Below are positions 1 through 64,000 of a stretch of DNA of 64,000 bases, piece after piece. The position numbers and the translations under genes were made by a program. Source of the stretch: an uncultured delta proteobacterium. GTDB taxonomy: Bacteria; Desulfobacterota; Binatia; UBA9968. Below the pieces are notes generated by a model, which saw nothing but the letters and a program-made list of their open reading frames with translations, was not told the DNA's origin and ran no database searches. Location of the stretch: positions 1 to 64,000 of the forward strand of contig CAVTUQ010000014.1 in NCBI GenBank assembly GCA_963737905.1. Reading direction: 5' to 3'. Every line of letters starts with the position of its first letter. Positions within the stretch are counted from its first letter, which is position 1.

Positions 1-685
1 TTTCCACCGGGCAGCAAGTCGGCGACGATTTGAGAACGAACATCACCGCGTCGGCGATGTCCTCCGGCCGTATCATCTTGAAGCGATCTAAATGCTTGAC
101 AGGCGGAATCATAGGCGTGTCGACGAAACCCGGCAGGATCACGGCCACTTTGATGTTATGCTCCCTAACTTCTTCGTAAAGTGACTGCGTGAACCCGATG
201 AGACCGAACTTCGAAGCTGAATAAGCGGCGCCATTCGCCTCGCCGGTCTTGCCTGAGACCGAGGCGATATTGATCACCGCGCCGTCGGCTTTTTTGATCA
301 TGGCCGGTACAAGATACTTCGCGAGCAGTATCGGCGCGCGCAGATTGACCCGAAGCGTCTGATCCAGATCCTCTACTTTCGTCCGTACCACCGGCGCGCG
401 TTTGCCCCAACCCGCGTTATTGATCAGGATATCGACGGAACCGTAGGCTCGCTGGCCTTCTGCGGCGAGCCTTTCTATATCTTCATCGCGAGTGAGATCC
501 GCCGATACGATAGCGGCAATTCCACCGCTTTGTTGGATTTCCTCTTGGACCTTTTCGAGCTGGGCGGTTGTGCGGGCCGTCAAAACTATGCGGCAACCCG
601 AACGCCCGAGCAAAAGCGCGACCGCGCTGCCGATGCCCCTGCCCGCGCCGGTGACAAGCGCGACTTTGCCTTCGAGGCTTTTCAT
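1..685 (-). CDS. SDR family oxidoreductase (3' end beyond window edge; not in ORF track)
   Basis: Manual translation from ATG at 685: MKSLEGKVALVTGAGRGIG...ILINNAG...AYSASKFG; TGxxxGIG, NNAG and YxxxK motifs; open to position 1. Confidence 0.92.
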   Translation of the reverse strand, partial: MKSLEGKVALVTGAGRGIGSAVALLLGRSGCRIVLTARTTAQLEKVQEEIQQSGGIAAIVSADLTRDEDIERLAAEGQRAYGSVDILINNAGWGKRAPVVRTKVEDLDQTLRVNLRAPILLAKYLVPAMIKKADGAVINIASVSGKTGEANGAAYSASKFGLIGFTQSLYEEVREHNIKVAVILPGFVDTPMIPPVKHLDRFKMIRPEDIADAVMFVLKSSPTCCPVE

Positions 686-710
686 GGGCTCGAACAAATA
701 AAGGTGAAAA

Positions 711-1133
711 TCAGTGCACGGTCGGTGTCTCTTTTTGTGGCGGCGGTTGCGCCACAGACGAGCCGTGATGGTGGATCATGCGCCAGCCGTCGGCGCCCTT
801 GCGAAAAATATTCGTCGTCAAAATCGTTGCGGCAACGTTCTGCCCTTCAAGCGAACTGTTGAGGTTTTCGTAGAGCGTAACCCAAGCAAGCTCGCCGTGC
901 ACTTCGACGCTCAAATCGGTCAGCATGAATTGAATCTGGGGCGTGTTCTCGAAAATTTGCCGCCAGCTCTCGATCACCGGCTTCCAGCCGCGCAAGATGC
1001 GCCAACCGGGATGGCCGCACTGGATCTCGGAGTCGTTGGCCCACACCAATTCCATCTGCTTGATGTTGAGACTTTCAAAGGCGCGGTAGAAGCTTTCGTT
1101 CGCCTGGGCAACGTCTTTTTCTTCAGGAGTCAT
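711..1133 (-). CDS. SnoaL-like / NTF2-fold protein
   Basis: ANESFYRAFE...HPGW...TNIF...WRMIHHHGS pattern typical of the SnoaL_3 family. Confidence 0.85.
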   Translation of the reverse strand: MTPEEKDVAQANESFYRAFESLNIKQMELVWANDSEIQCGHPGWRILRGWKPVIESWRQIFENTPQIQFMLTDLSVEVHGELAWVTLYENLNSSLEGQNVAATILTTNIFRKGADGWRMIHHHGSSVAQPPPQKETPTVH

Positions 1134-1137
1134 GGTA

Positions 1138-1464
1138 TTAATGGTGCGGCTTGGGCGTCACGAATACGAGAGTCACCAGTTTCTGCTGGCTACGATTCGC
1201 GACCCCGTGATTCTGCCCGGCGGGCGCGAGCACGATCTCCCCGGGACCCAGCTCCCGCTCCTCATCACCCACCATAAACACGCCCTTGCCTTCGATCACG
1301 TAATAAACCTTGTCCTGCCCGCCGTGGGTGTGCGGGCTCTGTTCCTGGCCGGGTTCGAAGCAGTAGGTGTCGCAGAAAAATCTATCGGTCTCAAAGACCC
1401 CGTTCTTTTTCATCTTCTCGTCTGAAAACTTCATGGCGTCTGAAAGCTTTTTGAAGTTGCTCAT
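1138..1464 (-). CDS. Cupin domain protein
   Basis: PGQEQSPHTH...YYVIEGKG...APAGQNHGVAN cupin_2 motifs; 108 aa. Confidence 0.88.
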   Translation of the reverse strand: MSNFKKLSDAMKFSDEKMKKNGVFETDRFFCDTYCFEPGQEQSPHTHGGQDKVYYVIEGKGVFMVGDEERELGPGEIVLAPAGQNHGVANRSQQKLVTLVFVTPKPHH

Positions 1465-1548
1465 TTCTGACTCCTGTTCATCCGCTGTGAGGCGATACTA
1501 CCACAGGGCCGCCTGCATGCAAAAGCCGGGAGATTTTGTTATTTGTCA

Positions 1549-2724
1549 ATGATGGATTCGGTCTTGATCCGCTACCACGAGATCGCGCTCAAGAAGGGCA
1601 ACCGCCCCTACTTCACCGAATTACTCAAGCGCAACATCCTCGCCTCGGTCAAGGACCTGGGCGCTAAGGAAATTCGCAGTCTGCCCGCTCGGTTGTTGCT
1701 GACATTTAAGAACCCAGTCGACTCCGATGTCGCCATCCAACGCATCGGTACGGTATTTGGTGTCGCTAACTTTTCCCTGGTGCAGCGTACTGAACGTGAC
1801 ATGAACGAACTGCGCAGCGCCATTCTGGCAGGACTGAACGGCGCACAATTCGCTTCTTTTCGTATCGACACTCAACGCGGCGATAAGACCTTTCCCATCC
1901 ATTCACCGGAAATCAACCGCCAACTTGGCGCGGCCGTCAAAGAACAGTCGGGCGCCCGCGTGGATCTGACGAATCCTGAGTTTACAGTCTTCGTCGAGAT
2001 CCTTCCCAAAGAAGCATTTTTCGGTTTCAACAAGATTCCCGGCGCGGGCGGTCTTCCTGTAGGTGGCAGCGGACGGGTGGCATCACTGATCTCCGGCGGA
2101 TTTGACTCACCCGTCGCCTCTTATCGCATGATGCAGCGCGGTTGCCGATTGATCTTCGTGCACTTTCATAGCGCCCCCTATCAGGACAAAACTTCGCAGG
2201 ACAAAGTGCGGGAGCTCGTAACGCTACTCACCCGCCATCAATTTCAATCTCGCCTTTACCTGGTTCCGTTTGGCGAGATCCAGCGCCAGATCGTCGCCGC
2301 GGTGGCGCGACCGCTTCGCGTCGTGCTGTACCGGCGCATGATGTTGCGCATCGCCGAAGCCATCGCGCGCAAGGAAAAAGCCAAGGCGCTCGTTACGGGC
2401 GAAAGCCTCGGCCAGGTCGCCTCACAAACCCTGGACAACATGGCGGTAATTCAACAGGCGACACGGCTGCCGATTTTGCGGCCCCTCGTCGGCATGGACA
2501 AGCAGGAAATCATCGATCAAGCGCGCCGGATTGGAACCTTCGATATCTCCTCGATTCCGGATCAAGACTGCTGCCAGCTCTTCGTGCCCAAGCATCCGGC
2601 GACCAAGGCGCGCTTCGCCGACATCGAACAAGACGAGTCAAAGTTCGCTGTAAACGAGCTGGTGCGCTACGGAGTCGAAAGCGCAATCGCGGAGGAATTC
2701 ACTTTCCCGCCTCAGACGGCTTGA
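1549..2724 (+). CDS. thiI: tRNA 4-thiouridine synthase ThiI (no rhodanese domain)
   Basis: RYHEIALKKGNR N-terminus, THUMP region, GGLPVG, PP-loop SGGFDS, GESLGQVASQT, DCC. Confidence 0.95.
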   Translation: MMDSVLIRYHEIALKKGNRPYFTELLKRNILASVKDLGAKEIRSLPARLLLTFKNPVDSDVAIQRIGTVFGVANFSLVQRTERDMNELRSAILAGLNGAQFASFRIDTQRGDKTFPIHSPEINRQLGAAVKEQSGARVDLTNPEFTVFVEILPKEAFFGFNKIPGAGGLPVGGSGRVASLISGGFDSPVASYRMMQRGCRLIFVHFHSAPYQDKTSQDKVRELVTLLTRHQFQSRLYLVPFGEIQRQIVAAVARPLRVVLYRRMMLRIAEAIARKEKAKALVTGESLGQVASQTLDNMAVIQQATRLPILRPLVGMDKQEIIDQARRIGTFDISSIPDQDCCQLFVPKHPATKARFADIEQDESKFAVNELVRYGVESAIAEEFTFPPQTA

Positions 2725-2758
2725 ACGTTTCGAACGATTGGAACCAAGCGGCTAGCCG

Positions 2759-3730
2759 CTAAACATAATGCTGGATTCGCTGCAAGCTCGCAGGGAAGAA
2801 CAGCTCTTCTATCTCAAGCTTTTTCTTGATCATCCCCTGTTCGTGCTCGTAGCGCACCGCCGCTTCCAGAGCTTTGCGGTTGTCGTCCAGATTGTAGGGC
2901 CACGGATCGTCACCGAAAATCTCCCGTTGCTCACGCATTAGATCTTGAACCCAGACCAGGGCGAAACTGCGCGGGTCTCTCATGCGCTCGTAACAAACTT
3001 CCTTGGCTCGCTGAAAGGCCTGGACCAAACTGACGGCCGCCCAAGGATCGCTGTCGAGGATCTGATTCTTGATCACGACCGTGTGCATGATCGGGAAAAT
3101 TCCGCTTTTCTTGTAGTAGTCGATCTCGGCGGCTTTCGGGTCGGGAAACAGCAAAGCCACTTTCGCAGAACCTTTCCTGACGGATGGCAATACTTCGGGA
3201 TAAAGCGCCGCCTCCAGCTCGCCATCGAGCAGCATCTGATCGACATTTTTGCCGTCCGGCACACGATGGACCCTCATCCACCCGGCCGGCTCGAACGGCA
3301 CGTCTTCCTCTTCTTGGCACCACCATTCGATGCTTTTCAGGTCGACACCGTAATGGTCTTGTAGTATGCCGCGCATCCACAGCCCCGCTGAATTTTGCAA
3401 CGTATCCAAAGCTATCCTCTTTCCATTAAGATCGGCTGGCTTTTCGATACCGCAACCGTTTCTCTTGACCATATAGGAGTGGCGAAACCTCCGATGGGGA
3501 AACACCGGGATAGCGTTATAGTTGCAGCCCTGATCACGGGCGACCAGATAGCCGACCAAAGACAGCTCACAGACATCGAATTCTTCATGGCGGAGCATCC
3601 GTCCATGCCGCTCCGGAGAGGGCATCGTTAAAACGTTGAGCTCAACGCCCTGCGGTTGGATATCACCGGTGATCAACGGTCGAAGAAAATCGTAGTCGCC
3701 GCAGGCAAGCGTCAGTCTCAGTTTGGACAT
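2759..3730 (-). CDS. 4,5-dihydroxyphthalate decarboxylase-like protein (periplasmic-binding-protein fold, no signal peptide)
   Basis: LTLACGDYD, EFDVCELS, IPVFPHRRFRHS, FPIMHTVVI, DPWPY motifs of the OphC/Pht5 family; substrate not determinable. Confidence 0.8.
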   Translation of the reverse strand: MSKLRLTLACGDYDFLRPLITGDIQPQGVELNVLTMPSPERHGRMLRHEEFDVCELSLVGYLVARDQGCNYNAIPVFPHRRFRHSYMVKRNGCGIEKPADLNGKRIALDTLQNSAGLWMRGILQDHYGVDLKSIEWWCQEEEDVPFEPAGWMRVHRVPDGKNVDQMLLDGELEAALYPEVLPSVRKGSAKVALLFPDPKAAEIDYYKKSGIFPIMHTVVIKNQILDSDPWAAVSLVQAFQRAKEVCYERMRDPRSFALVWVQDLMREQREIFGDDPWPYNLDDNRKALEAAVRYEHEQGMIKKKLEIEELFFPASLQRIQHYV

Positions 3731-4331
3731 TTACTCTCCTTGAACGTGTTTGCGGTATTCCTCAGGAGTGTCAATATCGATGGTGACTCCTTCATTTTCC
3801 GTTTCGATCTCCAAAGTTTGGGCTTGGTGAGCGTGCACGACTGTTTTGGCACCTTGCTCCATGGGGGCCGATCGTAGTTCAGGAAATAATCGTGTTCGAA
3901 AACAATACCGGATGGCCGCGGCGCCCACGAAATCGCGGGACGACGATGAGTTTGCTCGATTCTTCAAATCGGTCGATCATCAATTTAACCAATTGCGGAT
4001 TAACATACGGATGGTCCACCAGATGAACCAGTATTCCATCGACACCCGCGCCTATGGGTGAGGTCTCCAAGTAGTGTATCGCGGTTTGTAGCGAGGAGAG
4101 TTGTCCTTTCTTGTACTCCGGGTTGATGATAATCGTCACCGGCAGATCGTCGATCTTTCGCCGCATATCCTCCGCGTTGTGGCCCAAAACCACGACGATC
4201 TTCGCCACCCCGCTCGATTTCAAAGCCGTGACGATACGCTCGATAAAGCGAACTCCGTCGATCGGCAACAGCGCTTTCGGCCGTCCCATCCGGCTCGATT
4301 CGCCGGCTGCAAGAACAACGGCAACGATCAT
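3731..4331 (-). CDS. MocA/MobA-like nucleotidyltransferase, frameshifted near 3890
   Basis: LAAGESSRMGRPKALL, LVDHP, GHPVLF in ORF 3879-4331; C-terminal DIDTPEEY in ORF 3731-3967. Confidence 0.85.
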
Positions 4332-4355
4332 TGTTCGCGTAACCCGCGTTTGAAG

Positions 4356-4380
4356 AGGGCGACCAGCCGGTCGCCCCTAC
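4356..4380. repeat. GTAG-type REP-like palindrome, followed by a short 7-mer (TGCTC-containing) run to 4414
   Basis: Minus strand reads GTAGGGGCGACC-GGCT-GGTCGCCCT, a hairpin with a GTAG foot, in an intergenic position. Confidence 0.6.
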
Positions 4381-4412
4381 CCGCTCTCTGCTCCATGCTC
4401 TTTGCTCCCTGC

Positions 4413-5414
4413 TCACCTGTAGACTTTGTCGATGAACCCGCTCTTTTCCAGCTCGCGCACGATGCTGTCGTCCACTATTTCATCGACCCGAAGCGTGGCT
4501 CCCGGTTTGCGGCTCAGCGCTTCTTTGATTTGTGCCTCGGTACCCTCGCGGGTTACCAGCGGCACCCGGTCGTGTAATTTCACGTTCGCCGTGTAGGAAG
4601 CCTCCAGGTACTGGGGATCATTCTGACGGGTATACTTCGCTATGTACTTCTTGGTTTCCTCCTTGCGGGTCTTGAGAAAATGGGTTGCCTCGATCAGTGC
4701 CATCGTCAATCGTTTCACCGTTTCTCGATTCGAGGCCAAGAATGCTTTAGTGGTCGTCGAACAAATGTAGGGAAAATCGAAGCGCTTTTGAAAATCCGCC
4801 GTGCTGATCAGGATGCGGTGCGGCATGCCCTTGGCCAAGTGAATGGTCCCCGGCGGCGATGGGAATCCGACAATCCTTCCGGTTCGAAACGCCGCCGCTC
4901 GCTCCGTGGGGCCGCCCACCTGAATTATTGGCACGTCCCTTACCGGCTCCAAACCTAGTCCTTTGATCAGCACGCGCGCCGCGACGTCCGAGGCGCTGCC
5001 CACCCGGCTGATGCCGACGCTTTTGCCTCTTAAGTCTTCCACCGATTTAACCGACTCCTGAACGATCAATTCGTACGGCAACGTATTGATGTAGCAAGCC
5101 GTCATGACCAGACTGGCACCGCCCACAGCAGCGCTCGCCACCGCGCCTCCGGAAACATTCGCTATTTGAACATCGCCCGAGACCAAAGTGGAGACGCTCA
5201 TGGTCGAGCTTTGGATGAAGATGAGTTCGACGTCCAAGCCGTGCTTCCGGTACAACCCTGCATCCAACGCCGTGAACCAAACGGTATTGGAAGCGTCGGC
5301 TGAGCTATAGGCAATCTTGATTCGCTCTTGCGCAACGGAATGAGGAGGTTGAATCCAAAACCAGCTGCATAAAAAAACCAACGTTGTCGTAACCGGTAAC
5401 TTTACTGTCATCAT
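4413..5414 (-). CDS. ABC substrate-binding protein, NMT1/THI5/SsuA-like
   Basis: Signal peptide, KHGLDVELI, DLRGKSVGISRVGSASD, SGFIDKVY C-terminus. Confidence 0.88.
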   Translation of the reverse strand: MMTVKLPVTTTLVFLCSWFWIQPPHSVAQERIKIAYSSADASNTVWFTALDAGLYRKHGLDVELIFIQSSTMSVSTLVSGDVQIANVSGGAVASAAVGGASLVMTACYINTLPYELIVQESVKSVEDLRGKSVGISRVGSASDVAARVLIKGLGLEPVRDVPIIQVGGPTERAAAFRTGRIVGFPSPPGTIHLAKGMPHRILISTADFQKRFDFPYICSTTTKAFLASNRETVKRLTMALIEATHFLKTRKEETKKYIAKYTRQNDPQYLEASYTANVKLHDRVPLVTREGTEAQIKEALSRKPGATLRVDEIVDDSIVRELEKSGFIDKVYR

Positions 5415-5582
5415 CGAGCCTCCCGATTGCAATGACCCAGCGCCTCATTTGAACGACGCTCTTGAGAACCCTTGAGAACCGATTAAACTCTATCGGAATA
5501 AATGAATCAACCGAACGAGCGAATCAACGAGTTTACGTTAACGCTGAGGCGAAGATGCCGGTTAGCTCTCTTTGCGTGGGCG

Positions 5583-6690
5583 CTATGCTTCGGCCGGCAA
5601 GGCCATGCACTCGCCCGCCGGCAACTCCACCCAGACCTGATCGCCACGGCGGACCTGCAGTGTATAGTGTTGGTGCGTCTGCATTACGTTCTTGCCGATT
5701 TCCAGCGTGCAGTCCACATATTCACCCAGAAACATGGCCGCGCCGACCTTACCTTCAAGAATGTTTTCAGTGTAAGCTGGCCTTTTCTGATGTAGGACGA
5801 CGCTTTCGGGACGCACGACTACGACGACATTGGCTCCCTGGCCCAATCCGGCGAGCAATCCGCAAGAAATTTCCCCCGCGTCAGTGCGGACCGTACCCGT
5901 TCCATCGGCGCCGGCCTTGCTCACCTGGCCGTTTAATTGGTTGGTTGAACCGATAAAATTCGCAACAAATTTGCTCTTCGGCTGCAAGTAAATGTCTCTG
6001 GGCCCGCCTTCCTGAACGATGACTCCGGAGCTCATGACGGCAATGACATTGGACATCGACAACGCTTCAATCTGGTCGTGGGTGACGTATAGAGTCGTGA
6101 TGCGCAACCGCCGCTGAAGTTCGCGCAACTCTACGCGCATACGCTCGCGCAGCTTGGCGTCGAGATTGCTCAATGGCTCGTCCAGCAAAAGCACCTTAGG
6201 CTCGCGCACCAGTGCCCGCGCCAGGGCGAGCCGCTGTTGTTGTCCGCCGGAAAGCTGGGTTGCCATGCGCTCTTCATATCCATTCAGCTCCACTTGTTCG
6301 AGTGCGCTGCGGAACTTTCTTGCGAATATCGTCGTCGCTGAAACGCAGTCTTTTCCAACCCGCAGAGGAAAGGCCACATTCTCGAGCACCGTCAAGTGAG
6401 GCCAAATCGCGTAACTCTGAAAGACCATGCCGATGGACCTTCGGTACGGGGGCACAAACGTGCCGCGAGCTGATGAGAAAACCGCCGTTTCGGAAACGTT
6501 AATCTCTCCCGTATCGGGTCTTTCCAGTCCCGCGATACAACGCAGCGTAGTAGTCTTACCGCACCCCGATGGACCCAGTAACGTGTAGAACCGTCCTTCC
6601 TCCACCGTAAAGGACACTTCGTTGACGGCATGAACCAGCGTGCCGCTTGCCGTCTGTAAAGGTTTTTACCAGGCCTTTGACTTCAATCAC
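5583..6690 (-). CDS. ABC transporter ATP-binding protein (FbpC/PotA-like with TOBE), frameshifted near 6640
   Basis: GPSGCGKT, LSGGQQQR, LLLDEPLSNLD; likely start GTG at 6690 (VIEVKGLVKTF) is out of frame with the tracked ORF. Confidence 0.9.
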
Positions 6691-6715
6691 GGTCTATCCT
6701 AATCCCGGCTTGATC

Positions 6716-8446
6716 CTAACTCTGCAGACCCACACGACCCGATATTTTGTAGAAAACAGCCACTATAGTTAAGAGTGTCAGAATCATCAGGATCCCTATG
6801 GCGGCAACCACCGTCACTTGACCCTGCTCAAACATGTTAAACAACAATATCGAAAGGACGCGACTCTCACCCGTGGCTAGAAGAACAGAGGTTGAAAACT
6901 CACGGAATGACACAATGCATATATAAATCCAACCAGCGGCAAATCCGGGACGCAGCAGCGGTAAGGTCACGCGCCTGAACGTTTCCCACCATGACGCGCC
7001 CGAGGTCGCCGCAGCCTCCTCCAGTTCACTGTGGATCTGCATAATCGACCCCGACGCCGACCGCATGCCATACGGAATATAGCGGGTAACATAGGCGATC
7101 AGTAGCACCCAGATAGTCCCGTATATGGGAATCGGGAAAGCGACATAGAACAGAATCAGAGCCATACCGAGCACGATGCCCGGCACAGTAATCGGCACGA
7201 ACGCGAGGAAGTCGAGAATCCAGGCTCCTGGCAGGCGGCTTTTGTAAACAATCCAGGAGACGATTGACGTAAGCAGCATCGCAGCTGTTGCGCTCAAAAG
7301 CGCCAGAATAATGCTGTTCTGCATGGCATCCCAAAATGGCCGAAATCCATGTAGGTAGCGATAGTTGTCCAAACTCAGCTTTTGCAACGCATCCCAGCTA
7401 GGCGCGGCAAAGAAAGGCAAGAAAGACGCCCAGAGCAGAACGAGAAAAGGAAGAAGAACGACGAAGACAAAATAGAGCGATAAAAAACCGAATCCGACCC
7501 AGCGCCAGGGGCCGAGGTCAAATTGCCGAGGTCTGAAGGCCTTGCCAGTCACCGTTTGAAACTTTTTGCTTTCCCGCGTCGACCGCGTGTACAGCCATAC
7601 GCCCACGGCGCTCAACAGGAGCAATCCGATGGAGAGCGCTGCTCCGCGCCCGTAATCCGGCGGGTAGTCGTTAAACGCAGTATAAATTTCACTCGTGTAA
7701 ACGTAGATGCGCGCCGGTATACCTATTAGAGCGGGAGTTTCAAAGGATTCGAGAGTCCGCACGAACAGAATCAGTAATACCGAACCGCATGTAGGCATGA
7801 GCAGGCGCAAGGTTACACGCCGCAATGTCTGCCAGGTATTGCCCCCCGACATCATGGCCGACTCTTCCAGCGACGGGTCCATCGACTTGAACGCCGCCAC
7901 CATCATGAGAAAAGCCAATGGCACCTGACCCACGGAATGCACCCAGATCATCCCGGGGAGAGAGAAGACGTTAAATGGCGGCGATTTTAAACCGAATAAG
8001 CTCATCAGCCAAACGTTAAGGTAGCCGAATTTGGGGCTCAATAGGAAAATCCACGCAATGGCTTCCAAGACACCCGGCAGGATCAACGGAACCACCGCGA
8101 TAGGAACAAAGATCTTCCGAAGCGGCGTATTGGTCCGCTCTGTGAGCCAGGCGAGAACCGCTCCGAAGAAAAATCCTAGAGCCGCCGATCCAGATGCGAA
8201 TATGAGGGAGTTCATGAAAGTAGAGTAAGTGTACTGGCTGGCATAGGCCGTTTGATAATTCTTGAGGGTGCTAACAAACTCGCGGGGCGCGACCTCTGCC
8301 TGAAAGCTCCCGACGACCAGCATCAGTAGCGGGAGAATCGTCAGATAGACAAGGACCCCGGCTCCTACCAAAGGCACTAAAAGCGCGGGGTCACGCAATT
8401 GTGGAAAACTTAGTCGAGCGCTTCTGGGAACGGCAACCGTCGACAT
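6716..8446 (-). CDS. Iron(III)-type ABC transporter permease (FbpB-like, two modules)
   Basis: 576-aa hydrophobic protein with two EAA loops (LEESAMMSGG, LEEAAATSGA). Confidence 0.92.
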   Translation of the reverse strand: MSTVAVPRSARLSFPQLRDPALLVPLVGAGVLVYLTILPLLMLVVGSFQAEVAPREFVSTLKNYQTAYASQYTYSTFMNSLIFASGSAALGFFFGAVLAWLTERTNTPLRKIFVPIAVVPLILPGVLEAIAWIFLLSPKFGYLNVWLMSLFGLKSPPFNVFSLPGMIWVHSVGQVPLAFLMMVAAFKSMDPSLEESAMMSGGNTWQTLRRVTLRLLMPTCGSVLLILFVRTLESFETPALIGIPARIYVYTSEIYTAFNDYPPDYGRGAALSIGLLLLSAVGVWLYTRSTRESKKFQTVTGKAFRPRQFDLGPWRWVGFGFLSLYFVFVVLLPFLVLLWASFLPFFAAPSWDALQKLSLDNYRYLHGFRPFWDAMQNSIILALLSATAAMLLTSIVSWIVYKSRLPGAWILDFLAFVPITVPGIVLGMALILFYVAFPIPIYGTIWVLLIAYVTRYIPYGMRSASGSIMQIHSELEEAAATSGASWWETFRRVTLPLLRPGFAAGWIYICIVSFREFSTSVLLATGESRVLSILLFNMFEQGQVTVVAAIGILMILTLLTIVAVFYKISGRVGLQS

Positions 8447-8626
8447 AGGTTACTCCTGTCGTCTGCGCGTAAATTCAGCGCAGTGGAAAATCTCCATCCT
8501 AATCCGAGTCGTCGTGGTGAATTTTGCCTCGCATTGTCAATCCGGCATGGCACGGCCTTTGAGCGCCCGCAGAGTTGATATCAACTCAGACACACGAATC
8601 AAGAAGCGATGCGGTCTTCATCAGGT

Positions 8627-9646
8627 CTAGCGCAGGTTGAAAACTTCCTTCCAGACCTTTTCATATTTTTTCCAATCCTTGATCTCCTCCGTGCCGATGG
8701 GGTAGATTTTCGCGGGCCGGATTTTGTCCGTAGGTTCGACCTTGGGATGGGCCGGGTTCCGGCCACCCTCCGCGTAGACCTTCTGCCCCTCCTCGCTTGC
8801 CGCCCAAAGCGCGAAAAGCCACGCCGTATTCGGATGCGGGGCCCCCTTTGCGAGCGCGGTCGCGTTAATCGTCGCAATCCCTTCGGTCAGCATATACCCC
8901 ACGGGTGCGCCCTTTTTTATGCGCGACGGGTAATGATGCGAATAGCATGTGATACAGGCTGCGGCCTGCCCCGCCACCAGCAGCTCCGCGAGATCGGAAT
9001 GACCTTTGTGAAACTCAACGTTATTCGCCGCGATCTTCTTAATCAGACTGATCGCTTTTTCGTCGTTATTGAACTTGTGCCGCGCCAGCCCGATCAGCAA
9101 CTCGACGTCCCGGGGCTCTCCGATCAATTTGCCTTTCCATTTGGGGTCGGCAAAATCGTCAAATTGGGTGGGGTCATCGCTCTTTTTCACCAAGTTTGTG
9201 TTCCATGCCCCTGTCATAATAGTCATAGAGCTGGCCAGCCAATAAGAGCCTTTCAAGTTAGCCGGATAGGCGGCTGCTTCCGGCGGAACTTGATCGAGAG
9301 TCAGCTTTTGTTCATGAAGCTGCAAAATATTTTCCAGGGATATTTGAAAAACATCGGCGAACACCTTGCCGCCCCGGGCTTCCGTAATGGCGCGCACCGC
9401 GAGCTTGTCCGCCGTCGCGTCTACGTGATTTATTTTTATACCGGGAAAACGTTTCTCGAACACGGGAATAATTTTGGCGGCGTTGATTTGCGCCAAAGTT
9501 CCGTAAAAATTGAGCGTCCCACCTTCCTTGACAGCTTTCTTATAAACATCGTCGATGGTCTCAGAACGCCCCGAAACTGGTGCTAAAAACGCCGACAATA
9601 CCAATACACCACTAAAAAGAAAATACTGAAATTGCTTGAATCTCAT
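8627..9646 (-). CDS. Extracellular solute-binding protein (FbpA/AfuA-like)
   Basis: Signal peptide, KEGGTLNFYG, DPKWKGK, APHPNTA, SEEGQ. Confidence 0.88.
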   Translation of the reverse strand: MRFKQFQYFLFSGVLVLSAFLAPVSGRSETIDDVYKKAVKEGGTLNFYGTLAQINAAKIIPVFEKRFPGIKINHVDATADKLAVRAITEARGGKVFADVFQISLENILQLHEQKLTLDQVPPEAAAYPANLKGSYWLASSMTIMTGAWNTNLVKKSDDPTQFDDFADPKWKGKLIGEPRDVELLIGLARHKFNNDEKAISLIKKIAANNVEFHKGHSDLAELLVAGQAAACITCYSHHYPSRIKKGAPVGYMLTEGIATINATALAKGAPHPNTAWLFALWAASEEGQKVYAEGGRNPAHPKVEPTDKIRPAKIYPIGTEEIKDWKKYEKVWKEVFNLR

Positions 9647-9737
9647 TGCCTTAAACCTCCCTCAGTAGTTTACCGCGAATCACAGGTCCGCGCCCCAACA
9701 GCCGTTGCGCGCGGTGAATCCCCGTGGTCAAACCAGA

Positions 9738-10762
9738 TCATCTTAGTTGAAAAACTTCCTTCCAGACCTTTTCATATTTTTTCCAATCCTTGATCTCCTC
9801 CGTACCAATGGGGTAGACCTTCGCGGGACGGATTTTTTCCACAGGGTCGACCTTGGGATGAGTCGGGTTCCGGCCACCCTCCGCGTAGACCTTCTGCCCC
9901 TCCTCGCTCGCCGACCAGCGGGCAAAAAGCCACGCCGTATTCGGATGCGGGGCCCCCTTTGCGAGCGCGGTCGCGTTAATCGTCGCAATCCCTTCGGTCA
10001 GCATATACCCCACGGGTGCGCCCTTTTTTATGCGCGGCGGGTAATGATGCGCGTAGCAGGTGATACAAGCGGCTGCCTGTCCCGCCACCAGAAGCTCGGC
10101 GAGATCCGAGTGACCTTTGTGAAACTCAACGTTATTCGCCGCGATCTTCTTGATCAGACTGATCGCTTTTTCGTCGCTATTGAATTTGTGCCGTGCCAGC
10201 CCGATCAGCAGCTCGACGTCCCGGGGTTCTCCGATCAATTTGCCTTTCCATTTGGGGTCGGCCAAATCGTCAAATTGCTTGGGTTCATCGCCTTTTTTGA
10301 CTAAATTTGTATTCCACGCTGCTGTGATAATAATTAGATCACCCGCCAGCCAATAAGAGCTCTTTAAATTAGCCGGATAGGCGGCGGCTTCCGGCGGAAC
10401 TTGATCGAGAGTCAGCTTTTGTTCATGAAGCTGCAAAATATTTTCCAGGGACATTTGAAAAACATCGGCGAACACCTTGCCGCCCCGGGCTTCGGTAATG
10501 GCGCGCACCGCGAGCTTATCCGCCGTCGCGTCTACGTGATTGACTTTGATTCCGGGAAGCGCTTTTCGAAAACAGGTAAGATCTTGGCCGCGTTGATTTG
10601 CGCCAAAGTTCCGTAAAAATTGAGCGTGCCTCCCTCTTTCAAAGCCTTCTTGTGAAGATCATCGAGACTCTCGTTTTGCGCTGCCGCCAAAGCTGGAATT
10701 ATGACGCTTAGGATCAAAACAAGTAAGCTCAATCTTCTCGCCTTACCTGATATCGATATCAT
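9738..10762 (-). CDS. Extracellular solute-binding protein, near-identical paralog of 8627-9646, frameshifted near 10545
   Basis: ORFs 10532-10762 and 9738-10508 join into a protein colinear with the downstream copy. Confidence 0.85.
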
Positions 10763-10808
10763 CTTGTCCTCCTTAATTGTTTTATAGGCACTCTATTTTT
10801 TCTAACGG

Positions 10809-11895
10809 TTATTTCTTTCCACCCTTGAGCGCAGTCTGCAGTTTTCCTCTCAATTCCGGGCTCATCCCCAAAAACTCGACCACGAGCTTATGAATTTCCT
10901 CACCGATCATCGGATCGATCTCCAGCTTGCCTTTTTCAGCATCAACCAACAGTTCCTTGTCGGCAAACACTTTCGCAAAGGCATTCTCCAATGCCGCCGC
11001 CCGGTCCGCGGGTGCGCCCGGGGGTAGAACATATACTTTCCCGAATTCATTTGGCGTACTCGTGCCATATTTAAGCAAGAGATTCTGTTCGCTGGTTTTA
11101 GTGATCATCGGAATAGTGGGGACATTGGGAATAATCAAGTCCTTGATCGGTTTTTCTGCCAATTGCGCCAACAGGAGCCATTCGCCGTTCTTGATCTTAT
11201 CGAAGGAGGTGATTTTCAACGAAGTCCAAGAGTTGAAAAACCCTTCGACCTCCCCGCCTTCGATGGCCATTCGCACGTCCGCCGTCCCCTTATAACCCAA
11301 AACGAGCTTGATATTGGCCCCAAGAATATCCCGCGCCAGCACCGCGCGCATGTTCGACGGTGGAGCCGGGAATGCCGCCGAAAACCACCTGCTTCGCCTT
11401 CGGTCCGATCAGCTCATCGAATTTTGCGACGCCGGGTTTCCTGGTAACGACCATTACATAGGATTCGCTCACGGGCACCGCGAGATAGCGAAACTTGGCC
11501 ATATCGTATTGCACCGCAGGATTGGCAAAAAGTTGTTCCAAAATGATTGGGCCTGAGATGTTTCCGACGACGGTACCGTCTTTTGGCGCGGCATTGAAGG
11601 TATGGTTCGCGGCGATGATACTGCCGGCGCCCGCCATGTTGTCAACAATGATAGCGGGATTGCCGGGAATATATTTGGATAGATGGCGCGCTATCAATCT
11701 CGAATACTGGTCATAGCCACCGCCTGCGGAAAAACCGACTATGATCCGGAGCGTCTTGCCGCGGTAGAAGTCGGCGACCGCTTTCTCATCGAAGCCCGGC
11801 TTTGCGGACTCCGCGGCCTGGACGGTAAACCCGGGCGGCGAAAAATCAACGAAAACTATCATTGCTAATAAGACCAGCATCCGCTTCACTTGCAT
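10809..11895 (-). CDS. Tripartite tricarboxylate transporter substrate-binding protein (Bug/TctC family), frameshifted near 11345
   Basis: FYRGKTLRIIVGFSAGGGYD, NMAGAGS, GYKGTADVRMAIEGGEV; split over two ORFs. Confidence 0.85.
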
Positions 11896-11937
11896 TCTTT
11901 TCTCCTCTTACTTCAGTCTCAGTGGGCTGAAATGCGC

Positions 11938-12910
11938 TTATAGGTTCTCCAGTCTCTTAAGGGTCGCCGCGTAGTCAACTACGGCCTTGTCGATCGGGTA
12001 ATCAGGCTCATAGCCCAATTGCTCTTTAGACCGGGAAAAATCGCTGGCTAGGCGACTCTCCGGATAGGGCATCGGGTTACCGCGTTTCACAAGCTCGATC
12101 CGAGATCCCGGAAAATGCTTTTTAATCGCGCCAAGGATCTCTTCGCCACCCACGAGCTGCCCGTTTCCGATGTGGAAGAGTTGATCTTTGAATTTGTCCT
12201 TCAAGACCGCCAAGACCGTCCCTTTGGCGGCATCTCTGCCGTAGAGCACTTCGGTGGGCCCGTAGGGCCAGTCAATCTTTGCTGACTCTCCTCTCAAAGC
12301 CGCTCGAATCATCTCTTGGATGGCGATTTCCCGCGTCGCTTTGAGAGCCGTCGGCGATGGCCCGTAAAGCCCGCCGACATAGCGCAGGCAGATAAACTCA
12401 AACCCATAACGTTTAGCGTAGGCTCGTCCCATGAATTCACAGCTGGCTTTGGTGGCCGCGTAAACGGAGGGTGGATTCATTGGAATGCTCTCGTCGATCT
12501 GCTTGAGCCCCTCTCCGATGGAGCCCAGGTAAACCGTGCCGGAGCTGGGAAAGACCACCCGCGTCACCTCTTCCAAGCGCGCCGCCTCAAAAACATTCAC
12601 CGATGCCCATGAAATTCAGCCGAACACCGCTGTAGGGCCTACGCTGAACCTCCTCACCCAGAAACGCCGCCAGGTGGATGATGCGATCGCAATCATTGTC
12701 CCGAATAGCGGAAATAAGAGCCGGGAGATCCATCATATCTCCACGAATCATCGTGACCTTGCTGGTATCCACACCCACAGCGTTCAGCAGCCGCTCGTTG
12801 AGCGCTACATCGAAGATGACTGGCCGTTCGCCGCGCTCGAGTAACATCCCGGTCGCATAGGCGCCCACCAAGCCCGTGCCGCCGGTAATGAGTATTCCCT
12901 TTTTGGCCAT
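11938..12910 (-). CDS. NAD-dependent epimerase/dehydratase, frameshifted near 12600
   Basis: ITGGTGLVG, IIHLAA in ORF 12587-12910; YAATK in ORF 11938-12600. Confidence 0.85.
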
Positions 12911-13193
12911 ACGTGCCTCCCCACTTGCGACGTGCCTCTACTATATCAAAAGAATTATCGAGTCAACGTACAAAGGGCAAGAATCCACTTTCGAGTCTTC
13001 AGCACTTAGTCCCTTTGAAAGAGCTTTTTCGAGGATTTCTGATGCTTTACTTTGAAATAGGACACGATACCGTTTAAACATAGGCTACATAATACTTTGG
13101 TAGGATATTCGTCACGGCCGGGCATGAGCCCCGCTTGACCTTAGAAACAGTGAAATGATAGTTTCCGCGTCTAATCAAGTAGGAGGGTCCGAT

Positions 13194-14180
13194 ATGCTAC
13201 AGAAATTGGTGATCGGCGTTGCTTGTCTGGTTGTTCTTTTTTCTAACTCTCAAGGGGTCGCACAAGAAAAATTGCGGCTGGCGTGGGCCGGTTTTAGCCC
13301 AACCAACAGTCCGATATGGGTGATCGAAGACAGAAAACTCCTACAGAAAATGGGCGTCGAGCCCGAAATTATTGCCATCGGCAACAGTCCGACGGTCCTT
13401 CAAGCGCTCCTCGCAGGTGAAATCGATGCCTCTAGCATCTCGGTGACGACACTCACAAGTTCACGCCTAGCAGGCGCGGACACAGTGATGATTGTCGGTG
13501 TGGTTCCGACATTTGTCGACCACATCGTTTCCGTGTCCACCCTTACGTCCGTAGAGCAACTTAAGGGCAAAACGGGCGGTGTTAACCGCTTGGGAACTAC
13601 CTCTGACTTGGGACTACGACTAGCGCTAACGAAATTGGGAATTGTGCCTGATAAGGATGTGAAGATCATTCCCACGGGCGGCACCGCAGAGCGATTCGCG
13701 GCACTATCGAAGGGAATAACTCAATTCACGATTATACCGGAACCTTTCGTGACGCAGGCGGAAAAACTCGGTTTGCGTAATCTTTATAATATCAGCGATC
13801 TGAAAATTCCCTTTTGGTGGAATGGCATTCTCTCCCGCGAGAGCATCGTTAAAGCAAAGCGGCCACTGATGCTGAAACTCGCTCGCGCCATGGTCGAAGC
13901 GATACATGTCATCAAAACCGAGAAGGAATATGCCATCAGTCTGTTCAAGAAAAATTTGGGCGTTACCGATCCCGTAGGATTAGAGAGAGCCTACAGAGAT
14001 TATTCCAACGTTTTTCCGGAAGTCCCCTATCCCACTCCGGATGGCGTCAAGACGATGCTCGATTATATGGCGCGCACGAATCCGAAGGCCGCAACTGCAG
14101 ACCCCAAAGCGTTTGTCGATCCGAGCTTGATCCGCGAGCTGGATAGCTCCGGCTTCATCAAGCAGCTATACAAAAAATAG
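13194..14180 (+). CDS. ABC substrate-binding protein, NMT1/THI5/SsuA-like
   Basis: AGGAGG RBS before ATG 13194, signal peptide, LKGKTGGVNRLGTTSD, SGFIKQLY. Confidence 0.88.
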   Translation: MLQKLVIGVACLVVLFSNSQGVAQEKLRLAWAGFSPTNSPIWVIEDRKLLQKMGVEPEIIAIGNSPTVLQALLAGEIDASSISVTTLTSSRLAGADTVMIVGVVPTFVDHIVSVSTLTSVEQLKGKTGGVNRLGTTSDLGLRLALTKLGIVPDKDVKIIPTGGTAERFAALSKGITQFTIIPEPFVTQAEKLGLRNLYNISDLKIPFWWNGILSRESIVKAKRPLMLKLARAMVEAIHVIKTEKEYAISLFKKNLGVTDPVGLERAYRDYSNVFPEVPYPTPDGVKTMLDYMARTNPKAATADPKAFVDPSLIRELDSSGFIKQLYKK

Positions 14181-14182
14181 TT

Positions 14183-14256
14183 GTTCAAAGTTCAAGGTTC
14201 AAAGGTTCAATGTCCCCTCCCCTACTTTTGAACCTTGAACTTTTGAACCTTTGAAC
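14183..14256. repeat. Intergenic hairpin built from GTTCAA/TTGAAC 7-8-mer tandem repeats (copy 1 of 4)
   Basis: Four GTTCAA units, a spacer, then four TTGAAC units. Confidence 0.85.
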
Positions 14257-14283
14257 CGTTAATCTACGAGGAGGAACCTAGCA

Positions 14284-15099
14284 ATGGCCGATGAACATCC
14301 GAGACTAAAGAAAGGCCTCGGCAGACTCGAGGGCAAAGTGGCGATTGTCACGGGGGCAAACAGCGGCATCGGCCGCGCCACGGCGCGCCTCTTTGCGCGC
14401 GAGGGAGCGAAAGTGGTTTGCTGCGATATTCAGGAGACCATCGAGCCGCGAATCGACAAACTCATCGAACAGGATGGCGGACAAGCGGTCTTTGCCAAGA
14501 TCGACGTAACGAAGCAGGAAGATTGCGACCGGATGGTTGCCACGGCCTTAGAAAAGTTCGGAGGCGTGGACATCCTTTACAACAATGCCGGCGCCGGGAT
14601 CCGAAAGAAACTCCACGAGCACACAGATGAAGAATGGAACTTCGTGCTCAATGTCAACCTGAACGCGATGTTTCGCGGCGCCCGTGCCGTATTGCCGCAT
14701 TTTATCAAGAAAGGCAGTGGTAATATTGTCACTACCGCATCGACTTTCGGGCTTTTGGCGTCCGCTGAATATCCCGGTTACTGCGCGACCAAGGCCGCCA
14801 TCGTCAATCTAACCCGCGAGATGGCGCTGGACTACGGCCCCCACGGTATCCGAGTCAACTGCGTTTGCCCCGGCGCGATTGAAACACCCCGCTTCCGCGG
14901 CTTTCCCCCGCGCCGGACCATCGATGAAAACACAACCGAAGAACAGCGCGCGAGGATGGCGAGCAGCAACAAAGCCCTGCTGCGTATGGGCGCTCCCGAA
15001 GAAATCGCCTACGGCGTCCTATTTCTAGTTTCGGACGAAGCTTCCTTCGTCACCGGCCACGCCCTCGTGATCGACGGAGGACAAGTTTTAGACGCGTGA
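14284..15099 (+). CDS. SDR family oxidoreductase
   Basis: [24 protein letters not shown]. Confidence 0.92.
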
Positions 15100-15343
15100 A
15101 GCCATTTGGATTTTTGATTTTTGGAATGTATCGCTCGCAGGAAACTCACGGGTATAAGAAAGCATTTATTTGTGCGGACTGAGCGCCAGAGCGATCACCT
15201 CAGAATGTTCTAATCAGGGGCAGTTCCGGTCTCGCCCGGATTTCCCGACGGTTCGAGAACCTCACCGTCCCGAGGGCAATCGAGCGATAGAAGCATTCGG
15301 GAATGACAGATGCTACGAGGTCTGGGCTGGCTCAAGCAGCTCT

Positions 15344-16435
15344 TTACTTCCTGACGATGTACCAATTGTTCTGAATGTCGTGAGATAGCTCGTGTTTCTC
15401 GATGGAACGGAAACCTGCGCGAGCAAGATATTCGCGTGTTTTCTCCTCGCCCCACATCGCGCCCAACCCTTCGCCGCCCTGCGCTAGCGATACGGTCATG
15501 CAGTGCATGCAGGAAACGGTATAAAGCGCCGTGCCCAGCGGATGATCGATGTTCTTATGATGCTCGCTCGAACCCTTGATGTCTTGCATGAGGTAGACAC
15601 CGCCACTTCTCAGGGTTCGATGGATACCTTTTAGAACATTCAGGGGTTTGGCCTGATCATGAATGGCGTCGAAGGTCGTGACCAAATCGAACGCTTCCAG
15701 CTCGGCCTTTTCGTGGAAGTCGCTCAGATCTGAGACAATGAACTCGACGTTACGCAATTTCTTCTCGGCCGCTTCTTCCCACGCGGTCAGGGTCGCCTCG
15801 CCTGAAAGATCGATTCCAGTGAAACGGCTCTTCGGGTAAAGCTCGGCGAGCCGGTTCATGATACGGCCGCGACCACAACCGACGTCCAGCATCTGCATGC
15901 CCGCCACCAGCCGATCAGCCAAACCCGGCACAAGCGGCACGATGTGTGTCTCCAACGATGACAGGACCGATTGGCCGCTGTCTTCCGCCATCACAGCGTG
16001 AAAGCGCGGGAACTTTGAGTACGGTACTCCACCGCCCTTCTTGAAGCATTCGACGATTTCGTCTTCAACGCTGCCGAGCAGGCTAATATACTGCGTGAAG
16101 ACGCCGATATTATCCGCTCCTGCCGCACGCGTGAGAAACGCCGCATGCTCGGGAGGGAGGAGATAGCGTTTCGTATCGGGGTCGACGTCGACTACACGGC
16201 CGGTGACCATCGCCCCGAGCCACTCGCGCACGTAACGCTCGTTGAGCCCTGCGCGGCGCGCGATTTCATCGGACGTACCGGGCGGCAATTCCCGCATCGC
16301 ATCGAATAACCCTACGCGGTGACCGATAGAAACCATTAGGCAAAGAGCGCCGTCGTTGAGCACGCGCAATAAACGACCCGAAAACGCATCGGCTTTCGCG
16401 GAATCGAACTCAGGTTTCTTCACCGAATCTGACAT
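15344..16435 (-). CDS. Class I SAM-dependent methyltransferase with N-terminal winged helix (Rv2258c-like)
   Basis: GLNERYVREWL, LDVGCGRG, FDAIHDQ, GLGAMWG. Confidence 0.88.
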   Translation of the reverse strand: MSDSVKKPEFDSAKADAFSGRLLRVLNDGALCLMVSIGHRVGLFDAMRELPPGTSDEIARRAGLNERYVREWLGAMVTGRVVDVDPDTKRYLLPPEHAAFLTRAAGADNIGVFTQYISLLGSVEDEIVECFKKGGGVPYSKFPRFHAVMAEDSGQSVLSSLETHIVPLVPGLADRLVAGMQMLDVGCGRGRIMNRLAELYPKSRFTGIDLSGEATLTAWEEAAEKKLRNVEFIVSDLSDFHEKAELEAFDLVTTFDAIHDQAKPLNVLKGIHRTLRSGGVYLMQDIKGSSEHHKNIDHPLGTALYTVSCMHCMTVSLAQGGEGLGAMWGEEKTREYLARAGFRSIEKHELSHDIQNNWYIVRK

Positions 16436-16507
16436 AGAACCTCATTGTAAAAGTTTAAAAGAGTGATGCAACCCCAAAGATTAGCTCAATGCGATGCAGC
16501 GCGGATC

Positions 16508-17404
16508 TCATGGCTGATTTGCTGTCTCGCCCGGCGCCGAAGATTTCATGATTGGCAGATACTCTTGAGCAAACACCGAGATGGCCTCGGCCAAATCGGT
16601 GGCCGTTCGCTCCAGAATTGCTCGGGCTCGGAGCTTTGTTCCGATTTCCAACTGGATCGCGTCAATTCCGCTCCCCCGACGGCTGCCATAGGTTTGAACG
16701 ATATAGCCACCCACATATCGCTGTTCGTTGTGGGGTTCCTTTGTCGAGGGCAAAGCCTGGTATCCCATCCGTTCCAATTGGCTGAAGATACTTTTCGGCC
16801 CTGTAATCGCTGCCATACCGAAGCGTCGAGTCAGTGATGCGATAGTCTTGCCATTACCGGTTCCCCGGTAGATTGCGTCGGCTTGGGTTCCCTGGCCGTG
16901 GATATCAAGCAGCAAACCATACCCCCACTCTGTGCTCACCCGGTCATGCGCCTCCCGCAACGCGTTGTGGTAGCCATCGTAATAGCTTTTTGCCTCCTCT
17001 GACTCATAAGCAATCTCGGCGGGTCGGTTAGCATCCAGGTACTTCCGTTCGAAACGGGCGACAATCAAAAACGGTTTTGCGTTGAACCTCTTCTCCAGCC
17101 GGACGGCAATTGTCTCCGCCAACTCATCTGTGTTGTTATCCCGTCCGGTTGCAAATTGAATCACTCCAAATCCACGTCGAACTGGCACCCCTGGGATCGA
17201 CTGACGGCCGCCGTGGGGCGCGGACAATATGATCGGCAACATCCCCGCCCACACCGTCAAAAGCTTTTGACGCTCCGATTGGTTCTGCGCAAAGCTCTCG
17301 AAAGACCAGCCAAGAACCGCAACGGAAAAGAAGATGATGTGAAAACTGCACCGTTGCAATGTAATGGCCGACAAGGGCTTCGAAAAAATTGTCTCCTGTA
17401 ACAC
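16508..17404 (-). CDS. N-formylglutamate amidohydrolase-like zinc hydrolase, probably exported
   Basis: SAPHGG, LDANR, YYDGYH, LLDIHG, IQLEIG; hydrophobic N-terminus ending in SFA. Confidence 0.7.
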   Translation of the reverse strand: MLQETIFSKPLSAITLQRCSFHIIFFSVAVLGWSFESFAQNQSERQKLLTVWAGMLPIILSAPHGGRQSIPGVPVRRGFGVIQFATGRDNNTDELAETIAVRLEKRFNAKPFLIVARFERKYLDANRPAEIAYESEEAKSYYDGYHNALREAHDRVSTEWGYGLLLDIHGQGTQADAIYRGTGNGKTIASLTRRFGMAAITGPKSIFSQLERMGYQALPSTKEPHNEQRYVGGYIVQTYGSRRGSGIDAIQLEIGTKLRARAILERTATDLAEAISVFAQEYLPIMKSSAPGETANQP

Positions 17405-17429
17405 AATGGTACCCTTAACTCCTTACGCC

Positions 17430-18305
17430 TCACCCCTTCCTGCTCACGTGAGGGATCGAGGGGTTTGTTCCCGGCGGCCCCAACCGTTCGATCACGTACC
17501 CGTCAGGATAGGTGGGATGCCCCATCTTGGTGCGGAGCCGCGGTTCCTTAACTGGAGGCAGAAAACGCGTGCACGCTGCACGCAGACGTAAAGCGCCGGG
17601 CACAAGCCAACGCATAAACCGCGACGGCTGCGGAAAGCCAAAAGCCTCAATGAGCCGGTCGTCAAGCAAGGCATAAATTGCCGACCGCACCACGGGCGCC
17701 AGAAAGCGCGGAAACCAACTAGCAAACAATTCACGGGTTGCCGCACCGACTCGCCGATTGGCTTCGGTGAAACGATAGTGTTGTCTCTCGTAGTCTCTAT
17801 TAAAGCGTTCGAAAACAGCATAGTCCTCGGGAATATCACGGATGTTCATCCTCCGGCCGACTTCGCGCCAAAAGTAACAGTAACCCAACCGCTCCTGCTC
17901 GCAGAGCGAACGCCAACCGAAGCGTTCATTCCAACGGATCGGCTCAAAGATAAATGTGGACAACACGTACAGGAAATCTTCATTGGCGATCGTGAAGCGG
18001 CCATGCAATTGGTTCAGGCGCCGGAGCGCCCGTTTGCCGCGCTCGCTGTCGTAGCCCCATTCCAACAACTCGCTGACGATTATATCCGTGTCGTCATAAC
18101 GCTTCTGGGAACGCTTCGAAAACTCCCCCGTCCGGTCAAGCAAGGCCGATATGGTAGGGACACAAAAGGTGCGAAACAGGGCGAATTCCAATGCGCGCGT
18201 CGTATCGAAGGGAAAATCGTAGCAGGTGGAGAGAAAGATAATACGCTGATGATCCGGCTCGGGATCCAGCCGTTCAATGGCATGCATAATGGCGTAGCGG
18301 GACAT
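17430..18305 (-). CDS. DUF2236 / MpaB-family oxygenase-like protein
   Basis: KRYDDT, LNQLHGRF, EDFLYVLSTF, FWREVGRRMNI. Confidence 0.82.
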   Translation of the reverse strand: MSRYAIMHAIERLDPEPDHQRIIFLSTCYDFPFDTTRALEFALFRTFCVPTISALLDRTGEFSKRSQKRYDDTDIIVSELLEWGYDSERGKRALRRLNQLHGRFTIANEDFLYVLSTFIFEPIRWNERFGWRSLCEQERLGYCYFWREVGRRMNIRDIPEDYAVFERFNRDYERQHYRFTEANRRVGAATRELFASWFPRFLAPVVRSAIYALLDDRLIEAFGFPQPSRFMRWLVPGALRLRAACTRFLPPVKEPRLRTKMGHPTYPDGYVIERLGPPGTNPSIPHVSRKG

Positions 18306-18368
18306 GTCAGATCTGATCCGCGGCCGGTTGGACTGAATTTCAACTACATAAAAAGGGGGTTCGCGTTC

Positions 18369-19110
18369 TCACTTTGCCTCAGGCACTTTCTTGCGCAGCG
18401 CATCAAGAAAACCGGGCGGGAAAGGTTCGCTGTTCGAGCTCCATGGCTCGCTTGGCCTTGACCCATGCCTCAGAATATCTTTCCTGCTCGTATAGCGAAA
18501 AGGCCCATTCGCGCCAACTGCGGGCGTAATTCGGGTCTATCTCCAAACTCTCTGTAAAGCGGTTGTTCGCGGTGACGAAATGCTGCGCACGGTCGAGCTG
18601 TTTATCTGCCGGCAAACGCGCCCCATAGGCTGAATGCACCGCGCCCAGATCCGACAGCAGAGCCACTCTTTGTTTTGGATCGTCGATGAGCTCTCTTGCC
18701 GTTTCAAGCTGCTCAATAGCTTCGGCCAATTTTCCCTGCTCGCTCAGCACCGCTCCGAATCCCCAGAAGGCTTGATAGTTTTTCGGGTTAAGCAGCCACG
18801 ATTCGTTGAATCGCCGTATAGCAACGTCCAACATGCCCTTCCTGACGCTCGCCCACCCCTGCTCCGCCAAGGCGCGGCTCGCAGCCTGACGGTTGCCGAA
18901 CCTAAAAGTCGCATCTCGAATGAAATCCTCGTCGCTCTTCTTCAGAGTCTCCGGCCGAGTGATTCCAGGCTGGCCAAACATCGGCAATTTTTCGCTTGGA
19001 TCACTTTGGGCCGCCACAAAACTCACCGGCAAAACCATCCCCAAAGCGACGAGAAACAGTAGACACAGACGGCACTGAGTTCGTTTGTTCTTTAAAGTTG
19101 AATTGTGCAT
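18369..19110 (-). CDS. Exported TPR-repeat protein (probable frameshift near 18435)
   Basis: Signal peptide, RFNESWLLNP...WGFG TPR units; alternative frame gives a plausible end SEPFPPGFLDALRKKVPEAK* at 18369. Confidence 0.75.
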
Positions 19111-19186
19111 GAAACAATTTCTTGCTTTCGAATCGTGTCATAATAGCAGCGTCAAAACGGTTCTGCCATCATTCCCATCGCTAAAC

Positions 19187-19216
19187 TTGACACTTCTCAA
19201 AGTTAGGAGTTATTTT
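19187..19216 (+). promoter_or_regulatory. Putative sigma70 promoter
   Basis: TTGACA-N18-TATTTT upstream of the SDR at 19248. Confidence 0.4.
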
Positions 19217-19247
19217 GACGGCAAATTGAATCGACTAGGAGAACTCG

Positions 19248-20018
19248 ATGATCGAAGGACTCAAAGACAAAGTGGCCATCGTAACAGGCGGGGGACATGG
19301 GATCGGGCGGGCATATTCTTTAGGTTTCGGGGGTGCCGGTGCGAGAGTGGTCGTCGCTGACATCGACGAGCCGGCGGCGGTGAAAGTGGCAAAGGAAGTC
19401 AATACGCAGACGGATGCCAAGTCGCTATCGGTAAAAGTCGATGTAGCCAATGAGGTGTCGGCTCAAATGATGGTGCAGACCATCCTGGAGCAATTTGGCC
19501 GCATCGACATTCTGGTTAATAACGCGGCGATCTTTGCCACCATTCCCATGAACCGTGGAGGGATCGATACCATCGACCCCGCGGAGTGGGACCGCATGAT
19601 GGCGGTCAATTTAAAAGGCTTATTTTTTTGCTGCCGCGCCGTGTTGCCGGCTATGCGCAAACAGAGGTCGGGTAAGATCGTCAACATCTCCTCCGGCACC
19701 GCCTTGAATGGCAGTGCCGGCCGTATTCATTACGTCACTTCTAAAGCCGGCGTGATTGGTTTTACTCGCTGTCTCGCCCGTGAGGTCGGCGACGATAACA
19801 TCAATGTCAACGCCATCGCCCCGGGCTCTACCCTGTCGGAAGACAACCCCAGCGAGGATATCATCAAAATGCGCTCGGCAAGAGTTGGCGACCGGGCATT
19901 GAAGCGAGTGCAACTACCAAAGGACCTGGTCGGAACCGTGCTTTTCCTCTCTTCGCCGTTGAGCGATTTCATGACCGGCCAAACGGTTGCTGTCGACGGC
20001 GGGGTCGCTTTCTTGTAA
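19248..20018 (+). CDS. SDR family oxidoreductase
   Basis: TGGGHGIG, NNAA, YVTSK, VNAIAPG. Confidence 0.92.
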   Translation: MIEGLKDKVAIVTGGGHGIGRAYSLGFGGAGARVVVADIDEPAAVKVAKEVNTQTDAKSLSVKVDVANEVSAQMMVQTILEQFGRIDILVNNAAIFATIPMNRGGIDTIDPAEWDRMMAVNLKGLFFCCRAVLPAMRKQRSGKIVNISSGTALNGSAGRIHYVTSKAGVIGFTRCLAREVGDDNINVNAIAPGSTLSEDNPSEDIIKMRSARVGDRALKRVQLPKDLVGTVLFLSSPLSDFMTGQTVAVDGGVAFL

Positions 20019-20025
20019 CGAAGGA

Positions 20026-20120
20026 GTTCAATTCAAGTTCAATGTTCAAAGTGTACGCTTCGCGTAGCTAGAGCCTTCGCTGCGTCCAGGACGTTGAACC
20101 TTGAACTTTAAACGTTGAAC
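20026..20120. repeat. GTTCAA/TTGAAC tandem-oligomer hairpin (copy 2)
   Basis: GTTCAA units at 20026-20049 and TTGAAC units at 20094-20120, between co-directional genes. Confidence 0.8.
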
Positions 20121-20129
20121 GTCATTCTT

Positions 20130-20951
20130 ATGATGGCTTACCATCACCGAACCTTATTCGTTGGCGACATCAAAACTCATTTCCTCGAAGCCGGCCAAGG
20201 TCCCGAACTAATCTTGCTTCATGGCGGCGAGTATGGCGCGTCCGCAGAAATCACCTGGAAGTACAACATCGGCGCCCTAGCGGAACGATTTCACGTTATC
20301 GCGCCGGACATGTTGGGTTGGGGCGGGACGGACAAAATTTACAATTTCTCCGATCCAGCGGGTTATCGAATCAACCATTTAAGGCGACTGTTTGATCTGC
20401 TGGGGATTCGCCAGGCGTTTTTTGTCGGCAGCTCAGCCGGAGGCGGCACTATTCTTCGCGCGGCGGTCATGGAACCGCTCCCCCTTCAAATTCAGAGAAT
20501 GGTCACGATTTGCGGCAATGCAAGCGTTTTCAAGACCAACTCTCAAGCTGATCTCGATAATTATGTTCCATCTCTTGAGAATATGAAGAAAATCGTGGCC
20601 CTGCTTTACCACGATTCCAAGTGGCAGGCGGAGGAAAATATCCGGGAGCGCTATGATAGCTCGATCATCCCTGGCGCATGGGAAGCGTTATCCGCCACGC
20701 GGCTTAGAAGCCCGGTGCATCAGACGCGATCGACCACCGACGCATTCGTCAAAAAGCTCTCCCACTTGCGCATCCCGCTCCTCATCATGTCGTGCGAACA
20801 TGACCCGCTCAACCAGAAAGACTGGGACGCGGAATTTCAAAAGATCGTCCCCGGCTCCAGAGTTTACCGATTTAAGAATTCGTCCCACGAGCCGCAGATT
20901 GAAGAGACCGAGGAATTCAATCGCGTGCTGACCGAGTTCTTGCTCGCTTAG
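20130..20951 (+). CDS. Alpha/beta hydrolase (meta-cleavage product hydrolase-like)
   Basis: LLHGG, APDMLGWG, nucleophile elbow GSSAGG, catalytic His in SSHEPQIE. Confidence 0.85.
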   Translation: MMAYHHRTLFVGDIKTHFLEAGQGPELILLHGGEYGASAEITWKYNIGALAERFHVIAPDMLGWGGTDKIYNFSDPAGYRINHLRRLFDLLGIRQAFFVGSSAGGGTILRAAVMEPLPLQIQRMVTICGNASVFKTNSQADLDNYVPSLENMKKIVALLYHDSKWQAEENIRERYDSSIIPGAWEALSATRLRSPVHQTRSTTDAFVKKLSHLRIPLLIMSCEHDPLNQKDWDAEFQKIVPGSRVYRFKNSSHEPQIEETEEFNRVLTEFLLA

Positions 20952-21007
20952 CAACTGTAACACGATGCTACAGGTCCACTTGCGCCGGGTCTGGTCTCAG
21001 AGAACGC

Positions 21008-21090
21008 GTCATATCCGCGAAAGCGGGTATCCAGGCGAATCGGCGGCAAAACCGGAAAGGACTGGATTCCCTTCCCGCCTTCGCGGGAAT
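21008..21090. repeat. REP/dRS3-like palindromic element
   Basis: GTCATATCCGCGAAAGCGGGTATCCAG ... CTGGATTCCC..CCCGCCTTCGCGGGAAT, an inverted pair with internal GAAA/TTCG hairpins. Confidence 0.7.
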
Positions 21091-21107
21091 TCTAACTGGA
21101 GGCTTGC

Positions 21108-22103
21108 ATGACCAAATCGATAGCTCGAGCATTCTTAGTCTTAACGTTACTTTTTCCTTGCACTTTTGACTTCGCCTTCGCGCAACTGACAAAGGTCAAA
21201 ACCTCGTACAGCGCACTGACGGCGAATATGGCGGCTTATTGGCTAGCCAAAGACGCAAAAATCTTCGAAAAGCACGGGCTCGATGTCGACGTTGTCTTAA
21301 TCGAGAGCGGCACCACAACCATCCAGGCGCTCGTTGCCGGCGAAACACAAATCGCCATGGGGGGCGGGACGGTGGCCGTGAGCAGCGCTCTGGCCGGTGC
21401 GGATCTCATTTCCATCGCCAGCATCGAGAGTCGCCTTCCCTACGGCCTGCTTGCCCAAAAGGAGATCAAAACGTTGGAGCAGTTGAAGGGGAAGAGACAT
21501 GCCATCTCTCGTTTCGGCAGCATAGCGGATTTGGGATCGAGATTGATTCTGCAGCGATTTGGCTTGATCCCGGACAAAGATATTACCCTTCTCCAAATTG
21601 GCGGAACCAGTACTCGTCTGGCGGCATTGAGTAAGAGAACAGTCGATTCAACGATCCTAACGCCGGAATTCTTTCTAGTCGCCAAGAAGGCAGGATTTAC
21701 AATCTTGGTGGACCCCACGCAGTACCAGATCGATTTTCCGCAACTCGAAGTCATAACGACTCGGTCTTTTGTCAAATCCCGACCTGATGTTGCGACAAGA
21801 TATTTACGCTCGCTCATTGAGGGGATTCACCTGTACAAACAGGATCGCGAAGCGAGCATTCGAGCGTTGACCAAATATCTGCGAATCGACGATCGGGAAA
21901 CACTGGAGGAGGTCTACCGGATCTATTATGAGATTTATCAGCCGATTCCGTATCCTTCGGCTTCCGCCATTCAAACGCAGCTGACCTGGATGGCCGAGCG
22001 CGATCCCCGCGCCAAGAACGCCAAGCCGGAACAATTCATCGACGGGAGTTTTTTGCGCGAGATTGAAAAGAGCGGATTCGTTTCGAAGCTGTATCAGAAG
22101 TAG
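21108..22103 (+). CDS. ABC substrate-binding protein, NMT1/THI5/SsuA-like
   Basis: Signal peptide, KHGLDVDVV, LKGKRHAISRFGS, SGFVSKLY. Confidence 0.88.
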   Translation: MTKSIARAFLVLTLLFPCTFDFAFAQLTKVKTSYSALTANMAAYWLAKDAKIFEKHGLDVDVVLIESGTTTIQALVAGETQIAMGGGTVAVSSALAGADLISIASIESRLPYGLLAQKEIKTLEQLKGKRHAISRFGSIADLGSRLILQRFGLIPDKDITLLQIGGTSTRLAALSKRTVDSTILTPEFFLVAKKAGFTILVDPTQYQIDFPQLEVITTRSFVKSRPDVATRYLRSLIEGIHLYKQDREASIRALTKYLRIDDRETLEEVYRIYYEIYQPIPYPSASAIQTQLTWMAERDPRAKNAKPEQFIDGSFLREIEKSGFVSKLYQK

Positions 22104-22144
22104 GCGCAACCAAACTTGAGGGATTACGTGATATTCGCCGGTCG

Positions 22145-22582
22145 TTAGGGGCTCACGTACAAATACATCCTTTGTCTTCCCTCGCCAAGAGCGATACGCC
22201 GGAGCAACTTTTTTCGCGCTAATCGAAGCAAACTCATCCGCGACATCCGATTTGTTATGGTGATATCCTCTGATCCGAAGCTCTTCCAAGACTTCCTCCA
22301 GGCGGCGCGGTTCTCGAAAAAAGTTATCGGAGCGCAAATCCAGAATGCGCGTCTGAGTGCCGCTTTTCCTGACCGGGTCTCCCGAAAAGCGGAATATGCG
22401 GCAGATACCGTCCTGAATCGACCTTTTCATTGGTGTCCACTTCGTCCAAGATCCGTTGCATGATCACGCCGGCAATAACGCCGCGCAAATGGGGGTCTTT
22501 GACAGCCGCAGACCGCCGATTCGACTTCACGGGCAGCTTGCCTCGATACATCCAGCAGTTTCTCCATCAGCTCCTTCTTCAC
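22145..22582 (-). CDS. Small hypothetical protein with a C-terminal winged-helix-like domain; about 3 frameshifts
   Basis: GGAGG then GTG at 22582. Stitched frames read VKKELMEKLL...AAVKDPHLRGVIAGVIMQRIL...TQTRILDLRSDNFFREPRRLEEVLEELRIRGYHHNKSDVAMSLLRLARKKLLRRIALGEGRQRMYLYVSP*. Confidence 0.55.
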
Positions 22583-22764
22583 GTGACTGCCTCCATCAAG
22601 TTCCTTTCGCACCCGCGTGTTTTACACTTGTTTTCCAAAAAACACAGAATGTTTGGCTTCCGTTCCGTCCAAAACAGTCTGGCAAACATGAAGTTTCGCA
22701 CAGAACAATGATTCGAACAGCATCGTTCTGAACTAAACAAGGCCCAAACAGAAACTAGTATTAG

Positions 22765-22860
22765 TGTTTGCGGCTGTTTGTCAACAGATTGTTGATAGGG
22801 CTAACCTATTGGAGATACAAGGCTATTCACTCTTCGAGACTGAGCAAACAGCCGCAAACA
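22765..22860. mobile_element. 96-bp MITE-like element with perfect 16-bp terminal inverted repeats
   Basis: TGTTTGCGGCTGTTTG (22765-22780) and CAAACAGCCGCAAACA (22845-22860); no target-site duplication visible. Confidence 0.45.
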
Positions 22861-22900
22861 AAGTCCTGTGAGCGTAGCGGCCGCGGAGAAAAATGCGGCT

Positions 22901-23458
22901 TTATTTCTTCGTTTCCAGGAATCCCAGCCGTTCGGCCATCGGCGTCTCGGGAAAGACGTAGCCGCAGGCGCGGCAAGTGCGCAGTTTCTCGTTGTCGTTG
23001 AATTCCTGATAGACCTGGGAAACCTGGGCGGGGATATGATCCGGGTCCATAACTCGCGATAGCACTAGCTCATCGCACTTTTCGCAGAACCAGGCGAACT
23101 CTTCTTTTTCCCCGGGTAGTCGTTTGCGTTCGATGACCAGACCCCAGGTATTCTCAAACCGCCGCGGCGAATGAGCCAGCCCACCCGGACACACGAAGAT
23201 CTCCCCTTCCTTGATCTCGACTACCTGCCGCCGCTCCCCTTCCGGTTTGAGGTGCAGCTCCATATCCCCTTCAACCTGGTAAAAGAACTCGTCCCCCGGC
23301 TCGATGTGGAAATCGAGCCGCGTATTGGGCCCGCGCAATATCATCACAAGGAAATCTTTGTGATGAACGAGCAGCCGATTGGTTCTGAACGGCGGATTGA
23401 AATAATCTTTGTTCGCTTCAACCCAGCGTTTGAGATGAAAAGTTGATAGAAGATCCAT
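22901..23458 (-). CDS. nbaC: 3-hydroxyanthranilate 3,4-dioxygenase
   Basis: GPNTRLDFHIEPGDEFFYQ, HSPRR, GLVIERKR, rubredoxin-like CEKC...CRAC. Confidence 0.88.
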   Translation of the reverse strand: MDLLSTFHLKRWVEANKDYFNPPFRTNRLLVHHKDFLVMILRGPNTRLDFHIEPGDEFFYQVEGDMELHLKPEGERRQVVEIKEGEIFVCPGGLAHSPRRFENTWGLVIERKRLPGEKEEFAWFCEKCDELVLSRVMDPDHIPAQVSQVYQEFNDNEKLRTCRACGYVFPETPMAERLGFLETKK

Positions 23459-23470
23459 GCAATTCCTCGT

Positions 23471-23520
23471 TGGAGTGATGGAATACTGGAGTACTGGGTT
23501 TCGGAGACCCCCAACACTAC
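23471..23520. repeat. Partial 8-mer (TGGAGTAC-like) tandem palindromic repeat
   Basis: TGGAGTGA-TGGAATAC-TGGAGTAC-TGG matches the left arm of the element at 53344-53413. Confidence 0.7.
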
Positions 23521-23649
23521 ATCTTCGTTTTAGCGAGCATGGCCGTTTTCACTTCGCTATTTAGAACCTTAGAGAATTCCTTTGTCGATAAAGTCTTTCC
23601 CTGCAAAACAGCACCAGCGGACATGCATCACCTCGAGTCAAGAATTAAA

Positions 23650-24633
23650 TTATTTCTTATAAAGCTCTGCTACAAAACCGCTATCCTCGAGCTCCTTAAG
23701 AAAACGTGGCTCGATAAATCGCCGCGGATCAACCCCTTTCGCCTTGGGGTTGGTTTTCGCCAAGTCTTCGAGGATGGTTTCGACGCCCTTGACTGTCGGA
23801 TAAGGTACCCGCGCCATGTATTTGATCGCGTAGGTGTTATAGGCCTCTTCCAACGCACTGCGGTCTTTTAATTTCGTGAACTTTGCGATGGATTGCAGGC
23901 TCGCTTCCTTTTGCGTCTTGTAGAAGTGAATGCCTTCAACCAAAGCTTTAGAAAATCGGCGCACCAGATTTTCTTTTCTCTGAATTGTTTGTTTGGTGGT
24001 CGCTAACGAGGTCCCAAGGTAATCCAGCCCTAGATCTCCAAGAGAACCCAGCTCGAACAATCCCTCTTGCCGTGCTCTGACTGTGAAAGGCGGTTGAAGC
24101 AAGGTTCCGTCCACCAGACCCGATTGGACGGCGGCAAACCGCGACGGCTGGGTTCCGACCGAAAGCCAGGTGATATCTTTATCCGGTTCGAGACCCCACT
24201 TCTTGAATGCGACGCGGGCGCCGTAATCGTCCGTCGCTCCGGGCCGGGCAACGCCAAACTTCTTCCCTTTCAAATCAGCCGGTTTGCGCACGTTAGGGCG
24301 GGTGATGAAAGTGTGCTCCATCGTGTTGATATAAGTCATCAACACGATGGTATCGGCCCCTTCGAGATTGGAAGCGATGGCTGCAGGTCCGGCAAAGATC
24401 GTAAAATCGATCTCTCCTGACACCAAGGCGGCGATGTTCGGCGGCGCTCCGGAGACAAAGAGGATCTGCGGCTCAAGATCGTACTTCTTGAAGAAGCCGG
24501 CGTCCCGTGTGACAAATAGGATTGCCTGAGACCCGCTTACGGCGCTGTGAGAGATGTTCACTTTATCCGCCGCCGGCGCAGTACGGGATAGGCTCAGTGC
24601 CGCCAGAACCAAGACCCAAATAAGCTTTTTCAA
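23650..24633 (-). CDS. ABC substrate-binding protein, NMT1/THI5/SsuA-like
   Basis: TTG start after GGAGGG, signal peptide, DLKGKKFGVARPG, SGFVAELY. Confidence 0.88.
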   Translation of the reverse strand: MKKLIWVLVLAALSLSRTAPAADKVNISHSAVSGSQAILFVTRDAGFFKKYDLEPQILFVSGAPPNIAALVSGEIDFTIFAGPAAIASNLEGADTIVLMTYINTMEHTFITRPNVRKPADLKGKKFGVARPGATDDYGARVAFKKWGLEPDKDITWLSVGTQPSRFAAVQSGLVDGTLLQPPFTVRARQEGLFELGSLGDLGLDYLGTSLATTKQTIQRKENLVRRFSKALVEGIHFYKTQKEASLQSIAKFTKLKDRSALEEAYNTYAIKYMARVPYPTVKGVETILEDLAKTNPKAKGVDPRRFIEPRFLKELEDSGFVAELYKK

Positions 24634-24657
24634 CCGTCCCTCCGTTATTATCGAGCG

Positions 24658-25086
24658 TTATCTTGTGCGCGCGTCAAATTTAAACTTATTGGCATTGCAA
24701 GCAATCTCGACTCGATTGCCGTCCGGGTCGAGAAAGCTGATCGATCGGTTGCCGGCAACTTCCAAAATCTCCGGTCCGCTCACGATGGGAATTTTTCGAC
24801 GCTTGAGTACCGGATAAAGATCGTCGACCTCCTTGTTCGTTCCGACATAAATGCAGAAGTGGTGCAGTTTGGGTATCCCCTTCCCACCCACGTGCTTGGC
24901 GCCTCTAGGGAGCTCCATCAAAGCAACGTCATGGTGCTCTCGCCCGAAGCTCATAAATGTCATCTTCGTGCGCCGATTGCGGGCGGAGACCTTCATACCC
25001 ACGATCGAGTGATAGAAGTTCTCCGATTTCTTTAAGTTTGCCACGTTGAGAACAACGTGACCTAGAACCCCATCACGAACTCGCAT
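24658..25086 (-). CDS. VOC family (glyoxalase/extradiol dioxygenase-like) protein
   Basis: LGHVVLNV, HHDVAL, LHHFC, FLDPDGNRVEI. Confidence 0.85.
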   Translation of the reverse strand: MRVRDGVLGHVVLNVANLKKSENFYHSIVGMKVSARNRRTKMTFMSFGREHHDVALMELPRGAKHVGGKGIPKLHHFCIYVGTNKEVDDLYPVLKRRKIPIVSGPEILEVAGNRSISFLDPDGNRVEIACNANKFKFDARTR

Positions 25087-25095
25087 GGTAGAGCA

Positions 25096-25125
25096 TTAAT
25101 ACGCAGGCAATCGCAGCACTGTCAA
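25096..25125 (-). promoter_or_regulatory. Putative sigma70 promoter
   Basis: Minus strand TTGACA-N18-TATTAA immediately upstream of the VOC gene. Confidence 0.4.
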
Positions 25126-25178
25126 GAGCGATAAAGATTGGGGTTAGGAGGAGTCCAATCTGTAATACGTTGCGCTCA

Positions 25179-26330
25179 TCATGCCGGCACAAGTTCAGGG
25201 TCCATCGGATAGTTCGACAGGATTTCAACGCCGCTTTCGGTCACTCGCAAGAGATGCTCGAGTTTAACCGGGTTGTGATTGATCTCGAGGGCGATGATCA
25301 TGTTTTCTTCCAGTGTCACTCCATATTCTTCAGGATCACCGCCGCGCAACCAGGGCGCTTCATAGATGCATAATCCGACGCCATGAAATCCGTCGAGTCC
25401 GGGAAGCCGGGATGAACTGTGCTTGCCGAAGCGAGCAAAAAATTCCGTGCTTGGCCCCGGTTTGATTAAAGGCAACGCCGCTTGCAAGCTTTCGTAAGCT
25501 TCCCGGTAGCGGGCGCGGCTCGCCTGCGTCGGATCGCCGCGGCTGAAGGTGCGGGCAAAATCACTGTAGTAACCGCCCGGACCCGCTACGGTGGCATCGC
25601 AGATGACCAGATCGCCTTCAACCACGACGAGGTCCGCACCCATGGGTTCGTTATGAGGACGCCCTTCTCGAGAGGAATCGTAGATGGAAATGAACTCGCT
25701 GCCGGCCTCGAATCCCTGGTCCAGCAAATAGTCCAACATAATTCTGCTTAGTCGATCTTCAGGCACGTTGGAGTCATGGAGCGATTGCCGCACGAGGTCG
25801 TAGCCACGCTCTTTGGCACGCGTGGTCCAGCGGATCAGTTGCAGCTCGTCAACGGTCTTCACCGCCCGAGCCTGGTTCAATACGCGCCAACCGTCGACCA
25901 GATGGATGCCAGCATCTTTTAATCCCTCGGCTGCTTCCAAATTGAGATGATCCACGCCCACTCGCTCTGAAGCCACTCCCAGCTCCTGCAAACCAGCCAC
26001 CGCTTGCGCAACGAAATCTTTTGTTGCCACCGGCGGGCGCATAGCGAACATATAAGCTCCGAAGCGTGGTGACTCCCCCCGCTTTCTCGCCGTTTCTCTC
26101 TGACAAATTAACGGAGCACCGCTTGCGGGCACCAGGACAAAGCGCTGAATCGCCGTCGCACGAAGACCCAGCATAAAGACCGAATTGGTCGCATAACGAA
26201 TGTTCTGATGATCCGTGAGCATCAGCGCGCCCAAATTCTGTTGTTTCATGGCCTGCTGCAAGCGCGTCAACCGCTGGCTTGCCATTCGCTCCATATCAAC
26301 GCCAAAGGGCGTAAGATCCGTATGAAACAT
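25179..26330 (-). CDS. M24 (Xaa-Pro peptidase / DddP-like) metallohydrolase
   Basis: NIRYAT, RAVKTVDE; metal ligands ICD, YSDFART, FHGVG, ALE, KLEH. Confidence 0.82.
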   Translation of the reverse strand: MFHTDLTPFGVDMERMASQRLTRLQQAMKQQNLGALMLTDHQNIRYATNSVFMLGLRATAIQRFVLVPASGAPLICQRETARKRGESPRFGAYMFAMRPPVATKDFVAQAVAGLQELGVASERVGVDHLNLEAAEGLKDAGIHLVDGWRVLNQARAVKTVDELQLIRWTTRAKERGYDLVRQSLHDSNVPEDRLSRIMLDYLLDQGFEAGSEFISIYDSSREGRPHNEPMGADLVVVEGDLVICDATVAGPGGYYSDFARTFSRGDPTQASRARYREAYESLQAALPLIKPGPSTEFFARFGKHSSSRLPGLDGFHGVGLCIYEAPWLRGGDPEEYGVTLEENMIIALEINHNPVKLEHLLRVTESGVEILSNYPMDPELVPA

Positions 26331-26542
26331 CGATGCCTCCTCTGTAATATTGTTATTACTATCCCATCGGGCATTTGCCAACGCTCGCGGGACTCTTCAG
26401 GATCCATCGACCGAAGTAGTTTTATTGTTAAGCGCCAAAGAAACATTTAGAATTACCCGTGGTTACCCGATCGACGATGGTGCGCTTTCGATCGAATATC
26501 GCGGCGGGAGCGACCATAGACATAGCTGTGGCTTAATTAATC

Positions 26543-27148
26543 ATGATCAAACTCCATCCAGTCACACTTGAGGGCCATGGCGTTCGGCTGGAGCCTCTGG
26601 CGCACGAGCATCACGATGGTTTGGTCGCCGCCGCCTGCGACGGAAGACTCTGGGAACTCTGGTTCACCTCCGTACCCGAACCGGAGCAGATGCAGTTGTA
26701 CATTTCCCAGGCTCTTGCAGGGCAGCAGGAAGGTCACACGCTGCCGTGGACCGTGCGAGACCTCACGAGTGGTGCCATTATTGGGAGCACGCGCTACCAC
26801 GATATCGTAAAAGAAATAGATCGGGTCGAAATCGGCTACACGTGGTACGCAAAGCGCTGGCAACGGAGCCACGTCAACACTGGCTGCAAACTTTTGTTGT
26901 TAGGACACGCGTTCGATGGGCTCGGGTGCAAGGTGGTCGGCCTGCGGACGGACCACTTCAACTTCGCCTCGCAGCGGGCCATCGAAGCCCTGGGTGCCAA
27001 GAAGGACGGGGTGATCCGCCATCATCGAGCGCGCCAGGATGGGAGCGTCCGCGATACGGTGATATATAGCATTGTCGCTAGCGAGTGGCCCGACGTAAAG
27101 CGTCATCTCGAGATGCGTTTGGCTCGCCATCGGGAGTCGCCGGCCTGA
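26543..27148 (+). CDS. GNAT family N-acetyltransferase (RimJ/RimL-like)
   Basis: IGSTRY, EIGYTW, NFASQRAIEALGAKKDGVIR, RDTVIYSI. Confidence 0.9.
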   Translation: MIKLHPVTLEGHGVRLEPLAHEHHDGLVAAACDGRLWELWFTSVPEPEQMQLYISQALAGQQEGHTLPWTVRDLTSGAIIGSTRYHDIVKEIDRVEIGYTWYAKRWQRSHVNTGCKLLLLGHAFDGLGCKVVGLRTDHFNFASQRAIEALGAKKDGVIRHHRARQDGSVRDTVIYSIVASEWPDVKRHLEMRLARHRESPA

Positions 27149-27181
27149 GCCTGAAATCTGAACCAAAGGAGTCAACGAGAT

Positions 27182-27343
27182 ATGAAGAGCTCCCACAGGG
27201 GGATGAAGATCAGCGAAGACGATTGGTCGGTATTTTTAGGGCACCTCACTGCCACTCTGCAGGCTTTTCAACTTCCTCAGGCTGAACGTGACGAGGTGGT
27301 CGCAATTCTACAGGGCACGAAGCCAGATATCGTCGAAGCATAA
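27182..27343 (+). pseudogene. C-terminal half of a group 1 truncated hemoglobin (53 aa; not in ORF track)
   Basis: (RD)MKSSHRGMKISEDDWSVFLGHLTATLQAFQLPQAERDEVVAILQGTKPDIVEA*; matches the trHb F-helix proximal His (xSHxGMxIS) and G/H helices; the N-terminal half is absent. Confidence 0.65.
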
Positions 27344-28122
27344 TGCCCTGGACGTTTTCGCATCCCGCTGCGGTGCTACCGCTCCGGCGGCTCTGTCCGG
27401 TGCCGCTAGACTTTTCCGCGCTGGTGATTGGGAGCATGATTCCTGATCTGGGCTATTACCTCTTTTACTCGAAACTGGCGCGTTTGGCCCACAGCTTTTC
27501 CGGGAGTTTCTTGGTCTGCCTTCCCATAGGGTTAGCGCTCTGGGGATTATTCCGATTGTTGCGCAAGCCGCTTTGTTTCGTGCTTCCACAGCCCCACCGA
27601 GAGGCTCTGGCCACATTTGCCGCGACTCCGCTTTGCTTGCGTCCGCGCACTCTGATCACGGCTGGGATCTCAGTGCTGCTCGGTGCGTGGACCCACATCG
27701 TTTGGGACTCCTTCACCCATAGTGGCACTTGGGTGGTCAAGCAACTGCCGCTCCTCCGGGAGTCAGCATTTCGAGCAGGCGCCGTTGAATTTCCCTGGTT
27801 TGTTCTTCTTCAGCAACTGAGTACCGTAATAGGCGCCGCAATTCTAATCGCAGCCTATTGTTCGTGGCTGCGTCTCCATCGCGGTTCGGTTACCGATCCC
27901 TCCAGTGCAGGCGACCGTTGGCGTTACCTATTGCTAGTCGCCATTGCCGCAATCGCGTTGGTCATTGCTGTCCCCCCTGCAGTCCACACAGCAGGGTATT
28001 TCAAAGGGCTTCCAGCATTGCATGTCTTTGCATTCCGCATCGCAGTCTACACAACCATCGCCTTTTTTCCATTGCTCATAGTGTCATCGCTTGTCATGTA
28101 TGCCGCACGACGAGAGGGCTAA
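27343..28122 (+). CDS. DUF4184 family membrane protein
   Basis: MPWTFSHPAAVLP, GSMIPD, THIVWDSFTH, LQQLST. Confidence 0.85.
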   Translation: MPWTFSHPAAVLPLRRLCPVPLDFSALVIGSMIPDLGYYLFYSKLARLAHSFSGSFLVCLPIGLALWGLFRLLRKPLCFVLPQPHREALATFAATPLCLRPRTLITAGISVLLGAWTHIVWDSFTHSGTWVVKQLPLLRESAFRAGAVEFPWFVLLQQLSTVIGAAILIAAYCSWLRLHRGSVTDPSSAGDRWRYLLLVAIAAIALVIAVPPAVHTAGYFKGLPALHVFAFRIAVYTTIAFFPLLIVSSLVMYAARREG

Positions 28123-28303
28123 GCAGAGAGTTACGGGCTCGTTTAGGCGAGACTTCCTCATTGTATCCGGCTCAATGCCAAGCAAAAGGTTGACTTCAAT
28201 TCGCTAGGCCTCTGCTATTTTGCCGAAAGGATTGTGATAACCTGGTGACAAGGGCGCATCCGGCCCCCGCATAAATCGTCCATGAGAAAGAATGAGGTTA
28301 GCC

Positions 28304-29071
28304 ATGAAATTCGAGACAATGTTTTTCGACAAAAAAGACAGAATCGGCTATTTAACCTTAAACCGTCCGCAGCTGCTCAATGCCATGAATTACCAGGGCG
28401 CGCTCGACCTGAACCGGGCCGCCGAGATGATCCGTGATGAACCGGATGTCCGGCTCGTGCTGATCAAAGGCTCAGGCCGCGCGTTCTGCACGGGCATCGA
28501 CTTGAAGCAACTCGCGGCAGGAGAGACCCCGCACCACTATTACGAGAGTTGGGACAGGGCGCTCAGAATCCTTGAACAGTCCGAGAAGGTTCTCGTCTGC
28601 GCCATGCACGGCTATGCTCTGGGCGGGGGACTGCAGTTGGCCCTGGCCTGTGACATCCGCATCGCGACGGAGGACTGCCAGCTTGGGCTTCCGGCCATCA
28701 AGGAGGGCATCGTTCCCGGACTGGGCACATTGCGACTCCCTCGCTATATCGGACTCGGCCGGGCGAAGTGGATGACGCTCTCCGGTGAAAATATCTCTGG
28801 GCGTCGCGCCTATGAAATAGGTCTGACAGATCACGTCGTAAAGGGCGATACGTTTGATGATGAGGTAAATATACTGGTCGAGAAGTATTCACGGGTCTGC
28901 TCGGAGGGTACGCGACAGGCCAAAATGTTACTGAACATGTCCTTCGATATGCCGCATGGCCAATTTTTTGACGAATATCTCCGTCGCCAACGAATCGCTC
29001 TGGCTTCACCTGACCATCAGGAAGCCATGGCCGCTTATCGCGACAAACGGGAGCCTAATTTTTCGACTTGA
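28304..29071 (+). CDS. Enoyl-CoA hydratase/isomerase family protein
   Basis: LNRPQLLNAM, AFCTGIDL, GYALGGGLQLALACDIRIA. Confidence 0.9.
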   Translation: MKFETMFFDKKDRIGYLTLNRPQLLNAMNYQGALDLNRAAEMIRDEPDVRLVLIKGSGRAFCTGIDLKQLAAGETPHHYYESWDRALRILEQSEKVLVCAMHGYALGGGLQLALACDIRIATEDCQLGLPAIKEGIVPGLGTLRLPRYIGLGRAKWMTLSGENISGRRAYEIGLTDHVVKGDTFDDEVNILVEKYSRVCSEGTRQAKMLLNMSFDMPHGQFFDEYLRRQRIALASPDHQEAMAAYRDKREPNFST

Positions 29072-29104
29072 GTCAGCGCTTTTGGGGGAAGGGAGAACAA
29101 CGAA

Positions 29105-30478
29105 ATGAACGGACTAGAAGTGATTGATCTAAAGCCTGTGGGTTTTGTCGCAAGCTTACTGGGCCACCGGCCGAAAGAAAATGCATTTTTGGAGATTCAC
29201 AATGTAGTCGCTACCCTTCCTATTCCTCATATATCCGAAGAGGCGGTAACCGCTTGCTTGGACCGCTATGGGATAACCGAAGAAGAAGCAAAGCCAAGGC
29301 TGTTAAGCATTTATACACACGTATTAGAGTATTTCATCAACGATTTATCCATTTCAGATGATGAGGTCGAGCAATTGCGTCACCTCGCGGCACTCTTCAA
29401 GCTCGGACCCGACGAAATCACCCAGATCCATACTGAAATTGTCTATCCTCTTTATGAGAAAGCGGTTCGCCAAGCCTTAAAAGACCGCCAGCTAACCGAT
29501 GACGAAAACGAAACCCTTACCGATTTATGCACCAAACTGCGAATCCCGGATTCGGCCGCCGCCGAGATGTACAAAAAGTACGCCGTGCCGATTTACAATC
29601 AGGTCATGAGCGAGGTCCTGGCCGACGATATACTCACACCGGATGAAGAAAAAGAATTGGCAGAGGTGGCAAAAGCACTAAAATTGAATATACGATACGA
29701 CGAGAAGCTCCAGTCGATTCTGGACCGCGCCCGACGCTTGTGGCGGATTGCGCAAGGCGACCTGCCGGTCTTGACCGTCGCGGTGCCTTTAGAAGCCAAC
29801 GAGCGGTGCTCTGCTGATGTCGAGGCTCTCCACTACGAGCCTCGGAGAGTGGCAGTAGGGTTCGGCTATAGCGGCTTCTCCACATCCTATGGCACGCCCG
29901 GTATCCGGTTCCGTTCGGGCATAGTGAACACCCACAGCCTCAACAGTCAGAACCTGCAGCTGCGGGGGGCGGGGACTCTGTATTTTACCAACCGGCGTTT
30001 TCTGTTTAATGGCGATTCCCATTCGACCTCAATAGATCTCGGCGCCGTTGCAACTATTACGTTCTATTCTGATGGCATGCGCATCGGAAAGGAAGCCAGT
30101 ATCGATCAGATATTTACTTTCGCCGGCGATATCGACATGCTGCGGCTGATTGCGGACAGTTTGATGACAACTCACCGCCAGGAGTCACCGCCTAGATCCG
30201 ATGAGTCTACCGGAACCGGGCGGACGTCAGACAGGTCGGAACGCAAGAGAAACAGCTTCCGCACACCTCCCCGGCAAGAAAGTTCAAAATCGCCATATGA
30301 AATCCTGGGAATTACCGCAACCACTTCAAAAGAAGAAATCAGAATTGCCTACAGGAAGATGGCGAGCCTGTATCATCCCGACAAAGTCGCACATCTGGCA
30401 CCCGAATTCCGCGAAATGGCCGACATCAAAATGAAGGAAATCAACACCGCTTACGGAGCATTGAAAAGTAAAAAGTGA
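29105..30478 (+). CDS. Multidomain protein: TerB-like helical repeats + PH-like domain + C-terminal J-domain
   Basis: Three D-x-x-[IL]-[ST]-x-D-E repeats, GTLYFTNRRFLF, and SPYEILGI...YHPDK...EINTAY. Confidence 0.72.
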   Translation: MNGLEVIDLKPVGFVASLLGHRPKENAFLEIHNVVATLPIPHISEEAVTACLDRYGITEEEAKPRLLSIYTHVLEYFINDLSISDDEVEQLRHLAALFKLGPDEITQIHTEIVYPLYEKAVRQALKDRQLTDDENETLTDLCTKLRIPDSAAAEMYKKYAVPIYNQVMSEVLADDILTPDEEKELAEVAKALKLNIRYDEKLQSILDRARRLWRIAQGDLPVLTVAVPLEANERCSADVEALHYEPRRVAVGFGYSGFSTSYGTPGIRFRSGIVNTHSLNSQNLQLRGAGTLYFTNRRFLFNGDSHSTSIDLGAVATITFYSDGMRIGKEASIDQIFTFAGDIDMLRLIADSLMTTHRQESPPRSDESTGTGRTSDRSERKRNSFRTPPRQESSKSPYEILGITATTSKEEIRIAYRKMASLYHPDKVAHLAPEFREMADIKMKEINTAYGALKSKK

Positions 30479-30657
30479 CCCTCGTTCAACCACCGCAGCG
30501 CGTCGTTCTGCAGACCGGGCAAGCCCATTGAACCTGTTCGTCCCTGTGCCTTCGCTCCTCCAAGCTCATCCCCTTGATCGACACTCTGTCGCGGCTTTTC
30601 GGCGGAGCACAAGGACCCGTCTCGCCTTTCACCTGATGCTCGTCTTTGAAGCTCTTC

Positions 30658-31971
30658 TTATACAATACCCGCCGCAGCGAGCGCAGCCCAGGCTGTATGT
30701 GGATGAATAATATCACTGTGCGCGCCTGAGGGAGGGTCACCTTTTACTATCACCTGGTTCCCGTCCAGATTCAGCCATTTCCCTGCCTCAAAAGCGTACG
30801 CAGTTCCGGGCCTCCCCAGAGACGTTGACTTTGCATTCACTGCCTGAGCGCCATCATGTCCCATAGCTCCCCAGCGAAATGTGATGTCTTCTTCTTTCGC
30901 AGCGTCTTGTCGAGCAACAATCGATGCGAGCGGGTAGGAAGATCCAACCGCGAGATCCTTGAGCGAATGCGTTGTTAGCAAGGGTCCATCTACTCCCACT
31001 GCCATCCCCGCGAGGTCTCCTTTTCTCGTGGTGTCGAAAGGTAGCTTATCCGCGAAAGTGAAATGCGAGAATGCGCCCTGCAGTAAAAAGAGCGACTTGA
31101 CTGGTGACTTATCGCCGCCGGCTGGGCGGGGCAACCCGGCCAAGGCATAGGACACGAGTCGCGCCCCAAAGGAGTGACCGAGCAGATGAATCCGCAATCC
31201 CGGTATCTTCTCATGCAACTGGTTAATCAAAGGCCCAAGGCCGACCTTGCCCACGACACCGGCACGGTCCTTCATTTGCCAATACGTCGCCAAGCGCAAA
31301 GCACCCTTGGCTCCGTCCCATAAACGGCCGAAAACGTCGCCCAATCCGGCCGCGCCGCCGGACGAACCTTCGGCGGCTTCTTGATCCGCAAGCGCTTCGA
31401 AGATCTCACGCCATTTCCCATCCTCCGCTTCCAAGCCCCGTTTTTCGAGGTTATCCGAAGAAGACGTACCCGCCGATGAACCGCCAACCAACCGGCTAAG
31501 TTTACTCTTGAAATCCTTCAGAGATTGCTCGTTGGGTTTCCTCTGAGCGAGAAGGCTCAGCAGCTCTGCAAGAATTTTCTGCTGTGCCGGGGTGCGGAAG
31601 ACCTTTTTGAGCTCCTTCGCGAGATCGCCAGACATTCCCCCAGCGCCAAGGCCCGCCGCACCGCCAGTTGAGGCTTCGTCGGGCCATAGAATCGATGGCC
31701 AGATGACACCTGCCCCGACGATCTTCGCCGAACGTCGCTTGGTGAATGCCGGATTGTCGATCAACTTTCGCATCTCGCCAAAGAAGCCCTGATATAAGGT
31801 TCTCGCCGTCTTGGCATCGTTGTTCCAGCCATGTGAGAAGATAAACAAATCATCCGGTTTCGCGGCTTCTATTTCGGTAAGGGACTTTCCGATTGCCGCC
31901 TTATCCTCTGGGGAACCCTCTTCGGTAAACCGTAACTCCCAAAAAGAAAACCCAGCTAATTGTTCTGCCAT
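30658..31971 (-). CDS. Alpha/beta hydrolase (DUF900-like) with an internal helical insertion
   Basis: FSHGWNN oxyanion motif, IWPS, GHSFGARL nucleophile elbow, HSLKDLAV, GAHSDI; GGAGG RBS before ATG 31971. Confidence 0.82.
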   Translation of the reverse strand: MAEQLAGFSFWELRFTEEGSPEDKAAIGKSLTEIEAAKPDDLFIFSHGWNNDAKTARTLYQGFFGEMRKLIDNPAFTKRRSAKIVGAGVIWPSILWPDEASTGGAAGLGAGGMSGDLAKELKKVFRTPAQQKILAELLSLLAQRKPNEQSLKDFKSKLSRLVGGSSAGTSSSDNLEKRGLEAEDGKWREIFEALADQEAAEGSSGGAAGLGDVFGRLWDGAKGALRLATYWQMKDRAGVVGKVGLGPLINQLHEKIPGLRIHLLGHSFGARLVSYALAGLPRPAGGDKSPVKSLFLLQGAFSHFTFADKLPFDTTRKGDLAGMAVGVDGPLLTTHSLKDLAVGSSYPLASIVARQDAAKEEDITFRWGAMGHDGAQAVNAKSTSLGRPGTAYAFEAGKWLNLDGNQVIVKGDPPSGAHSDIIHPHTAWAALAAAGIV

Positions 31972-32016
31972 AGTTCCTCCTTCCCATGACACTCAGGTTG
32001 AACAGTCATGGGCGCG

Positions 32017-33613
32017 TTAGACCGACTGTATAGCGCGCATCAGATCCACCAGACCATGTCCTTCAAAGTAGCGCTCACGCCCAAGCGGGGTAGCGCTTTC
32101 GAGAAAGATTCGTTTTACTTCCTCCGGCCGCTGGATAAATTCCCGGCGGATTGACAGAAATGCCGCGATGGCTCCCGACACGTGAGGAGCCGCCATGCTC
32201 GTGCCGGAATCGTCTATATAAGCAGCGACTCCGTCTTCTATTTCGCCTCCGTGACTGACAAGCTTCTTCCCTGCCGCGCACGAAGTGATGCGCTCCCCTG
32301 GAGCAACGAGGTCTGGTTTCAGTCTGCCATCCCCTGTGGGTCCCTTGGAGGAAAAATACGAGACACCGTAGAGGTGTGGAGAATCCCGATGGGTCGCACC
32401 GACAGTAATGGCCAGTGAAGAATTGCCGGGATCATTGATAGTATTGGCCAGGCCGACCTTGGTCTGCCGCTGTTGGCTATTGAGTCGACCATAACCGGTA
32501 TTCCCGGCAGCCACGACCACAATCACTCCGCTTTTAACAAGGCGATCCACCTCGACGCACAAAGGACTTTGCCCGCAAGCGAACATTTCGGCATCGAACT
32601 CATAGCCAAGACTGAGGTTGACTCCATGCACCCGTAAGAGCTTCGGGTCGGCGTTGAGATCTCTACGTATATACTCTAACGCTCGCATGATGTTGCTGGT
32701 ACGTCCCTCTCCGCCGTCATCGAGGACTTTCAAACTGACTAACTTACACCGCGGCGCCACACCTTGAAGCTTCTCTGGATTCGTGACCGTGCGCCGCTGA
32801 ATCTTGTGTTCTTTGTTCTCGCTGGTCGGATCCGATACATACACGTTCTCGTACACGCGAAAAGCTTTATCTTTCAAACCCTTCGACAAACCACCGGCTA
32901 TGATGCCGGCAACGTGCGTACCGTGGCCGTAACCGTCGGTGAGAGCGCTCTTGATTGGCGCGGGTTCGCTAGGCTTATCGCCTGTGAAGTCTCGGTGCAG
33001 TTCAGCCACGTCAGGGTGAAAGAGAAGATGCTTCTTCGGTTCCGCGGGGTTTCCAAAATGAATATGCCTGGCGGCAATGCCGGAATCGATCACCGCCCAC
33101 ACAATGCCATCGCCAGTGGCCTCATAAGACCGAACTGCCGCATCCCCTTTGATGGTTCCGACGGACCGGTCAATAAGTGGTGACAAAGGGAAATCGGGCC
33201 AGATGCGGTAGATCAGGCGGTCGCGGAGTTCCTTCGCCTGTTCTTCATCGGCCTTGACGAGTTCGCGCCACTCCTGAACACACAGCTTGCAGCGATAATA
33301 GGTTTGTGTGATACGAACCGGCGGACGCTCTTTAGCAGCCGTTCCAATCTTCTTTTTATAAAAGTCTTCAAACTTCTTGGCCGCTACTTCTACACCTCCT
33401 TTGTAGAGGAGGTTAAGCTCCACCATATAAGGTCCCGGCTCGAACTCGCTTGTTGGCAGATCCCATTCCGCGCGGCGCTTCGGATCCTGCAGGGCAGGAG
33501 CAACTGTCGCGCGACCCAAAGGGGGGAATGGCGGCTCGGGCTTCTTTGTTGGCTCGGGATTATTTAGTGACTTTGTTTTCCCGCTTCTTTCTCGGAGGTT
33601 CTGACTCAGCCAT
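32017..33613 (-). CDS. S8 subtilisin-like serine protease, no signal peptide (probable frameshift near 33580)
   Basis: Catalytic triad VIDSG, HGTHVAG, GTSMAAPHV; oxyanion AAGN; the ATG at 33613 with an RBS is out of frame with the long ORF. Confidence 0.92.
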
Positions 33614-33665
33614 AGAATTCTCTCCCCTGAACGGAGATCACGATGAGGGACAAAGCAGCAATCAA

Positions 33666-33695
33666 TTAATAATCTCATCTTGTCTGTACTGTCAA
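33666..33695 (-). promoter_or_regulatory. Putative sigma70 promoter for the subtilase-hydrolase cassette
   Basis: Minus strand TTGACA-N18-TATTAA about 50 bp upstream of ATG 33613. Confidence 0.45.
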
Positions 33696-33721
33696 TAAAA
33701 AGACGGTCCCGATCGGTTGAA

Positions 33722-35293
33722 CTATTCCTTCACCTGATACTTCCCTTCCCCATCTTGATTAATCTTCCCCTCCTGATGCAGCTTTCCAACCGCCGTCGCG
33801 ATTGTGCGATAGCCGGATTTCGGAAAGAACGCTAGAAGATCCGGGAAGAACAAGTGCGACTTTGCGAGTGCAGCGAGGATCTTTTCAGCCATAACATCGA
33901 CTGTTTGATCTGGCTTCCCATGATTGGCTGTTTTCAGCGCCTGGTCACCATCGCCGAGATGGTTTTTCAGCTCAACCTTACCCTGATTAAAATAAACGAT
34001 CCGGTTGTAGCGATTGCGTGACACGTTTTCCGGGATAGTCGCGTCGATGCCCATCTTCGCCGTGGTCGGGATTTTACCGGTGGTGGGTGGCGACAGCGAA
34101 GGATCTAACGGTTTAGCCCGAGCATTGGAAACAATCAGCACGTCGCGATCCGCCTGCACCCGCGTGGCCACGGCCCATTCGACGTCCGTCGGATCGAAGA
34201 TGTCGATATCATCATCGACGATCGTCACATGTTTGATGTCGGCAATCGAAAGCAGCGCCATGATCGCATTCTTGCCGTCGCCGGGTTGTTTCTTGATCGA
34301 CGCGACGATATGCCAGTGGCAGCAGCCGCCCGGGGTGACATTGATCGCCGTCGCCTGGACGCCGGCCTCGTGCAAAACACGCCACGCCGCCGCTTCGTAG
34401 ATCGGCGCGCTCATCCAGATATTTTCCCAGGGCATATGGAGCGCATAGTAGATGGGATCTTTGCGATGCATGATCGCTTTGATCCGCACGTGGGGATTCA
34501 TGTGGATCCCGCCCATCAGGCGATTGAACTCGCAGAACGGTCCTTCGGGATGCACCCAACCTTCGGGTAGAATCTCCCCTTCCAGAACGATTTCGGCGTC
34601 AGCGATACAGGGAATGGGAATCGTTTCGCCGTCGGCCAAGCCAAGCGGTTGGCCACGCATACCGCCGGCGAACGTCAGCTCATTCACTCCCAGGTTCGCT
34701 TTAAATGTCGAGACGACCAACTCGTAGGGATGAGTGCCGATGGAGATGGAAATCGGCAGCGGCTTTTTGCGCTGCAAGGCCCGCTCGGCAAACCTTCGCA
34801 GGTTGTTGGGCGTAACGATATCAATGCCCGTAATATTTCTTTCCTTAAGCATCAATCGGTACATACCGGCGTTCATGCCGAACTCCGGATCTTCTGCGAT
34901 TACGACTCCCGCCGTAATCATCGGCCCGCCGTCCATCACGGAAAATATCGGAACCGGCAGCTCGTAGAGATCGACTTTGTTCTTGGTGAGAATCACCTCT
35001 TTCACAGGTGCTTTTGTAATCCGCTTGGGCTTTACCGGATGATCCATCGCAGTGCGTAACTTCGCCTCGATCTTTTCGTACGGTGCATCCATTCCCAAAG
35101 CGAGGCGACTACGCGATTGGAGCAAACCCGACGCCACCGGCATGGAGTAGCCGCGCACGTTGGTAAACAGCAACGCTTTATCCGACTGCGGTACCAGCGC
35201 GGCGACATCGCGCAGATCCGTGGCCTTGGAAATAACGGTGAGCTCGTCGTTTTTTTTTAGCGCGTCGAGATAGCTTCTAAAATTAGCAGCCAT
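33722..35293 (-). CDS. UbiD family prFMN-dependent (de)carboxylase with C-terminal extension
   Basis: DGGPMIT, NAGMYRL, AEIVLEG, EGPFCEF, VDDDIDIFD, WAVATR, KMGIDAT. Confidence 0.9.
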   Translation of the reverse strand: MAANFRSYLDALKKNDELTVISKATDLRDVAALVPQSDKALLFTNVRGYSMPVASGLLQSRSRLALGMDAPYEKIEAKLRTAMDHPVKPKRITKAPVKEVILTKNKVDLYELPVPIFSVMDGGPMITAGVVIAEDPEFGMNAGMYRLMLKERNITGIDIVTPNNLRRFAERALQRKKPLPISISIGTHPYELVVSTFKANLGVNELTFAGGMRGQPLGLADGETIPIPCIADAEIVLEGEILPEGWVHPEGPFCEFNRLMGGIHMNPHVRIKAIMHRKDPIYYALHMPWENIWMSAPIYEAAAWRVLHEAGVQATAINVTPGGCCHWHIVASIKKQPGDGKNAIMALLSIADIKHVTIVDDDIDIFDPTDVEWAVATRVQADRDVLIVSNARAKPLDPSLSPPTTGKIPTTAKMGIDATIPENVSRNRYNRIVYFNQGKVELKNHLGDGDQALKTANHGKPDQTVDVMAEKILAALAKSHLFFPDLLAFFPKSGYRTIATAVGKLHQEGKINQDGEGKYQVKE

Positions 35294-35377
35294 TCTTTCC
35301 TCCTCTCGAAATAGAAGGCATAAACCAACCATGGATGAAAATAGGTGTCAATCAAAGCAGCGCGAATCATTTTGCGG

Positions 35378-35405
35378 GAGATCCTTCACTTTGTTCAGGA
35401 TGACA
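35378..35405. repeat. REP-like element (GAGATCCTTCAC...CAGGATGACA type)
   Basis: Internal hairpin ending in GATGACA; related ends at 15297-15308 and 56752-56762. Confidence 0.5.
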
Positions 35406-35496
35406 GATCAGTCCAATGTCACCATTACATCCTTCCTTCGCAGTTTCGCATCACGCGACGCGTGTGCTATAGAAACGCCGAGGGAGTGACTCGATC

Positions 35497-36495
35497 ATGG
35501 GAACATTCGGACTGACACTCGCTAATCGCGGCGTGATCATCGGGGCTGTGACGGTTCCTGAGCTTTTCGATATGGCCAAGCGCGGTGAAGACTCGGGCGC
35601 GTTCGATGCGGTTTGGGTCGGCGATAGTTTGCTTGCAAAGCCACGACTGGAATCCATCGCGCTTTTATCGGCGCTTGCGGTCGTAACCAAGAAGGTCCGC
35701 CTCGCCGTCGGCTGCATGGCCACCTTCCCACATCGGCACCCGGCCTTATTGGCCCAGCAGTGGGCGAGCTTGGACGTCATCTCCGGCGGTCGCGCGTGGC
35801 TTGCGGTCTGTTTGGGCGGGCCCAACGAGCAGAGTCCCGCTCAAGCGCTCGAGCACAAGGTCATGGGCATCAAGGACACCGAGCGGGTCGCCCGGCTCGA
35901 AGAAGGAATCACCATCCTCCGCAAGCTCTTCCACGAAGAAAAAGCATCGCATAAAGGCCGTTTTTATGAATTCGATGGCGTCACGATTCAACCCCGTCCC
36001 GTCCAAAATCCCATGCCCATCTGGATCGCCAGCAATCCAACGGGACTGACGTGGAAGGACGGCGCCAGCGCTCCCAGTCCCGCCGTCGAACGCGGGCTGC
36101 GCCGGGTCGCGCGCTTTGCCGACGGCTGGATGACCAACAAGGTTACCCCGGCGGAGTTCAAGTCTCAGTGGACACGCATTCTCGCAATGGCCAAAGAAGA
36201 AGGCCGCGACCCGTCGAAGATCGGCAGCGCCCTGTACCACAACATCACCATCAACGCAGACCGTAAAGCGGCTCTGGACGAGAGCAAGGCATTCCTCGAT
36301 AAATACTACACCTCCAATTTCAGCATGAAGTTCGTCGAGGGTTTCACTACCGCGGGAAGCCCAAAACAGTGCATCGAGGAACTGAAGGCCTATTTTGCTG
36401 CGGGCATCGAGCACATCACCCTACGCATGACCTCCTGGGATCAGACCGGGCAGCTGAAACGTTTTCTTGAGGAAGTCGCCCCGGCTTTCAGATAA
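35497..36495 (+). CDS. LLM class flavin-dependent oxidoreductase
   Basis: FDAVWVGDS, LDVISGGR, PRPVQNPMPIWIA, ARFADGW. Confidence 0.9.
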   Translation: MGTFGLTLANRGVIIGAVTVPELFDMAKRGEDSGAFDAVWVGDSLLAKPRLESIALLSALAVVTKKVRLAVGCMATFPHRHPALLAQQWASLDVISGGRAWLAVCLGGPNEQSPAQALEHKVMGIKDTERVARLEEGITILRKLFHEEKASHKGRFYEFDGVTIQPRPVQNPMPIWIASNPTGLTWKDGASAPSPAVERGLRRVARFADGWMTNKVTPAEFKSQWTRILAMAKEEGRDPSKIGSALYHNITINADRKAALDESKAFLDKYYTSNFSMKFVEGFTTAGSPKQCIEELKAYFAAGIEHITLRMTSWDQTGQLKRFLEEVAPAFR

Positions 36496-36514
36496 ATCGG
36501 ATTGTTAAGGTCTT

Positions 36515-37285
36515 ATGCTTCAAGGGATCGATCACATCGTTATCGTCGTCAATGATCTGGAGCAGGCAGCCAAAGATTATGAGCAGCTCGGCTTCACCGT
36601 CGTTCCCGGTGGCAAGCATCCGGTGGGGAGCCACAATGTCCTTATCTCTCTAGCCGACGGCTCTTACATCGAAATCATCGCCTTCTACCGCGAGGCCATC
36701 GACCACCGCTGGTGGGACCCCCTACAAAAGGGCGAACGCTTGGTCGATTTCTGCATGCAAACGAACGATCTCCGAGGCGATACGCTGAAGCTTCGCGCTG
36801 CCGGCGTCGCAATCAACGATCCTGTTCCATGGTCAAGGACCCGTCCGGATGGCTACGAGCTCAAATGGCTCCTATCCTTGGCTCAGGGAAGTCATCGCGG
36901 AGTCGCGCCGTTTCTGATTCAGGACGTAACGCCGAGAGAAGAGAGAATTCCACAGACGTTCGATCACAAGAACGGCGCAACCGGCATCGGAACCATGACA
37001 GTTGCGGTGGGAGAGCTCACGGCGGTCCGGCAGTGGTATGATGCAGTCTTGGGTTCCCCAGGAATGAACATCACCAACGAAACCCTACAGGCTAAGGGCG
37101 TGCGTTACCCAATCGGGTCGCACATCCTCGATTTTCTGATGCCTCTGGATCCTCAAAGCCCTCTCATCAATTGGTTGAGAACTTTTGGCCCTTCTACTTA
37201 TGCAGCCACCCTTCGCAGCAGCTCATCCGGCACCAGCGCATTTGATCACAAGCTCACCCATGGGGCTAATCTATGTTTCGTGTAA
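36515..37285 (+). CDS. VOC family protein (Glyoxalase_3)
   Basis: IDHIVIVVNDL, GGKHPVGSHN, YIEII, RTRPDG, PFLIQD. Confidence 0.88.
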   Translation: MLQGIDHIVIVVNDLEQAAKDYEQLGFTVVPGGKHPVGSHNVLISLADGSYIEIIAFYREAIDHRWWDPLQKGERLVDFCMQTNDLRGDTLKLRAAGVAINDPVPWSRTRPDGYELKWLLSLAQGSHRGVAPFLIQDVTPREERIPQTFDHKNGATGIGTMTVAVGELTAVRQWYDAVLGSPGMNITNETLQAKGVRYPIGSHILDFLMPLDPQSPLINWLRTFGPSTYAATLRSSSSGTSAFDHKLTHGANLCFV

Positions 37286-37412
37286 TCGATGAGATGTTCC
37301 AGTTAACCATCTGTTCCTACGTGACTTTGTCGGCGACTTAACGGATCTGAACCGCGCCGATAAACAATCCACGAGTGTTCATCGTCTAATGCAGCGAAGG
37401 AGCAAAACGACA

Positions 37413-39126
37413 TCACCAACCGATAGCGTAGCCGTCACGCCGCGGATCCGCGGCACCGAAAAGCGCGCCGCTTTCAGGATCAATCTGGATCATCATCTCA
37501 CTGCCCGTCGCTTCCCAATCGCCGATGATATTGAGCGCATGGCCGCGACGCGCCAAGCCGTCCCGAGTGTTTTCGGAAAAGCGGCCTTCAAGGATTAATT
37601 CGTCCTGGCAAGTATGAGGTACGGTAGACTCGGTGGGATTTTGCGTATGACGCCAGCGCGAAGCCTCGACGGCTTCCGCCACCGTCATGCCAAAGTCCAA
37701 CACGTGGGTGATGACCTGCAGGTTGGTCTGCACCTGGGTATCCGCTCCGGGCGTGCCGCAAACCAGGGTCAAACGCCGCTTTCCGTTTTCTTGCCTGAAC
37801 ACCATGACCGGGTTCATGGTATGGCGCACCCGCTTTCCGGGTTGCAGACAGTCGGGGTGGTCCGCGTCCAGATGCCAGTAGGTCATCCGGTTATTCAGCA
37901 GAATACCGGTATCGCCCGCGATGAGACTCGATCCGAACGGGCTTTGCAGGCTTTGTAATTGGCACACCGCATTGCCCCACCGATCGACGACTGCGAAACA
38001 AGTTGTATCCCCTTTGGTTTCGCTCTGCAGTCGAGAACGTGCTAGGCGTAGAACCTTTTCTGCGATCCTTCTGATGTTGCCACGGATCGCCCGGTTGCAC
38101 GCTTGTTGCCGCGCGGTCGGGATGAATGAGTTTTACTCGCTCCTTGGCATACTCCTTGGAAATCAATCCCTCCGTGGGAACGTCTACGAAGTCGGGATCG
38201 GCGAGAAAAGCTTCGCGATCCATGAAGGCTAGCTTCTTAGCTTCAACCATCCCGTGGATGCTCTCAGCGGTATTACAGCCAAGAGATTTTAAATCGAAAT
38301 GCTCGACCAAATTCAGTTCCTGCAGCAGCACGTGACCGCTCGAATTGGGTGGCGCTTCATAGATGGTATAGCCGCGATAGCTCGTGCAAATGGGCTCGTC
38401 CCAGCGGCTCCGACATTGGGTAAGATCGGCTTCCGACAACAAACCGCCCTGTGCTTCGCTGAAACTCACCAAAGCATGGGCGATTTCTCCACGATAAAAA
38501 GCGTCAGCGCCGCCATCGACTATTGCCTGAAAAGTTCGGCTGAGGTCTCTCTGGTAGAGAATTTCCCCGGGCTGCAGCGGCCGCCCGTCACGGCTAAAGA
38601 CCGCTTGCGATGTCGGAAACTCACAGATGAGCGGATCCGCTGCAATCGCTCGGGCCAATACATGGCTGGTCGGAAAGCCGTTGGCCGCAAGATCCATGGC
38701 CGGGGCAAGAACCTCGGCAATCGAGAGACTGCCAAATTTCTTGTGGGCGGAAAGCCAACCGTCCACCAATCCCGGCACGGAGACCGATAAAATACCCTTC
38801 ATCGGTATTCCCGCGTGCAAAAAACGCTCGCGGGTAGCTGCGGCGGGGGCGGCTCCCGTGGCGCTGACTACACTCAAACGATCGTCGTTTTTCCAATAGA
38901 TCATCAAGTAGCCGTCGCCCCCGATACCCGACATTAAAGGTTCGACGACGTTGAGGGCGGCGGCCGTGGCGATGGCGGCATCGACGGCATTGCCACCTTT
39001 TTGCAGCATGGTGATGCCCGCCTGGGAAGCCAGGGGATGGCCCGCACAGACCATTCCGTTGCGACCCATGACCACGGGGCGATGGGCTTCAAAGGTAATG
39101 CCGTGCGGAGCGTGAGCCGTGGCCAT
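37413..39126 (-). CDS. ggt: Gamma-glutamyltransferase family Ntn hydrolase, frameshifted near 38025
   Basis: GGNAVDAAIA, SGIGGD, PPNSSG; the second frame carries the nucleophile DTTCFAVVD, LNNRM, PGKRVRHTM, GTPGAD, GAADPRR. Confidence 0.88.
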
Positions 39127-39147
39127 AGGCGAACCGTGGAAGCCTTC

Positions 39148-40335
39148 TTAACGATGGAGCGCGAGAAAGGTAAAAACCTTCGCGGCGTCGAAGACCTGGT
39201 TCACGGAAACCAGATCGTGATCGGTGTGCTGGAAGCGAATATCCCGCGAACCGTAGTTGATCGCTTGAATCCCGCGAAAGTTGAAAAGGCCGGTATCGTT
39301 AGCCGCGGTGGAGAAGCTATACGCGGGTTGCCGACCGAGCACCGTGCGAATGCCGTGCTCTAGGGCTTGCACGACTTCCGCGTTCTTACTGACTTCACTG
39401 GGATACATGAAATCCCTCGGCTGAATCTCAATTTCGAACGGCTCTATTTTTCCGATGGTATCGCGGATCTGCTGGATCGCTTTTTTCGGATCGTCTCCCG
39501 GGAGAAGCCGGCGATCAAACGTGATTCGGCATTCGCTCTGGATCGTGTGTGTGGCCTTGGGAAAGCTTTCGATAGCATTGGATGTCAAACTAACTTTACC
39601 AAGCTCAGGATGGGTTTTTTCCTCCGGGTAGGGCATCAAGGGTTTCAATCTTTCGAGGACTTTCATCGCGCCCTCAATGGCATTGACTCCTTCCCACGGC
39701 CGGCTGCTGTGCGCTTGCTTGCCGCGCACGATCACCAGCACGTCGATACGTCCTTTGTTGCCCAGCTGGATTTCCGGTGGACCGTCAATGACGCACCAAT
39801 CGGCTTCTACCTTGCCGTGATCGAGTACATAGGCCAGCGAATCGTGCCGCCCGGTCTCACCCGCAGTGCTGACAACAAAGTAAAGATCAGCCGGTAGTTC
39901 GACCTTATGGGCCCCGATGAATCGCATAGCCGCCATCATCGCGGCCAAGCTGCCCTTTTGCTCGCAGGCGCCGCGGCCCCAGACACACTCGCCCTCCAGT
40001 TTGTAGGGTGAACCGTCAACAATCTCGCCGGAGTAGGGATTCCGCATCGTGCTTGGCGCCGCATTCATCGCGTAGCCCACAAGCATGAGCCGATCACCGC
40101 GCCCTCGACTATTGAGACGAAGGATTAGATTGCCTTTGTCATCAATAGACGGATGGAGTCCGGACTGCTCGAGCTCGGGTTTGATCACGTCACGGATCAA
40201 GCCAAGTACTTGTGGTTCGGCTTCCAGCAACTCCGTCTGCGGACTTGCATATTGGACTAGCCTGACGATGAGCCGCTTGACCTCTCCGTAGTCGAGATTC
40301 TTGTCGATGATTTTTTTTGCGCTCTCCGCTTCCAT
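39148..40335 (-). CDS. M20 family (ArgE/DapE-like) hydrolase with atypical metal ligands
   Basis: WGRGACEQKG, GKQAHSSRPWEGVNAI, FDRRLLPG, QHTDHD; the canonical GHxD is replaced by GYAM. Confidence 0.78.
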   Translation of the reverse strand: MEAESAKKIIDKNLDYGEVKRLIVRLVQYASPQTELLEAEPQVLGLIRDVIKPELEQSGLHPSIDDKGNLILRLNSRGRGDRLMLVGYAMNAAPSTMRNPYSGEIVDGSPYKLEGECVWGRGACEQKGSLAAMMAAMRFIGAHKVELPADLYFVVSTAGETGRHDSLAYVLDHGKVEADWCVIDGPPEIQLGNKGRIDVLVIVRGKQAHSSRPWEGVNAIEGAMKVLERLKPLMPYPEEKTHPELGKVSLTSNAIESFPKATHTIQSECRITFDRRLLPGDDPKKAIQQIRDTIGKIEPFEIEIQPRDFMYPSEVSKNAEVVQALEHGIRTVLGRQPAYSFSTAANDTGLFNFRGIQAINYGSRDIRFQHTDHDLVSVNQVFDAAKVFTFLALHR

Positions 40336-40355
40336 CTTCGTAACTCAAAAACGAT

Positions 40356-40430
40356 GTTCAAGGTTCAATGTTCCAGGTTCAACGTTTCAATTCGTTTCGG
40401 ACTTTGAACATTGAACTTTGAACCTTGAAC
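40356..40430. repeat. GTTCAA/TTGAAC tandem-oligomer hairpin (copy 3)
   Basis: GTTCAAG-GTTCAAT-GTTCCAG-GTTCAAC ... TTGAAC x4. Confidence 0.85.
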
Positions 40431-40468
40431 TCAAAAGCAGTTTTTCCTTGGAGCACGAATAATCTAGA

Positions 40469-42214
40469 TCAGTGTCCCTCGAACTGGTTGCCTACTTTGC
40501 CGATTCTGCGAGCGAACAGAATCAAAGTGATACACACTGCGCTCACAATCAACGCCAGGGAGCACATGGGCCCGAGGTTGCCATCGACATAGAAGTGATA
40601 GAGCAAGGGGCCCAGCGGCTCGGACCCGGGAGAATAGAGAAAGATCGAAGTGCTGAACTCGCGCAGATAAATCGTTGCCAGGATAATCCAGCCGGCAATA
40701 AACCCGGGACGTAGCAACGGAAGCAGCACGCGGCGAAAAGTAGCCGCAAAGCCAGCGCCGCAAACCACGGAAGCCTCGGGCAAATCGTTATGGATCTGCA
40801 CTATGGTGCTCGTCATCGCGCGCAGGCCATAGGGTAGAAACCGGGTGATGTAGGCGATCAGCAGAATCCACAAAGTCCCGTAGATCGGCAGCGGCATATA
40901 GACATAGGTCCACAAGAGACCGATGGCGAGGGCAGTGCCGGGAAAGGCCCAGGGGATAAAAGTCAATGCTTCGATCACTCCCCTGCCCGCAGTCTTGGTC
41001 TTGGTCGTGACCCAGGCGGTCACCGAGGCGATCAACATGCAGAGGGTCGCGCCTCCCACCGCAAGGATTAAGCTGTTCTGCAGAGCGCGGAACGTGCGGC
41101 TATCCGTGAGGTTCGAGCGGTAATGATCCAGGGTCAGCAATTCCCACGTCTTGGCGCTTGGGACATGAACATAAGTGATAAACGAGACATAGATCAAAAC
41201 CATAAACGGCAGAACGACGATCAGGAGCAAGATCAAACCAGCGATGGCGGATGTGGCATAGCGCCATTGGCCCAGATCGATGATGTTAGGGCGGTAGCCT
41301 CGGCCGGTGACTGTAACGTAACGTTCGCTCCTGAAAGTCAGCCGGCGGTAAAAGTAGACGAAGATCATGGTGACCAACAACAGGGAAACCCCATAGGTGG
41401 CGGCCAAATTTTGGTTAGGCGGGAAGGCGCCGATGGCTTCCCTATAGATTTTAGTAGTAAACACTTCGATCCGCGCCGGTAGAGCGATGATTGCCGGAGT
41501 TTCAAAACTTTCGATGGCACGAACGAAGTTGAGCATCGCCGAAGCCAGTAGCGCAGGCCGAACAATCGGAAAGGTAATCCGCCACGCCACTTGGAAATTG
41601 CTCGAACCGGCCACCCGGGCCGACTCTTCCAACGCCGGGTCCATCGAATACAGCGATGCCGATACGATCAGAAAAGCTAACGGTGTCGTGATCAAAGCTT
41701 CGACGAAGATCATCCCGCCCAGCGAGTAGACGTTTAACGGCGCCGTTGCTAGACCGAAAGCATTCATCAGCAAGCGGTTGATCAAGCCGGTGCGCGGGCT
41801 GAGCAGCACCGTCCAGGCGACTGCCAACATCACCGGAGGAAAGATGTTGGGAACGATGGCGATGATCTCGAAAAATTTTCTAAACGGCGCATTCGTGCGT
41901 ATGGTAATCCAGGCCAACGTGGCCGCCAGAAAGGTCGCGAGAATGGACGCACCGGCGGCGAAAACAAACGAGTTGAACAGCAACTGATAAGTCAGCGGGT
42001 CGGTGTAAGCGCTGATGTAGTGAGCCAACGTGAAACCGCCGGGCACGCCGAGGGGCTTGCTGAGAAAACTACCGTAGAAGAGCATGATGGTCGGCGACAG
42101 GCTGAGATAAGCGATCACGACGCCGACCACCGTAATCACCCAGAGCTGGGGGTCCTGACGAAAGGCTCGTAGCGGCCGTTCAAAAACATGGGTTAAGACC
42201 GCGGTGCCGTTCAT
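40469..42214 (-). CDS. Iron(III)-type ABC transporter permease (FbpB-like)
   Basis: 581-aa membrane protein with two EAA loops (LEESARVAGS, LPEASVVCGA); paralog of 6716-8446. Confidence 0.92.
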   Translation of the reverse strand: MNGTAVLTHVFERPLRAFRQDPQLWVITVVGVVIAYLSLSPTIMLFYGSFLSKPLGVPGGFTLAHYISAYTDPLTYQLLFNSFVFAAGASILATFLAATLAWITIRTNAPFRKFFEIIAIVPNIFPPVMLAVAWTVLLSPRTGLINRLLMNAFGLATAPLNVYSLGGMIFVEALITTPLAFLIVSASLYSMDPALEESARVAGSSNFQVAWRITFPIVRPALLASAMLNFVRAIESFETPAIIALPARIEVFTTKIYREAIGAFPPNQNLAATYGVSLLLVTMIFVYFYRRLTFRSERYVTVTGRGYRPNIIDLGQWRYATSAIAGLILLLIVVLPFMVLIYVSFITYVHVPSAKTWELLTLDHYRSNLTDSRTFRALQNSLILAVGGATLCMLIASVTAWVTTKTKTAGRGVIEALTFIPWAFPGTALAIGLLWTYVYMPLPIYGTLWILLIAYITRFLPYGLRAMTSTIVQIHNDLPEASVVCGAGFAATFRRVLLPLLRPGFIAGWIILATIYLREFSTSIFLYSPGSEPLGPLLYHFYVDGNLGPMCSLALIVSAVCITLILFARRIGKVGNQFEGH

Positions 42215-42237
42215 GGTTTCTTCCGCCTTCTCTTCAT

Positions 42238-42279
42238 CAAAAACAAAGAGGGTCGGCCACTTGTCGGCCGGCCCTCTTT
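42238..42279 (-). terminator. Intrinsic terminator or stabilising hairpin between SBP and permease
   Basis: Stem AAAGAGGGTCGGCC/GGCCGGCCCTCTTT with a T-rich tail on the minus strand. Confidence 0.6.
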
Positions 42280-42312
42280 AAATAGCTCAAACTATACCAG
42301 CGAACCCGAAAA

Positions 42313-43335
42313 TTATTTGGCAAAGAAAATCTCTCGGAACGTGACCGTCATCAGCTTTTTGAACTCTTCCTCAGACGGATTGTCCATGAAAACCATCCGC
42401 GGCGCCACTTTTTCCGCGTCCCTGATCGGGGGGAAAATTCCCGGATACATCACGAACTCCCCTTCCTCGGCGACCAGTTTTTGACCGTCCGGCGAGCATA
42501 TGTAATCAAGATAGAGCTTCGCCGCGTTCGGGTGAGACGCCTTGGTACCGAGACTCATGTAGTTCGGATCGGTCAGATACTTGTCCATAGCGACATAGTC
42601 GACAGGGCCTTTGTACTGTTTGATGTACTTGATGTAGGTAATGCCGACCGGCGCTTCGCCCTTGATAATCGTGGTCGTGACGGGAGCCAAGGATTCAACC
42701 AGGAGAGGTCTTTGTTTGGCCAATGCTCTGACGAAGTCCAGCCATTTGTCGCCTTTGAACTTGCTCAGATTCCATAGAAACTGAGCGGTGGTCGTATGGC
42801 GGGTGGGATCGGGCATAGTTATCTTCCCAGTCCATTTGGGGCTCAAAAGATCGTCGAACGTTTTCGGGAGATCACCTGACTTCACCATATCCGTGTTGTA
42901 AAGAATGCTAATGGGCAGGACCCGCCAGGGGGTGATCATGCCGTCTTTTTCCTTAAACTGGGCCGGAAATTTTTCCGATGACGGCGGAATAAATTTCTGG
43001 AAAAGTCCCTCGTCCCTCATGATCAGCTGAACACCGCGATTGCCTTCGACCACATCAAAGCCCGGTTTACCAGCCCGCCATTCGGTCAGCGCGCGTTCCG
43101 AAACCTGCGTCGACGAACCTCGCCAATATTCGACCGTAATGCCATATTTTTTTTCAAATGCCGCATGGAGCGGTTTCATAGCCTGAGGCACCTGGGCTCC
43201 ATACACGACAACTTTGCCTTCCTGTTTCGCCGCCTCCACGTTAACGGTCTGAGCAAATACTTGTCCGGTCATTACCGAACCGGCGATAGCAAACCCGCCT
43301 AGAATAAGTATCCAACGATTGATGGCTCGATTCAC
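42313..43335 (-). CDS. Extracellular solute-binding protein (FbpA-like)
   Basis: GTG start after AAGGAGG, signal peptide, AAKQEGKVVVY, SHPNAAKL. Confidence 0.88.
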   Translation of the reverse strand: MNRAINRWILILGGFAIAGSVMTGQVFAQTVNVEAAKQEGKVVVYGAQVPQAMKPLHAAFEKKYGITVEYWRGSSTQVSERALTEWRAGKPGFDVVEGNRGVQLIMRDEGLFQKFIPPSSEKFPAQFKEKDGMITPWRVLPISILYNTDMVKSGDLPKTFDDLLSPKWTGKITMPDPTRHTTTAQFLWNLSKFKGDKWLDFVRALAKQRPLLVESLAPVTTTIIKGEAPVGITYIKYIKQYKGPVDYVAMDKYLTDPNYMSLGTKASHPNAAKLYLDYICSPDGQKLVAEEGEFVMYPGIFPPIRDAEKVAPRMVFMDNPSEEEFKKLMTVTFREIFFAK

Positions 43336-43421
43336 GATAACCCTCCTTACGAGTTTAAAGCACGATAACACTTATCGACGGGGCTGCATGAAGTCAAGCA
43401 AGGGTCACGCCGCCAGCTCCT

Positions 43422-44451
43422 TCATTTAGGGAGAAAGATCTGCCGAAACTCGCTCTGCAGCTTGGCCAGCTGTTCGCGGCTCGGATTGTCCATAAAGACC
43501 ATATTCGCCATCACTTTATCGGCGCCTTTGAGCGATGGGTAAATCCCCGGATGGAGCACAAACTCTCCAGTCTCGGCGACTTTCTTCTGCCCTTCCGACG
43601 AACAGAGGTATTCGATGAAAACTTTGGCCGCGTTCGGATTCGCTGCCTTCGCGCTCAAGGCTGCGTCGCTCGGATCGGCAAAGATCTTGTCGACAGGGGC
43701 AAAATCAATGGGGCCTTTCGTTTGCCCGGCATATTGAACGTAGGTGATTCCCACCAGGCTCTCGCCGCGGACAATGGCGCTCGGAACGGTGGAGTAAGAC
43801 TCCAGCAACAAAGGCTTTTGCTTGGCCAGTCCTCTGACGAATTCCAACCATTTTTCTCCTTTCACTTGGTTCTGATTCCAGAGATACTGCGCCGTACTGG
43901 CGTGGCGCGAAGGATCGGGCATGCTGATCTTCCCTTGCCATTTTGCGTCGAGTAGATCGTCGAGACTTTTTGGCACATCGGCCGCCTTGACTAACTCAGT
44001 GTTATACAAGACGCCCACCGGCGTCACGCGCCAGGCGGTAAGCTTGCCATCCGCGTCTTTGAATTTTGCCGGAAAATTGGCGGTGTTCGTAGGAACAAAT
44101 TTCGCATAGATGTTTTCCTCCTTCCCCAATAACAGAGCCCCGCGGGCGCCGATAACAAGATCAAAGCCAGGCTTGCCGGCACGCCACTCCGTGAGCACCC
44201 GGTCAATGACCTTCGTCGCGTCCGCGCGCCAATATTCGATTTTGAGCCCGTATTTTCCTTCGAATCCTTTTTCAATCAGCGTCATCACCTGCGGCACGAT
44301 CGTGCCGTAGATAACGACTTTGCCTTCCTTTTTGGCCGCATCCAAGATTCGTCGCCTGAGCCCAAGCAACCGACGCCGTGGCGACGAACGCTACAGTCGC
44401 CCACAGGGCCAGCACGGATATTTGGGGCACACGAGCTGCACTCCCAACCAT
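43422..44451 (-). CDS. Extracellular solute-binding protein (FbpA-like), frameshift near 44355
   Basis: AAKKEGKVVIYG, KWQGKISMPDP, NPNAAKVF; the signal peptide from ATG 44451 is in another frame. Confidence 0.85.
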
Positions 44452-44519
44452 AGATTTACCTCCTTGTCCTTTTGTTCTACCGGTTGACTAAAAACAAACC
44501 GCCAATCATCGCTGGCTAA

Positions 44520-45506
44520 TCAGGCGCTCAATTCTTTGACCATCCGGATCACTTTTTTCCTCGCCTCTTGAGTACCCATAGGAAGCAGAATCGGCAGGTT
44601 GAGCCCACCCTTGATAAAGGATTCCAGTTGGCTTGCGGCATTCGCGCGGTCGTTCCGGCTACGGAGTGGGCATGGACGACATCATCACTGATGAATTTCT
44701 TGGCAGCGTCCCAATCGCGCTTTGCCACGGCCGCGGCGAGCGCCTCCTGGTCTACTTTACCCCTTCCCAAGCGAATATTTTCGGCATGATGCGTATTGCG
44801 AAAGATGTATGCGAGAAACATTTTGTTGGCTTCGAGGGCTTCCTATGGATTTCCGGAAACCGAGGTCGTAACGAAACCCGCCACGTCCCGATCCGCTAAA
44901 GACTTCCCCACCTTCTCTGCGCCCTTTTTGATCTCTGTAACACATTGCGCGATATAGCCCGGCGCGCAGCCCGCTGATAGTAGCACGCCGTCGCCGATCT
45001 CGCCACCAAGCTGGAACATTCTCGACCGCACCGCCGTCACGTACATTTTGATGGGCTTGACGGTACAAAGCCCATCTTCGCGCCGTTCACCCGAAACATT
45101 TCGCCCTGGAAATTAACAGTCTCTCGCCGCTCAGAAACTGCCGCAAAATCTCGACATACTCGCGCATCGTTTTCAGTGGTCGTGGCGACTCTATGCCCGC
45201 TTCCTTCAACGCCGCCGCGTTACCGGTGCCCGGGCTGGCGATGACCCGGCCCGGCGCGAACTCTTCCATGGTCGCAAGGGACATCGCAGAAATAATCGGA
45301 TGACGCGAGTATGGGCTCATCGGCGCCGGAGCGACTTTGATTCTCCTGGTCGATGCGAGCAGCGCCATGGAAGTTGTGAGCGAGTCTCGAAAGCAAAGAT
45401 GATCCGACATCCAGATCGATTCCATGCCGCTCTCATCGGCCAGCTGCGCCAGCTCGATCATCTCCTGGATCGGATAGAATCCATCAAAGCAGAGCCCGAC
45501 ACGCAT
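44520..45506 (-). CDS. LLM class (Mer-like) oxidoreductase, multiply frameshifted
   Basis: MRVGLC...ESIWMSDH...PYSRHP...PGRV; later frames give YVTAVRSRMFQLGGEIGDGV and DDVVHAHSVAGT. Confidence 0.8.
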
Positions 45507-45518
45507 AACACCTCCTAC

Positions 45519-46641
45519 CTAGAATCCCTCGTGTAATATCTTCCGCATGTTCTCGGGACGAACCCCTGCCAGTCCCATCTTTTCCACGGTAAGTCCCTCT
45601 TTCCGGTAATCCGTCCGGCTCACCACCGAGGCAAGAGTGATCAGCGCGTCGATTACCGGCGTGTTTATGCCGAGTAATCTACCGATCTCCGCCATGGGCA
45701 CGAGGCCATAGCCCACGTCTTCCTTGATGTAGCGATGATCTAGCGTCTTGGGCGACTTGATCGTTCGGTTAGGCTCGCTATCATTGATGGCGCGGTAAAT
45801 CGATCCGCTTGCTCGCTTGCCTCCTCCGAAGTGAGCCCGGCTTGATAAAAGATATCGACGAAACCGGAGAGGCTTCAGACCCAAGACTGCTTGACGATCT
45901 CCAGACGTTCTTTGTCGACTTCCTCAATCCACGCCGCGATTGCCCGGGTAATCCCCTCCCGATAGTAATAGAAGTCGCCGCCGCTCTTTCTCAATCCATC
46001 CCGCGTTACCGAGCATCCCGGCCGGATGCATGATCGCATTGATATTGGCGAATCCCGTTTCAATGACGTTCGCGGCGGGGATCACATTTGGATAAATTTC
46101 CTTGAATCTCCCGCACCAGATTCCGCCGAGGTGTCTTTACCCGGAAAGGCCGCGCAGCGAAGTGGGTCGTGCGGCGATAAATTTCGACCCGTGCTGATCG
46201 AGGCATGCGGCAAATATAGGTCAGGGTAACGGTCTCACATAATTTGAATTTTCGCCTTGGCACACCCAAGCACTGCGGAGGATCTTCGCGAAATGAAGGG
46301 ACCCGCCGGTATGTCCTGGGTTGAACAGAATTCGCTGACCGTCGGTAAGAGAGCTGTGCCAGGTTCTTCGCCAGATATTCATGGGCAACAGCCGGAGCAG
46401 CGATGATAATGAGGTCGGCGCCGTTCACCACCGGCGGTAAATGCGGGCTGACCAAGAACGGCGCCGCAAAGTTCTCTACGCCGTCTTCCACGAGCTCGAT
46501 CCCACCGCGCTCGGCAATCGGATTCAACGTGCTCTCCGAGCGGGAAAAAAGCCGGATTTCAAAACCGCGAAGGGTGAGATCGGCCGCGACCGCGCAACCC
46601 CCATTGCCGGCACCGAGAACTGCGAACTTTTTTATCGACAT
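45519..46641 (-). CDS. NAD/NADP octopine/nopaline (opine) dehydrogenase family, multiply frameshifted
   Basis: VLGAGNGGCAVAADL, CETVTLTYICR, FYYYREGIT, DKERL, HRYIKEDVGYGLVP. Confidence 0.82.
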
Positions 46642-46674
46642 GAGGTTATTCCAGGTTTTCCGTGAAGAAGCACT

Positions 46675-46760
46675 CACCGCAGAGGCACAGAGTTCGCAGA
46701 GATCGGAGAACTTTTTCAATTGAGAACTCTTTACTCCGCGTCCTCCGCGCCTCCGCGGTG
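46675..46760. repeat. Palindrome built from 9-mer tandem repeats
   Basis: CACCGCAGAG-GCACAGAG-TTCGCAGAG ... CTCCGCGTC-CTCCGCGC-CTCCGCGGTG; a related half-run lies near 47972-47998. Confidence 0.75.
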
Positions 46761-46808
46761 CAATCTCCGACGACTGCGATCTTTCTGATAGACATAAGAA
46801 ATGGAAAG

Positions 46809-47966
46809 TTACGAGTCGAGGCGATATTGTTTCAGCTTATCTTCATCCAATTCAATTCCGAGGCCGGGCTTCCTAGAAACTAGAATGTCGCCATCGTTAT
46901 ATCCGAATGCTTCTTTGATGATATCGTCTTGGTAGTAAATCCCCGCGATCCCTTTCGTGCCGGTGCCCTTCGGCGTGGAAACCGGGACGACACAACCGAA
47001 AGTCACCACTGCCGTTGACGCCGCAAGGTGAATGTTCGCCGCGTTGCCGACGCCGGTTTCGACGGAGCCATTGACATTGCACTTGAGCCCCGCCGCCTCG
47101 GCAACCGCGGCGACTTTTTTGGCTTTAAAAATTCCGCCGGGTTTGGTGGTGTAGATAGAGATCATATCCGCGGCTTTCTTGTGCGCAATCTCCATCACGT
47201 CTTGTGGTGTCCAGGCGCTTTCGTCAGCCATGATCGGCGTATCGACCCGTCTTGCAACCTCCGCCATCTGATCGATGCCCTCCACCGGCTGTTCCATATA
47301 GAGCAGGTCGTACTCTGCCATCGCTTTGGTCACCTGGACCGCTACTTTTGGCGTTGGATATCCCTGATTGGCATCCATGCAGATCTTGGTTTCGGAACCT
47401 AGCGCCTCGCGCATGCGCCGGACCAGTTCCACGTCCCGCCGTGGATCAACGCCGCCTTTGAGTTTGATCGTCTTGACTCCTTCGGACTTTGCTTGCAGCG
47501 CCTCTTCAACGGCTTTTTCGATCTCCATCAAGCCCAGGCTGTGAGCAATGCTAATGCGGTCTCGAAAACAGCCGCCCAAAAATTGATAGGCGGGCACTTG
47601 CATCGCTTTGCCGGCGACGTCATAAAGCGCCATATCGATGGCAGCCTTGGCATAGGGATAGCCTTTGACGCTCTTGTCCATAGAGGCGTGTATGGTTTCA
47701 AAGCGCCGCGGGTCTTGATCTTTCAATGCCGGCGCAAGAATATCATTGATGATGTGCGCCGTGGTCTGCGGCGTTTCACCGAAATACTTCCCGTGATCCC
47801 CTCCCCAGTCTTTCAAAACCGGAGCTTCACCAAGACCCACCAATCCGTCGTCCGTGTGCAACTTGATAATCACGTAAACGCCAATGGAGGTTGTCAGGCT
47901 TGCCCACTGATGCACCCGGCGGGTCGGGAGACGAATCGGTATGGTTTCGATTCTAGTGATCTTCAT
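46809..47966 (-). CDS. Muconate cycloisomerase/dipeptide epimerase-like enolase superfamily enzyme
   Basis: GLGEA, AAIDMALYD, KLKGG, MDANQG, EQP, ADES, PGLGIELDE. Confidence 0.88.
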   Translation of the reverse strand: MKITRIETIPIRLPTRRVHQWASLTTSIGVYVIIKLHTDDGLVGLGEAPVLKDWGGDHGKYFGETPQTTAHIINDILAPALKDQDPRRFETIHASMDKSVKGYPYAKAAIDMALYDVAGKAMQVPAYQFLGGCFRDRISIAHSLGLMEIEKAVEEALQAKSEGVKTIKLKGGVDPRRDVELVRRMREALGSETKICMDANQGYPTPKVAVQVTKAMAEYDLLYMEQPVEGIDQMAEVARRVDTPIMADESAWTPQDVMEIAHKKAADMISIYTTKPGGIFKAKKVAAVAEAAGLKCNVNGSVETGVGNAANIHLAASTAVVTFGCVVPVSTPKGTGTKGIAGIYYQDDIIKEAFGYNDGDILVSRKPGLGIELDEDKLKQYRLDS

Positions 47967-48025
47967 CTTTTTTCTGCGAACTTTGCGTTCTTTGCGTTAA
48001 AGATTCTCTTCTCCCTCTTGCGTGC

Positions 48026-49139
48026 TTAGCCGACTCTCAACAATGTGTCGGTAGGCGTGTGGTCAGAGAGCAGTTCGCATCCTGTCTCGGTAACGCAAAA
48101 CATGTCTTTGTTCTGCATTCCGAATCTACCAGGGATATAAACCAGCGGTTCAAACGCCCCTACCATCCCGGCTTCGACGATCTCATCGCCATAACGACCC
48201 ATGTACGGCTCTTCGTGAAGATGCAAGCCGATGCCATGGGCAACAAAACTGATGGGCTCTAGCCCCAGCTCGCTGAACTTTTTCAGAAACGTCTGGTAAA
48301 TCTCTTTGCAACGAGCGCCCGGCTTGATCATGTCCATCACGAGATATTTGCAAGCGATCAAATTCGCCCAAATCTTCTCCTGCTCGGCGGTCGGCTGGCC
48401 GACCACGGCGGTGCGGCAAACGCCGGCCAGATAACCGCTTTTTTGGCCGAAGATCTCCATGCGGATCAGATCGCCCGCCTTCAGTTTCCGATCGGTCGGC
48501 CCGACGTTGGGAAATTGGCTGCGCTCGCCCGATGCGATGATCATGAGCTTGTAATTTTCCGCTCCTCCGGCGAAAAGCGAACTGAGCAGCAAGCCGGCGA
48601 GATCCATTTCGCTTATTCCCGCTCTTGCCTGGCTCAACGTATCGCCGATGGCCTTGTCGGTGAGCTTGCTCAACGAACGAAGCAGCGCCAGCTCGTTGAC
48701 GGTTTTGACCTGCCGCGCCTTGTTAAAAATCGCATCGGCCGCCGAACCACGTAACAGCCGGAAGATTCTTTTCCAATGCCGCGAAATCTTTGGCAGGAAG
48801 AAATTCCATCTCGATGCCGACCTTCGCCCGGTCAAGCTTGAGATCTTTCAACGCTTCGGCGAGTTTGTCCATCGGATCATCCGTGAACTCCCGATAGACG
48901 CGCAGATCGTCTATCCCGGCGTGGGCTTTGACCGTGTTGGCCTCCATATCGATGGCGACCATGGAGATTCGCCCATCTGCCGTCATGATACAGAGGGCAT
49001 GGCGCCAGCGCATCAAAGATTGTGACGGTACGACAAAGCCCGATACATACGTCACATTCTCCGGCGATACGGCAACAATGGCGTCGAGCCCCGCGTCTTG
49101 GATGCGCCGTAGAAGTCGCGCGATGATTTCTTGGTCCAC
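48026..49139 (-). CDS. M24 family (creatinase/Xaa-Pro peptidase-like) hydrolase, frameshift near 48745
   Basis: Creatinase_N-like SPENVTYVSG in ORF 48723-49139; RQVKT, HGIGLHLHEEP, AFEP in ORF 48026-48835. Confidence 0.82.
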
Positions 49140-49160
49140 AGTGATATCGCCTGCGCTCGT

Positions 49161-50276
49161 TCAAAAGCCCGCAAAGTGCTCGGCCTTTACTTTGCGTTCC
49201 GCCACCCTCTTCCCCACTCTTTGCAACTCCCCCACAAACGCCACGGAATCGAGTTGTTGCACGTTCGTGGGCTCCACGTCGTCCAGACCCAGCTCGTCCA
49301 ACCCACCGCGGGTCAGCTCGCCGTTGTAACGCACATAAGTGAAAAACTTGTGCCTAACGGGTCCCCGTTTTCCGATCATGTCACCCACTTCTCTGTCCAA
49401 AAGATCACCCGCCAAACAATTACCAAAGACTCGGCATAGAAAATCCTGTTCGTTCAGCGCCGCAAACATTAAGGCAGACGGAATCGAGGTCGCGTTGTAC
49501 AGGACGTTCATTTCGTTGGGTTGAAGATCCGCGTTGGCGTACGGGCTCGTCCCTGTTCCGACGGAAACCACCAGCATTTTGTCCTCGCCGGCGAGCCAGT
49601 TGAGATTGTAGGGCTCCACCGTAGCCATGAGGAACGCCTGGAAGGAGGGGTTATTGTACATGGTTATCCCGCCGTCAACAAAAATAAATTCTTTCTCGCC
49701 GACTTTCACCATTTCCGGCGGAAAATAAGTGGGCGCCGCCGTGCTGGCGCGAACTAACTGCCAAAGGGGAAGATTCAGATTGCAATCCGCCCGGCTACAA
49801 TCATTGTATTTCGCGCCTGGGTTGTTCGACACCGGCCAGGGAGAATCCGTGGATGCATTGCGTAATACCATCATAAGAAGGGCTTTCAGCTTGTCGCTTC
49901 CCAGAGTTGTTTCCGCGCCAAACTCAGCCTGTAGCCGGGCCGATAACTTTTCACTTTGAAACTTGTGCCGATAGTACCGATCGAGTAGAGACGCTTTGTC
50001 AAACATCTCCGTGCCGTTTTGCAGGTAGAAATTACGAATCCGATCTACCGTCATGCCCCAGGAAAGACAGGCGGCGATGATCGCTCCTGTGCTAGTGCCG
50101 GCGAAAAAGTCGAAATAGTCGGCCAGAACAAATTCTTTTCCCTGGCCCGATTTCGGCCGCAACAGTTCCTCAATCCTCGCCAATATCTCGACGGTCAACA
50201 TTCCACGGATACCGCCACCGTCCAGCGCCAGAATTTTCTTCTGACCTCCGGCTTGTATCTTCTCCGCCAGGCTCAT
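49161..50276 (-). CDS. Patatin-like phospholipase
   Basis: LALDGGGIRG, GTSTG, RASTAAPTYF, FVDGG; intact Ser-Asp dyad; no signal peptide. Confidence 0.93.
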   Translation of the reverse strand: MSLAEKIQAGGQKKILALDGGGIRGMLTVEILARIEELLRPKSGQGKEFVLADYFDFFAGTSTGAIIAACLSWGMTVDRIRNFYLQNGTEMFDKASLLDRYYRHKFQSEKLSARLQAEFGAETTLGSDKLKALLMMVLRNASTDSPWPVSNNPGAKYNDCSRADCNLNLPLWQLVRASTAAPTYFPPEMVKVGEKEFIFVDGGITMYNNPSFQAFLMATVEPYNLNWLAGEDKMLVVSVGTGTSPYANADLQPNEMNVLYNATSIPSALMFAALNEQDFLCRVFGNCLAGDLLDREVGDMIGKRGPVRHKFFTYVRYNGELTRGGLDELGLDDVEPTNVQQLDSVAFVGELQRVGKRVAERKVKAEHFAGF

Positions 50277-50290
50277 AACCATGCTCTCCT

Positions 50291-52240
50291 TTACCAAAGA
50301 AGATTGGTGTCGAGGATGTATACTCGACCGGAGTATTTTTGCACGGTCTCATACATGTGCTCCGTGCCTCCAGGCCCATCCCCGCCTTTGCGGTTCCACA
50401 AGCAAACAAAGCGAACTTTATCGGGTCCCCAGGAGAGTGCCGTATACAGTTGCCACAGATTATCCCGGTCGTATGCATTGGCTCCTTTGGGAGTTGGGCC
50501 GAATTCATCAGGCATCACAAACAGCTTGGTGTTAGGGTTGTCCTTCACCTGATAAAAGCGATCCGTCCAATTACCTGGAGCAAAGGCCACAGATTTTTGA
50601 ATAAAAGTCGGCTCGTCAAAAGGAATGCGCAACTCCAGCTTTAACCCGCGCGCAAGGCAAGCCTCGGCAAAAAGCAAATCGCCGCCGCAGGCACCGCCGC
50701 AAAGCCCCAAATCCTCCGGCCCGGCTTTCAACGCGTCTAATTTATCCGCGATCGCTTTTGCTGCAATCGGTTCCTTGTCGGCAGGGAATCGCGGCTCTTT
50801 GCGGTCCCGTGCGTCGATCATATGCCCGCTGAAAAGAAAAACCTGCCGGGGCGTCCATCGCGATTCGGGACGTGTCACTCGCGCCAAAGCCCGGTCGACA
50901 ATTTCCAGACAACTCTGGACTTCCGCGGGCCGAAAACCAAGGTCTTTGTATAAGAGAAGCTGCTCACGAGACGAATTCAGCTTGAACCAATCCCCATCGG
51001 CGACAGCGACGGCGCTCTTCAAAGCCGCTTCAACCACTTGCTTCTGACTGGACAAGCCTTCCAACTCTGCTAGTGTAGCGCGCGCCCAATAGTCCTTGGA
51101 GTCCCGCTCTAACGCTCCCCGAACCGCCCAGCGAACTCCGCCCTCCATTTCCTTCCGCAATCCTAGCTGTTCTTCGCTGCCCGTTAGGTGAGCCCGCAGA
51201 TGCATCAGCGCCACCGCGTTGATGCCTGAGTAGTAGTGCGAGGGATTTTTACGAAATCCTGTGGTATAAACTTCAATTACCTCTTGCAGCAAAGCATCAT
51301 CAGCTGCCGCATCTTGCCGCATTTGCTCCACCGTCTTTCCTTCCGCACGCCAACCACCCATCCAACTGTCCTTCTCCACCCGACCTAAAAGCGCCCAGCT
51401 TTCCGAATCGTCAGGAATGTCCTTTGCCAAATCTTGGAGCCATTTCCTCGCCGCATCGCTCTTCTTCATCCGGCCCAACAAAAGTCCCTTTTGACGGCGA
51501 CTTTCGTGATCATTCGGAGAAAGCATCAACGCTTTCTCATATTGACCGAGTGCCAGAGCAAATTGTCCCAGAGAGCGCAGGGCATTACCCGCGCTTCGAT
51601 AGGCCTCAACGCGAAGACCAATATTCGGGGCTTCTTCCGCAAGTACCAGAATATCACCAGGACGATTTCCTTTTTTCGCAATTTCGATCCGCAGGGCCCA
51701 TAACCAGAACTGCTTCGCCCCTTCCACTTGCAACTGCATGAAATGCGGCTCTTTGAGGGAGGGCAACAGATGATAGACCGGACTGATCTTCCTTTCGTAC
51801 CAGGAATCCATCGTCTCCGTGGCAAATGCGGCGAGCGCCTTCTTGTCATCCTCCAACCGCTCGGGATCAGGGATAGCGGCCGCCGAAGGATTTTCCTTTA
51901 TCGAGTATCGCAGCGACCGGTCGGTATAGAGATCGAATGGCATGTAATCGCGCCGGCACCTGATGCCGATGACGCCGCGCGCCCGGAGAGCATGGCGCAC
52001 ACCGAGCTCGTACCAGACATTTGGGTTGTCGATGGAAAGATCGGCGACGACCAGATCGGCAAGCAGCAGCTCCTGGAACATGTCCGTGCGAATGTCTCCC
52101 GCACGCATTTCCTCGTCTGCACGGAAAACTTCAAAGCCGGCGCCTTCAAGCGCCGGCTTGATCAGATCACTGTAAACCCGGTTGAAATCGATCTGTTCTT
52201 TGGTGCCGTACGGCATCACTACAAACGCGTGGTATGCCAT
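50291..52240 (-). CDS. DUF4071 (MAP3K TRAF-binding/ASK1-like) protein: N-terminal nucleoside deoxyribosyltransferase/TIR-like domain, TPR region, C-terminal SLOG-like domain
   Basis: AFVVMPYG...RADEE...DLVVADLSIDNPNVWYELGVRHA; LLGRVEKD, YYSGINA, DYWARATLAE; FSGHMID...GGACGGDLLFAE...WNRKGGDGPGGT. Confidence 0.85.
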   Translation of the reverse strand: MAYHAFVVMPYGTKEQIDFNRVYSDLIKPALEGAGFEVFRADEEMRAGDIRTDMFQELLLADLVVADLSIDNPNVWYELGVRHALRARGVIGIRCRRDYMPFDLYTDRSLRYSIKENPSAAAIPDPERLEDDKKALAAFATETMDSWYERKISPVYHLLPSLKEPHFMQLQVEGAKQFWLWALRIEIAKKGNRPGDILVLAEEAPNIGLRVEAYRSAGNALRSLGQFALALGQYEKALMLSPNDHESRRQKGLLLGRMKKSDAARKWLQDLAKDIPDDSESWALLGRVEKDSWMGGWRAEGKTVEQMRQDAAADDALLQEVIEVYTTGFRKNPSHYYSGINAVALMHLRAHLTGSEEQLGLRKEMEGGVRWAVRGALERDSKDYWARATLAELEGLSSQKQVVEAALKSAVAVADGDWFKLNSSREQLLLYKDLGFRPAEVQSCLEIVDRALARVTRPESRWTPRQVFLFSGHMIDARDRKEPRFPADKEPIAAKAIADKLDALKAGPEDLGLCGGACGGDLLFAEACLARGLKLELRIPFDEPTFIQKSVAFAPGNWTDRFYQVKDNPNTKLFVMPDEFGPTPKGANAYDRDNLWQLYTALSWGPDKVRFVCLWNRKGGDGPGGTEHMYETVQKYSGRVYILDTNLLW

Positions 52241-52579
52241 ATAAGCCTCAACTTAGCTTGCCTGAAGCGTTCCTTGGTAACACCAAACTCGATGGCGGGG
52301 TCGCCCCGTCATCCTGCATCCTGAAAAAGATCTGGCTCAGGACAGCGTGCCGACATACCGATTCTTGCGTTCCGTGGTCATAGTTCCGATGTTTGTTGGA
52401 ACCAAACGCTGAATGAGAGTTTGTCGCGATCTATTCGACGGTCTACTATGCCGCGCTTAAAACGCCACGACAGACCCGGCGCCGAGAAGTTTATCACCTT
52501 CAGCTTCAAACAAGAATCGCTCCGTATACGTGGCTCCCAAACTGCAAGTCGCCTTACCGGCCAGTACACCGACAGTAAT

Positions 52580-53325
52580 TCAATAAAAAACGTTACCGCC
52601 ATCGACCAAGAAAGTTTGGCCCGTGACAAAGTCGCTGTCCGACGAGGCGAGATAGACGAGAACGCCGAGCAAATCTTCCGGGGTTTGGAGTCTCTTGATG
52701 GAGCGTGCCTTGAGCTGGAACTCGGTAAACTCTTTCGGCGCGTTCATGGCCCTCGTGTTGAACCAAACCCGGCGCGATGGCATTCACACAGATACCGAAC
52801 TCACCCACTTCGCGCGCCAGAGATCTTGTCATCCCGACCAAGCGCGGCTTTCGATGCCACGTAATGCAAAAACAATGGCGTACCAGCAAAGACGGTGGAT
52901 GATGATATGTTGATGATCTTCCCGCTTCGCTGCTGCTTCATCTGGGGAAAGACCGCCTTGGCGCACAAGAACGGGCCTTTGATATTGACCGCCGAGACTC
53001 GGTCCCACTCCTCGGCGGATATTTCATAAAATGGATGGCGTTGGATGGTGAGGAAAATCGCCGCGTTGTTGACGAGGATATCGATGCGGCCGAAGGCCCG
53101 TACCGCTTCTGTCGCCATTCGCGCCGTATCCTCTTCCTGAGAGACATCTACCTTCAAGGCTATGGCCTTACCGCCCGCAGCGGTAATCTCCTTGACGACG
53201 TTTTCGCCGTCGAGAATGTCGGCGATGACGACGGCCGCGCCCTCCGCGGCGAGCCGGCGACAATAAGCGGCGCCGATGTGCCGCGCACCGCCCGTGACAA
53301 TGGCGACCTTGCCACCCAACCTCAT
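52580..53325 (-). CDS. SDR family oxidoreductase, frameshifted near 52840 and 52775
   Basis: TGGARHIG, NNAA, HYVASK; later frames give VNAIAPG and FVTGQTFLVDGG. Confidence 0.87.
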
Positions 53326-53343
53326 AGGAGCCCCTCGGGCTGC

Positions 53344-53413
53344 TGGAGTGATGGAGTACTGGAGTACTGGGGTTTGGACCCATCACTCCACCACTCCATT
53401 ATTCCAATACTCC
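53344..53413. repeat. Palindrome built from 8-mer tandem repeats
   Basis: TGGAGTGA-TGGAGTAC-TGGAGTAC-TGGG ... CCCA-TCACTCCA-CCACTCCA-TTATTCCA-ATACTCC. Confidence 0.82.
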
Positions 53414-53419
53414 GATTTT

Positions 53420-55042
53420 TCATTTCAGCTGTTCCAGGTGGGTCCTGAAGTCCAGCGGCTTCCACCACGGCTGGATCCCAAGCGACTCGGCGATGACGCG
53501 CGCCGCATTGTAACCCGGCGCGCCGGTGATGTTACCGCCCGGATGACAAGACGAGCCGCATAGGTAAAGACCATCGATGGGCGTCCGATATCCACCCCAG
53601 CCCGGGAATGGCCGGTTCTCCAGCGCCTGATCGCCCGCGTACTCCCCCACCATCCAATCGCCGCAGTACATATTGCGATCATGCCGCTCGATATCCAATG
53701 GCGTGGTGGAATCCGTGGACAGAATATTATGCTCGTCGAGGTTCGGCGCAAAGCGCTGCCATACCGCCAACTGTTTCTGAAACCATTCACTGCGAACCTT
53801 GTCCCAGTTAAGCGGATTGCCCCAAAGATTATAAGTCGCCAGCTGCCACATGAACGCGGTGGCTTTGCCTGGAGGCGCCTGGGTGGGATCATGAAAAGAA
53901 GGGGTCGCACCGTTCATGAAAGGTTTGCGCGGGAGCTGGCCGGTCCGGCAGTCTTCGAATAGATTCTGCAGATCGTGATAGTCCTCCAGACCGACAATGT
54001 GCATGAATGAGCCGGCGACCTCCGGATGCTTTTCCTCGGTGATGTACCTCGGCCTCTCATTCAAAGCCAAATTGGTCGCAAAGATCGGCGTCGTCTTTGA
54101 GAATCGAAAGTGCTCTGCCATATTGGCAAAATTCGGCTCTAGATTCTCGCGTCCCACTAGCTTGATGAACGTTTCCACCGGGTTGACGTTAGAAGCAATA
54201 AATTTGTTCGCCTTGATGATGGTGCCGTCTTCCAAAACCACCGCCGCCGCCCGCCCCTTTTGGACCAGAATCCGCTCGACGCCGTTTGCTTCAATATAAT
54301 CGACGTGATTGTGCGACATCATGTGTGCCAGGTTGTCGCCAAGCGCATGAGAGGTGCCACGGCACAGCTGCGGGTTGACGCCCCAGGCGATCATCGCCGG
54401 AATCAGGTAGCCGGTATTGGGCGCGTCAAGCTCGTACCCCCGCATGACGCCGAGAAAACCGATGAAGGCCTGCACCCGTGGATGTTCGAAGTGTTGAAGG
54501 ACGAATTCCTCCGGGGTCGTCTCAAAGTATTTCAGGTATTCGCGTCCCTCCGGTAGTTTTTCGAGCAACGGCCGTTTTTCTTCAATGGGAACCGGCACCG
54601 CATAGGTTTCTGGGAAAACAATATTTTTAACCACCGGTTGCCAGCGCGTCCAGATATCAAGAAAAGTTCCCGCGTCTTTTTTCGAGAAACCCTCGATGCT
54701 CGCCGCCGTTCGTTGGACGTCAGCGAACCACCCCAAATAGGTCTTGTCGATGAAATGATGCACAACTCCCGGATCTGGCTTGTAGTAGTGAATGCCAAAC
54801 TTCTCGAGCTCCAGATCCTTGAACCATGGCAGCATCATCAAGCCGCGATGAAAGACGGAATGAATATTGTGCCAGAAACCGGGATAGTTGCGATCCTCGT
54901 GTGAGTCCAATCCCCCGCCCACTTCCATATTTTTCTCGACGACCATGACTTTCTGGCCGCACTTGGCCAGATAGCCGGCGCAGATCATCCCGTTGTGCCC
55001 TGCGCCAATTACGACGCCGTCGTATTCAAAAATCTTAGGCAT
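53420..55042 (-). CDS. Phytoene desaturase-like FAD-dependent oxidoreductase
   Basis: IGAGHNG, VEKNMEVGG, DPTQAPPGK, YRTPIDGLYLCGSSCHPGGNITGAPG. Confidence 0.88.
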   Translation of the reverse strand: MPKIFEYDGVVIGAGHNGMICAGYLAKCGQKVMVVEKNMEVGGGLDSHEDRNYPGFWHNIHSVFHRGLMMLPWFKDLELEKFGIHYYKPDPGVVHHFIDKTYLGWFADVQRTAASIEGFSKKDAGTFLDIWTRWQPVVKNIVFPETYAVPVPIEEKRPLLEKLPEGREYLKYFETTPEEFVLQHFEHPRVQAFIGFLGVMRGYELDAPNTGYLIPAMIAWGVNPQLCRGTSHALGDNLAHMMSHNHVDYIEANGVERILVQKGRAAAVVLEDGTIIKANKFIASNVNPVETFIKLVGRENLEPNFANMAEHFRFSKTTPIFATNLALNERPRYITEEKHPEVAGSFMHIVGLEDYHDLQNLFEDCRTGQLPRKPFMNGATPSFHDPTQAPPGKATAFMWQLATYNLWGNPLNWDKVRSEWFQKQLAVWQRFAPNLDEHNILSTDSTTPLDIERHDRNMYCGDWMVGEYAGDQALENRPFPGWGGYRTPIDGLYLCGSSCHPGGNITGAPGYNAARVIAESLGIQPWWKPLDFRTHLEQLK

Positions 55043-55054
55043 GATTTCAACACT

Positions 55055-55123
55055 TTGAACTTTGAACCCGGAACCTTGAACTCTCGATACTTTACTGTTC
55101 CAGGTTCAAGGTTCAATGTTCAA
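55055..55123. repeat. TTGAAC/GTTCAA tandem-oligomer hairpin (copy 4, arms in reverse order)
   Basis: TTGAAC units come before the GTTCAA units. Confidence 0.82.
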
Positions 55124-55141
55124 GGTTTTCCGGCCCTTCCT

Positions 55142-56716
55142 CTACAGCTTCAAATCTTCTTTCATCACCTGCCAGCAATTACGACCGGATCCTGCAATCA
55201 CGGCGTTCGCAGGGTGCGTGGCGACCCCAACCTGATAGAGCCCTTCAATAGGCGTGCGATAGCCTGAGAGCTCCTCTATCGGCCGGTTGGCTCCCATCTG
55301 TTTAGCAATCTTGCGCGCCACCCAAACCGAACCTCGTCGCATATGAGGCCAGCGGCCGGAAATGTAGAATGGATCCATCGCGACTTTCATCTCGATGTTC
55401 TCATCCGTGAGATTGGTGGCGTAGCGGCGCCAAATCCCAAGAACCGACTCCATAAAATCATTTTTGAGCTTCACCCAGTCTTCGGGCTCTTTACCCTTGA
55501 GTTGAAAAGGGACCGGCATGAAGAGCGACGCCGTATGTTTCGGCTTCGGCGCCTGCAACGGATCGAACGCCGTCGGGCAAATGGTATGGAGAGAAACGTG
55601 CTCCGGAAACTCACCCTCACGAATTTCTTGCCACATCGCATCCAGATCGGCAGGTTTCTCGGGCCCCATGTTAACGCTCATGGCTTGCCCAACCGCCGCA
55701 TCCTCTGCTTCAAACAAGGCGTAACGCACGGGCACCTTAAGCGCCAGATGGGCCTGAAAATAAGAAAATTCGTCCACTTCAATCGCCCTTATTTTTTCGG
55801 AAAATGTCCTCGGTAGATTCTCCTCGCCAACCATGTCGATAAACGTACAATAAGGATCGACGTTGGAGACAACGGCGAGGTTAGCCTTCCACTGACGCCC
55901 GTCGCGCAACCGCACGCCGGCGGCTCTCCCCTTCTCGACCAGAATCTTCTCAACATGGTGGACAGCGCGAATTTGACCGCCGTTATGAACGTAGGCGCGC
56001 TGGAGCACCTGGGCGATGGAGTGAGCGCCGCCGCGAGCCAGCTCCGGCTTTTCATCGCCGGCAATCATCTTCAAAACTTCGATGCCGCCGCCTTCGTAAT
56101 CCACTGCCACGCCCCGGGGGATCGCCATCTGTGAAAGCACCAGAGTCTTGACAACATCATTTTCGAACAGCTCATCAACGACTTCCCTGGGCGTCATCTG
56201 CCACAGGCGGTGGAAGTCTTTGCCGGCGGGATAGGACGTTAGCTTTTGATTTCTCCCGTCATTCAATTGGGGCGTTTGATAGTAGCAGGGAATTAGAAAG
56301 TCACGGATGAGGAGGTGGTACTTGTCGTGGGTCTGCGACCACGTCACCGCGTCGTTGGGCGAGAATTTCGCTACGGAACTGACTGTTTCCGCAAGCGATT
56401 GATGCTGGGACAACGATCGCCCGTCCGCTAGCAGCAATGAGCTCACCACTGGCGGGGAGACGAACTCTGCGTGGTGCGCGGTATCCCACTTGAGTTCTTT
56501 CCATACAGGCGAGATTCCTCGATTGTCTTGAAAATAAGCGAGGGTATTGTGCCAATACCCCGGCATTGTGATCTCTTCACTGGCAAGCCGGCCGCCGTTC
56601 TCCAGCCGGCTTTCGCAGATCACGGTCCTGAGACCGGCCATTCCCAAATACGTGCCGAGAGCAAAGTTATTCTGCCCAGCGCCGATGAGAATGACGTCCC
56701 ACTCCTGATCAAGCAT
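55142..56716 (-). CDS. Phytoene desaturase-like FAD-dependent oxidoreductase (divergent paralog)
   Basis: IGAGQNN, DPLQAP, YRTPIEGLYQVGVATHP; colinear with 53420-55042. Confidence 0.85.
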   Translation of the reverse strand: MLDQEWDVILIGAGQNNFALGTYLGMAGLRTVICESRLENGGRLASEEITMPGYWHNTLAYFQDNRGISPVWKELKWDTAHHAEFVSPPVVSSLLLADGRSLSQHQSLAETVSSVAKFSPNDAVTWSQTHDKYHLLIRDFLIPCYYQTPQLNDGRNQKLTSYPAGKDFHRLWQMTPREVVDELFENDVVKTLVLSQMAIPRGVAVDYEGGGIEVLKMIAGDEKPELARGGAHSIAQVLQRAYVHNGGQIRAVHHVEKILVEKGRAAGVRLRDGRQWKANLAVVSNVDPYCTFIDMVGEENLPRTFSEKIRAIEVDEFSYFQAHLALKVPVRYALFEAEDAAVGQAMSVNMGPEKPADLDAMWQEIREGEFPEHVSLHTICPTAFDPLQAPKPKHTASLFMPVPFQLKGKEPEDWVKLKNDFMESVLGIWRRYATNLTDENIEMKVAMDPFYISGRWPHMRRGSVWVARKIAKQMGANRPIEELSGYRTPIEGLYQVGVATHPANAVIAGSGRNCWQVMKEDLKL

Positions 56717-56807
56717 TGACACTTCCAGTGGTAACTGAGTTTTGGTCAAGATCGGGATGACAGGTCGCTTGAAGTGTCACTCCGAGCGGTAGACTCTGTG
56801 AAAACTT

Positions 56808-56910
56808 CGTTCATGGTTCGACTGAACTCACCACGAACGGAACCGCGACATCGCGACATACTTCTATTATTTGACCAGTTCTTGGTTCACCCAGAGCCTG
56901 GTCGAAGGGA
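56808..56910. repeat. REP-like pair (TGGTTCGAC..CTCACCACGAACGG / GTTCACCCAGAGCCTGGTCGAAGGG)
   Basis: Imperfect inverted pair in a long intergenic spacer. Confidence 0.5.
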
Positions 56911-56982
56911 ATCCTTTTAATCAAAAGTAAGCTCCGAGCTATTACTGCAACTCCGCTGCGTTCGCGAACAGCAAACGATCTG

Positions 56983-57999
56983 TCACTTCAAAAAGATCTT
57001 GCCGTATTCGGCCATCTTCTCTGCGAATCCTTTTTGATCCAATTCGTCCATCTCTACCATTTCAATTTTATCCGCATCCGGCAGCGGCGGATAGATTCCT
57101 TTGCGCGTGACAAACTCGCCAATTCCAGCCATCAAACGCAATCCCTCTTCGCCAAGGAAAAAGTCGATAAAGGCCTTACCGGAATTCGGGTGAGGCGCCT
57201 TGGCGCCAAGCGAGATAGACTGACCATCTCCCATGAACTTGCCGAGTCTAACGTAATCCAAAGGCACGCCTTTTTTACCGTAAAAGACCACGTTTTTTAA
57301 AAAAGCGATCCCGATCGGAGTCTCTCCGGTCGTAATGCGCTCCCCTGCCGGGGTCAAAGAGGACACTAACAATGGCCTCGTTGCAGCCAATTCTCGAATA
57401 AACTTGTCCGCCCTTTCCTTGCCGCCCATCACTTTGTGGAGGCTGGCCATCCACTGAGCCGTTGTCGTGTGCTGGCTGGCATCGGGTACGACTACTTTGC
57501 CTTTGTATTGCGGCCTGACGAGATCCTCTAGCGACTTTGGCGCATCGGGGGGTTTAATGATTCCGGTATTATAAACAATGCCGATAATGGTGTTGCGGTA
57601 GGTCGGTCCAAGGTTAGGATCAATAAACTCTTTAGGAAAGGCGCGCGCTGAAGGTGAGTCATACTTGGCCAAAAATCCGTCTTTCTGGATCAGTTGCATT
57701 GTGGATTTGGTCGTCAGCACGACATCAAAGAGTGGTCTTCCGGCGCGGGACTCGCTGGCGACCCTATCTATAACTTTGTTCGCTGCATCCCGCCAATAGT
57801 CTACCTCCAGTCCTGTTTTCTTTTTCAAGGCGGCGGCGAGCAGGTCCATGGTGTCATTTTCGATGGAACCGTAGATTACTACCTTCCCACCTTCCTTTTT
57901 CGCGGCATCCACGAGCTTACTGTCCTGACCAAACAGAAAGTTAGGGAGGGGGACGACCCCGATCAGGCAACTGAGAGCGAGAACTCTTGTAATCTTCAT
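56983..57999 (-). CDS. Extracellular solute-binding protein (FbpA-like), orphan
   Basis: Signal peptide, AAKKEGGKVVIYG, APHPNSGKAFIDF. Confidence 0.87.
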   Translation of the reverse strand: MKITRVLALSCLIGVVPLPNFLFGQDSKLVDAAKKEGGKVVIYGSIENDTMDLLAAALKKKTGLEVDYWRDAANKVIDRVASESRAGRPLFDVVLTTKSTMQLIQKDGFLAKYDSPSARAFPKEFIDPNLGPTYRNTIIGIVYNTGIIKPPDAPKSLEDLVRPQYKGKVVVPDASQHTTTAQWMASLHKVMGGKERADKFIRELAATRPLLVSSLTPAGERITTGETPIGIAFLKNVVFYGKKGVPLDYVRLGKFMGDGQSISLGAKAPHPNSGKAFIDFFLGEEGLRLMAGIGEFVTRKGIYPPLPDADKIEMVEMDELDQKGFAEKMAEYGKIFLK

Positions 58000-58101
58000 A
58001 ATGGAAAACACCTCGGTGCTTTGATCTGTCCCTAAATATCTAAAAGCCAGATCTTTGTCCATGTTTGTTTAAAAGAACACCATTTGGTACCTTAACTATG
58101 G

Positions 58102-59220
58102 ATGACGCCGCAAGAAAAACTCAAGAAGATTCGGGAAGAGTTACGGCAAACGTTTCTCGAACGAGCCGATTTGATCGACGGCGCTCTAGCCGCGCTGCTG
58201 TCATCTCATCACGTGCTCATCGTCGGGCCGCCCGGCACCGCCAAGTCGATGCTGGCCGACGAGATGTGCCGGCGCATTAATGGCGCAAACTACTTTCAGT
58301 GGCTCCTTACCCGCTTCACGACTCCGGAAGAAATCTTTGGCGCCGTCAGCCTCAAAGCCTTGGAGCAGGACGACTATCGCCGGGTGACGGATCACAAACT
58401 GCCCCAAGCTCATATTGCTTTTTTAGATGAGATTTTTAAATCTAACTCGTCTATTTTAAATGCTATTCTCACTCTGATTAACGAGAGACTGTTCCATAAC
58501 GGCAAGGAGATTGTCCCGGTTCCGTTGCTGACCTTGTTCGGCGCCAGCAATGAGCTACCCGAAGAAGAAGAGCTGACCGCTCTGTATGACCGCTTTCTTG
58601 TCCGGTTCGTAGTTAATTATATCGCTGAAGATTTCCGCTTTTTGAGAATGCTCGAATCGCAGGCGCAGCCGACACGAACATCGCTCACTTTGATCGAGCT
58701 GAAAGAGTTGCAGGAGCAGGTTCGGGGGATCGCCATACCGTCTCACGTATATCGCAGTATGGCCGATATTCGGCGTGAGCTGAATAAAAAAAGCATCCAG
58801 GCGTCAGACCGCCGCTACCGGCAGTCACTTTCCTTACTTCAGGCCCGCGCCTTCCTGGAAGGGCAACAGGAAGTGCTCGAAAGGGATCTTTTCTTCCTCG
58901 AACACGTTCTGTGGCGCGATCCGGGAGAGCACGAGCAAGTCCGGAATACTATTCGCGAGCTCCTGCTCGGCTACGAAGAGGAGATCACGGAGCTCCTTTA
59001 CGAGTCCAGAGAGCTTCGTGATTCCGCCTCCCGCACTTGGGAGACCAGCGACGAACGGGCTCGAGCGTTGGTGGAATTTCATACCAAGCTGCGCAACATC
59101 CTCGCCAAGGTCGACCAGGTCATCGACAAAGCTAAACGGCTTGGTCGTCCTTTGGATCGTGTCGGTTCCGTTCGCAACGAGATCGAGCAGATTCAGAAAG
59201 AGATGTTGGAGCAGTTCTGA
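58102..59220 (+). CDS. ravA: MoxR-type AAA+ ATPase, RavA-like
   Basis: GPPGTAKS, LLTRFTTPEEIFG, FLDEIFKSNSSILNAILT, ASNELP, ALYDRF, SDRR. Confidence 0.85.
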   Translation: MTPQEKLKKIREELRQTFLERADLIDGALAALLSSHHVLIVGPPGTAKSMLADEMCRRINGANYFQWLLTRFTTPEEIFGAVSLKALEQDDYRRVTDHKLPQAHIAFLDEIFKSNSSILNAILTLINERLFHNGKEIVPVPLLTLFGASNELPEEEELTALYDRFLVRFVVNYIAEDFRFLRMLESQAQPTRTSLTLIELKELQEQVRGIAIPSHVYRSMADIRRELNKKSIQASDRRYRQSLSLLQARAFLEGQQEVLERDLFFLEHVLWRDPGEHEQVRNTIRELLLGYEEEITELLYESRELRDSASRTWETSDERARALVEFHTKLRNILAKVDQVIDKAKRLGRPLDRVGSVRNEIEQIQKEMLEQF

Positions 59221-60796
59221 TGCCGCCGAAACACCGGAAGAAATCTCCCGCCAAACGAGTTTTCCAACCGCTCCCTGAAAACAGCTACTGGATCGAAAAC
59301 GACGCCTACGACCGCCGCGTCTATGGATATCTTCGGTCGGAGTCTCCTTCGCTTCGAGAGCTTGAAGAGGCCGGCAGTACCTTCTTGCCGCATTTTGGCT
59401 CCCTGCTCCAAGACATCTTTTGTCTTTTGTTCAAGTACAATGTCATCTTTCACAAGGCTTCCGCGGTTGTCGCCAGCGCGCTCCTGAACGAGAAGTTTCT
59501 CAACGGGATCCGGCAAGGGAATCAATACGAGTTCCTGCGCGAGCAAACTCTCCTCAATGAGGCGCGGGCCGGCCTGTCTACGCTCCTTCTCGGGGAGCGG
59601 CTTCTTGCGCTCATAAAAACCGAAAAACTGCTCACGCGACGCGATATGCGGGATCTTTGGGACCTTCAAAAGCAAGAAGAGATCGTGAGCGAAAAATTGG
59701 AAGAATATGAAAACGCCGATACGATACCCGATGACAATTTATCGGAAGAAGGAAAGAAAGCCCTAGAGAAAGCCAAAGAACGGCTGGGTGGAGAAGTTCA
59801 GGGCGCCGAAGCGCTGCTGCGTCACAAGACCGATCAACTGAAGGAAGACTTAAAACAAAGCGAAGCGCAGACGACCAACCGTTTGCAAGCTGAAGCTATC
59901 AAGATCGCGCAACAATTGGAGGAAGCGACGGAGGAAGCGGAGGCGTGGGGATCAACGCTGGGCACCGGCCAACGTTCCCCTCCCGGGCAAAAGCTCGAAC
60001 TCGGCAAGCGCCTCGCGGGTAACGAGAAGCTCAAGAAGCTCGCTCGCATGGTCGGTCGGATGAAGTTCCATGCCATGGCGCTCAGGAAGAAGGTCTTCGA
60101 GCGGTCCAGCGAGGAAGTCTTGGAGGTGGAGCGCGGTGACTCACTGCAACGATTGCTGCCCCATGAGATGATTGCTTTGCACCACCCCATCCTGCGCAAA
60201 GATTTTCACCGCCGATTTTTGGATCAAGAGTTGCTGCAATACTCTCTCCGCGGCGTTGAGGAAAAAGGCAAAGGCCCGATGATCGTATGCTTGGACGGCA
60301 GCTCCTCGATGGCCGGGGACAAAGAGATCTGGTCGAAGGCCGTGACCCTGACCCTTTTGGAAATCGCCCGTCGCCAGCGGAGGCTTTTTCGCTCCATCTG
60401 CTTTTCCTCGGAACAAACCCCGCTGCAAATTCTCGATCTCAATCCTCGCGAACACTATGAGATCAAAGCCAAGAACGTGATGGATCTGGCGGAATACTTT
60501 CCCGGCGGCGGCACGGATTTTCAGAAGCCCTTGGACGCTGCGTTGGAGTGCCTCCAACAATCACGGTTCAAAAAAGGCGATATCGTTTTCATCACCGACG
60601 GCGAATGCCAGGTCAGCCCGGAATGGGCCGAGCAGTTTCGCGATCAAAAGGAGAAACTTGGCTTCTCGCTGTTCTCCATCCTGATCGACGTCGGTTCGAG
60701 CTCATTGGGAACGCTGAAGGAATTCAGCGACCGTATCACCACAATCAAAGCAGTTGACCGGGCGACGAAGCAAAAGAGATTTTTGTCAAATTTTAG
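59220..60796 (+). CDS. viaA: VWA-domain partner protein, ViaA-like (probable indels near 60750)
   Basis: Start overlaps the ATPase stop; LLPHE, MIDAS DGSSSM, GGGTDF, ITDG; corrected end QLTGDEAKEIFVKF* at 60796. Confidence 0.82.
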
Positions 60797-61728
60797 TGCA
60801 GCGCCAGCCTCCGCGCGTTTCCAATGTGAACTCCCCTATCGTTAGCGGCCATTGGAGGATTTTTTTGGTCGCGGAGAATTTGAAGGAATTCTTGCGCCAT
60901 AGTGCCGAGAGGTTTGCGCCTATCGTACGTAATAAAAGACTTGATCCCCAGTTGCTTCAGTTCCGGAACGTTGATCAGCCTCAAATTGCCCCTTGCTACC
61001 CGGCTGGCGACAGCGTTGCGATATAAGATTCCCACTCCCATACCCAGTCGGACTGCCGCCCTTACCGCTCCGGACACGTCGCAACGCAAGGCGATATTCA
61101 TCTTATATCCCAGGTTCATCAGTACCTTTTCCAGCCTACCGCCACGTCTCAACACCAGGGGACACTCACCCAGTTCCTTTAAGCTCAACTTCTTTCTCGC
61201 AAGTGGACTTGAGGGAAGGCAAAACGCAACCAACTCCATCTCGCCATAAGGTTCATAAACAAGTTCGGCGCGGTAAGAAGGATTCGTAATGAGGGCTATT
61301 TCCACTTCAGAGGCGACCAGACGCTTTTCGATAACCGGACTCTCATTGGTCTCCAAAATAACCTGAGCGGAAGGCTGACGCGTCTTAAACGCCATGAGTA
61401 ATTTTGGAAGAACGTTGGCCGACACATTGTGACTGCCGCCGACTATGAGCGGCGCTGCGTCGTCCGTCTTAGTTTTACCCTTATATTTATTCTCGAGATG
61501 TTCGGCCTCCGCCAATAGAGGTCGGATCGCGCTGATAAACTCTTCTCCCTCGGAAGTCAACTCCACGCCTTGATTAAGCCTGATAAAAAACTTCGTACCG
61601 AATTCTTCCTCCATAAGCTTTAGCTGTTGCGACACCGCGGGTTGGCTAATATGAAGCGCTTCGGAAGCCTTCGTAATGTTCAGATGCCTTACAACACATT
61701 CAAAAATCCGCAGCTGATGTAGTGTCAT
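60793..61728 (-). CDS. LysR family transcriptional regulator
   Basis: MTLHQLRIF...ITKASEALHISQPAVSQQLKLMEEEFG HTH followed by a substrate-binding domain. Confidence 0.93.
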   Translation of the reverse strand: MTLHQLRIFECVVRHLNITKASEALHISQPAVSQQLKLMEEEFGTKFFIRLNQGVELTSEGEEFISAIRPLLAEAEHLENKYKGKTKTDDAAPLIVGGSHNVSANVLPKLLMAFKTRQPSAQVILETNESPVIEKRLVASEVEIALITNPSYRAELVYEPYGEMELVAFCLPSSPLARKKLSLKELGECPLVLRRGGRLEKVLMNLGYKMNIALRCDVSGAVRAAVRLGMGVGILYRNAVASRVARGNLRLINVPELKQLGIKSFITYDRRKPLGTMAQEFLQILRDQKNPPMAANDRGVHIGNARRLALH

Positions 61729-62250
61729 CGGTTTACTCCCTAGGCATAAGAGATCCGACGTCGATACAAGTACCTATCTAACCCAAACCTCGCCGTGAGG
61801 CAACGAAAATCATGCTCGTACAACTATCGTCGCATCGCCGGAAAAAATTTCAAGTAGTTTTTCGCCTCAATCGTAAACTTGCCCTCACGAGAAGCGCTTC
61901 CCCGAAATTTTCAGTTCGCGGATTTCCAAGGAAAGACAGCGGGTTGTTACCCGGTTGTTATCTTCGCAACATTCTTCCACGGCGAGAAGAGGATTTATGG
62001 TCCTCTGCACAAGCTCTCGCATTGATATTCAAACGTCACGAGGAACTTCTTCGATTACGCTTCGAAGTGGATCAACGACCGGTTCCCCTGAGCGTATTCG
62101 AGATCAAGTAAGTGACTGCACGCGAGCCCGGCGCTGACTCCCGGATCTTATTATTTGCCCAACTCCAAGATGGCATAAGTAATGCTTATGCCGCCATTCG
62201 AAAAAACTATTGGCCGCATCCTTGGTTTTCATATACCAGCTCTTACCAGA

Positions 62251-62363
62251 GCACGTTGACGAGACCATCTGACTCGGCAGCCGGCTCAACCAGACAGCCG
62301 GAAAATGGTGCTTACGGGAGACCGTAGGAGAGGGAGTAGGAGCAGGCCGAAACAGTCACGTGC
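62251..62363 (+). ncRNA. Candidate structured leader RNA (family not recognised)
   Basis: Nested stems GCACG(T)TGAC/GTCACGTGC, ACCAT/ATGGT, CCGGCT/AGCCGG and CTTACGG-GAGA-CCGTAGG. Confidence 0.35.
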
Positions 62364-62502
62364 CCGGGAGGAACTTATAAAGGTCAGAGCAAAACAAACG
62401 AGCCATTTGGTCCTTCTAGACCGCTAGGCTTTAGTATCACGTTAAAGCAAAGGTACAGAGAGTTATGTCGTATCAAAAACTTGGGTGAAAGGAGTAAATA
62501 AA

Positions 62503-64000
62503 ATGAAGCAACATCTATGCATTACGAAAAGGCGCGTACTGCGTGCAGCATTATCCGTGGTCACTTTGGCGATTCTCGCATTCAGCGGCAGCGCGCTGGC
62601 GGCCAGTGCAACCCAAATCCCATGGACGGGACCGGCACCCAAAGCCAATTGCGGTCCTTTCGATTGGACCGAAAGCGGATTGCAAGGTCAGACCACGGCG
62701 TGGGAACGCCTGAGCGGCGACTCGGAGGGCGGCTACAACTGCAACCTGGAGCTCGTTGGCCAGTTCCGAGGAGAGGGAGCCTTTTCGCAGGACGGACCGG
62801 CGTACCTTGATCACTGCGCCTACATGGGAACGGAAAATGACCCTCTGCAGCAGCACCCGGGCGTCGTAGTGATCGATGTCTCGGACCCCGCGCATCCGCG
62901 GCCGACCGCGTACCTGGATGACACTCCCGCGGCGCTCAACCCGCACGAGAACCTGAAGGTGAACCAGGCGCGCAAGCTCCTCGGGGTCGCCGAAAACAAC
63001 GGGCCGAATTTCGCCGTTTATGACCTGTCCAACTGCGCTCACCCGATCCTGAAGTCCAGCATCACCGTGCCCGGGAGCCTGGGTCACATGGGTGGCTGGG
63101 CCGAGGACGGCATGACGTACTACATCGGCCAGAACTTTCGAGGCGTCGGCGGCACGATGCCGGTCATTGACGTCGCCGATCCGTCCGATCCGAAGGTGCT
63201 CCTCACCTGGCAGTTCAACGGCGATGGCAGGCCCCACGACCTGACCACCAACAAGGACGGGACGCGGTTATACGTAGTACAACCCGGGAGCTTCGGCGCG
63301 GCGGCGAACAGTTCTTCGTTCGGTCCGGAGTTGCTGGTGATCCTGGACGTGAGCGACATTCAGTTCCGTCGCCCCAATCCGCAGATCCGGATTGTCAGCA
63401 AGATCGGCTGGGGTGACCAGGGGGGGCAGGGGGAGGGGAGCAGCCGCTCCTCGTATCCTACAACGGGCGCCCGCACATCCTCACCACGTCCGAGTCCGGG
63501 CCCCAGGGGGGTGCTGGTGGTCTAGCGGCGGCATGTGCCCGGGGAGTCGGGGCGTACGGTTATGTGCATATCGTCGACATCAGCGACGAGACGAACCCTA
63601 AAATAATCTCCGAGCTCATGGACGAAGTGCACGACCGCCGCAATTGCGAGGCTATGCTCAATGAGCCTCCAGAAGTCGGCGGCGGTATCCTCGACTATTC
63701 CATTGAAAGATGCAATGTGGACCGCCCGGAGAATCCGACGATGGCCGCTTGCGGATCGAGAGGTGTAGGCACCCGAGTTTTCGATATTCGCGATCCCTAC
63801 CACCCTGCAGAGATCGCGTACTGGAAGGGGCCGGCTCCGCGGACGGCTTTCCTTCCCGGATCGGGTAGCTGGTCGCCGGGTGTCGATCGAACCGTCGAAA
63901 AGCAAGCTGGTTTGACGCACTTTCAAAAGGTTCCTGCCGACGGGACGCACGGGCGTGAGTTGCAGCTTTGGATCGTCGGTGATGGCAACGGTTTTCAGGT
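62503..64000 (+). CDS. Exported LVIVD-repeat/beta-propeller protein, frameshifted after about 63430, truncated by the window end
   Basis: AAGGAG RBS, signal peptide ending ALA, repeats VIDVSDPAHP, VYDLSNCAHP, VIDVADPSDP, ILDVSD; later frames give IVDISDETNP and FDIRDPYHP. Confidence 0.8.

Follow-up and report, generated by a model that had tools for sequence, protein, structure and literature searches.

That bacteria commonly arm effectors of immunity and cell death by means of proteases is a recent insight. In the single alpha/beta-hydrolase case that has been studied experimentally, LcHydrolase from Lysobacter capsici, the enzyme is encoded beside a caspase-like protease and is cut at Arg73 and Arg117 (in both cases between Arg and Gly), and its N- and C-terminal fragments kill E. 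coli when they are co-expressed (Evans et al. 2025, bioRxiv 10.1101/2025.11.14.688446). Kaur et al. (2020, eLife, PMC7159879) had been the first to note that alpha/beta-hydrolases pair with caspases. VcMBL/Avs2 and other protease-MBL modules likewise contain a zymogen that is cut twice by a linked protease (Evans et al. 2025), and effectors of this one family are reported to occur with proteases of the trypsin, caspase or S8 type (Evans et al. 2025; PMC12799240); these modules differ from the locus analysed here in that the effector is a metallo-beta-lactamase-fold nuclease and the proteases carry fused STAND or other sensors. In the gasdermin-protease pairs, such as bacterial bGSDM (10.1101/2021.06.07.447441) and fungal HET-Q1 with the subtilisin-like HET-Q2, a neighbouring protease, which in some cases is a subtilase, takes off an inhibitory segment and frees a death effector. 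The protease there makes one cut, on the C-terminal side, and the effector forms pores, whereas here the candidate effector would be an enzyme with an internal plug. Finally, in Clostridium spore germination the subtilase CspB is reported to activate a hydrolase zymogen, pro-SleC, by site-specific cleavage (PMC3567191); this pair differs in that the substrate is a cortex lytic enzyme, one propeptide cut is made, the setting is developmental and the genes do not form a mobile two-gene module.

The locus that we describe encodes an S8 subtilase and an alpha/beta-hydrolase, and lies in a window of 64,000 nucleotides (the whole stretch of DNA that was analysed). This S8-hydrolase pair is a variant of the known protease-armed scheme; what is new is the S8 partner, the site code, the larger plug and the lack of a sensor domain. 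As in the LcHydrolase/LcCaspase pair, the hydrolase adjoins a protease gene and two conserved sites bracket a middle fragment, which is reported to be dispensable in LcHydrolase. In a comparison by eye with the LcHydrolase sequence of Table S1, the sites of both proteins fell between the second core strand and the helix that runs up to the nucleophile. The two cases differ in the partner (S8 subtilase versus caspase-like protease), in the site (GGAA-x-Leu versus Arg-Gly), in the size of the middle fragment (102 aa versus 44) and in the protein itself (437 aa with SHGWNN/GHSFGA versus 296 aa with IHGR/AHSLG). Moreover, unlike the protease-gated module of Evans et al. (2025) and Kaur et al. (2020), the window pair has neither a fused sensor domain nor a third gene. 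Cleavage is reported to arm LcHydrolase, and a comparable logic would apply to the window hydrolase. The locus extends the single studied case to another protease class, another hydrolase lineage and a minimal two-gene form. Our searches of the literature turned up no account of such a pair with the twin GGAA motifs; subtilase-linked hydrolases may be listed in the supplement of the Evans preprint, which lay outside these searches.

The hydrolase gene is located on the minus strand at 30658..31971 and encodes 437 aa from an ATG at 31971. Its open reading frame extends to a GTG at 31992 (30658..31992, minus strand; 444 aa), and the true start is probably the ATG (Met8), since an AAGGAGG sequence precedes it and the database protein P0001, which is identical to the hydrolase over 437 aa, starts there. 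Note that residue numbers below refer to the 444-aa reading frame, and that the numbering of the AlphaFold2 model is obtained by subtracting 7. The hydrolase is single-copy in its own genome. The S8 subtilase gene (32017..33678, minus strand) is a 553-aa open reading frame of uncertain start that matches Pfam PF00082 at 5.2e-40, and a spacer of 45 nt (31972..32016, minus strand) carrying the AAGGAGG ribosome-binding site separates its stop codon from the hydrolase ATG. The arrangement of the two genes looks like an operon. The catalytic triad of the subtilase consists of Asp198 (33085-33087), His252 (32923-32925) and Ser494 (32197-32199), with Asn393 as the oxyanion residue, and all four were invariant in 36 sequences. 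No Pfam family matched its N-terminal extension of about 170 aa, in which no domain is recognised; our guess, made without Pfam support, is that the region around aa 87-165 is an I9-type propeptide. No sensor domain was seen on or beside the subtilase, for which Pfam returned Peptidase_S8 alone, and there was no third conserved neighbour. In PADLOC-DB 2.0 the subtilase matched the 'subtilase' model PDLC03014 at 2.6e-47 and, more weakly, the IetS models; the hydrolase matched 0 families in that collection, and the pair matched no single catalogued anti-phage system. A secreted lipase with its maturation protease was also considered for this pair and rejected by eye, as neither N-terminus has a hydrophobic signal-like stretch.

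The hydrolase carries the heptapeptide GGAAGLG twice. Site 1 (aa 110-116; 31645..31665, minus strand; context ASTGGAAGLGAGG) lies in a disordered loop after the WPS strand, and site 2 (aa 212-218; 31339..31359, minus strand; context GSSGGAAGLGDVF) in another such loop, ahead of the long helix running to the nucleophile elbow; the proposed cuts would fall after Leu115 and after Leu217, respectively. The sequence-only reading of this DNA had placed both copies at exactly these positions, and had held that they are identical at the level of the protein because they use different codons. This was borne out: the two coding 21-mers share 16 of 21 nucleotides, and 4 of the 7 codons differ (GGT/GGC, GCG/GCC, GGC/GGA and CTT/TTG). 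The flanking DNA is unrelated on the right (5 of 30 nucleotides match) and weakly similar on the left (16 of 30), so that no extended DNA duplication lies behind the twin motifs. When the protein was shuffled 5000 times with its composition preserved, an exact repeat of at least 7 residues appeared 7 times. Among the 10,018 six-frame open reading frames of at least 100 aa in the 6.7-Mb genome, the hydrolase was the sole one with two copies of GGA[AV][GSA][LFMI]. GGAAGL occurs twice more in this genome, both times within N-terminal GGGAAGL glycine-rich stretches, which we take to be FAD-binding motifs.

We built an AlphaFold2 model of the hydrolase on 70 sequences (pLDDT 82.9, pTM 0.87), and it has an alpha/beta-hydrolase fold. 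In model numbering, a strand at 84-90 (ending VIWPS) is followed by a loop at 100-114, helices at 117-198, a second loop at 200-209, a helix at 210-255 and a strand at 260-266, which leads into the nucleophile Ser267 of GHSFG (Ser274 in the reading frame). Both motifs fall in the two loops, where pLDDT is below 50 (100-114 for site 1 and 200-209 for site 2), and within the insert the confident helices are the two at 128-163. The model thus bears out the anatomy proposed earlier, in which the motifs flank a helical segment inserted after the WPS strand and ahead of the helix that leads to the nucleophile elbow. The catalytic residues Ser274 (GHSFG), Asp346 and His425 (S267, D339 and H418 in the model) were invariant in the aligned relatives, more than 70 sequences that included CHAT-linked ones. 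A wide search with VIA-align retrieved lipases, phospholipase A1, thioesterases and the DDHD domain with Z of 12-13.8 and rmsd of 3.1-5.3 A over 164-239 residues. From the model, the protein is an alpha/beta-hydrolase of the Ser-Asp-His type with a GxSxG nucleophile elbow. Foldseek of the model against the PDB gave no match at E<=0.001, and a search of PDB sequences with the family profile gave no relative, its sole matches being weak, helical ones in the insert (plectin, 8e-4). In Pfam, the single match of the hydrolase was to Abhydrolase_1 at 0.007, below the cut-off, and it did not match DUF900 (PF05990) at E<=0.01; 25 of 70 family members matched DUF900 weakly (best 2.7e-6), and the N-terminal HG-W/N oxyanion loop and the GHSxG are common to both.

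Both motifs were conserved in a set of 119 relatives with 50-100% identity. At site 1 the two glycines were present in 115 sequences each and the first alanine in 113, followed by Ala in 95 or Val in 21, by Ser, Gly or Ala, and by a hydrophobic residue in 116 (Leu in 62, Phe in 29, Val in 10, Ile in 9 and Met in 6). At site 2 both glycines were found in all 119, the alanines in 112 and 106, the next glycine in 91, a hydrophobic residue in 118 (Leu in 77, Phe in 33), and then Gly in 106 and Asp in 90. The motif positions are 80-100% conserved, and the adjoining linker positions 18-40%, across the 119 relatives. Such conserved islands in variable loops of pLDDT below 50 are the signature of a short linear motif that is read by a partner. 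Since the Gly-Leu-Gly-Asp of site 2 starts the long helix, its conservation may be partly structural. An alignment of homologues had been suggested in which both motifs would be conserved while the insert varied; in the 119 relatives its outcome favours the reading as cleavage sites. The insert does not vary freely, as its helices are moderately conserved.

Conservation of the strict motif has a limit within the wider family. The Burkholderia plasmid relative (SFA1), S8-linked and 39% identical, keeps GGAAAL and GGAAGL. However, of the 60 S8-linked full-length genome loci (37-65% identity), 12 have strict GGA[AV] at both sites and 9 at a single one, and the other 39 lack it altogether. Most of these 39 belong to a clade with a short insert of 83-88 aa (35 of 72 aligned rows, 2 of them without S8), in which PSTGAQL at site 1 and AQG[IL][GP]NPF (e.g. 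AQGIGNPF) at site 2 replace GGAA. Judged from these alignments, the GGAA 'code' is specific to a subfamily, its strict form being missing from many distant S8-linked relatives. Among 10 loci lacking S8, 9 lacked GGAA at both sites and one (L012) kept both. We also scored how alike the two sites of each protein are by their longest common substring, and by this measure the loci with S8 could not be told from those lacking it (means 3.0 versus 3.2). The idea that loss of the motif tracks loss of S8 was dropped on account of these means and of the presence of the strict motif in just 12 of 60 S8-linked loci.

The linkage of the two genes was scanned in one genome per species, where 503 of 600 pattern matches were confirmed as relatives; 80 loci were retained. 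In 63 of these the hydrolase was directly preceded by an S8 homologue of the same strand, which ended 2-104 nt (median 26) ahead of it. In 7 of the 17 loci without S8 there was less than 100 nt of upstream sequence and in the other 10 at least 3 kb, so that S8 was linked in 63 of 73 informative loci. No recurrent third gene was found around the pair across the related loci; the DnaJ and UbiD neighbours were ruled out as parts of the system, being present in 0 of 80 related loci. The hydrolase lineage itself gave 2279 matches at E<=1e-3 among 8000 scored candidates.

Not all relatives are linked to S8. Our search of plasmid proteins gave 30 records, and 11 contexts were examined. S8 was found upstream in 5 of these (Rhizobium johnstonii pRL11, Burkholderia SFA1, Rhizobium Pop5, Sinorhizobium medicae and Rhodococcus rhodochrous, the last identified by tblastn alone). 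In 5 others (Nostoc MS1, Planktothrix, Gemmobacter, Bradyrhizobium and Sinorhizobium terangae) the hydrolase was followed by CHAT and/or C25 cysteine peptidases, and the remaining context, from Embleya, is unannotated and has no S8. The CHAT/C25-linked relatives retain the entire hydrolase architecture, insert included, and form a sister family with 2356 matches at E<=1e-20 among 8000 scored candidates; note that a CHAT-linked relative used as query against 401 Pseudomonadota genomes gave 2 matches. In 120 members of this family, a twin V-S-F occupies the same two loops (site 1: Val in 66, Ser in 109, Phe in 113; site 2: Val in 74, Ser in 70 or Asn in 28, Phe in 95 or Tyr in 11, then Gly in 95), and the model of a sister-family protein has the same loop-insert-loop layout, with pLDDT below 50 at 110-126 and 215-220 around helices at 129-214. 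Two relatives fused to trypsin domains carry instead a twin G-R (STGR/QSGR and SSGR/TNGR). Trypsin-like enzymes usually cut after Arg, and the twin G-R fits this specificity. On the evidence of these sequences, the twin motif changes with the class of the partner protease: GGAA-x-Leu/Phe with S8, V-S-F with CHAT/C25 and G-R with trypsin. The Arg of G-R, the Phe of V-S-F and the Leu of GGAA all stand 11-14 residues before the same helix landmark (LR), and it is this equal distance that leads us to infer cuts after Leu115 and Leu217.

A third copy of the motif was found in fusion proteins. Of 20 longer relatives, 14 are fusions of the hydrolase with S8; the others include Peptidase_C25 plus PLD, the two trypsin domains and a non-specific endonuclease. 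The order in the S8 fusions, hydrolase and then S8, is the reverse of the gene order in the window, so these proteins are not read-through artefacts of that arrangement. In 8 of the 14, the linker at the junction contains a third G[GA]x[AV]x-hydrophobic motif (for example GGAASL, GGAADL or GGAAAM), against 0.42 expected from shuffled linkers, and in P0254 the junction hexapeptide is identical to its own site 1. Two further fusions have near matches in this linker, GGIATV and GGATAL.

Our results suggest, with a probability of about 0.7, that the hydrolase is a zymogen gated by the adjoining S8 subtilase, which would cut it at the twin motifs. The sequence-only reading had likewise inferred that two subtilase cuts would excise an autoinhibitory lid, and several independent comparisons speak for this interpretation. 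In the proposed mechanism the hydrolase would be made in a latent form and the subtilase encoded 45 nt upstream would act as its gate, each GGAA-x-Leu serving as an exposed, disordered site for recognition and cleavage. The likeliest cuts would be those after Leu115 and after Leu217; Leu as the residue before the scissile bond is our best guess. Classical subtilisin substrates are of the Ala-Ala-Pro-Phe/Leu type, and the likeness of the A-A-x-Leu/Phe motif to them was counted in favour of cleavage by S8. Cut at both places, the protein would shed its helical insert of 102 residues, which interrupts the alpha/beta fold between beta4 (the WPS strand) and the helix running toward the Ser274 elbow. 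This predicted middle fragment, or plug (Gly116-Leu217; 31342..31647, minus strand), is charged and helical and would have a mass of 10.7 kDa. The predicted N-terminal fragment (Met8-Leu115; 31648..31971, minus strand; 108 aa, 11.9 kDa) holds the strand with the HGWNN oxyanion loop and the WPS strand, and the predicted C-terminal fragment (Gly218-Val444; 30661..31341, minus strand; 227 aa, 23.8 kDa) holds GHSFG (31165-31179), Asp346 and His425. These two pieces would stay associated and constitute the active Ser-Asp-His esterase/lipase-like enzyme.

An alternative that we regard as unlikely is that the Gly/Ala-rich motifs are the structural hinges of a mobile lid, as in the interfacial activation of lipases, and are never cut, S8 serving some other purpose. 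Fungal lipases are known to have lids ahead of the nucleophile; in the hydrolase both motifs consist of small residues and lie in flexible loops, and the GLGD of site 2 caps the following helix. A hinge, however, needs neither the same sequence at both ends nor a switch to V-S-F or G-R with the class of the partner protease, and it would not reappear in the junction of a hydrolase-S8 fusion. The tag recurs there at the very point where the protease would need to cut in order to detach from its substrate, and hinges can hardly account for this. Alternatively, S8 could cut the motifs with a different outcome, be it inactivation, turnover or plain maturation, the hydrolase then belonging to a housekeeping lipid or ester metabolism under proteolytic control. 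The neighbourhood in the window would suit this, since it is metabolic (UbiD, enoyl-CoA hydratase, a luciferase-like monooxygenase and GGT) and not a defence island, and so would the lack of a sensor domain, the lack of a defence-model match for the hydrolase and the single copy of the pair. Yet a pair of cuts placed exactly around an insert inside the catalytic fold resembles the gating of a zymogen, and the experimentally studied analogue, LcHydrolase, turns toxic on cleavage (Evans et al. 2025). The neighbourhoods, moreover, are unrelated from locus to locus, and the subtilase matches the PADLOC model mentioned above, so that we consider a housekeeping role improbable.

The relation between the two proteins could also be the reverse, the insert of the hydrolase acting as a pseudo-substrate or docking element that holds S8 inactive, with the hydrolase as inhibitor or chaperone and S8 as the effector. 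Two identical motifs could fill the clefts of two S8 molecules, and no inhibitor domain is recognised in the N-terminal extension of the subtilase. Against this, the invariance of the hydrolase triad in more than 70 sequences, also when linked to CHAT, indicates that the hydrolase is under selection as an enzyme, and in the LcHydrolase precedent the hydrolase is the effector. We consider this reversal very unlikely, and favour a hydrolase zymogen opened by the subtilase.

By analogy with the systems described above, the putative zymogen probably acts within a conflict or cell-death module, as a toxic effector that the protease triggers, a role for which the unrelated neighbourhoods and the carriage by plasmids also speak. 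More tentatively, the twin loops and the site at the fusion junction may represent a rewritable 'cut-here' code, the S8 form being a sensor-less two-gene switch for death or defence with the N-terminal extension of S8 as the trigger; we hold this broader idea to be less likely than not. If the code were true, the twin motifs of the partners could reveal the cleavage specificity of thousands of bacterial proteases that have yet to be characterised. The way in which the motif tracks the protease leads to testable predictions of scissile sites and of protease specificity, and the twin sites offer a handle for engineering switchable enzymes, for instance with a TEV site swapped in.

Finally, the lack of any common neighbourhood across the loci is what is seen for mobile modules, and the related loci and plasmid matches are spread over Mycobacterium, Nocardia, Streptomyces, Rhizobium megaplasmids, Acidobacteriota and cyanobacteria, among others. 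The 10 loci that have at least 3 kb of upstream sequence and no S8 come mostly from Streptomyces and Pseudonocardia.

In the longer relatives in which the hydrolase is fused to the S8 subtilase (P0241-P0257), an [ST]-E-A-F-x-[IML]-P element recurs between the third motif, which is the additional GGAA-type motif of the linker joining the two enzymes, and the S8 domain, as in MSEAFAMPE and ISEAFKIPE. The element is followed in these fusions by R-x-G-L and then by PGPVMIELNL. The stretch that carries it may be a regulatory segment that S8 enzymes of this lineage have conserved at their N-terminus. Note that some of the longer relatives have unusual architectures: hydrolase, GMC oxidoreductase domains and S8 (P0243, 1676 aa), hydrolase, PLD-like and Peptidase_C25 (P0255, 1408 aa), and hydrolase with a DNA/RNA non-specific endonuclease (P0258, 878 aa).

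Other genes surround the hydrolase-S8 pair in the window. Directly upstream of S8, and on the same (-) strand, lies a gene for a UbiD-family decarboxylase (33722-35332), which extends about 100 residues beyond its UbiD_C domain at the C-terminus; a gene of this family adjoins the pair at none of the 80 related loci. On the other side, a gene on the + strand (29105-30478) converges with that of the hydrolase, some 180 nt away. Its 457-aa product combines a Tic110-like helical region with a DnaJ domain at the C-terminus (7e-13), and matched the PADLOC candidate-defence model PDC-S48 (3e-16). A DnaJ-domain gene adjoins the hydrolase at 0 of the 80 related loci. Two genes from the hydrolase, and with no evident link to it, is a DUF4184/Zn-dependent phospholipase C-like gene (27343-28122, + strand; 1.3e-51).

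Among the related loci, three Streptomyces ones without S8 (L066, L078 and L079) have, after the hydrolase, an unannotated opposite-strand ORF of about 940 aa with a signal-like N-terminus. At two Pseudonocardia loci (L068 and L070), two unannotated ORFs are found upstream, one P-loop/LuxR-like and about 1000 aa long, the other sigma-factor-like. Finally, the CHAT/C25-linked sister module is adjoined by a WD40-repeat protein at a Planktothrix plasmid locus (L086) and by a large 'ATP-binding protein' at a Sinorhizobium terangae plasmid locus (L089). Both proteins could be sensors, of a kind that the S8 version is without.

Follow-up and report, generated by a model that had tools for sequence, protein, structure and literature searches.

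The combination of a MilB-like domain with TPR-S repeats has been tied to cADPR-driven immunity only recently, by two preprints. For type VIII Thoeris, the available part of the description presents the effector ThsI as a "CMP hydrolase" domain plus the type of TPR for which Aravind's group had predicted a part in TIR signalling, and as toxic only with canonical cADPR; in this account the TIR protein alone made cADPR, and added cADPR poisoned the ThsI system (Yirmiya et al., bioRxiv 10.64898/2025.12.03.692087). In Bacillus cereus, BcTpr consists of a MilB-like glycosidase (residues 1–189) followed by TPRs (190–415), binds cADPR with a Kd of 1.9 uM, and has its catalytic residues N82 and E86 within N80-P81-N82...E86 (Liu et al., bioRxiv 10.1101/2023.05.26.542521). 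According to the same authors, a cADPR isomer is produced by the MilB-like domain of BcTpr, and not by BcTir (Liu et al., bioRxiv 10.1101/2023.05.26.542521), a result that conflicts with the division into generator and effector taken from Yirmiya et al. Among 78 operons from Burroughs and Aravind (2020), "Core Tpr alone" is the commonest class (29 operons), and four "Patatin-Tpr" and five "YpsA-Tpr" operons are counted only (Liu et al., bioRxiv 10.1101/2023.05.26.542521).

The locus described here lies in a window of 64,000 nucleotides, the whole stretch of DNA that was analysed (contig CAVTUQ010000014.1 of assembly GCA_963737905.1, from an uncultured member of the Binatia), and is read, with confidence somewhat above even, as an operon of two intact genes belonging to a widespread and modular conflict system of TIR-associated nucleotide signalling, akin to type VIII Thoeris and BcTir/BcTpr, with a SLOG domain and a patatin added and the TIR missing. 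The core gene (P0001) is a 649-aa ORF at positions 50291–52240 of the minus strand, stop codon included, and the patatin-like phospholipase gene (P0002) follows it on the same strand. Counted from a TTG start, P0002 extends over 49161–50297 and contains two candidate ATGs, at 50280–50282 and 50274–50276; the second leaves a 9-nt spacer to the AAGGAG ribosome-binding site (50286–50291, minus strand), which was read directly from the sequence, and agrees with the MSL... starts of homologues. With this ATG as the start, the patatin gene spans 49161–50276 and encodes 371 aa, and the gap is 14 nt, so that the original prediction of two co-directional genes about 15 nt apart was correct. The overlap of the ribosome-binding site with the upstream stop codon, also predicted, is present, AAGGAG sharing the last A of the core-gene TAA (50291–50293); with this overlap and the 14-nt gap, P0002 is apparently translationally coupled to P0001.

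Each gene has thousands of homologues, and both are therefore real rather than chance ORFs. The core gene is present as a single copy in the genome; its product has full-length homologues at 65–94% identity, the three-domain architecture persists down to ~31% identity, and 522 clusters (50% identity) match at E < 1e-30. The neighbours, noted earlier as unrelated catabolic genes, are metabolic genes (FAD oxidoreductase, SDR, M24 peptidase, enolase-superfamily and octopine-DH-like genes), and in a Pfam scan of the 10 flanking ORFs (43.4–56.7 kb) nine were metabolic or transport genes, one had no Pfam match, and none carried a CD-NTase domain. No mobile-element genes lie beside the pair in the window and, with its metabolic surroundings and conserved synteny, the locus does not form part of a defence island. 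Several neighbouring genes within the window are also split.

For the 649-aa protein, an N-terminal NDT/TIR-like domain, a central TPR region and a C-terminal SLOG-like domain had been proposed, and these three calls were borne out by Pfam, AF2 models, Foldseek and VIA; the motifs quoted for it (NPNVWYELG, YYSGINA, DYW, FSGH and GGACGGDLLF) are all present. The N-terminal domain (residues 1 to ~150; 51791–52240, minus strand) gave an AF2 model with a pLDDT of 75.9, whose best Foldseek matches were MilB structures (4ohb/4ohr, E 1.6e-5); VIA returned DNPH1 (Z 14.8, rmsd 2.1, 124 residues), NDT (Z 13.8) and MilB (Z 13.2), DNPH1 and NDT being in a near tie with the TIR fold (RPPT-TIR and SARM1 TIR, both Z 13.2). 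The fold, together with a Glu at the catalytic position, where the helix following the third strand begins, places the domain in the NDT/DNPH1/MilB superfamily; no Pfam NDT family matched P0001, so this membership holds at the level of fold. The Glu is residue 78 (52007–52009), within the NPNVWYELG motif (residues 72–80; 52001–52027, minus strand), of which N74, W76, Y77, E78, L79 and G80 are invariant across 61 sequences, and the N domain is the best-conserved part of P0001. As a Pfam TIR_2 domain it scored 13.4 bits (cut-off 28, E 0.11), the PADLOC "TIR effector" model PDLC00733 reached only 2.6e-5, and our own TIR HMM did not overlap the N domain in any of 160 loci.

The TPR-S/MAP3K_TRAF_bd (DUF4071) repeats occupy residues 206–439 (50924–51625, minus strand), where TPR-S (PF20308) matched with an E-value of 3.4e-18 and 66.6 bits (gathering cut-off 27.6). 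The suggested link to the ASK1-type TPR region was upheld by PF13281 (residues 266–438, E 4e-9, 36.4 bits; gathering cut-off 24.1); as a single-sequence query against PDB sequences, the TPR region matched generic TPRs only, and ASK1 was absent. This region is the least conserved in P0001 (mean 50% identity over 32 homologues). The C-terminal domain (residues 460–649; 50294–50863, minus strand), to which no Pfam family matched, was modelled by AF2 with a pLDDT of 92.2 and is YpsA-like: YpsA (2nx2) was the best Foldseek match (E 5e-7) and led the VIA entries (Z 15.6, rmsd 3.4, 159 aligned), followed by DprA, ShosA, MoCo carrier, LOG, the TRPM N-terminal region and PpnN, the next ~45 entries being all SLOG-type proteins. 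The Gly-rich loops SGH..D, GGD and GPGGT of this domain are invariant.

P0002 matched Pfam Patatin (PF01734, E 1.2e-23) and has the GGGxRG oxyanion loop, the GxSxG serine and the DG[A/G] aspartate of the family, its catalytic residues being Ser62 in GTSTG and Asp201 in DGG. The predicted integrity of the catalytic motifs holds, since DGGGIRG, GTSTG and DGG are invariant in 16/16 aligned homologues. The PADLOC phospholipase effector model PDLC00758 matched at 2.5e-46, and the PADLOC CBASS phospholipase effector models cover residues 20–353. The patatin assignment in the earlier term "CapV-like" stands, but the CapV part is a loose label: the NCBIfam CBASS_lipase equivalog NF041079 scored 124.7 bits against a cut-off of 200, and in PDB profile matches plant patatin (8e-33) fits as well as CapV (2e-30).

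A neighbourhood survey found the pairing to be conserved, and in a conflict-system context with exchangeable effectors. A patatin was located near the core gene at 37 of 80 genome loci (on the same strand and no more than 150 nt downstream at 28, farther downstream at 8 and upstream at 1), 35 loci had no patatin although 1200 nt or more were available, and 8 were too short to judge; when the survey started from patatins, at least one core domain was present at 45 of 80 metagenome loci. The gene orders comprise core followed by patatin and patatin followed by core, as well as the split-domain orders SLOG / patatin / N-TPR-S, patatin / SLOG / N-TPR-S, and N-TPR-S / LSDAT-type SLOG / patatin. In the protein P0154, a patatin 54% identical to P0002 replaces the N domain and is fused to a TPR-S-SLOG part that is 41% identical to residues 153–648 of P0001. 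Despite order changes, fissions and one fusion, N-TPR-S, SLOG and patatin remain associated with one another.

Other partners are varied. The downstream slot is filled elsewhere by caspase, SIR2_2, Tle1-like lipase, DUF4231/SLATT, TIR, CHAT giants or WD40, and N-terminal fusions to the core include AAA_35+TIR, ParA, SLATT and NB-ARC. Among 101 downstream ORFs, Pfam identified 16 TIR_2 and 9 caspase matches and PADLOC identified 9 caspases, several ThsB models and 4 SAVED_TIR; one neighbour in the set matches the ThsA STALD models of PADLOC. TPR-S-SLOG is also joined to a Ser/Thr kinase in the bacterial protein P0131 and, elsewhere, to a sigma-54 activator; these two kinds of fusion suit ordinary signalling as well as defence.

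Since a patatin (P0154) or a kinase (P0131) can take the N position on TPR-S-SLOG, this position is best regarded as an output slot, which argues against the role of signal generator given to the N domain in the original prediction. The same role is opposed by the two-domain relatives BcTpr and ThsI, characterized in the available descriptions as cADPR-activated effectors, and by the separate true TIR gene that relatives usually have and that is represented here by a remnant only. The TPR region had been cast as a sensor of phage proteins, and this too is disfavoured, TPR-S being predicted to sense NAD-derived small molecules in the available text of authors citing Burroughs and Aravind (2020). 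We propose instead that TPR-S and SLOG together would form a sensor for an ADP-ribose-type small molecule. Upon infection, a TIR protein, in this organism one encoded elsewhere in the genome, would make the signal; the bound ligand would unleash cleavage of NAD+ or nucleotides by the N-glycosidase and would also activate the patatin, whose likeliest direct partner may be the SLOG domain, so that membrane phospholipids are degraded and the infected cell would die or halt growth ahead of phage release.

No TIR_2 match occurs in the window, the nearest being at C14:120639, at a distance of ~70 kb on this contig, and our own TIR HMM likewise finds no TIR gene in the window; the proposed trigger is therefore missing in cis. 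Elsewhere in the genome, TIR_2 matches occur at nine other loci. Next to the core gene, on its upstream side, is a degraded stretch of ~300 nt (52267–52570, minus strand), left over from the C-terminal domain encoded by a membrane-anchored TIR partner gene; this remnant was detected by tblastn of the whole genome with P0272, the upstream TIR protein of locus L002. Outside its TIR domain, P0272 has its sole whole-genome match here (E 4e-9), in two pieces in different frames that are 55% identical over residues 259–291 and 37% identical over residues 296–360 of P0272, the latter piece having two in-frame stops. The same-genus genome G002 retains an intact 157-aa counterpart of the remnant, separated by 13 nt from the core gene that follows it. 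Both genes, but not the TIR domain, are kept in all three species of the genus, and TIR-less pairs persist in several Binatia genera (L001, L004, L005, L006 and L015). Against the same-genus L001, itself TIR-less, dN/dS is ~0.11 for the core gene (dN 0.143, dS 1.247) and ~0.06 for the patatin gene (dN 0.042, dS 0.667), and both are under purifying selection despite the loss of TIR. The Binatia lineage provides a stepwise record of this loss, from TIR-TM-domain through TM-domain and remnant to nothing, with the other two genes under selection throughout.

The retention of the TIR-less pair in several Binatia genera suggests that it may need no TIR at all. P0001 might then, in keeping with the original prediction, itself sense infection, its N-glycosidase making from NAD+ or a nucleotide a messenger that the SLOG domain or the patatin reads, an alternative that we regard as doubtful though worth considering. 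The selected TIR-less pairs agree with it, as do the conservation of the N domain, the synthesis of the cADPR isomer by BcTpr rather than BcTir and the prevalence of "Core Tpr alone" operons (both Liu et al., bioRxiv 10.1101/2023.05.26.542521). However, the N position behaves as an output slot, and in the available account of type VIII Thoeris the TIR alone made cADPR, which when added poisoned the ThsI system (bioRxiv 10.64898/2025.12.03.692087). Moreover, a true TIR gene is kept in most patatin-bearing relatives: by a home-made iterated HMM, with which the Pfam tally agrees in part only, TIR domains occur at 27/37 patatin-bearing loci versus 11/43 other loci, 10 of the 37 having no TIR within 6 kb. 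A specific form of the idea, held just as tentatively, is that the TIR-less Binatia pair is a self-contained immune switch, in which the MilB-like domain would make a messenger derived from NAD+ or a nucleotide that the YpsA-like SLOG domain reads in cis, directly licensing the patatin; if true, this would place generator, sensor and first effector in one polypeptide and would show Thoeris-type signalling running without TIR.

A role outside defence, in which the pair would sense an endogenous NAD+ or nucleotide metabolite and tune membrane lipids and nucleotide pools in stress or development, is unlikely. The position of the pair amid metabolic genes shows synteny between genera, the window shows no adjoining mobile-element genes, TPR-S-SLOG is fused to a Ser/Thr kinase and a sigma-54 activator, and YpsA, the closest SLOG structure, regulates cell division according to Liu et al. 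(bioRxiv 10.1101/2023.05.26.542521), all of which would suit such a role. Yet the distribution is patchy (10 of 36 same-family genomes and none of 24 in two sister families), and the corresponding site is empty in G008 and G013, holds other cargo in G007, G011 and G026, and carries core, patatin and TIR genes in G022; full-length homologues of at least 48% identity in unrelated phyla suggest horizontal spread, and death-type effectors and ThsB-like TIRs dominate the neighbour repertoire. Less likely still is an orphaned pair that lost its TIR partner, can no longer be triggered and is merely not yet degraded, for although the partner gene is a frameshifted remnant with stop codons and several neighbouring genes in the window are split, both ORFs are intact with every invariant residue kept, the dN/dS values against TIR-less L001 are low, and 3/3 species of the genus keep both genes without the TIR domain.

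In line with the original prediction, literature searches found no experimental characterization of this pairing. The P0001 family extends the MilB-like plus TPR-S pair by the SLOG domain and the patatin; as a large family with freely swapped effectors, it lends itself to asking how ADP-ribose-type signals are read by TPR-S and SLOG, how a single signal sets off two different killing activities, and whether a P0001-type system runs without TIR. The kinase-TPR-S-SLOG protein of bacteria is likewise relevant to a bacterial origin of the regulatory region of ASK1.

Among known systems, type VIII Thoeris is matched by the N-terminal MilB-like (CMP N-glycosidase) domain of P0001 and the TPR-S that follows it, which fit the available description of ThsI, and by the operon TIR gene that relatives of P0001 usually have, some of these TIRs matching ThsB models; that system requires an operon TIR gene (ThsB), whereas only a remnant is found here, and P0001 adds a C-terminal SLOG domain and a coupled patatin to the architecture described for ThsI. 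In comparison with BcTpr, N72-P73-N74-V-W-Y-E78 of P0001 has identical NPNxxxE spacing (N74/E78 versus N82/E86), but BcTpr is a 415-aa protein without SLOG whose partner is a TIR, whereas the partner of P0001 is a patatin. Kinship of P0001 to ThsI and BcTpr fits in architecture, fold and the NPNxxxE motif as printed, the comparison being with published descriptions rather than with the ThsI or BcTpr sequences. In type I Thoeris, the available introduction states that the SLOG domain of ThsA binds TIR-made 3'cADPR and turns on SIR2 (bioRxiv 10.64898/2025.12.03.692087); a SLOG domain beside a death effector is common to ThsA (SIR2-SLOG) and this locus, but the SLOG domain of P0001 is nearest to YpsA and is fused to N-glycosidase and TPR, with the lipase effector on a protein of its own. 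CapV of CBASS is described, in the part of the source available, as a patatin that cGAMP switches on through direct binding of the nucleotide and assembly into filaments; P0002 is likewise a single-domain cytoplasmic patatin of similar length, but is linked to TIR, N-glycosidase and SLOG domains rather than to a CD-NTase, which the Pfam scan of the 10 flanking ORFs did not show. The regulatory region of ASK1/MAP3K5, for which an origin in bacterial systems of this kind has been claimed in work known here through citation, shares the PF13281 match with P0001, which itself has no kinase.

The 649-aa core protein P0001 and the adjacent 371-aa patatin P0002 are encoded by two co-directional ORFs on the minus strand (50291–52240 and 49161–50276, respectively), which were found exactly where the original prediction had placed them, together with all of the motifs that it quoted from the two proteins. 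The observation was confirmed, and its interpretation as an NDT/TIR-like-TPR-SLOG protein coupled to a CapV-like patatin proved to be partly right. The junction, as read from the minus-strand sequence, comprises the TAA stop codon of the P0001 gene (50291–50293), an AAGGAG ribosome-binding site (RBS; 50286–50291) and two candidate ATG codons (50280–50282 and 50274–50276), upstream of which the patatin ORF is readable from a TTG at 50297. The second ATG, from which the 371 residues are counted, is separated from the RBS by a 9-nt spacer and agrees with the start of the homologues, leaving an intergenic gap of 14 nt. The RBS of the patatin gene overlaps the stop codon of the P0001 gene, and the two genes are closely coupled. 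The GC content is even across the region (0.53–0.56), and a simple scan of positions 48600–53000 gave a count of promoter and terminator sites not above that of shuffled sequence. The flanking genes are metabolic, encoding an FAD oxidoreductase, an SDR, an M24 peptidase, and enolase-superfamily and octopine-DH-like proteins.

Several neighboring genes are split (45087–49139 and 52378–53325): the SDR gene near the pair lies in three frames with 93–94% identity to its orthologue, the M24 peptidase gene consists of two overlapping ORFs, the octopine-DH-like gene consists of two ORFs, and the luciferase-like gene encodes 139 aa only. The versions in relatives are intact (370-aa M24 peptidase, 247-aa SDR), as are the core and patatin genes in the window; the splits are due either to indel errors in the assembly or to recent pseudogenes clustered here. 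No Pfam match at E 1e-3 was obtained for a further ORF of 535 aa (55142–56749, minus strand), which lies upstream of the FAD oxidoreductase gene.

Pfam models matched P0001 above the cut-off at residues 227–346 (TPR-S, PF20308; E 3.4e-18) and 266–438 (MAP3K_TRAF_bd, PF13281; E 4e-9), and no Pfam match was obtained for residues 450–649. A phmmer search of the TPR region against the PDB returned generic and designed TPR proteins alone, with ASK1 absent. Because the N and SLOG domains gave no meaningful hits when their sequence profiles were searched against the PDB (best E 0.35 and 0.4), fold searches were performed with models folded from 61-sequence alignments; the alignments A1 and A2 were built from usable loci (60/75), with L072 among the rows left out. 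The N domain model (pLDDT 75.9) retrieved the CMP N-glycosidase MilB first in Foldseek (E 1.6e-5), followed by nucleoside deoxyribosyltransferases (NDT), DNPH1 and TIR domains, and in VIA-align DNPH1 (Z 14.8; rmsd 2.1, 124 residues aligned) preceded NDT (13.8) and the TIRs and MilB (13.2). From these rankings, the modeled fold is assigned to the NDT/DNPH1/MilB group, with TIR domains scoring almost as high. Its identification as a bona fide TIR domain was rejected, since P0001 missed the Pfam cut-off for TIR_2 (13.4 bits vs. 28) and the matches of a local TIR HMM, built by iteration from Pfam-verified seed TIRs, at no locus overlapped the core N domain. The motif N72-P73-N74-V-W-Y-E78 is found in this domain, and N74, W76, Y77, E78, L79, and G80 are invariant in the 61-sequence alignment. 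The C domain model (pLDDT 92.2) was closest in the structure search to YpsA (Z 15.6; rmsd 3.4, 159 residues aligned), followed by DprA, ShosA, a MoCo carrier protein, LOG, the TRPM N-terminal region, and PpnN, and is clearly that of a SLOG domain. Across 32 homologues, the N domain is the closest to P0001 (mean identity 0.69), ahead of SLOG (0.61) and TPR-S (0.50).

In P0002, the DGGGIRG, GTSTG, and DGG motifs are invariant across 16 of 16 homologues, and the catalytic motifs are intact. The protein matches PADLOC models of CBASS-type phospholipase effectors (E 2.5e-46) and is equally similar to plant patatin (8e-33) and CapV (2e-30). Its identification as a CapV equivalog was rejected, as it scored 124.7 against the NCBIfam CapV model, under the cut-off of 200.

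The P0001 family is large: of 8000 candidates scored, 2798 proteins matched with an E-value no higher than 1e-3; a library clustered at 50% gave 18,849 matches at 1e-3, 4012 at 1e-10, and 522 at 1e-30, and in it the three-domain form of approximately 650 aa persists to about 31% identity. Pattern hits in the genome collection numbered 599, of which 581 were confirmed; the best 80 loci (48–77% identity) include members from Binatia, Geobacteraceae, Nitrospira, Beta- and Gammaproteobacteria, Chlorobi, Nostoc, and some archaeal bins. HMM-based counts were made from both the core and the patatin sides. Around these 80 cores, a patatin gene lies at most 150 nt downstream on the same strand at 28 loci, farther downstream at 8, and upstream at 1; it is missing from 35 that offer 1200 nt or more of space, and the remaining 8 are too short to judge. 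Starting from the patatin, a profile-based search of metagenomes yielded 80 loci with patatins 50–86% identical to P0002, 14 of which had less than 600 nt of upstream sequence in a tblastn pass. At least one core domain lies within 4 kb of the patatin at 45 of these loci (all three domains at 20, SLOG only at 9, N only at 6, N and TPR-S at 5, and other combinations at 5), and the other 35 have no core domain within that distance.

The order of the parts varies among the metagenome loci: besides core then patatin, the arrangements patatin then core (L116, L119, L129), SLOG/patatin/N-TPR-S (L134), patatin/SLOG/N-TPR-S (L158), and N-TPR-S/LSDAT-type SLOG/patatin (L114, L140) were identified. Wherever a split N-TPR-S gene is paired with the patatin (five loci), a separate SLOG gene is present as well. 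Since the linkage outlasts gene fission, re-ordering, and the exchange of one SLOG family for another, a functional triad is favored, and the gene arrangements point to the SLOG domain as the probable closest partner of the patatin. Two further forms were observed: a 641-aa protein encoded upstream of a patatin (L108:1003–2928) is apparently permuted, with SLOG followed by the N domain and TPR-S, and a related genome contains, apart from its full-length copy, a lone frame of 210 aa that shares 51% identity with the SLOG domain (residues 459–649; G032:C2:503725–504294).

At patatin-less loci, the co-directional gene downstream of the core often encodes another death-type effector. These genes encode caspases (e.g., L027, L056), WD40 or TPR proteins, a Tle1-like lipase (L058), SIR2_2 (L029), DUF4231/SLATT (L008), TIR (L067), and a patatin-TIR fusion (L063). 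Giant proteins of 1786–1855 aa are encoded directly downstream of the core at three loci (L021:8114–13474, L022:8089–13656, L075:8041–13413) and group together by BLASTP; the one scanned, from L021, contains an alpha/beta-hydrolase (DUF7379, LCAT-like), a CHAT protease, and its own TPR-S. In a Pfam tally of 101 of the 105 same-strand downstream ORFs other than patatins, which omits four ORFs longer than 1300 aa (L021, L022, L070, L075) and leaves out 79 upstream ORFs, the commonest families were TIR_2 (16) and caspase (9); PADLOC matched caspase (9), SAVED_TIR (4), and several ThsB models among the downstream non-patatin ORFs. The local TIR HMM detected a TIR domain at 38 of the 80 genome loci, comprising 27 of the 37 patatin-bearing loci and 11 of the 43 that lack a patatin.

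Exchange is also seen within the protein. P0154 (889 aa), a single representative whose 5′ end appears truncated, is a direct fusion of a patatin (54% identity to P0002) with a TPR-S-SLOG region (41% identity to residues 153–648 of P0001), in which the patatin thus replaces the N-glycosidase. P0131 (799 aa) carries a Ser/Thr protein kinase at the N position before TPR-S-SLOG, which resembles the kinase and TPR arrangement of animal ASK1, and P0193 (1212 aa) carries a sigma-54 AAA+ activator module behind the SLOG of TPR-S-SLOG. In longer relatives (P0123, P0185, P0128, P0162, P0138, P0141, P0270), the whole core is preceded by AAA_35+TIR_2, ParA/CbiA-like, DUF4231+SLATT_1, or NB-ARC modules. 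On the strength of these fusions, TPR-S-SLOG behaves as the part that stays constant, and the N position as a slot for outputs. The comparisons show a linkage of patatin, SLOG, N-TPR-S, and TIR that is conserved yet modular.

Within the Binatia, P0001 homologues were identified in 10 of 36 same-family genomes (6 of 27 genera) and in none of the 24 genomes of two sister families. The occupancy of the slot flanked by the SDR and M24 peptidase genes differs within the family (L170–L176): the slot is empty in two genomes (G008, G013), holds UbiD, NMT1-like, or octopine-DH genes in three (G007, G011, G026), core and patatin in the present genome, G000, and two others (G002, G036), and core, patatin, and a 299-aa TIR_2 protein in G022. 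Just upstream of the core in another Binatia MAG, a gene (L002:4898–5986) encodes P0272, a 363-aa protein composed of TIR, a transmembrane (TM) helix, and a C-terminal domain of approximately 110 aa. A tblastn search with P0272 against the whole of G000 matched a TIR homologue on contig C20 and window positions 52267–52570 (minus strand; E 4e-9). The latter match covers P0272 residues 259–360 only, lies directly upstream of the P0001 gene in two frames with two in-frame stops, and is a remnant of a membrane-anchored TIR partner gene. In G002, a genome of the same genus, an intact 157-aa ORF (L177:326–799, minus strand) encodes the TM helix and C-terminal domain without TIR and stops 13 nt ahead of the core gene, and in G001, likewise of this genus, just 68 nt occupy this position; an ESM Atlas search for the partner's C-terminal domain with the 157-aa protein retrieved unnamed clusters alone. 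The decay series is TIR-TM-domain, TM-domain, remnant, and nothing, and these comparisons show a loss of the cis TIR at this locus.

The genome G000 (6.7 Mb, 46 contigs, 87% complete) carries P0001 in single copy, and TIR_2 is matched at nine further loci, all outside the window. These are located on C2, C12, C19, C20, C21, C40 (two tandem TIR domains within one 292-aa frame), C42, and C14, where the match (C14:120039–121033) is frameshifted and about 70 kb from the core/patatin pair. The closest match to the partner TIR domains of relatives is C20:8203–8910 (41–45% identity). Relative to G001, dN and dS are 0.143 and 1.247 for P0001, with the core dS near saturation, and 0.042 and 0.667 for P0002; these values show both genes to be under purifying selection. 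In the comparison with the same-genus locus L001, amino-acid identity is 91% for the patatin vs. 77% for the core (dS 0.67 vs. 1.25), a gap that may reflect different gene histories, or mutational or recombination effects.

A model can be proposed in which an ADP-ribose-type messenger would be bound by TPR-S and SLOG and would elicit two outputs, cleavage of NAD+ or nucleotides by the N-glycosidase and hydrolysis of membrane lipids by the patatin, with abortive infection as the outcome; in G000, the messenger would be supplied by a TIR protein encoded at another locus, C20:8203–8910 being the best candidate. As a whole, this model is considered somewhat probable. That the N domain of P0001 itself makes the signal is unlikely, although such production is claimed for the N domain of BcTpr, a TPR protein of Bacillus cereus, in the available text of Liu et al. 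A signaling role outside defense is given only a small chance, and an orphaned remnant is slightly more improbable still.

Type VIII Thoeris is a verified system whose TIR produces canonical cADPR upon infection and whose effector, ThsI, consists of a ‘CMP hydrolase’ domain and a TPR of the type predicted by Burroughs and Aravind for TIR signaling, and halts growth when cADPR is supplied, according to the available preprint text (Yirmiya et al., bioRxiv 10.64898/2025.12.03.692087). BcTpr, as described in the portion of the preprint available, combines a MilB-like N domain with TPR, binds cADPR with a Kd of 1.9 uM, and has catalytic N82 and E86 within an N-P-N-x-x-x-E motif (Liu et al., bioRxiv 10.1101/2023.05.26.542521), the spacing of which equals that of N72-P73-N74-V-W-Y-E78 in P0001. 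The same text divides 78 operons of Burroughs and Aravind into, among others, 29 core-alone, 28 Tir-Tpr, 5 YpsA-Tpr, and 4 Patatin-Tpr (Liu et al., 10.1101/2023.05.26.542521). From these descriptions and operon counts, the building blocks, and even the patatin association, are already noted computationally. No experimental study of the pairing, or of the patatin or SLOG form, was found in the literature on Thoeris, TPR-S, patatin, SLOG, and TIR, although this architecture may already be listed in preprint figures or supplements, and titles and abstracts retrieved for DUF4071, PF13281, PF20308, and the TRAFs-binding domain held nothing on this bacterial system. In the sections available, TPR-S and patatin are not mentioned by Kaur et al. 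2020 (PMC7159879), the origin of the ASK signalosome is present merely as a citation in Kaur et al. 2021 (PMC8195603), and a ParA preprint (10.64898/2026.10.19.760177) treats DrHyd and SLOG in general terms only. The pair does not correspond to a named, tested system, nor does it represent a new category; it is a novel variant of a computationally predicted kind, related to type VIII Thoeris. It stands out by its additional SLOG domain and patatin and by the persistence, under selection, of a form that lacks the TIR.
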